Part shown: piece after piece, positions 1-7,881 of the stretch
How positions within the stretch are numbered: the stretch's first letter is position 1
Layout of the letters: each line of letters begins with the position of its first letter
Assembly: GCA_024407725.1 (NCBI GenBank)
Contig: JAKSVZ010000023.1
Location: 1 to 7,881 of the forward strand
Length of the DNA stretch: 7,881 nt
Direction: 5' to 3'
Source of the DNA: Opitutales bacterium
GTDB lineage: Bacteria; Verrucomicrobiota; Verrucomicrobiia; Opitutales; UBA9783
The notes under the pieces: model-generated
What the model was told of the DNA's origin: nothing
The model's database searches: none
Seen by the model: only the letters and a program-made list of their open reading frames with translations
Translations under genes and position numbers: made by a program

Positions 1-1
1 C

Positions 2-76
2 AATCAATGGCAGAAGGATTTAGAGCAAGCATCGGGCTTATATCATCAGATTGCACATGCAAAACCGTGGCTTTGA
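2..76 (+). CDS. 3' end of an unidentified ORF (partial, runs off the window start)
   Basis: Frame 2 is open from the window edge (NQWQKDLEQASGLYHQIAHAKPWL) to TGA at 74-76. The same frame stays open into the downstream nuclease-domain ORF. No motif recognised. Confidence 0.3.
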   Translation, partial: NQWQKDLEQASGLYHQIAHAKPWL

Positions 77-169
77 AGAAACGCCACAGATTGGATTAAG
101 CAGTTTGAATGGATTGAAAGTCCGCTTGATGGATCAGTAGGAACGTTTGTCGCTCAGTACCGAACAGCT

Positions 170-1306
170 TTGTGCGAACATTTGTCGTTAGCGCTTGAGC
201 CTTTTTTGGATACCTGTGCTTTAACCATCAACCGGCAGCAATTTTTTGCGTATGTACGCCGACGTATGCAATTGAAAATGGGCGGCAAAGGGATAACGCT
301 TGAAAACGCTTTGTATCTACCGATGAGCGCCTGCAAAGTGTTGTTGAAGGTAAGTGAAAACACTGCTCTGAGTCCTACGACCTTACGGGCATTACACGCG
401 TTGCAATCGGATGGCTGTCTGGTGCAGCTAGGGGTCATTAAGGATGCAAACGGGGATACGAACAGCCCATGTTCCAATGAGTTGGATTGGCGTGATGAGT
501 TTCAGGTGATATGCACAGGCGAACCGCTTTATAACCCGCAGAATTTGCTCGTGCCTACCTCCTTGATCCATTGTTCGTGTACCGAGTGGGAAAACTTGCG
601 AAAACGCCCCATAAATACTTGGTTTTCTGCAATTTTGAAGACGCATGCCGTTCCCTTATCTGAACGGTTTTTAGGAGAAAAATTATTGGGGGAATGGACG
701 CATGCGATTCTGCGCTTTGAACAGCGGATTCAAAATTTGGAGGAATGGAAAGCGCATCGGGAGGAGCGCATGAATCAATTGCTACAGGATTCGGGCAATA
801 GCTTGGTTTTTCAGCATTTAGGCCAACGTGCGTTGTATATCAGCAACTTAATGGCTGCAGCGTGTGAGGAGCTGTTGGGTAAACATTGGGAGTTGAAATG
901 CGAATGGACACTGCCGGATTCGAGCCCTTATCGCGGTCGTATTGACCTATTGGCCATTAATGCAAAGGAGCAGCGTATTGTGATTGTGGATTACAAAACC
1001 AGCAATCAGGCCAAATTTGAGCCTAAAAAGGACGGTTCCTGTTGGCAATTGATTCTGTATGGGAAAGCGCTGCAAAAGGAATATCCGAAGTATAAGGTGT
1101 ACGTGTGGATGGTTAAGCCTACGGGCGAAAAGCAGGAAATTCCATTGGATGCTAGCGATCAAGTCGAGCAATGGATTGATGAGTTTAAGAAAACCGGTTG
1201 GTATGAGGACTTGCCCGAGCTTGCTGAAAGGCAATTGGATGAGTTGCCGCTTATGTATAGCCCCGCCAAGCTTAGGCGTTGGGATTTGAGCAACAGCAAC
1301 ACTTAG
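170..1306 (+). CDS. PD-(D/E)XK nuclease family protein (RecB/AddB/Cas4-like C-terminal nuclease domain); 5' end uncertain
   Basis: 378-codon ORF ending in TAG. TTG at 170 is the first possible start and the first in-frame ATG is at 266; neither has a visible Shine-Dalgarno. The C-terminal third carries the nuclease signature: E245, GRID259LL, IVD274-Y-K276-TS (nt ~902-997), then Q293xxxY297. There is no C-terminal Cys cluster. I do not recognise the N-terminal ~240 aa. Confidence 0.7.
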   Translation: MCEHLSLALEPFLDTCALTINRQQFFAYVRRRMQLKMGGKGITLENALYLPMSACKVLLKVSENTALSPTTLRALHALQSDGCLVQLGVIKDANGDTNSPCSNELDWRDEFQVICTGEPLYNPQNLLVPTSLIHCSCTEWENLRKRPINTWFSAILKTHAVPLSERFLGEKLLGEWTHAILRFEQRIQNLEEWKAHREERMNQLLQDSGNSLVFQHLGQRALYISNLMAAACEELLGKHWELKCEWTLPDSSPYRGRIDLLAINAKEQRIVIVDYKTSNQAKFEPKKDGSCWQLILYGKALQKEYPKYKVYVWMVKPTGEKQEIPLDASDQVEQWIDEFKKTGWYEDLPELAERQLDELPLMYSPAKLRRWDLSNSNT

Positions 1307-1742
1307 GAGCTTCCGTTGGCTCATTGCGCAAAGCTTTTAAAAAGGTATGCCACGCTAAGGTAGCGCATTTGACGCGCATGGGGAATTTGCGAACCCCCAT
1401 TAACGCTTCTAATTCATCCAAATGGTCGGGAAGTGCTGCATTTGGGTCGTTTAATGCCTGTAGCACTTGATTAGCATCTGCTTCAGCTTGAGCGGTTGAT
1501 TTTCCCTGCAAGCGCAAGGTCATGATCGACGCTGATGCTTTGCAAATAGCGCATCCTTGGCCGGTAAAACTGACTGTTTCTAACGTTCCTTCTTTGTTAA
1601 GCAATAAATAGACGGAAATTTCGTCGCCGCAGGTAGGATTAACCCCATACGCTTTGTTGGTGGGATGTTCGATCGCATAAAAGTTGTTCGGATTCTCGTT
1701 GTGAGCCAACAGTACCTCTTGGTAGATTTCAAGCGTGTTCAT
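1272..1742 (-). CDS. sufU: SufU-type Fe-S cluster assembly sulfur-transfer protein (IscU/NifU-like)
   Basis: 156 aa. It has the three SufU ligand cysteine contexts NPTCGDEI, GQGCAICKASAS and RVKCATLAW, with the long insertion between the second and third Cys. Its ATG overlaps the sufS stop (ATGA at 1739-1742). The C-terminal tail is unusual: KCCCCSNPNA. Confidence 0.85.
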   Translation of the reverse strand: MNTLEIYQEVLLAHNENPNNFYAIEHPTNKAYGVNPTCGDEISVYLLLNKEGTLETVSFTGQGCAICKASASIMTLRLQGKSTAQAEADANQVLQALNDPNAALPDHLDELEALMGVRKFPMRVKCATLAWHTFLKALRNEPTEAPKCCCCSNPNA

Positions 1743-2974
1743 TTCCTAAAAAACTTTAAGGTTCGTTCAATGGATTGTGCCAAACGGTCTACATCTTCGC
1801 AGGTATTATAAATCCCAAAGGAAGCCCGCAAAACCCCTCCGTTTAAGCATTGTAGGCGGCGAATCAAGGGTTGACTGCAATGGTAACCGCCGCGTATCGC
1901 AACATTATCGTCGCTCATCAATTGCGCTGCGTCGTGCGGATGTACACCATTCAAAATAAAGGGTACGACCGCTGTTCGGTGTTTAGGGTTACCTAAAACC
2001 TGCACTTGCGGGATGGATTTGAGGGTTTTTTCGGTATAGCGAATGACGGAATCTTCGTAAGCTGTGATGGCGTCCCATGAAAACTGTTGTAGGTAATCGA
2101 TTGCGGATCCCATCCCGATGATATCGGCAATGGGCGGTGTACCTGCTTCGAAGCGGAACGGAACATCGGCTGGGGTAAATCCTTCTGCTGTTACCTGTTG
2201 CATCATGGTTCCTCCGCCGTGATAGGGGGGTAGGGTTTCAAGCAAGGCTTGCTTTCCGTAAAAAAATCCAGAACCGGTCGGCCCATACATTTTGTGCCCC
2301 GATGCGACCAAGAAATCGCAATCCAAGTTGCGAACTGAAATCGGTAGGTGCGCGATGGTTTGAGCTGCATCGACAACCACCAGCGTTCCGTTAGCATGGG
2401 CGCGTGCAATGATGGCCTTCATATCCGGCGTGGTTCCTAAGACATTGGATACATGCGTTAGGGTTAACAGCTTGGTTTTTGGCGTTAACAGCCGATCGAG
2501 CGTTGCGAGTTCCAACTCACCTTCTGCATTGATAGGGAACAGTTTTACCTTAATTCCCCGCTTATATTGCTGTATCTGCCAAGGAATTAAGTTGGAATGA
2601 TGCTCCAGCTCGGATACAATCACTTCATCGTCCGGCTTAAAATAGCGTTGGCCGATAATTTCTGCGAGGCAATTGAGTGCTTCGGTAGCGCCGCGGGTAA
2701 ATACAATTTCGTTTGGCGAAGCGGCGTCGATAAAACGAGCTACGCGTGTTCTTACCCCCTCATAAGCTTCGGTTGAACGTTCGCCCCATGTATAGAAGCT
2801 GCGATGTACGTTGGCGTTATAATGAAGGTAAAAATCAGTAATGGCATCAATAACCGACTGGGGCTTTTGGGTTGTTGCCGAATTATCTAGATAAGCAATC
2901 GGTTGGTTTTTCGAATTGCAATACGCTAGCGCAGGAAAATCCTTGCGGATTTTATGGATATCCAAAGGCTGCAT
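1739..2974 (-). CDS. sufS: Cysteine desulfurase, SufS family (class V PLP aminotransferase)
   Basis: 411 aa. PLP-lysine motif VASGHKMYGPTGSGFFYGK and catalytic cysteine loop RGGYHCSQPL, both close to E. coli SufS as I remember it. It sits immediately upstream of sufU and is translationally coupled to it. Confidence 0.9.
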   Translation of the reverse strand: MQPLDIHKIRKDFPALAYCNSKNQPIAYLDNSATTQKPQSVIDAITDFYLHYNANVHRSFYTWGERSTEAYEGVRTRVARFIDAASPNEIVFTRGATEALNCLAEIIGQRYFKPDDEVIVSELEHHSNLIPWQIQQYKRGIKVKLFPINAEGELELATLDRLLTPKTKLLTLTHVSNVLGTTPDMKAIIARAHANGTLVVVDAAQTIAHLPISVRNLDCDFLVASGHKMYGPTGSGFFYGKQALLETLPPYHGGGTMMQQVTAEGFTPADVPFRFEAGTPPIADIIGMGSAIDYLQQFSWDAITAYEDSVIRYTEKTLKSIPQVQVLGNPKHRTAVVPFILNGVHPHDAAQLMSDDNVAIRGGYHCSQPLIRRLQCLNGGVLRASFGIYNTCEDVDRLAQSIERTLKFFRK

Positions 2975-3003
2975 GATTAAATAAAATCAAAACCCATTCG
3001 GTT

Positions 3004-3077
3004 TGGCTGCCCTGCAAGGATTCGAACCTTGACTAAATGAACCAAAATCACTTGTGCTACCATTACACCACTGGGCA
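3004..3077 (-). tRNA. tRNA-Gln (anticodon UUG), CCA encoded
   Basis: The reverse complement reads TGCCCAG TG GTGT AATGGTA GCAC A AGTGA TTTTGGT TCATT TAGT CAAGG TTCGAAT CCTTG CAGGGCA G CCA, a full 74-nt cloverleaf. The anticodon loop TTTTGGT gives UUG. U1:A72 and G73 are as in bacterial tRNA-Gln. There is one A:A mismatch at 6:67. Confidence 0.9.
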
Positions 3078-3156
3078 TTAGAACCTTACTCATTAAGATG
3101 TTTTTTCTCCCTTGTTCCGTCAAGTAAATTTGTATTGCACAGAGGGGGCGAAGTGA

Positions 3157-3175
3157 TGTTAGTTAGAAACTAACA
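3157..3175. promoter_or_regulatory. Perfect inverted repeat TGTTAGTT-AGA-AACTAACA (candidate operator or hairpin) upstream of the SemiSWEET-thiN pair
   Basis: The 8-bp arms are exact reverse complements with a 3-nt spacer. It lies 39 nt upstream of the ATG at 3214 and about 14 nt upstream of a -10-like TAGAAT (3189-3194). No U-run follows on either strand, so it is not a terminator. Confidence 0.3.
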
Positions 3176-3213
3176 AGCAAGTAGCTTATAGAATACGTTA
3201 ATAATTTTCCCTT

Positions 3214-3468
3214 ATGATAGATACGATTGCAGGAATTGTTGCATTTGTTACAACCATGATTGGGGTGGTGCCTCAAATGATTAAAGGGTACCGTACGAAA
3301 TCCATGAAAGATGTATCCTTAGTGATGCTCTTGAATTGTTTGCTTTGTTGTATTGCGTGGCTTGTCCATGGACTATGCGTTGCAGATTATACCCTCGTGT
3401 GGAGCGAAGTGTTTTGTACCATCACCACGATTATCGTGCTCATTCAAAAGCATCAATATGCTCATTGA
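3214..3468 (+). CDS. SemiSWEET / PQ-loop family small membrane transporter (3 TM)
   Basis: 84 aa with three hydrophobic segments. The PQ motif context TTMIGVVPQMIKGYRTKSMKDVSL and the TM2 AWLVHGL resemble bacterial SemiSWEETs as I remember them. The stop TGA (3466-3468) overlaps the downstream ATG (3458) by 11 nt. Confidence 0.7.
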   Translation: MIDTIAGIVAFVTTMIGVVPQMIKGYRTKSMKDVSLVMLLNCLLCCIAWLVHGLCVADYTLVWSEVFCTITTIIVLIQKHQYAH

Positions 3469-4096
3469 TTTAGAGCGCTATAAAAGCATTTTGTGCCTAC
3501 ATGGCGATTTGCCCTTGGCGTGGCTGAAAAACAGTACGCTGCCCATTATTGCAACCGATGGGGCTGCTAATGACTTAATTGCTGCCGGTATTCGTCCCAC
3601 AATGATTATTGGGGATTGTGACAGCATCCATCCTGATTTGCTCAAAACCTATCCTTATCGGCGGCTTCAGGAGCAAAACTCAACCGATTTTGAGAAAGCC
3701 CTTCAGTATTTAGCCGACAATCACCAACTGCCAACGATTGTTACGGGAATCAATGGTGGGTTTTTAGACCAAATCATCGCAAATATCGGTATTTTTTCTC
3801 GCACGGATGCGTTGTATTATTCCGATACCTTGTTGGGATGGGTCATGAATGAAGGAAGTCATAGCTTTACCTTCCCAAAAGATACCAAAATTTCTCTTTT
3901 TGGATGCCCACAAGCCCTCATTACCAGCGAAGGCCTTCGGTGGGAATTGAAGCAGTCTCGTTTGGTTTTTGGCTCATTTTGCTCTTCCTCCAACCGCGTA
4001 CAAACATCAACCGTTCGTATAACCGTCCACGAAGGTAAGGTATTGACTTTTGCTTACTGCAATCCGGTTATCGACGCCGGCAGTATCCATTATTAA
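3458..4096 (+). CDS. thiN: Thiamine pyrophosphokinase (thiamine diphosphokinase)
   Basis: 213 aa from ATG 3458. The track ORF from 3353 is a frame-overlap extension over the SemiSWEET gene. Motifs: IIATDGAANDLIAAGIRPTMIIGDCDSI, QNSTDFEKAL, GINGGFLDQIIANI, and a C-terminal thiamine-binding-like LRWEL...SSSN. Confidence 0.85.
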   Translation: MLIDLERYKSILCLHGDLPLAWLKNSTLPIIATDGAANDLIAAGIRPTMIIGDCDSIHPDLLKTYPYRRLQEQNSTDFEKALQYLADNHQLPTIVTGINGGFLDQIIANIGIFSRTDALYYSDTLLGWVMNEGSHSFTFPKDTKISLFGCPQALITSEGLRWELKQSRLVFGSFCSSSNRVQTSTVRITVHEGKVLTFAYCNPVIDAGSIHY

Positions 4097-4116
4097 GCAA
4101 CACAACGCTTTGAGCT

Positions 4117-4965
4117 TTAGAACGTCCGTCCTACGCCCAAATAGATTTGGTCGGAATGGAAATTCGCCAACTTCGGAATTTCATACCCATAACATTTAGC
4201 ACCAAACATCTGGTGTAATCCGATATGGCGATAACCAACCTCAAACAAGGTTTCAAATTTTTCAGCGCGTACAAACAGACTAAAATTGTACAGCAACGAG
4301 CCGGAATGGACGTACTTACGGTTGCCGCTGATAAGGTCGGTAACCGTAACGCCATTTAATCGCCAATATTCCAAAGTAGTAAACTTGGTACAGACATAAG
4401 CGCCACCGATACCACCGCCGATACCGACTGATAACCAATCTAATATATACTGTTCCCAATAGATATTAGCCTGTGCTCCCGCAATGCGTTGATTTTTAAG
4501 AAAACATGCTCCAATATTAATGCTTCGTATCTGATGCCCAGCTTGATCTCGTATAAGACGACGTTTTTGAAAAGCAAAATCGGGGCGATAAGGCATCATA
4601 ACATTATTCCAATTTGAATCCTCACGTTTGCGGTTCTTTACACTGACATAAGCGCCTAATATTTCTATTTCTAATCCTAAAGCTCCTGTATCGAACACAT
4701 CAAACCGTCCGCCTAAAGCAACCGATAAATTACGGTGATTGCTATATGGAATTTTACCTGATGTACACTCATTGTTTCGTACTATGCAGGGATTTACTAA
4801 GCCAACGGTATTCGGGTAGTTACTGTCCCCTTTACTAAACGTTCCCCAATCATCCCCCTTCAGCTCACCAAACCCCGACCGTACCATGACGTACAAACCA
4901 TAACAGGGGGTATGTATACCTAGCGTTAATGCTAGGGCTAATAATAAACTTATTCTTTTAGTCAT
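4117..4965 (-). CDS. Outer-membrane beta-barrel protein, paralog 1 (OMP_b-brl/Opa-OmpA-like class; exact family not recognised)
   Basis: 282 aa. N-terminal signal peptide MTKRISLLLALALTLGIHTPCYG. Alternating-hydrophobic strands, a glycine-rich GIGGGIGGAY segment, and a C-terminal YLGVGRTF ending in Phe, the typical OMP/BAM signature. Strong paralogy with 6842-7810. Confidence 0.75.
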   Translation of the reverse strand: MTKRISLLLALALTLGIHTPCYGLYVMVRSGFGELKGDDWGTFSKGDSNYPNTVGLVNPCIVRNNECTSGKIPYSNHRNLSVALGGRFDVFDTGALGLEIEILGAYVSVKNRKREDSNWNNVMMPYRPDFAFQKRRLIRDQAGHQIRSINIGACFLKNQRIAGAQANIYWEQYILDWLSVGIGGGIGGAYVCTKFTTLEYWRLNGVTVTDLISGNRKYVHSGSLLYNFSLFVRAEKFETLFEVGYRHIGLHQMFGAKCYGYEIPKLANFHSDQIYLGVGRTF

Positions 4966-5022
4966 TTCCTTATAAGGCGTTTCCTTATAAGGCGTTTCCT
5001 TATAAGGCGTTTCCTTATAAGA
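4963..5022 (-). repeat. Four tandem 15-nt units; the last unit contains the paralog 1 start codon
   Basis: In gene sense the units read TCTTATAAGGAAACG, CCTTATAAGGAAACG, CCTTATAAGGAAACG, CCTTATAAGGAAATG. The last unit differs from consensus only by ACG->ATG. Each unit holds the perfect 10-nt palindrome CCTTATAAGG (9/10 in the distal unit). Confidence 0.95.
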
Positions 5023-5050
5023 TTTTGGGCATTTTTGTGGAAAATCAAGC

Positions 5051-5070
5051 TTTTTTTTTGGGGGTGGGGT
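5051..5070. repeat. Homopolymer block T9 G5 T G4 in the divergent intergenic region
   Basis: Read directly: T9 at 5051-5059, G5 at 5060-5064, T at 5065, G4 at 5066-5069. In paralog 1 sense this reads CCCCACCCCCAAAAAAAAA immediately upstream of a -35-like TTGATT (plus strand 5043-5048). Confidence 0.9.
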
Positions 5071-5089
5071 AGAAGCTACGCCGCTTCTA
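5070..5089. other. Inverted repeat TAGAAGC-TACGCC-GCTTCTA (7-bp stem, 6-nt loop)
   Basis: The arms are exact reverse complements. It abuts the G/T homopolymer block. No U-run follows on either strand, so its function is unknown. Confidence 0.3.
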
Positions 5090-5215
5090 TGGCTAACGGA
5101 TGGGTTAGCAAGGTTCCATTAAGGCAATACGTTCGATCGATAAAGCTTCTTTCATTTTTACTTGCTAGGTATCCGATAGGATGCAAGGATAATACTACTT
5201 AGCGAGGGGCGAGCC

Positions 5216-6052
5216 ATGGAATCTTTTTTGCCTAAAGATTTTGATTATTCAGCGCCTTGCGTTTTGTTAGCTGGGCGTGGGGATTATCCGCGGTTGTTAT
5301 GGGGCACCTTAAAAGAGCTATGTCCGCGAGCTGTTGTATTTGGATTTGAAGCAGAAGCAGCTGCATGGATGCAAGCGATTCCGGACAACCAACGGTTTAC
5401 GTTTGAAGTAGGTCAGGTGGGGCATTGGTTGCAAGCGCTCAAAAAGGTTGGAGCTCGTTATGTTTGGCTTGCAGGGCAAATTCAACCCAAAAAGTTGTTT
5501 CATGGATTAAAGCCCGACCTAAAAGCCATTTGGTTGCTATCGAAATTAAAAGAAAAGAATGCGACAACAATTTTTGGTACTTTGATTCGCGAAATGGAAG
5601 CGTTGGGGATTACGGTTTTGGATGCGCGCTGTTTTATGGAATCGCAGCTTACCGCTAAAGGCCTGTTAACCCGCAAAGCGTATACTGATATTGATGATGC
5701 CACCCTACAGCATGGAATTCGGGTGTGTCGGGGGATTGCCGAGCTGGATATTGGGCAAAGCGTGGTGGTTCATAAAGGCACAACGGTTCTGGTTGAAGGA
5801 TTCGATGGGACCGATGCACTCATTGAACGAGCAGGGGCTATTTGCGACCACGACATGGGGCTCGTTAAACTGGCGAAACCGACGCAAGATTTTCGCTACG
5901 ATGTACCGATTTTTGGCCTGCATACCCTACAAGCCATGCAGGCGGCTGGTATACAATGGGCTGCGTTGGAAGCCGAACGAACGTTGATTTTAGATAAGCC
6001 GGCAGTTTTGGAAGCAGCGGATCGCCAACACATTACCTTAATCGGCTTTTAA
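5216..6052 (+). CDS. lpxI: UDP-2,3-diacylglucosamine pyrophosphatase LpxI (DUF1009 family)
   Basis: 278 aa. SD-like GAGGGG sits 6 nt before the ATG. VLLAGRGDYP at the N-terminus, and ELDIGQSVVV...LVEGFDGTDALIERAG...LAKPTQDFRYDVPIFG match the conserved LpxI blocks I recall from Caulobacter LpxI (LDIGQ, EGTDA, KPxQDxRxDxPxIG). Confidence 0.85.
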   Translation: MESFLPKDFDYSAPCVLLAGRGDYPRLLWGTLKELCPRAVVFGFEAEAAAWMQAIPDNQRFTFEVGQVGHWLQALKKVGARYVWLAGQIQPKKLFHGLKPDLKAIWLLSKLKEKNATTIFGTLIREMEALGITVLDARCFMESQLTAKGLLTRKAYTDIDDATLQHGIRVCRGIAELDIGQSVVVHKGTTVLVEGFDGTDALIERAGAICDHDMGLVKLAKPTQDFRYDVPIFGLHTLQAMQAAGIQWAALEAERTLILDKPAVLEAADRQHITLIGF

Positions 6053-6056
6053 TCCC

Positions 6057-6767
6057 GTGAATACAGAACTGATCGGTTGGAAAGGGAAGACGTGGAATCC
6101 CGTTACCGGCTGCACGAAAATAAGCGAAGGCTGTATGCATTGCTACGCCGAACGGATGGCAAAACGCCTTTGTTTAATGGGGCAAAAGAAGTACAGCCAT
6201 GGATTTGCAGTTACCGTACACCCCGAGAGCTTAAACGAACCTTTGCAATGGAAACGCTCTCTGTCGATCTTTACCTGCTCCATGAGCGATTTGTTCCATG
6301 AACAGGTGCCCGAAGCTTTTATCTTGCAGGTATTCCGCGTGATGAACCAAGCCCATTGGCATACATTTCAGGTATTAACGAAGCGAGCAGAACGCTTGGC
6401 GCAAGTAGCTCCTAAGATAACTTGGACTCGCAATATCTGGATGGGCGTAACAGTAGAATCTCAAGCGCAAACCAAGCGTATCCCTTATTTGGCATCGGTC
6501 AATGCCGCTGTTCGTTGGTTGTGTATTGAACCGATGGTAAGTGCTATCCCATCCCTAGATTTGCGCGCTATTCACTGGGTAATTTTGGGAGGCGAAAGTG
6601 GTCCCTTTGCGCGCCCACTTCCAGAAGATTGGGTTGTCGGTGTACGCGACCAATGCGTGGCCAACAACGTACCTTTTTATTTTAAACAATGGGGCGGCAC
6701 TAACCGTAAAGCTAATGGCTGTACCCTACAGGGGCAACAATGGCGCGAATTTCCTTATGTCCTGTAA
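6057..6767 (+). CDS. DUF5131 / phage Gp37-Gp68 family protein (three-Cys motif)
   Basis: 236 aa with a GTG start 4 nt after the lpxI stop. The N-terminus GKTWNPVTGCTKISEGCMHCYAERMAKR is the characteristic TWNPxxGC-x6-C-x2-CYA block of this family (C19, C26, C29). Confidence 0.85.
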   Translation: MNTELIGWKGKTWNPVTGCTKISEGCMHCYAERMAKRLCLMGQKKYSHGFAVTVHPESLNEPLQWKRSLSIFTCSMSDLFHEQVPEAFILQVFRVMNQAHWHTFQVLTKRAERLAQVAPKITWTRNIWMGVTVESQAQTKRIPYLASVNAAVRWLCIEPMVSAIPSLDLRAIHWVILGGESGPFARPLPEDWVVGVRDQCVANNVPFYFKQWGGTNRKANGCTLQGQQWREFPYVL

Positions 6768-6773
6768 CGGGAC

Positions 6774-6805
6774 AAAAATAAAAAATCCGACAAACCTGTG
6801 TCCGA
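6774..6805 (-). terminator. Candidate intrinsic terminator for paralog 2
   Basis: In minus sense: UCGGACA-CAGGUU-UGUCGGA (7-position stem with one G:G mismatch) followed directly by UUUUUUAUUUUU. The stem is weak, hence the low confidence. Confidence 0.35.
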
Positions 6806-6815
6806 CTTGAAAGGC

Positions 6816-6832
6816 AAGGGGACATACCCCTT
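6816..6832. other. GC-rich hairpin AAGGGG-ACATA-CCCCTT in the convergent intergenic region
   Basis: Exact 6-bp stem, starting 9 nt after the paralog 2 stop in minus sense. No adjacent U-run on either strand. Possibly a 3' UTR stabiliser or part of a bidirectional stop. Confidence 0.3.
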
Positions 6833-6841
6833 CAATAGTGC

Positions 6842-7810
6842 TTAGAACGTCCGACCTACGCCCAAATAGATTTGGTCGGAATGCATACTGGCCAACTTCG
6901 GGATTTCGTACCCGTAGCATTTTGCACCAAACATCTGATGCAAGCCGATATGGCGATAGCCGACTTCGAATAGCGTCTCAAACTTTTCTGCGCGTACAAA
7001 CAGGGTGAAGTTATACAACAATGAGCCGGAATGGACGTACTTACTCCTTCTTATCGGATTATTACCATAACCATACCACATAAAGTGCCGATGGCCGGTA
7101 GGATCAACGCCTATATCCAATACACGCCATCTTTCAAAGGTAGTAAATTTGGTGCAAACATAAGCGCCGCCAAGTCCTCCGCCGATCCCTGCGGATAACC
7201 AATCCAAAATATACTGTTCCCAATAAAAATTGGCCTGTATCCCTGCAATTCGTTGATTTTTTAGATACATTGGAACAATATGAGCCATATGTAACATTCC
7301 CCAATCCGTATATTGCACCCTAAGGAAATCTGGGCGTTCTATATTGATATGATCCATATCATCATAATTGAGTTGAGGCCCTGCTAAGTGAGGTTCAACC
7401 CTATCGCGTTGTTTTCTCCCTAAATTGGCATAGCCGCCGAGGATTTCCACTTCGATCCCTAAAGCCCCTATATCGAAGATATCAAAACGTCCACCGAGCG
7501 CTACCGATAGGTTTTTGTGACCCTTGTACTCAAAGCGTCCTGCGCTACAATTGGTATTGCGTACAAAAGTATTCGATGGGCTAAAAACCACAGTATCTGG
7601 ATCTTCGTGATGGGCACGCGGATCAATCCATTCGGTAGCCTCCCACGTTGGCAACGTACCTTGTTGTTTTTCGAAGCTACCGATATCACCATCTGGCTTT
7701 AGCTCGCCAAAACCACTACGTACCATGACGTACAGACCATAACAGGGGGTGTGGATTCCTAAAGCAATGCTTAGGGCTAATAAAATGCTTACTTTTTTAG
7801 TTGTTCTCAT
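6842..7810 (-). CDS. Outer-membrane beta-barrel protein, paralog 2
   Basis: 322 aa. Signal peptide MRTTKKVSILLALSIALGIHTPCYG. The N-terminal GLYVMVRSGFGELK, the central NLSVALGGRFD, KNQRIAG.QAN.YWEQYILDWLS.GIGGG.GGAYVCTKFTT, and the last 66 aa (63/66 identical) are shared with paralog 1. C-terminal GVGRTF. Confidence 0.75.
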   Translation of the reverse strand: MRTTKKVSILLALSIALGIHTPCYGLYVMVRSGFGELKPDGDIGSFEKQQGTLPTWEATEWIDPRAHHEDPDTVVFSPSNTFVRNTNCSAGRFEYKGHKNLSVALGGRFDIFDIGALGIEVEILGGYANLGRKQRDRVEPHLAGPQLNYDDMDHINIERPDFLRVQYTDWGMLHMAHIVPMYLKNQRIAGIQANFYWEQYILDWLSAGIGGGLGGAYVCTKFTTFERWRVLDIGVDPTGHRHFMWYGYGNNPIRRSKYVHSGSLLYNFTLFVRAEKFETLFEVGYRHIGLHQMFGAKCYGYEIPKLASMHSDQIYLGVGRTF

Positions 7811-7881
7811 ATAAGAAGTACCTATGTAAGAAGTACCTATGTAAGAAGTACCTATGTAAGAAGTACCTATGTAAGAAGTAC
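7804..7881 (-). repeat. At least four perfect tandem 15-nt units plus a degenerate unit containing the paralog 2 start codon; truncated by the window end
   Basis: The plus-strand unit TACCTATGTAAGAAG sits at 7819, 7834, 7849 and 7864, all identical, and a fifth begins at 7879. In gene sense the unit is CTTCTTACATAGGTA. The start-containing unit CTTCTTATATGAGAA (7818->7804) matches it at 11/15. Confidence 0.95.

Follow-up and report, generated by a model that had tools for sequence, protein, structure and literature searches.

Why should the translation-initiation region of one gene be repeated four times in tandem, directly before the start codon? The gene in question, paralog 1, lies in the window (the whole 7,881-nt stretch analysed here, a contig of an Opitutales metagenome-assembled genome, MAG), together with its array:

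4117..4965, minus strand: paralog 1 (MJ218_03905), 282 aa, signal peptide and predicted outer-membrane beta-barrel
4963..4965, minus strand: start codon of paralog 1, doubling as the last codon of unit 4
4963..5022, minus strand: leader minisatellite of four 15-nt units, with homologous arrays of 1–7 units elsewhere in the family
5022-5008, minus strand: unit 1, TCTTATAAGGAAACG
5007-4993, minus strand: unit 2, CCTTATAAGGAAACG
4992-4978, minus strand: unit 3, CCTTATAAGGAAACG
4977-4963, minus strand: unit 4, CCTTATAAGGAAATG, closing with the true ATG

Read on the minus strand from 5022 to 4963, the array consists of TCTTATAAGGAAACG, two copies of CCTTATAAGGAAACG and CCTTATAAGGAAATG, and the original prediction of four 15-nt units, iterating the initiation region in phase with paralog 1, agrees with this sequence and its coordinates. 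Each unit contains a 10-nt palindrome, (T/C)CTTATAAGG, which overlaps AAGGAA and is followed by the spacer AAACG. The perfect palindrome, CCTTATAAGG, occurs at three positions in the window, all of them inside the paralog 1 array (inverted repeats I1–I3). TRF describes the array with a period of 15, 3.8 copies, a 100% match and a score of 114. The upstream frame in phase with paralog 1 (...KSYKETPYKETPYKETPYKEM) is open as far as the TAA at 5121-5119, and the codons up to that stop include no ATG, GTG or TTG, as had been predicted. AAGGAA precedes each ACG of the array at a spacing like that of a Shine-Dalgarno (SD) sequence.

Translation from the ATG at 4965-4963 yields a protein that begins with MTKRISLLLALALTLGIHTPCYG... 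and ends with ...GVGRTF, the final residue being aromatic. The AlphaFold2 model (pLDDT 90.1, pTM 0.81) is all-beta, with a helix at residues 3–15 followed by long strands, and its best Foldseek matches are the OmpA transmembrane domain, Legionella porin III, OmpT/Pla, Ail and OpcA (E 1e-5 to 1e-4 and TM 0.3–0.47 for OmpA, Ail, OmpT, Pla and OpcA). With its signal peptide, all-beta fold and C-terminal aromatic residue, the product is predicted to be an outer-membrane beta-barrel. Pfam returns no match for paralog 1 or paralog 2, placing both outside any curated family. Of the 64 homologs of paralog 1, 15 lie in the same Opitutales MAG, whose genes for this beta-barrel outer-membrane protein number at least 15. 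The N-terminus MTKR(I/V)SLLLAL can be aligned over 30 members, and in the family alignment the strands are conserved and the loops hypervariable. The gene family is lineage-restricted, with conserved 5′ and 3′ ends, hypervariable loops and mosaic flanks.

To place the array in the context of this family, we surveyed the window and related loci, 163 kb and 24 fetched loci in all, which amount to about 15 distinct loci of the family, drawn from about 4 lineages at species level; scans of genome and metagenome contigs added one related MAG (UBA3869, 7 loci) and 4 short rumen-type contigs. Eight perfect tandem repeats with a TRF score of at least 60 are present in the 163 kb, and all eight abut the ATG of a family gene. 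Arrays are found at 12 of the 15 distinct core-family loci, with a single unit at the other 3, and about 150 further genes or intergenic regions in the 163 kb have no such array. Across the 24 fetched loci, the core motif CTTATAAGGAAA is confined to ATG-abutting arrays. The recurrence of arrays at family ATGs is far beyond chance. Homologous arrays of 1–7 units precede family genes at L002, L003, L004, L010, L012, L014, L022, L023 and L024, and the numbers of units per family locus (1, 2, 3, 3, 3, 4, 4, 5 and 7) reveal no preferred number or parity. Furthermore, at least four unrelated unit types occupy the same position, namely the 15-nt CCTTATAAGG unit, the 15-nt GTACTTCTTACATAG unit (window 7812-7881), a 16-nt CTTTATAAGGAAATAA unit (L019/L020) and the 6-nt unit AAAATA (L021). 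What recurs is position and repetition, not sequence.

Repeat number also varies at a given genomic address. Of the lpxI-adjacent positional orthologs, the one in the window has 4 units and that of L012 has 7; next to fmt, L013 carries a single unit and L024 carries 3; and next to tsf, L004 has 1 unit where L021 has AAAATA x5.5. Repeat number thus differs between orthologous loci, as it does in contingency loci, and the lpxI pair, together with the range of 1–7 units, bears out the original suspicion of slippage-like copy-number change. The proposed comparison of copy number across strains and MAGs gave a divided answer, in that orthologous loci differ but near-identical strain pairs have the same arrays (L014 and L022, 3 units each; L019 and L020, 2 units each), which argues that any switching is not extremely fast.

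The codon at the position equivalent to the start is ACG in paralog 1, ACA in L023 and L003, AAG in L024, ATA in paralog 2, and ATG in L010 (MJ218_02040), where every unit of (ATGACTTATAAGGAA)n retains the ATG and the called CDS begins inside the array. Units are homogeneous within one array, and between loci (ACG, ACA, AAG) all changes fall in the 5-nt spacer, the palindrome being unchanged. On these alignments, the start-equivalent codon is simply part of the variable loop or spacer, and no constraint on it is visible beyond the usual absence of ATG. The single-copy state is also present in the sample, at L004 and L014:1345.

The window contains a second family member with an array of its own:

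6842..7810, minus strand: paralog 2 (MJ218_03920), 322 aa from the ATG at 7810, defined by its open reading frame and the family alignment
7808..7881, minus strand: second array, at least four copies of GTACTTCTTACATAG, then GTACTTCTTAT-ATG, with repeats at 7812-7881 and cut by the contig end

In frame, the paralog 2 array reads (GGT ACT TCT TAC ATA)n GGT ACT TCT TAT ATG. The start codon of paralog 2 lies two codons (6 nt) upstream of that of the family, TCT TAT AAG GAA ATG ACT AAA of the family being aligned with TCT TAT ATG AGA ACA ACT AAA of paralog 2, and AAGGAA has been lost. The unit is again 15 nt and spans −11..+4 of its own shifted ATG; it has no copy in any other of the 24 fetched loci. 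In homologous register it matches the unit of paralog 1 and its homologous arrays (type 1) at 8 of 15 positions, mostly in the common TCTTA(T/C) core. Independent duplication of the paralog 2 unit would be more parsimonious than its descent from the type-1 unit. This separate array was not recognised in the original prediction, which tied the feature to paralog 1.

Upstream of unit 1, the paralog 1 locus shows three further features:

5023..5059, minus strand: conserved family leader, an A-run, AAGCTTG(C/A)... and about 22 nt, from alignment
5061..5100, minus strand: cassette remnant, a degenerate tRNA-Ser(GGA) 3′ end, a small hairpin and a C-run, from alignment
5105..5146, minus strand: ymdB 3′-end remnant including the stop codon, without a ymdB gene, aligned to the ymdB 3′ ends of L013 and L014

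AAGCTTG, at 5052-5046, is invariant, and the spacing between the leader block and unit 1 is the same in every paralog; on this conservation, the block at 5023..5059 is the best candidate promoter region. All arrays stop at the start codon and sit 3′ of the conserved AAGCTTGCAA block. The hairpin of the cassette remnant (AGAAGC...GCTTCT) is at 5088-5071, and L019 has an intact tRNA-Ser(gga) ahead of the sequence that forms the remnant here. The ymdB remnant, which stands without a ymdB gene, shows that the 5′ flank of paralog 1 derives by copying from the ymdB-adjacent paralog locus; the remnant is absent from the positional ortholog L012, and L012 shares flanks with L024.

The predicted RNA structure of the leaders indicates what unit number could do. 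The paralog 1 leader folds at −29.2 kcal/mol (z = −4.87), with 0 of 200 shuffles folding equally well, in accordance with the prediction that the palindromic units can pair, and the 10-bp stems take in AAGG of the SD-like box beside the AUG. The paralog 2 leader is near its shuffles (z = −0.99) and AAAATA repeats cannot pair with one another, so the hairpin account is limited to palindromic units. We computed partition-function folds for 1–9 units in three upstream contexts. When the whole array is transcribed, the minimum-energy fold is nested, unit 1 pairing with unit n, and the probability that the last AAGGAA is unpaired falls from about 0.05–0.14 with one unit to below 0.001 with two or more. 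The original prediction had four units all paired and an odd number freeing the last unit; the last AAGGAA is paired at every n of 2 or more, and in full-length leaders with odd n it is the middle unit that is freed. A parity effect is seen solely in computed folds whose 5′ end lies 4–6 nt inside unit 1, and it then has the reverse direction, even n being open and odd n closed. A change of CCTTATAAGG to CCTTATAACC would break the stem. The 4-mer SD core is present in 14 of 80 neighbouring genes, about the chance level, and with SD usage in the lineage so near chance, leader accessibility should dominate initiation. Rfam has nothing at the gathering threshold for the array region; its best match, suhB/mmgR at 4990-5066(+), reaches 24 bits (E = 0.14) where 41 are required.

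The anatomy, recurrence, copy-number differences and folding energetics of the arrays are established. We propose, at a probability of roughly 0.5, that tandem duplication of the initiation region gave rise to the arrays, that slippage changes them, and that copy number tunes or switches each paralog as a contingency locus. An array would be born by tandem duplication of about −11..+4 of the initiation region, CTTATAAGGAAATGA, which has CT microhomology on both sides, and would expand and contract through slipped-strand mispairing; upstream copies would lose the ATG (to ACG, ACA or AAG) and gain the C that completes the 10-nt palindrome. Consistent with an origin by duplication, L010 has an all-ATG array, L004 and L014:1345 are single-copy, and the paralog 2 unit re-covers −11..+4. 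We infer that the array is part of the transcript and that its copy number affects expression. Unit number could then set the length or structure of the 5′ leader and, through it, the output of one paralog independently of its sister genes. For CCTTATAAGG units the likely lever would be unit–unit RNA pairing that hides AAGGAA and the AUG, one unit being open and two or more closed. Because no recognisable sigma-70 promoter was found, any position assigned to the transcription start with respect to the array is conjectural. Should transcription start a few nucleotides inside unit 1, the computed folds suggest an odd/even translational switch, in which even numbers would free the last AAGGAA-AUG, odd numbers (3 or more) would bury it, and slippage by one unit would toggle each of 15 or more paralogs; we regard this specific version as unlikely. 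Surface beta-barrels with variable loops are a gene class known for such expression dials, and here the repeat tract lies at the 5′ end of a gene whose product is a predicted outer-membrane beta-barrel. Units of 15 nt slip far less readily than the 1–7-nt units of classical contingency loci. Counting against the contingency reading, the paralog 2 and AAAATA arrays need another lever, for example leader length.

The same arrays might instead be a neutral by-product, initiation regions being hot spots for microhomology-mediated duplication and slippage, gene conversion spreading the result, and copy number having no regulatory role. On this account in-frame or ATG-less units would be harmless, the signal peptide being cleaved. 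Microhomology at the unit borders (CT...CT in type 1, G.AC in paralog 2) is in line with it, as are the copying between paralog loci (the ymdB and tRNA-Ser remnants before paralog 1, the L012/L024 flanks), the identical arrays of near-identical strains and the unit counts without parity or preferred number. It does less well with at least four independent unit types at one exact place and none in about 150 other regions or genes of the 163 kb, or with a palindrome that stays invariant while the spacer varies. Moreover, the folds predict that the initiation region is buried once an array has two or more palindromic units, which is hard to square with no effect in a lineage with almost no SD usage, and we consider neutrality a possibility of secondary rank, at well under even odds. 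That the arrays are an assembly artefact, a repeat collapse or expansion in a short-read MAG that makes both array and copy number unreal, is barely credible. The window is indeed a 7.9-kb MAG contig and three arrays are located at contig ends, but arrays of the same unit are internal to long contigs (34–108 kb) from independent samples and assemblers, and arrays are reproducible across two samples at two loci. The breaks may merely reflect paralogous conserved gene ends and not heterogeneity. That the array exists is secure, and uncertainty attaches only to the exact value of n in a given MAG.

Two further explanations place the action elsewhere. The 10-bp CCTTATAAGG palindromes could be iterated operators of a dimeric regulator, or the units could hold −10-like elements, with copy number setting transcription. 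A perfect palindrome every 15 bp, invariant across arrays, and the −10-like TATAAG would suit such a role, and in L021 the repeat unit itself gives a TAAAAT −10 at proper spacing from TTGTCG (TTGTCG-17-TAAAAT in the aligned block, the −10 standing at the start of its own repeat array). However, a strict sigma-70 scan found no promoter in or around the array in the window and L012 leaders, and TATAAG lacks the conserved final T; on these results the multiple promoters that had been placed inside the units were rejected. In addition, at a 15-bp period, about 1.4 helical turns, adjacent sites face different sides of the helix, an arrangement ill suited to cooperative binding; the paralog 2, 16-nt and 6-nt units have no palindrome; no regulator gene linked to the array loci was found among the neighbouring genes; and the array is downstream of the sole conserved promoter-like block. 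Action at the DNA level is therefore improbable in our estimation. The model of the original prediction, in which upstream ACG units initiate TPYKE-extended isoforms and an odd/even hairpin register frees the true start, fares worse still and is very unlikely. Its frame is open and in phase, AAGGAA is suitably spaced before each ACG, L010 has a real ATG in each unit, and any extension would go with the signal peptide. Against this, homologous positions hold ACA, AAG, ATG or ATA, so that initiation at a near-cognate ACG was rejected as the purpose of the array; periods of 16 and 6 nt exist; and full-length leaders show no parity effect, which where it appears is opposite to the proposal.

Returning to copy-number control as the preferred reading, known systems offer partial likenesses. 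In Haemophilus influenzae, the 7-nt repeats of hmw1A are transcribed in the 5′-UTR, form hairpins and set expression (PMC12721329), and like the (ATCTTTC)n of hmw1A/hmw2A, the Opitutales arrays are tandem repeats that precede the start codons of paralogous genes for surface proteins and follow a promoter region, here a candidate one. The hmw 5′-UTR repeat is, by this analogy, probably the closest match to the working of the array. A stable hairpin of the hmw type is predicted for paralog 1, whereas paralog 2 stays near its shuffles and AAAATA has none. Unlike the 7-nt hmw units, those of Opitutales are 15 nt (also 16 and 6), copy the initiation region itself (the SD-like box and the start-codon position) and abut the ATG, and the predicted pairing is between palindromic neighbour units instead of with a distal G-rich arm. 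The vlhA (pMGA) family of Mycoplasma gallisepticum has one (GAA)n tract for each gene (PMC6258824). The tract sits about 40 nt ahead of the point where transcription begins, acts on transcription and permits expression at exactly 12 repeats. As in vlhA, a host-associated bacterium has a large variable surface-protein family with a per-gene upstream tract flanked by conserved sequence, and repeat number varies among paralogs and orthologs (PMC6258824). Unlike the vlhA tracts, the 15-nt-unit arrays touch the start codon 3′ of the conserved promoter-like block, and a vlhA-type arrangement, with the repeat upstream of the core promoter, does not apply to arrays that end at the start codon.

The opa genes of Neisseria encode a family of small beta-barrel outer-membrane proteins and switch, each copy independently of the others, by frameshifts at CTCTT pentamers in the signal-peptide coding sequence. 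Like opa, the Opitutales genes have conserved ends, hypervariable loops and their own repeat tract at the very 5′ end; unlike opa, their units are upstream of the ATG and 15 nt keeps the frame. Units that preserve frame upstream of the ATG require that any switch act on initiation and not on the reading frame, and an Opa-type frameshift switch was discarded, for the 16-nt array likewise. Leader hairpins that sequester the SD are known as translational riboregulators and RNA thermometers. The predicted 10-bp stems resemble them in that they take up the AAGG of the SD-like box adjoining the AUG, but here the anti-SD partner would be another copy of the unit, and occlusion would follow copy number, not temperature or ligand.

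If copy number controls output, the arrays would represent a contingency locus built in a new way, from repeats of a 15-nt in-frame module of ribosome-binding site and start codon, and this module would recur independently, in different sequences, ahead of most genes in a large family of surface proteins. It would give a simple rule linking unit number to translation in an organism that barely uses Shine-Dalgarno sequences, and evidence of programmed surface variation in the Verrucomicrobiota, within a host-associated lineage that metagenomes alone have revealed. To our knowledge, no system of programmed surface variation of this kind has been described in that lineage, and our literature search found nothing on the lineage or on duplicated SD/start-codon arrays. 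The odd/even switch, if true, would mean combinatorial surface variation in uncultured, possibly intracellular rumen Opitutales, generated from duplicated initiation sites rather than from short repeats. In practical terms, assemblies break at the arrays and at the conserved gene ends, N-termini are mis-annotated because of them, and copy number would serve as a convenient strain marker.

The DNA at 4963–5022 is in every detail as originally predicted. On the minus strand, four 15-nt units, TCTTATAAGGAAACG, CCTTATAAGGAAACG, CCTTATAAGGAAACG and CCTTATAAGGAAATG, run from 5022 to 4963, and the last supplies the real ATG (4965–4963) of the 282-aa ORF of paralog 1 (P1), with N-terminus MTKRISLLLALALTLGIHTPCYG. 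The upstream frame is likewise confirmed to be in phase, stop-free to the TAA at 5121–5119 and devoid of ATG, GTG and TTG. TRF reports a 15-nt period with 3.8 copies at 100% identity, an inverted-repeat finder returns overlapping palindromic arms, and CCTTATAAGG is restricted to this array within the window. Paralog 2 (P2) carries an array of its own, which the original prediction overlooked. The features are as follows.

4117–4965, minus strand: P1 ORF, MJ218_03905
4963–5022, minus strand: P1 array
5061–5146, minus strand: 42-nt remnant of the ymdB 3′ end with its stop codon, a degenerate tRNA-Ser(GGA) 3′ end and a hairpin; neither gene is present
6842–7810, minus strand: P2 ORF, MJ218_03920
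7812–7881, minus strand: 15-nt array abutting the P2 ATG; at least four copies plus the start-codon unit (at least five units), cut by the contig end

The P2 unit, GTACTTCTTACATAG, is unrelated in sequence to the P1 unit and has ATA in its upstream copies versus ATG in the last. The initiation regions align colinearly (family TCT TAT AAG GAA ATG ACT AAA, P2 TCT TAT ATG AGA ACA ACT AAA; window 4945–4985 and 7790–7830, respectively, minus strand), and the P2 start codon has therefore shifted two codons upstream, with loss of AAGGAA. Specifically, AAG became ATG and the old ATG became ACA, so that the protein starts MRTTKK... rather than MTKR.... Despite the moved start, the unit once more has 15 nt and spans −11 to +4 of P2's own ATG.

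We read the 5′ flanks of all reachable family genes, amounting to about 15 distinct loci from about four lineages.

Arrays abutting the ATG of family genes (locus; array; start-equivalent codon or remark). Exact unit counts in short-read MAGs may be imprecise.
Window P1; 4 CCTTATAAGG-type units; ACG
L012; 7 CCTTATAAGG-type units; ACG
L014:10001 = L022; 3 CCTTATAAGG-type units; ACG, final box AAGGGA
L023; 3 CCTTATAAGG-type units; ACA
L024; 3 CCTTATAAGG-type units; AAG
L003; 4 CCTTATAAGG-type units; ACG, ACA, ACA
L002; at least 2 CCTTATAAGG-type units; contig end
L010 (MJ218_02040); at least 4 units, (ATGACTTATAAGGAA)n; ATG kept in all, contig end
P0020; 5 CCTTATAAGG-type units; inferred from the mis-called N-terminus SYKE(TPYKE)x4-M
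L004, L014:1345, L013; single unit each
L019 = L020; 16-nt CTTTATAAGGAAATAA x2; junction after A of ATG
L021; 6-nt AAAATA x5.5

Common to all array types is a variable-length repeat between a conserved leader block and the ATG. Every perfect repeat scoring at least 60 by TRF in all 163 kb is a family-gene array, TRF finds no comparable repeat in the ~150 other genes and spacers of the same DNA, and among the fetched loci the motif CTTATAAGGAAA is confined to arrays. No array is present in a distant subfamily (L005, L015, L012:19358 and L008; 41% and 34% identity). In L008, the most distant member (34%), an 11-nt A-rich repeat of 2.5 copies crosses the start codon (2414–2441, GAATAAAAAAT), and may be low-complexity chance.

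The single-copy state of the initiation region is ...AATCTTATAAGGAAATGACTAAAAGA. Tandem duplication of CTTATAAGGAAATGA (−11 to +4), bounded by CT dinucleotides at −11 and +5, would have founded the arrays; it yields the L010 array exactly, with SD-like box, ATG and A in each unit. The common type differs from L010 by ATGA to ACGC, and further ACAC or AAGC; the change to ACGC removes the upstream ATG and makes ACTTATAAGG the perfect palindrome CCTTATAAGG. Differences among type-1 arrays (units of the P1 kind, a 10-nt palindrome overlapping AAGGAA plus a 5-nt spacer) are confined to the spacer, except for the first palindrome base in L010, and each array is nearly homogeneous internally, a pattern expected from slippage-driven homogenisation with the palindrome/SD part constrained. 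The simplest reading of the 15-nt in-phase period is as a tolerance filter: a duplicated segment containing the ATG has to span a multiple of three. The 16-nt array ends after the A of ATG and makes no upstream ATG. Any N-terminal extension would be cleaved off with the signal peptide. The annotated N-termini of MJ218_03920 (P0025), MJ218_02040 (P0013), P0020 and P0051 run through open array frames (TSYIG..., EMTYK..., SYKETPYKE...), and the P0020 call extends on into a tRNA-Ser gene; these extensions are probably annotation artefacts.

The MAG is labelled Opitutales bacterium (locus tags MJ218_), and the window, an entire 7,881-bp contig, also contains sufS/sufU-like genes, a PQ-loop protein gene, thiamine pyrophosphokinase, lpxI and a DUF5131 gene. 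Pfam returns no family for either repeat-fronted gene. Among 5.8 billion proteins, P1 and P2 have 64 homologs, 15 in the same MAG and the remainder in metagenome records from ENA, JGI and Logan; one source sample is presumably from cattle-rumen project PRJEB21624, and the related MAG UBA3869 also has the family. In the alignment, signal peptide and strand blocks are conserved, other segments are hypervariable and rich in indels, and the proteins end in ...GVGRTF. The AlphaFold2 model is all-beta and confident (pLDDT 90.1, pTM 0.81), and its Foldseek PDB neighbours are outer-membrane barrels (OmpA transmembrane domain, Legionella porin III, OmpT/Pla, Ail and OpcA; E 1e-5 to 1e-4, with modest TM scores of 0.3–0.47). 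Homolog spread, alignment and barrel-like model thus point to a lineage-specific outer-membrane beta-barrel, with variable loops presumably at the cell surface.

Paralogs share a conserved leader 5′ of unit 1, with an A-run, an invariant AAGCTTG and ~22 nt at a fixed distance. A strict sigma-70 scan of the window and L012 finds no promoter; the aligned block of L021 reads TTGTCG-17-TAAAAT, which places the −10 at the first repeat unit. From the conserved block and the L021 sequence, we infer that the transcription start lies at the arrays or shortly before them, so that they would make up the 5′ leader. The P1 leader has a folding energy of −29.2 kcal/mol (z = −4.87; 0/200 shuffles as good). 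In partition-function calculations on whole-array transcripts, the probability that the last-unit AAGGAA is unpaired is about 0.05–0.08 for one unit and <0.001 for two or more. With the 5′ end 4–6 nt inside unit 1, it is 0.10–0.14 for even n, as open as one unit, and <0.001 for odd n of at least 3. Such a start would be roughly expected if the CAAAAT/CAGAAT just upstream were the −10. The P2 leader fold is unexceptional (z = −0.99) and AAAATA lacks pairing ability, so a hairpin lever cannot be general.

A 4-mer SD core lies at −16 to −4 in 14 of 80 gene starts (window, L012, L013, L014, L019 and L021), about the chance level, and the clearest matches precede genes for groES, groEL and ribosomal proteins S2, L21 and L27. 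The lineage is largely SD-independent; how accessible the leader is should therefore matter a great deal. The AAGGAA of the family stands out and marks it as one of a small number of gene sets that bear an SD and are presumably highly expressed. Rfam gives no family match for the array; a sub-threshold suhB/mmgR hit overlaps it in antisense (window 4990–5066, plus strand; 24 bits versus a gathering score of 41, E = 0.14) and is regarded as chance. Also on the antisense strand, unit pairs score as terminator-like hairpins with a T-rich tail (CGTTTCCTTA) at window 4968–5007 (plus) and L012 9914–9998 (minus).

Array length differs at matching positions. At the lpxI–DUF5131 position, L012 has 7 units versus 4 for P1, with the same divergent neighbours and near-identical lpxI 5′ DNA; L013 has 1 unit versus 3 in L024, with a common fmt/DAHP-synthase/phosphorylase 3′ flank; and downstream of tsf, L004 has a single type-1 unit versus the 6-nt array of L021. 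Two loci, each in two samples, have identical arrays (L014 = L022, L019 = L020), which counts against rapid switching.

The best-supported reading, to which we assign a probability of about 0.5, is that the arrays act as per-gene, copy-number-dependent expression dials (contingency-type loci) in a variable outer-membrane protein family; in type-1 arrays, units would pair with one another and hide the initiation region. That the arrays are neutral by-products of a mutational hot spot is a weaker contender, set against four independent origins at one position, an invariant palindrome and the strong predicted effect on the initiation region. Iteration of operators or promoters at the DNA level is improbable, as the units are phased at 15 bp, the scan of the window and L012 matched no promoter, and sister arrays are not palindromic.

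We consider very improbable the original proposal of ACG-initiated isoforms with an odd copy number freeing the last unit. Its parity rule fails for whole-array transcripts because their fold is nested, with unit 1 paired to unit n. An odd n then leaves the middle unit free, and the last AAGGAA is paired at every n of at least 2; the rule that appears with a 5′ end inside unit 1 is the opposite one. Least credible is an assembly artefact, since arrays lie internal to 34–108-kb contigs from independent samples.

Among known systems, Neisseria opa and M. gallisepticum vlhA are closest to the arrays in family architecture. The opa repeat lies inside the coding sequence and shifts the frame, whereas the array here does neither. 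Each vlhA gene has one GAA tract with conserved flanks (PMC6258824), but the vlhA repeat is upstream of the promoter, unlike the array here. Closest in working principle is the heptamer tract of H. influenzae hmw1A/hmw2A, which is transcribed in the 5′-UTR, forms a hairpin and sets expression (PMC12721329). The arrays belong to none of these systems; what they repeat is the initiation module itself, in contrast to a short simple repeat.

Intact versions of the ymdB and tRNA-Ser(GGA) remnants 5′ of P1 precede other paralogs (L013, L014:1345 and L019), indicating that the entire 5′ cassette was copied between paralog loci. Synteny breaks at family genes: L022 matches L014 in the upstream flank (ffh) and L023 in the downstream flank (rpe, lptE). 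L012 and L024 come from one sample and agree over ~80 nt 5′ of the leader, but their neighbour genes differ. The 5′ and 3′ gene ends are conserved at the DNA level, and together with the mosaic flanks this suggests recombination between paralogs. Directly upstream of the family gene in L023 lies a TLC-family ATP/ADP translocase gene (PF03219, 1319–2851), which hints at an intracellular or energy-parasitic Opitutales lineage.

Follow-up and report, generated by a model that had tools for sequence, protein, structure and literature searches.

Copy-number-variable minisatellites at the start codons of a predicted outer-membrane beta-barrel gene family in Opitutales: candidate contingency loci

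In this study, we analysed a 7.9-kb contig (7,881 nt, hereafter the window) of an 'Opitutales bacterium' MAG, on which two paralogous genes, both predicted to encode outer-membrane beta-barrels, start inside perfect tandem arrays. Arrays of this kind recur at the starts of the same gene family in related DNA, and their unit number differs between otherwise nearly identical loci. We consider it probable that they are hypermutable minisatellites (VNTRs) placed on the translation-initiation region, which, like a contingency locus, tune expression of the individual outer-membrane paralogs, a function that we infer. The host belongs to an Opitutales lineage of the gut or rumen with small genomes.

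The two arrays in the window and their genes

Tandem Repeats Finder (TRF) returned exactly two arrays in the window, each with a period of 15 and 100% identity, at positions 4965–5021 (3.8 copies) and 7812–7881 (4.7 copies). This bears out the preliminary description, which had reported two start-codon-embedded 15-nt arrays at paralogous surface-protein genes, and the probability that perfect periodic identity over 45 to 60 nt arises by chance is negligible. Genes and arrays are arranged as follows:

4117–4965, minus strand: gene 1 (MJ218_03905), a 282-aa ORF with a signal peptide and a predicted outer-membrane beta-barrel
4961–5020, minus strand: array 1, three copies of TTATAAGGAAACGCC followed by the terminal unit TTATAAGGAAATGAC
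6842–7810, minus strand: gene 2 (MJ218_03920), 322 aa when counted from the ATG at 7810, a paralog of gene 1 and likewise a predicted outer-membrane beta-barrel
7806–7881, minus strand: array 2, 1 nt of a further unit, four copies of TACTTCTTACATAGG and then TACTTCTTATATGAG

The ATG of gene 1 (4965–4963) is located inside the terminal unit TTATAAGGAAATGAC and that of gene 2 (7810–7808) inside TACTTCTTATATGAG. Array 2 runs off the contig end, and its four copies of TACTTCTTACATAGG are a lower bound (at least four). GenBank annotates gene 2 as a 345-aa 'partial' ORF that reads through array 2. Both arrays are free of stop codons in the frame of the ATG, where they would encode the pentapeptides TPYKE and GTSYI, and the junctions between the units of array 1 form a perfect 10-bp palindrome, CCTTATAAGG, repeated every 15 bp.

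From a gap-free alignment of the start regions, CTTATAAGGAAATGACTAAAAGAATAAG for gene 1 and CTTATATGAGAACAACTAAAAAAGTAAG for gene 2, 21 of 28 positions match. In gene 2 the ATG of the family reads ACA, and 6 nt upstream of it a new ATG has arisen (TATAAG to TATATG). The unit register of array 2 lies about 6 nt further upstream than that of array 1, equal to this start-codon shift. The loosely shared core that had been noticed in a different phase relative to the two start codons is real and is explained by the shifted start codon of gene 2.

The proteins of gene 1 and gene 2 are 56% identical paralogs with near-identical signal peptides and near-identical last ~66 residues, a pattern that holds for the family, in which the termini are conserved and the middles variable. 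The family comprises 62 protein clusters, with at least 17 paralogs in the source MAG, and is uncharacterised, with no match in Pfam, NCBIfam or PDB sequences. The AlphaFold model of the gene 2 product is an all-beta barrel with strands throughout (pLDDT 86, pTM 0.80), for which Foldseek matched solely outer-membrane barrels (porins, OmpA, Ail, OpcA, FadL), at low TM-scores. The gene 1 protein has the C-terminal sequence ...GVGRTF, with Phe as the last residue. Signal peptide, antiparallel all-beta barrel and C-terminal aromatic residue are thus all present, and we predict the family products to be outer-membrane beta-barrels. As in a contingency locus, a repeat tract is found at the 5′ end of surface-related genes, here on the ATG of predicted barrel genes.

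Arrays across the gene family and their copy number

For comparison, 264 kb of related DNA from rumen and gut assemblies was used, in which arrays were counted if perfect and with a TRF score of at least 64. Every such array was found at the start of a gene of the porin-like family, and no comparable array was found at other gene starts or in other intergenic regions of these 264 kb. A conserved family member of only 40% identity carries no array. All family arrays abut or overlap the start codon and end 0–5 nt past the A of the ATG. Their units fall into no fewer than four or five types (three of 15 nt, one of 16 nt and one of 6 nt). The array 1 unit TTATAAGGAAACGCC is also found at other family loci in 1 to 7 copies; L002, L009, L012–L018, L022 and L023 carry 2–7 units of TTATAAGGAAA(CG/CA/AG)CC. 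The single-unit genes L003 and L019 are intact and conserved. MJ218_02040 carries at least four units and keeps the ATG in each of them. In a second species, we observed two copies of the 16-nt unit CTTTATAAGGAAATAA, which are out of frame, and a 6-nt unit array, (AAAATA)x5.5.

The 15-nt, five-codon period that the preliminary description had noted at both genes is not general, since the second species has 16-nt and 6-nt units. A latent N-terminal extension, which that description had listed among the possible functions, is thereby disfavoured as the purpose of the design. Variable N-terminal extensions or alternative starts, in which an upstream ATG or near-cognate codon adds pentapeptide repeats ahead of the signal peptide, would agree with the two open frames of the window and with the ATG in every unit of MJ218_02040. 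However, the 16-nt unit does not keep the reading frame, the upstream ATG is gone from most arrays, and to our knowledge ACG and ACA virtually never serve as start codons in bacteria. Since the extension would also sit ahead of a normal signal peptide, where a benefit is not evident, we regard this explanation as very unlikely. The in-phase near-cognate triplets, which are indeed ACG in the upstream units of gene 1 and ATA in those of gene 2, lose their special character, since any slightly diverged copy of a unit containing ATG must show such triplets. Across the family ACG, ACA, AAG, ATA and ACT are seen at this position, and a single array (L008) keeps ATG in all units.

Several comparisons, all of them between samples, revealed polymorphism of the unit number. 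At one locus L014 and L016 carry five units and L015 carries three, although the 600-nt coding sequence is 100% and the flank 99.7% identical. L023 carries three units and the L017 end six, with flanks 98.3% identical; L017 and L018 carry six where L003 carries one at the same locus and L002 carries four. At the LpxI-divergent position, window gene 1 has four units compared to seven in L022. As judged from these alignments, the array copy number is shown to change much faster than point substitutions accumulate, and the repeat number is polymorphic among close strains, as in a contingency locus. Fixed lengths and array-free relatives would have pointed to coincidental neutral duplications; instead, relatives carry arrays at the starts of this family and the lengths vary, so that two coincidental duplications are rejected and the earlier proposal that the arrangement is maintained or repeatedly regenerated is supported.

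L001 and L008 break off inside an array, as does the window at its end. Such breaks speak for the contingency-locus model and may hint at changes of unit number within a clonal population. The location of several arrays at contig ends could also point to assembly artefacts. However, the same arrays occur in the interior of long contigs, which come from independent samples and assemblers and include MEGAHIT k127/k141 contigs, scaffolds of other pipelines and the UBA3869 and MJ218 MAGs, so that an artefact is effectively refuted.

The arrays arose several times independently, about four to five times and not once per locus, since the majority of TTATAAGG-type arrays may go back to one duplication that cassette copying or gene conversion then distributed. 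The perfect homogeneity of the arrays implies that turnover is ongoing.

Upstream DNA, leader geometry and predicted folding

Upstream of array 1 we could distinguish three further features:

5021–5050, minus strand: promoter-like block GCTTGATTTTCCACAAAAATGCCCAAAATC, 30 nt, conserved in the alignment of paralog upstream regions
5051–5069, minus strand: homopolymer tracts C4AC5 and A9, directly upstream of the −35-like hexamer
5071–5145, minus strand: 3′-terminal relic of a ymdB-like gene and a 3′ remnant of a tRNA-Ser, from alignment to L019 and L009

ARAGORN found no intact tRNA in the tRNA-Ser remnant region (5071–5145), and the alignments identify both relics as passengers that moved along with the gene cassette. 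Upstream DNA travelling with cassettes in this way would fit a neutral origin, in which slippage-prone minisatellites without a function arise from tandem duplications. These would be tolerated nowhere but in the very short promoter-to-ORF leader and would hence accumulate at the ATG, and copying of cassettes and gene conversion among paralogs would then distribute them. A single unit lineage (ACGCC, ACACC, AAGCC) constitutes most arrays, and a duplication over the first nucleotides of the ORF is harmless, since the last copy restores the gene. Against neutrality stand the at least four to five different units and registers (15, 15, 16 and 6 nt) at the same spot in two species, the restriction of comparable arrays to this family within the 264 kb and the turnover implied by array homogeneity. 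The affected genes are moreover exactly the class that is under classical contingency loci, and we consider the neutral explanation unlikely.

The contingency-locus model, in comparison, would start from a tandem duplication of the last 10–15 nt of the leader together with the first 1–5 nt of the ORF, from which the array would grow and shrink by replication slippage or unequal exchange. The distance from the first G of the upstream block (GCTTG) to the first repeat unit is constant across paralogs (the 30-nt block). The homopolymer tracts vary in length across paralogs and loci (C6–C11, A7–A9). With the geometry of the promoter-like block fixed, the unit number would set length and structure of the mRNA leader from transcription start to AUG. 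The state of the leader would in turn set translation initiation and/or mRNA stability of the given paralog. Each paralog would thereby acquire a heritable but reversible expression level, as at a contingency locus, which would diversify the surface proteins in the face of phages, grazing protists or the host.

A promoter role of the conserved block is suggested by its sequence, with the −35-like hexamer TTGATT (5048–5043) at gene 1 and TTGCAA in most paralogs; a promoter scan upstream of gene 1 did not find a canonical sigma-70 promoter pair. It is conceivable, if improbable, that the units themselves are promoter elements carrying a −10-like hexamer (TATAAG or TAAAAT/AAAAAT), so that the array multiplies or shifts transcription starts and a single-unit gene, its −10 only 3 nt from the ATG, may be silent. 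The homologous block of L024 reads TTGTCG-17-TAAAAT, in which the first AAAATA unit forms the −10 of a good promoter and later units could serve as alternative −10s, and TATAAG matches TATAAT in five of six positions and, across all paralogs, keeps the same distance of 23 nt to TTGCAA. Yet a 23-nt spacer falls outside sigma-70 geometry, the gene-strand scan of gene 1 and L003 found no promoter, the gene-2 unit is without a good −10, and the intact and conserved state of L003 and L019 is difficult to reconcile with silent single-unit genes.

The preliminary description had further assigned a self-complementary core to each unit. In the unit-shuffle control this held for gene-1-type (TTATAAGG-type) units, for which 19–52 of 1000 shuffles were as stable and self-complementarity is therefore above chance, but not for the gene-2 unit, for which 649 of 1000 shuffles were as stable, i.e. 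at chance level. Folding predicts a hairpin with units of the TTATAAGG type and none with the gene-2 unit or AAAATA, and the AAAATA array has no predicted structure. The perfect palindrome at each junction and the above-chance self-complementarity of the gene-1 unit type could also point to iterated operators, with CCTTATAAGG binding a putative dimeric regulator every 15 bp and the copy number determining repression strength. The gene-2 and AAAATA arrays contain no palindrome, however, rendering operators highly unlikely.

For TTATAAGG-type units, computed folds suggest, speculatively, that neighbouring units pair via the palindrome CCUUAUAAGG, so that the AUG-proximal unit would be sequestered or free depending on an even or odd number of units. 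The predicted energy for opening the region from −12 to +12 around the AUG alternates with unit number between about 5–6 and 11–13 kcal/mol, and this alternation persists under either assumed transcription start. The 16-nt unit type displays the same predicted parity behaviour. However, the hairpin or parity sub-mechanism cannot be general across the family, because the gene-2 unit shows only a weak predicted parity effect and chance-level self-complementarity and the AAAATA array is unstructured. We advance only tentatively, and with considerable doubt, the idea of a distinct contingency-locus class operating on translation initiation, in which the gene's own 15–16-nt initiation region is iterated including the start codon and palindrome pairing would toggle access to the AUG by the gain or loss of one unit, a 'parity switch'. 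Selection for switchability would then have led to independent regeneration of arrays at shifted start codons throughout a family of surface proteins in a reduced-genome gut symbiont.

Relation to known repeat systems

In Neisseria opa genes, one of several known intragenic simple-sequence-repeat switches, CTCTT repeats lie within the signal-peptide coding region and switch expression by frameshift. The systems share a multigene family of outer-membrane proteins with an own repeat tract near the 5′ end of each paralog, but the present arrays, with periods of 15, 16 or 6 nt, are placed on the ATG or ahead of it and are unable to shift the frame of the ORF. We rejected an Opa-type intragenic switch for the window, where both 15-nt arrays are located 5′ of and including the ATG and leave the downstream ORF unaffected. 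A known leader homopolymer system likewise features a length-variable repeat in the mRNA leader and gradual post-transcriptional control, but its repeat is a homopolymer and works via a trans-acting sRNA.

The closest known kin are the 5′UTR repeats of the H. influenzae hmw genes, in which a variable tract, 5′-ATCTTTC(n), separates promoter and adhesin start codon of hmw1A/hmw2A (PMC12721329; PMC8262952) and the 7-nt repeats of hmw1A are transcribed in the 5′UTR and act via a hairpin (PMC12721329). In both systems a copy-number-variable repeat lies upstream of a surface or outer-membrane gene and each duplicated paralog has its own tract; RNA hairpins involving the transcribed repeats control hmw expression, while for the present arrays folding predicts a hairpin with TTATAAGG-type units only. 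The hmw tracts differ in their 7-nt unit, at least 11 copies and a position well upstream of the ATG, without ribosome-binding region or start codon. Their hairpin partner is a separate G-rich arm, compared to a neighbouring unit in our prediction, and RNase III dependence of the control was shown for hmw.

In Moraxella catarrhalis uspA2, the number of 5′-AGAT repeats upstream of the ORF grades expression of an outer-membrane protein (PMC7302503). The likeness lies in a repeat upstream of an outer-membrane protein ORF, the graded expression being that of uspA2, whose tetranucleotide is found 132 bp ahead of the ORF, has its effect on the mRNA level and leaves the start codon outside the tract. 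In Beggiatoaceae, Cyanobacteria and Bacteroidetes, TAACTGA heptamers form direct repeats immediately before start codons (PMC4679880). Here too, tandem units reach up to the start codon and overlap with the presumed site of ribosome binding, in hosts sparse in Shine-Dalgarno sequences, and a translational role has been proposed but is unproven. In contrast to this one universal heptamer, which is shared by about 170 unrelated genes and has no particular link to surface proteins, the present units are family-specific, 15–16 nt long and taken from the gene's own initiation region. Repeats of the TAACTGA type were therefore rejected, as the units come from the own start region and none occurs at other genes in the 264 kb. 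In view of hmw1A (PMC12721329), uspA2 (PMC7302503) and the start-proximal heptamers (PMC4679880), the earlier statement that no similar system has been described was too strong.

If copy number controls expression, repeat-mediated surface variation reaches uncultured Verrucomicrobiota of the ruminant gut with genomes of roughly 1 Mb, and does so with a new repeat design, in which long units include the start codon, compared to the 1–9-nt promoter and coding tracts of pathogens. It would then also be predicted that expression alternates with the parity of the unit number. In practical terms, start-codon arrays break metagenome assemblies and lead annotators to false 'partial' ORFs with pentapeptide pseudo-repeats.

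Start-site arrays in a family of predicted outer-membrane barrels

The window is the full length of a 7,881-bp contig (locus tags MJ218_039xx) from the 'Opitutales bacterium' MAG. It carries two family genes and a set of housekeeping genes, which code for a PD-(D/E)XK nuclease-superfamily protein, a NifU-like protein, cysteine desulfurase, tRNA-Gln, a small PQ-loop membrane protein, thiamin pyrophosphokinase, LpxI and DUF5131. TRF returned exactly two arrays in the window, each of period 15 and 100% identity and each located at the start of one of the two family genes. The 15-nt start-codon arrays of the preliminary description were thus recovered, as were their in-phase triplets, ACG in array 1 and ATA in array 2.

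Family genes and arrays of the window
4117-4965, minus: gene 1 (MJ218_03905), 282 aa
5020-4961, minus: array 1, (TTATAAGGAAACGCC)x3 + TTATAAGGAAATGAC, ATG at 4965-4963
6842-7810, minus: gene 2 (MJ218_03920), 322 aa
7881-7806, minus: array 2, at least (TACTTCTTACATAGG)x4 + TACTTCTTATATGAG, ATG at 7810-7808, running off the contig end

The two proteins share 56% identity, with near-identical signal peptides and final ~66 residues. Neither matched Pfam, NCBIfam or PDB sequences, and family assignment by sequence failed. For gene 2, AlphaFold gave an all-beta barrel with good confidence (pLDDT 86, pTM 0.80), whose structural neighbours are outer-membrane barrels only (Legionella porins, OmpA, Ail, OpcA, FadL), with low TM-scores. 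Together with the C-terminal ...GVGRTF, the model supports a predicted surface or outer-membrane protein at the level of fold class only. The family comprises 62 protein clusters, of which at least 17 are paralogs within the MJ218 MAG, while the remainder stem mostly from rumen/gut assemblies; the source samples of family sequences are rumen or gut. Locus-tag numbering suggests an MJ218 genome of roughly 800 genes, and for the Opitutales family UBA9783 from farm-animal guts, genomes below 1 Mb have been reported (PMC12306168).

The start regions of gene 1 (CTTATAAGGAAATGACTAAAAGAATAAG) and gene 2 (CTTATATGAGAACAACTAAAAAAGTAAG) align without gaps, with 21 of 28 positions matching. Gene 2 has ACA, a decayed form, in place of the family ATG; its replacement ATG lies 6 nt upstream, and its repeat unit is displaced upstream by about 6 nt as well, which accounts for the earlier observation of a shared core in a different phase. 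Since start codon and unit moved about equally, array 2 is an independent duplication, again spanning the current start codon.

Recurrent origin and copy-number turnover

We observed that arrays arose recurrently, with about 4-5 unit types, that they are confined strictly to the initiation region and specific to the family, and that their copy number turns over rapidly. The central inference of the preliminary description, a recurrent and variable architecture, is thereby borne out, with copy numbers differing at the same loci. DNA of relatives (loci or contigs with L numbers, except L008, which is MJ218_02040) came from UBA3869, the single genome found by GTDB scan, and from ENA contigs; a JGI metagenome scan added one distant locus only, without array. 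Within the MJ218 MAG, array state was scored for gene 1, gene 2 and MJ218_02040, three paralogs beside ~14 others. Exact-protein look-ups yielded no record for gene 2 and, for gene 1 and MJ218_02040, records spanning the coding sequence alone.

Unit types at family starts beyond the window
L003, L019: single unit, no array
L002, L009, L012-L018, L022, L023, end of L017: TTATAAGGAAACGCC, ...ACACC or ...AAGCC units, 2-6 upstream copies
L008 (MJ218_02040 locus): TTATAAGGAAATGAC unit, at least 4 copies, every unit with ATG
L020, L021 (second species): 16-nt unit CTTTATAAGGAAATAA x2, 3' edge at the A of ATG
L024, 9969-10001 (second species): (AAAATA)x5.5, adjoining the ATG of a divergent member

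The emphasis formerly placed on a five-codon periodicity found no support, since 16-nt and AAAATA units also occur. In the 264 kb examined, all perfect arrays with a TRF score of at least 64 sit at family starts. A conserved member of 40% identity has neither the upstream block of other family genes nor an array (L005 2465-3313; L011 342-1190; L022 18510-19358) and serves as a stable internal control inside the family; it is near-identical between assemblies and located beside a tRNA gene.

Unit counts at equivalent loci (terminal unit included)
alr-divergent: L014 and L016, 5; L015, 3; 600-nt coding sequence 100% and 300-nt flank 99.7% identical
alr-divergent, UBA3869: L002, 4, mixed units; flank 93.3% identical to that of L014
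SRP54-divergent: L023, 3; end of L017, 6; flank 98.3% identical
tsf-downstream: L017 and L018, 6; L003, 1; flank 92.0% identical
LpxI-divergent (position of gene 1): window, 4; L022, 7; coding sequence ~72% nucleotide identity

Three contigs start or end within arrays (the window, L001 and L008). Arrays are also betrayed by over-extended ORF calls, as GTSYI (gene 2), EMTYK (MJ218_02040) and YKETP (an ENA protein) repeats. GenBank calls MJ218_03920 and MJ218_02040 'partial' and translates them through the arrays, and the ENA gene calls P0026 and P0011 extend upstream over a tRNA; these calls are annotation artefacts, because the arrays are stop-free.

Family genes in UBA3869 and the ENA contigs share a common upstream block, consisting of C/A homopolymer tracts and a constant 30 nt (GCTTGCAA...AATC), followed by the units. 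Upstream of gene 1, at 5071-5145 (minus), there are remnants of a ymdB-like gene (its 3' end) and of tRNA-Ser, both of which are intact upstream of other family genes (L019 9846-9985; L009 470-565). From these remnants and the diverged coding sequences at the LpxI-divergent locus it follows that copying or conversion of a cassette takes along ~100-150 nt of the DNA upstream. After DUF5131, L022 (5563-8876) has leucyl-tRNA synthetase and the window (6057-7810) has gene 2, which is therefore an extra family copy at this site of the MJ218 lineage.

Leader folding, ribosome binding and promoters

We propose that unit number would change the leader between the fixed promoter block and the AUG, which would tune expression of each paralog individually. 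In TTATAAGG-type units (gene-1-like, ending in ACGCC, ACACC or AAGCC), the junction palindrome CCUUAUAAGG would pair with the neighbouring unit. In folding calculations, opening the AUG region (-12 to +12) costs ~5-6 versus 11-13 kcal/mol, alternating with unit parity under either assumed transcription start, and the 16-nt type is likewise parity-dependent (3.3 versus 8.4-9 kcal/mol). The calculations support this as one concrete, predicted route for TTATAAGG-type units. With shuffled units, stability of this type was modestly above chance (19-97 of 1000 shuffles as stable, over the variants), while the gene-2 unit showed no excess stability (649 of 1000) and the AAAATA array no structure. Hairpins consequently cannot be the unifying principle and were rejected as such, and with them the weight the preliminary description gave to a shared palindrome.

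Duplication of the Shine-Dalgarno sequence was rejected as a general rationale as well, since the AAGGA of the family lies 1 nt from the ATG, compared to 5-7 nt for true Shine-Dalgarno sequences here (groES, groEL, L21, L27), and since such sites are sparsely used. The gene-2 and AAAATA units contain no Shine-Dalgarno sequence. In the lineage, a 4-nt match is found at 35 of 75 gene starts (L012, L014, L017, L022, L023), with clear motifs only at the highly expressed genes groES, groEL, L21 and L27. Neither is ATG loss from upstream units, earlier emphasised as near-cognate codons, a sign of selection, since 2-3 differences per unit hit the ATG with a calculated chance of 0.37-0.52; counter to the general loss, the L008 array retains ATG throughout.

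That repeat units would act as promoter elements, forming tandem promoters, is a rival reading that we consider rather unlikely. In its favour, the homologous block of L024 holds a TTGTCG-17-TAAAAT promoter whose -10 (TAAAAT) is formed by the first AAAATA unit; a promoter scan upstream of gene 1 found none.

Known repeat systems and elements around array 1

Functionally, H. influenzae hmw1A is the nearest analogue: the 5'UTR of its transcript contains 7-nt repeats, on whose number expression depends via an RNase III-processed hairpin (PMC12721329). Further relatives in concept are the AGAT repeats of uspA2 (PMC7302503), the leader of H. pylori tlpB with its variable G-repeat (PMC8295292) and the TAACTGA heptamers adjoining start codons in Beggiatoaceae (PMC4679880). 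In contrast to all of these, the present unit is longer (15-16 nt), is derived from and includes the start codon region of the gene itself, and is repeatedly regenerated across a paralogous family. Judged by what defines opa-type frameshift switches, the arrays do not belong to that class. We file them, from sequence, as putative repeat-mediated contingency loci, a variant on known ones: well documented and unusual in design, with a proposed function and a concept adjacent to known systems.

The C/A homopolymer tracts could constitute a second slippage-prone regulatory element; equivalent tracts vary across paralogs and orthologous loci (C6-C11, A7-A9). In the window, C4AC5 and A9 tracts are found at 5051-5069 (minus), immediately 5' of a -35-like TTGATT. 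An Rfam search of the window yielded tRNA-Gln only above threshold; a sub-threshold mmgR/suhB match at 4990-5066 (+), covering array 1 and the promoter block, is probably due to chance (24 bits, gathering score 41, E = 0.14). Read antisense, at 4968-5007 (+), array 1 has palindromes that score as hairpins of the intrinsic-terminator type, followed by a weak T-rich tail; these hairpins might halt antisense transcription running in from the convergent gene for thiamin pyrophosphokinase.

Follow-up and report, generated by a model that had tools for sequence, protein, structure and literature searches.

The stretch of DNA analysed here, referred to as the window, is an entire contig of 7,881 bp from the MAG of an uncultured Opitutales bacterium (locus tags MJ218_). 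Its minus strand carries two genes of one family, each with a tandem array of 15-nt units at its 5' end. The features concerned are:

Positions 4117..4965, minus strand: paralog 1 gene, encoding 282 aa, of the same family as paralog 2 and 56% identical to it.
Positions 4962..5021, minus strand: canonical array of paralog 1, three copies of CTTATAAGGAAACGC followed by the start unit CTTATAAGGAAATGA, with the ATG at 4965-4963.
Positions 5022..5069, minus strand: conserved promoter-like block of paralog 1, comprising C/A homopolymer tracts, GCTTG(A/C)..., about 15 nt, and CAAAAT abutting the first unit.
Positions 6842..7810, minus strand: paralog 2 gene, encoding 322 aa with the signal peptide MRTTKKVSILLALSIALGIHTPCYG and a C-terminal Phe, a predicted outer-membrane β-barrel.
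Positions 7804-7818, minus strand: start unit of paralog 2, CTTCTTATATGAGAA, which matches CTTCTTACATAGGTA at 11 of 15 positions and holds the ATG at 7810-7808.
Positions 7819..7881, minus strand: upstream part of the paralog-2 array, four exact copies of CTTCTTACATAGGTA (7819-7878) and a truncated unit.

Repeat detection with TRF gives, for paralog 2, a period-15 array at 7812-7881 with 4.7 copies at 100% identity, which reaches the last base of the window. The gene-sense unit CTTCTTACATAGGTA is present in exact form at 7819-7833, 7834-7848, 7849-7863 and 7864-7878 on the minus strand, and the final three bases (7879-7881, GTA) belong to a fifth upstream unit that is truncated at the contig end. 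Only 0.14 matches to this unit with up to three mismatches would be expected by chance in the window, and none of 200 shuffles contained five. Since the window is the whole contig, the array stops where the assembly does; the region equivalent to the promoter-like block of paralog 1 likewise falls beyond the contig end. An earlier note on this DNA had described at least four identical units running off the window edge, in an array that extends into the first codons of the gene, and the four exact units, the terminal GTA and the start unit with its enclosed ATG bear out both statements. Reading of the sequence also confirms its description of the upstream units, each of which has an SD-like AGG and an ATA triplet in phase with the ATG, with AGGT lying 9 nt before the ATA triplets and before the real ATG alike. 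The in-phase frame, which encodes TSYIG repeats, is free of stops up to the contig end, as had been claimed, and this is why the ORF appears in NCBI as a 345-aa 'partial' protein that runs through the repeat.

The two paralogs have no sequence match in Pfam, NCBIfam or the PDB, and exact-protein look-ups of the window genes returned either nothing or gene-length NCBI records (GCA_024500515.1) without flanks. Homology searches recovered 62 relatives, at least 14 of them in this MAG and the remainder from metagenome assemblies. In an exhaustive profile search the family, which is rich in cysteine, accounts for just 15 clusters among 1.84 billion cluster representatives, implying that it is private to this clade. 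The family alignment shows a signal peptide, several conserved Cys residues, a C-terminal ...GRTF, and invariant blocks that alternate with hypervariable, indel-rich segments. The AlphaFold2 model of paralog 2 is an all-β barrel (pLDDT 84.4, pTM 0.77); the strand regions are conserved and the loops hypervariable. The best PDB matches found by Foldseek, to OmpA, Ail, OmpX, NspA and Legionella porins, are all outer-membrane barrels, with low TM-scores of 0.2-0.36; OpcA-type barrels are also among the structural neighbours of the model. From the signal peptide, the C-terminal aromatic residue and the all-β model, the product of paralog 2 is predicted to be an outer-membrane β-barrel. Nucleotide identity between paralogs of the same genome is mosaic, reaching 96-98% over codons 16-30 and the 3' end, synonymous sites included, and falling to 30-50% in the loops. 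Recombinational exchange within a family of variable surface proteins would give just such a pattern. Together with the barrel model, the hypervariable loops and the presence of at least 14 paralogs in one, probably small, genome, it lends these proteins the hallmarks of variable surface antigens.

The canonical repeat unit consists of a perfect 10-bp palindrome, CCTTATAAGG, and a 5-nt spacer. Substitutions between canonical unit types sit in the spacer, and the palindrome is kept; the plus-strand 'terminators' called by a scan at 4968-4992 and 4983-5007 are the palindromic units themselves. What each array repeats in tandem is the stretch of DNA with an SD-like TAAGGA box and the start codon. 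Alignment of eight loci plus L017 defines the promoter-like block upstream, from which the canonical family start can be written as an A-tract, GCTTGCAA, about 15 nt, CA(N)AAT and then CTTATAAGGAAATGACTAAAAG. The array always lies between this block (A-tract, GCTTGCAA, N15, CAnAAT) and the ATG. The distance from the block to the first unit is fixed, and that from the block to the ATG varies from about 12 to 102 nt. The block resembles TTGCAA-N15-CANAAT. A scan for the sigma-70 consensus called no promoter upstream of paralog 1, missing the block because its spacer is 15 nt. We infer that the block acts as a promoter, in which case the array, being always downstream of it, would be transcribed as part of a 5' leader. 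The upstream units offer a second indication of this kind. Apart from L009, a further paralog from this MAG, in which the triplet in phase with the start is ATG, they have ACG, ACA, AAG or ATA at this position; loss of the in-phase ATG fits a pressure against upstream initiation, and since such changes would be of consequence only in RNA, we count them toward a transcribed array.

How does the divergent unit of paralog 2 relate to this arrangement? Comparison of the start regions shows that its start unit is colinear with the canonical family start CTTATAAGGAAATGACTAAAAG, the aligned segments being CTTATATGAGAACAACTAAAAAAG in paralog 2 and CTTATAAGGAAATGACTAAAAGAG in the canonical genes. Paralog 2 has ACA where the canonical ATG stood, and a new in-frame ATG 6 nt upstream, at the position of the former TAAGG box; the SD-like AGGT that serves this ATG comes from the preceding repeat unit. 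The unit itself has no match in the 17 fetched loci or in viral contigs, and the peptides encoded by its four open frames have none among 5.8 billion proteins. Its position, period and start-unit homology nonetheless suggest that paralog 2 shares the mechanism of the family, and the comparison upholds the earlier note in treating the gene as a second paralog, arranged like the first but with a 15-nt unit of its own.

Seventeen related loci were recovered, protein-guided scans of genomes and metagenomes giving 5 and 2 loci. In the 82.8 kb of DNA fetched, the only tandem arrays that score above 80 are 15-mers at the 5' ends of family genes, and the total of units per locus ranges from 1 to 7 (or more):

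L004, a close family member: single copy, no array.
L017, from a more distant or sister species, the positional orthologue of the L014 gene: single copy, no array.
L014: 3 units of CTTATAAGGAAAAGC.
L015: 3 units of ...ACAC.
L003: 4 units.
Paralog 1 of the window: 4 units of ...ACGC.
L011, L012 and L016: 5 units each.
L013: 7 units.
L009: at least 4 units of CTTATAAGGAAATGA, cut by the contig end.
L002: the contig ends inside the array.
Distant family members (40% identity): no array.

The arrangement described for paralog 2 is thus general for the gene family, where it lies downstream of the promoter-like block. The anatomy of the arrays, their recurrence across the family and their polymorphism in copy number are direct observations. 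L015 and L016, which come from different samples, encode an identical 285-aa protein (P0030) and have identical aligned flanks, and differ by a 30-nt indel of two units (3 versus 5 units). At the orthologous locus adjacent to LpxI-DUF5131, the window has 4 units and L013 has 7, between flanks of 91% nucleotide identity; the OMP gene at this locus is only about 70% identical between the two. These copy numbers derive from short-read assemblies, in which collapsed repeats could explain part of the differences; arrays of 45-105 nt are resolved internally in MEGAHIT k127/k141 contigs. Units are 97-100% identical within an array and different between loci, implying local expansion and contraction. 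Two properties of a contingency locus are therefore found in the family: for canonical arrays the unit number differs between contigs that encode the same protein, and at 7804-7881 a perfect tandem repeat overlaps the ATG of a predicted surface barrel gene. Three of the family arrays stop at contig breaks, which is no more than suggestive of variation within a population.

The earlier note had further proposed that neighbouring paralog-2 units pair into 8-bp stems with a 7-nt loop, and that the restriction of this pairing to one strand, through G:U pairs, favours a role at the RNA level. The stems are present in the minimum-energy structure of the sense RNA, which consists of 8-bp AGGUACUU stems with 7-nt loops at -17.4 kcal/mol (antisense, -11.5 kcal/mol), and the G:U-containing 8-bp stems occur in the sense strand only. 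The argument from asymmetry does not survive comparison with chance. The fold has a z of only -1.5 and is equalled by 14 of 200 shuffles; 26.5% of random 15-mers contain an 8-nt G:U-tolerant palindrome, and among arrays built from shuffled units 47% fold no worse than that of paralog 2. We have therefore rejected strand-specific pairing as evidence for an RNA role of this array. Canonical arrays behave differently: just 1.5% of random 15-mers have a 10-nt Watson-Crick palindrome, and no more than 3.5% of arrays with shuffled units match their folding. The leaders of paralog 1, at -26 kcal/mol (z -4.9), and of L013, at -48 kcal/mol (z -7.6), are predicted to fold into long nested rods, and the opposite strand of paralog 1 folds at -28.1 kcal/mol (z -3.7); the canonical hairpin model would rest on pairing of CCUUAUAAGG. 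Since canonical units fold equally on both strands, strand asymmetry is no feature of the family. Among Rfam families searched over the window only tRNA-Gln passes its gathering score, with no known RNA family at the arrays; a suhB/mmgR match over the paralog-1 array is below threshold (24 against 41 bits) and was treated as chance.

We think it probable, if only modestly so, that these arrays are slippage-prone 15-bp minisatellites (VNTRs) in the mRNA leader, which probably tune the individual surface-protein paralogs. Such a VNTR would have arisen when the translation-initiation region of one family member, with its SD-like box and start codon, was duplicated in tandem. Lying downstream of the promoter-like block, it would be transcribed as a 5' leader, and replication slippage would add or remove 15-nt units with the reading frame kept. 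Each such change could alter the translation or the survival of the mRNA of that one paralog, possible routes being the length of the leader, the number of decoy SD-like sites and, in arrays of the canonical type, masking of the ribosome-binding site by hairpins. Cell sub-populations would then differ in how much of each variable surface protein they display. In paralog 2 the unit has diverged and lost the strong palindrome; any effect there would likely come from the repeated AGGU boxes and the leader length, not from a defined RNA fold.

Several observations count against tuning by a VNTR. A 15-nt unit in 3-7 copies should slip less than the classical contingency repeats of 1-7 nt. The promoter-like block, with its 15-nt spacer, was not called by the sigma-70 scan. 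For paralog 2 the upstream region is missing, and its CTTCTTACATAGGTA unit was found nowhere else. The genes of L004 and L017, moreover, function without an array, which is therefore dispensable.

This dispensability, together with the lack of arrays in distant members, would suit a neutral origin, in which a palindromic start flanked by microhomology is prone to duplication and slippage, and the extra units are harmless and have no regulatory role. The 97-100% identity of units within arrays suggests that the arrays are young, the unit of paralog 2 is unlike the rest, and its fold is no better than chance, all of which would be expected of such a by-product. Against this, nearly every close family member has such an array, and the 82.8 kb contain none elsewhere; all three unit types share a period of 15, which is a multiple of 3; several different substitutions have removed the upstream ATGs; and the substitutions between canonical units are confined to the 5-nt spacer, with the 10-bp palindrome preserved. 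We regard the neutral explanation as unlikely, though it carries real weight.

A more specific form of regulation, applying mainly to the canonical paralogs, would be an odd/even RNA switch that occludes the ribosome-binding site. The self-complementary box of each canonical unit also covers the ribosome-binding site, and the units could base-pair among themselves. Depending on whether their number is odd or even, either all boxes would be paired, that at the start codon included, or one would be left spare and the ribosome-binding site could open. A single 15-nt slippage step would thereby toggle translation and leave frame and promoter untouched. In the folding model, each canonical unit added switches the cost of opening positions -12 to +13 from about 12 to about 6 kcal/mol or back again; for paralog 2 the alternation is weak, about 10 versus 8 kcal/mol (a difference of some 2 kcal/mol). 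Which parity is 'closed' depends, in the same model, on the position of the transcription start. We consider a switch of this kind doubtful.

The units might alternatively act in the DNA, as operator- or iteron-like sites bound by a dimeric protein, as multiplied -10-like boxes (TATAAG) or as a cruciform, with the number of units setting transcription and not translation. The canonical CCTTATAAGG is, after all, a perfect 10-bp DNA palindrome, of a kind expected in 1.5% of cases by chance, and folds equally on both strands; the unit also contains TATAAG, and the TATAAG-N6-ATG of L017 would fit a leaderless start. The paralog-2 unit, however, does not share this palindrome and has only a 4-bp GTAC core on DNA, and since no palindrome sequence is common to the two kinds of unit, one common binding protein is unlikely. 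A spacing of 15 bp, equivalent to 1.5 helical turns, would also place successive sites on opposite faces, and no regulator gene is linked in any locus. A DNA-level element is accordingly improbable.

Less probable still, and in our judgement very much so, is a true start upstream of the array or at the ATA codons, which would give paralog 2 a (TSYIG)n N-terminal extension of variable size. The frame that is open through the paralog-2 array to the contig end, the AGGT 9 nt before ATA in each unit, and the in-frame ATG kept in every unit of L009 all point in this direction. An open frame over a 15-nt unit is, however, expected in about 79% of cases by chance, (61/64)^5, and the signal peptide begins directly after the array, where a long hydrophilic extension in front of it would be atypical. 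Of the 9 complete loci, 7 have an in-frame stop, and no ATG, GTG or TTG, ahead of the canonical ATG, so that the arrays are not ordinary coding repeats; for canonical arrays we rejected a translated repeat on this ground. With ACG, ACA or AAG in place of ATA in other arrays as well, N-terminally extended products from the ATA triplets are unlikely.

An assembly artefact, in the form of a de Bruijn-graph loop or a chimeric contig end, is suggested by the terminal position of the paralog-2 array, as of those in L002 and L009, and can be set aside as scarcely credible. Arrays homologous to these occur in the interior of long contigs (k127, k141, NODE and scaffold records), which stem from separate samples and different assemblers. 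The start unit is a divergent copy joined to a genuine ORF, and a contig can be expected to break in a tandem repeat that is heterogeneous or longer than the k-mer.

Returning to the VNTR, we find its closest parallel in logic in the opa genes of Neisseria, a multigene family of small outer-membrane barrels with hypervariable loops and CTCTT repeats at the 5' end. The 5-nt opa unit lies inside the coding region for the signal peptide, and slippage shifts the frame and so turns the gene ON or OFF. Here too, small variable barrels each have their own 5' repeat, which would allow each paralog to vary independently. The paralogs of the window have no detectable sequence homology to Opa proteins (Pfam, NCBIfam, PDB), and their arrays differ in design, with a 15-nt unit upstream of and overlapping the ATG in place of a 5-nt unit within the ORF. 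A frameshift switch of the opa type depends on a unit that is not divisible by 3 and lies inside the ORF; because 15 nt is a multiple of 3 and the repeat is upstream of the ATG, no such switch is possible in this family.

In position, the closest parallel is with hmw1A and hmw2A of H. influenzae, in which a 7-nt (ATCTTTC)n repeat is transcribed in the 5' UTR and forms a hairpin, giving graded levels of expression (PMC12721329; PMC8262952). The partner of the 7-nt unit is a distinct G-rich arm, and RNase III is needed for expression. Both systems have a copy-variable repeat ahead of the start codon in a gene for a surface protein, downstream of the promoter or, here, of the promoter-like block; the canonical arrays are also predicted to fold into long leader hairpins. 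The family differs in that its 15-nt unit is a copy of the ribosome-binding and start region, that canonical units would pair with each other, and that paralog 2 has no significant pairing.

Repeats upstream of surface-protein genes also tune or gate expression in Moraxella catarrhalis, with the (AGAT)n 5'-UTR repeat of uspA2, and in Mycoplasma gallisepticum, with the (GAA)n repeats upstream of vlhA. Both mechanisms have been established experimentally, and control by the vlhA repeat spans a large multigene family. The likeness lies in a variable number of repeats upstream of the coding region of a variable surface protein, and the differences in units of only 3-4 nt, without duplication of a start region, and in other phyla. 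The uspA2 repeat is mentioned in PMC8895709. Compared with these systems, the arrays described here are best read as a putative variant of repeat-mediated variation in surface-protein expression.

Finally, the host deserves comment. The contig of the window carries locus tag MJ218_03920, and the locus-tag numbering suggests a small genome. Some relatives of the paralogs come from PRJEB21624, which we take to be a cow-rumen project, and some from AUXO01, which may be a sheep-rumen set, an attribution of which we are less sure. Genomes of under 1 Mb are reported for the reduced-genome Opitutales family UBA9783 from the gut of farm animals (PMC12306168). A search for an association with rumen ciliates gave nothing specific to this MAG. 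A practical consequence of the arrays is that they break short-read assemblies and cause mis-annotation of start codons, as in the 345-aa 'partial' and 352-aa proteins.

We know of no contingency-locus-like system described in Verrucomicrobiota and, if the arrays tune expression, theirs would be the first. The design is unusual in that the repeated unit is the translation start region itself, with a length that is a multiple of three. Variation, if this reading is correct, would act through the leader, by graded or parity-dependent translation, and not through a frameshift or through promoter spacing. A gut or rumen lineage with a probably small genome would then give over 14 genes or more to a single family of variable surface barrels found only there, which would point to phage, protist grazers, the host or partner cells as sources of strong pressure.

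On L013, a syntenic cow-rumen contig, the leucyl-tRNA synthetase gene comes next after the DUF5131 gene, and paralog 2, the predicted outer-membrane β-barrel (OMP) gene encoded here on the minus strand, is missing (window 6768-6842 compared with L013 8124-8244). Given its absence between these two genes, related genomes differ by insertion, duplication or loss of paralog 2. Its closest relative, at 70%, is the family protein P0002, whose gene at L011 lies at a different locus, adjoining ffh, and carries a canonical array of the 15-nt repeat. The final unit of that array (L011 7775-7795) is CTTATGAGGAAATGA, in which an A-to-G change disrupts the palindrome and yields a three-codon upstream ORF (ATG AGG AAA TGA) that overlaps the true ATG. 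The start of paralog 2 (CTTATATGAGAAC...) seems to derive from an arrangement of this kind, the upstream ATG having taken over as the in-frame start.

The spacing at the canonical starts has a parallel elsewhere in the window. The NifU/SufU-like gene (1740-1765, minus strand) begins TTTAGGAAATG and shares the AGGAAATG context of the canonical OMP starts, which suggests that a very short distance from Shine-Dalgarno (SD) box to ATG is normal in this organism; an SD-like box is absent at several other window genes. As an ordinary annotation detail, the thiamin pyrophosphokinase ORF, listed with 247 aa, runs into an 84-aa SemiSWEET-like gene at 3353-3468; translation of the kinase probably begins at the ATG near 3455 (MLIDLERYK...), leaving a short overlap.

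When paralog 2 (6842-7810) is aligned with L009 and L010, from the same metagenome-assembled genome (MAG), tracts of near-identity appear in a mosaic. Codons 16-30 share 98% nucleotide identity, with 14 of 15 codons identical, and the 3' end 96-98%, compared with 30-50% in the loops; the leader and first eight codons fall outside the near-identity tract. Judged from these alignments, the pattern among the paralogs of the MAG resembles gene conversion. A second NCBI assembly, GCA_024500515.1 (JALNLU01...), holds records of exactly gene length (849, 957 and 987 bp; loci L001, L009 and L010), without flanking sequence, that are identical to genes of MJ218.

Two further features lie upstream of paralog 1 and recur at other family loci:

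5051-5069: poly-C (8-11) and poly-A (6-9) tracts; same position in L003, L004, L012 and L015-L017
5060-5100, minus-strand sense: shared upstream segment; also in the upstream regions of L003, L012, L015, L016 and L017

The tracts stand immediately 5' of the GCTTGCAA box and vary in length among loci. They could constitute a second hypermutable site; they are the same in L015 and L016, which encode an identical protein. At 4990-5066 on the plus strand, antisense to the paralog-1 array and overlapping it, Rfam gives a sub-threshold match to suhB/mmgR (24 bits, E = 0.14; gathering score 41), which is most likely due to the palindromic repeats.

The shared segment, ...GCCATAGAAGCGGC(A/G)TAGCT(C/T)CTAC-polyC-polyA, is common to several paralogs and lies about 40-90 nt upstream of them. 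A complete tRNA-Ser-like gene stands immediately before it at L012; at L003, L015 and L016 just the 3' part of such a gene (GGTTCGAATCC...CCGCCA) precedes it. The promoter-like block and the tRNA 3' fragment seem to have been copied along with the paralog cassettes, which hints at the mode by which this family has spread.
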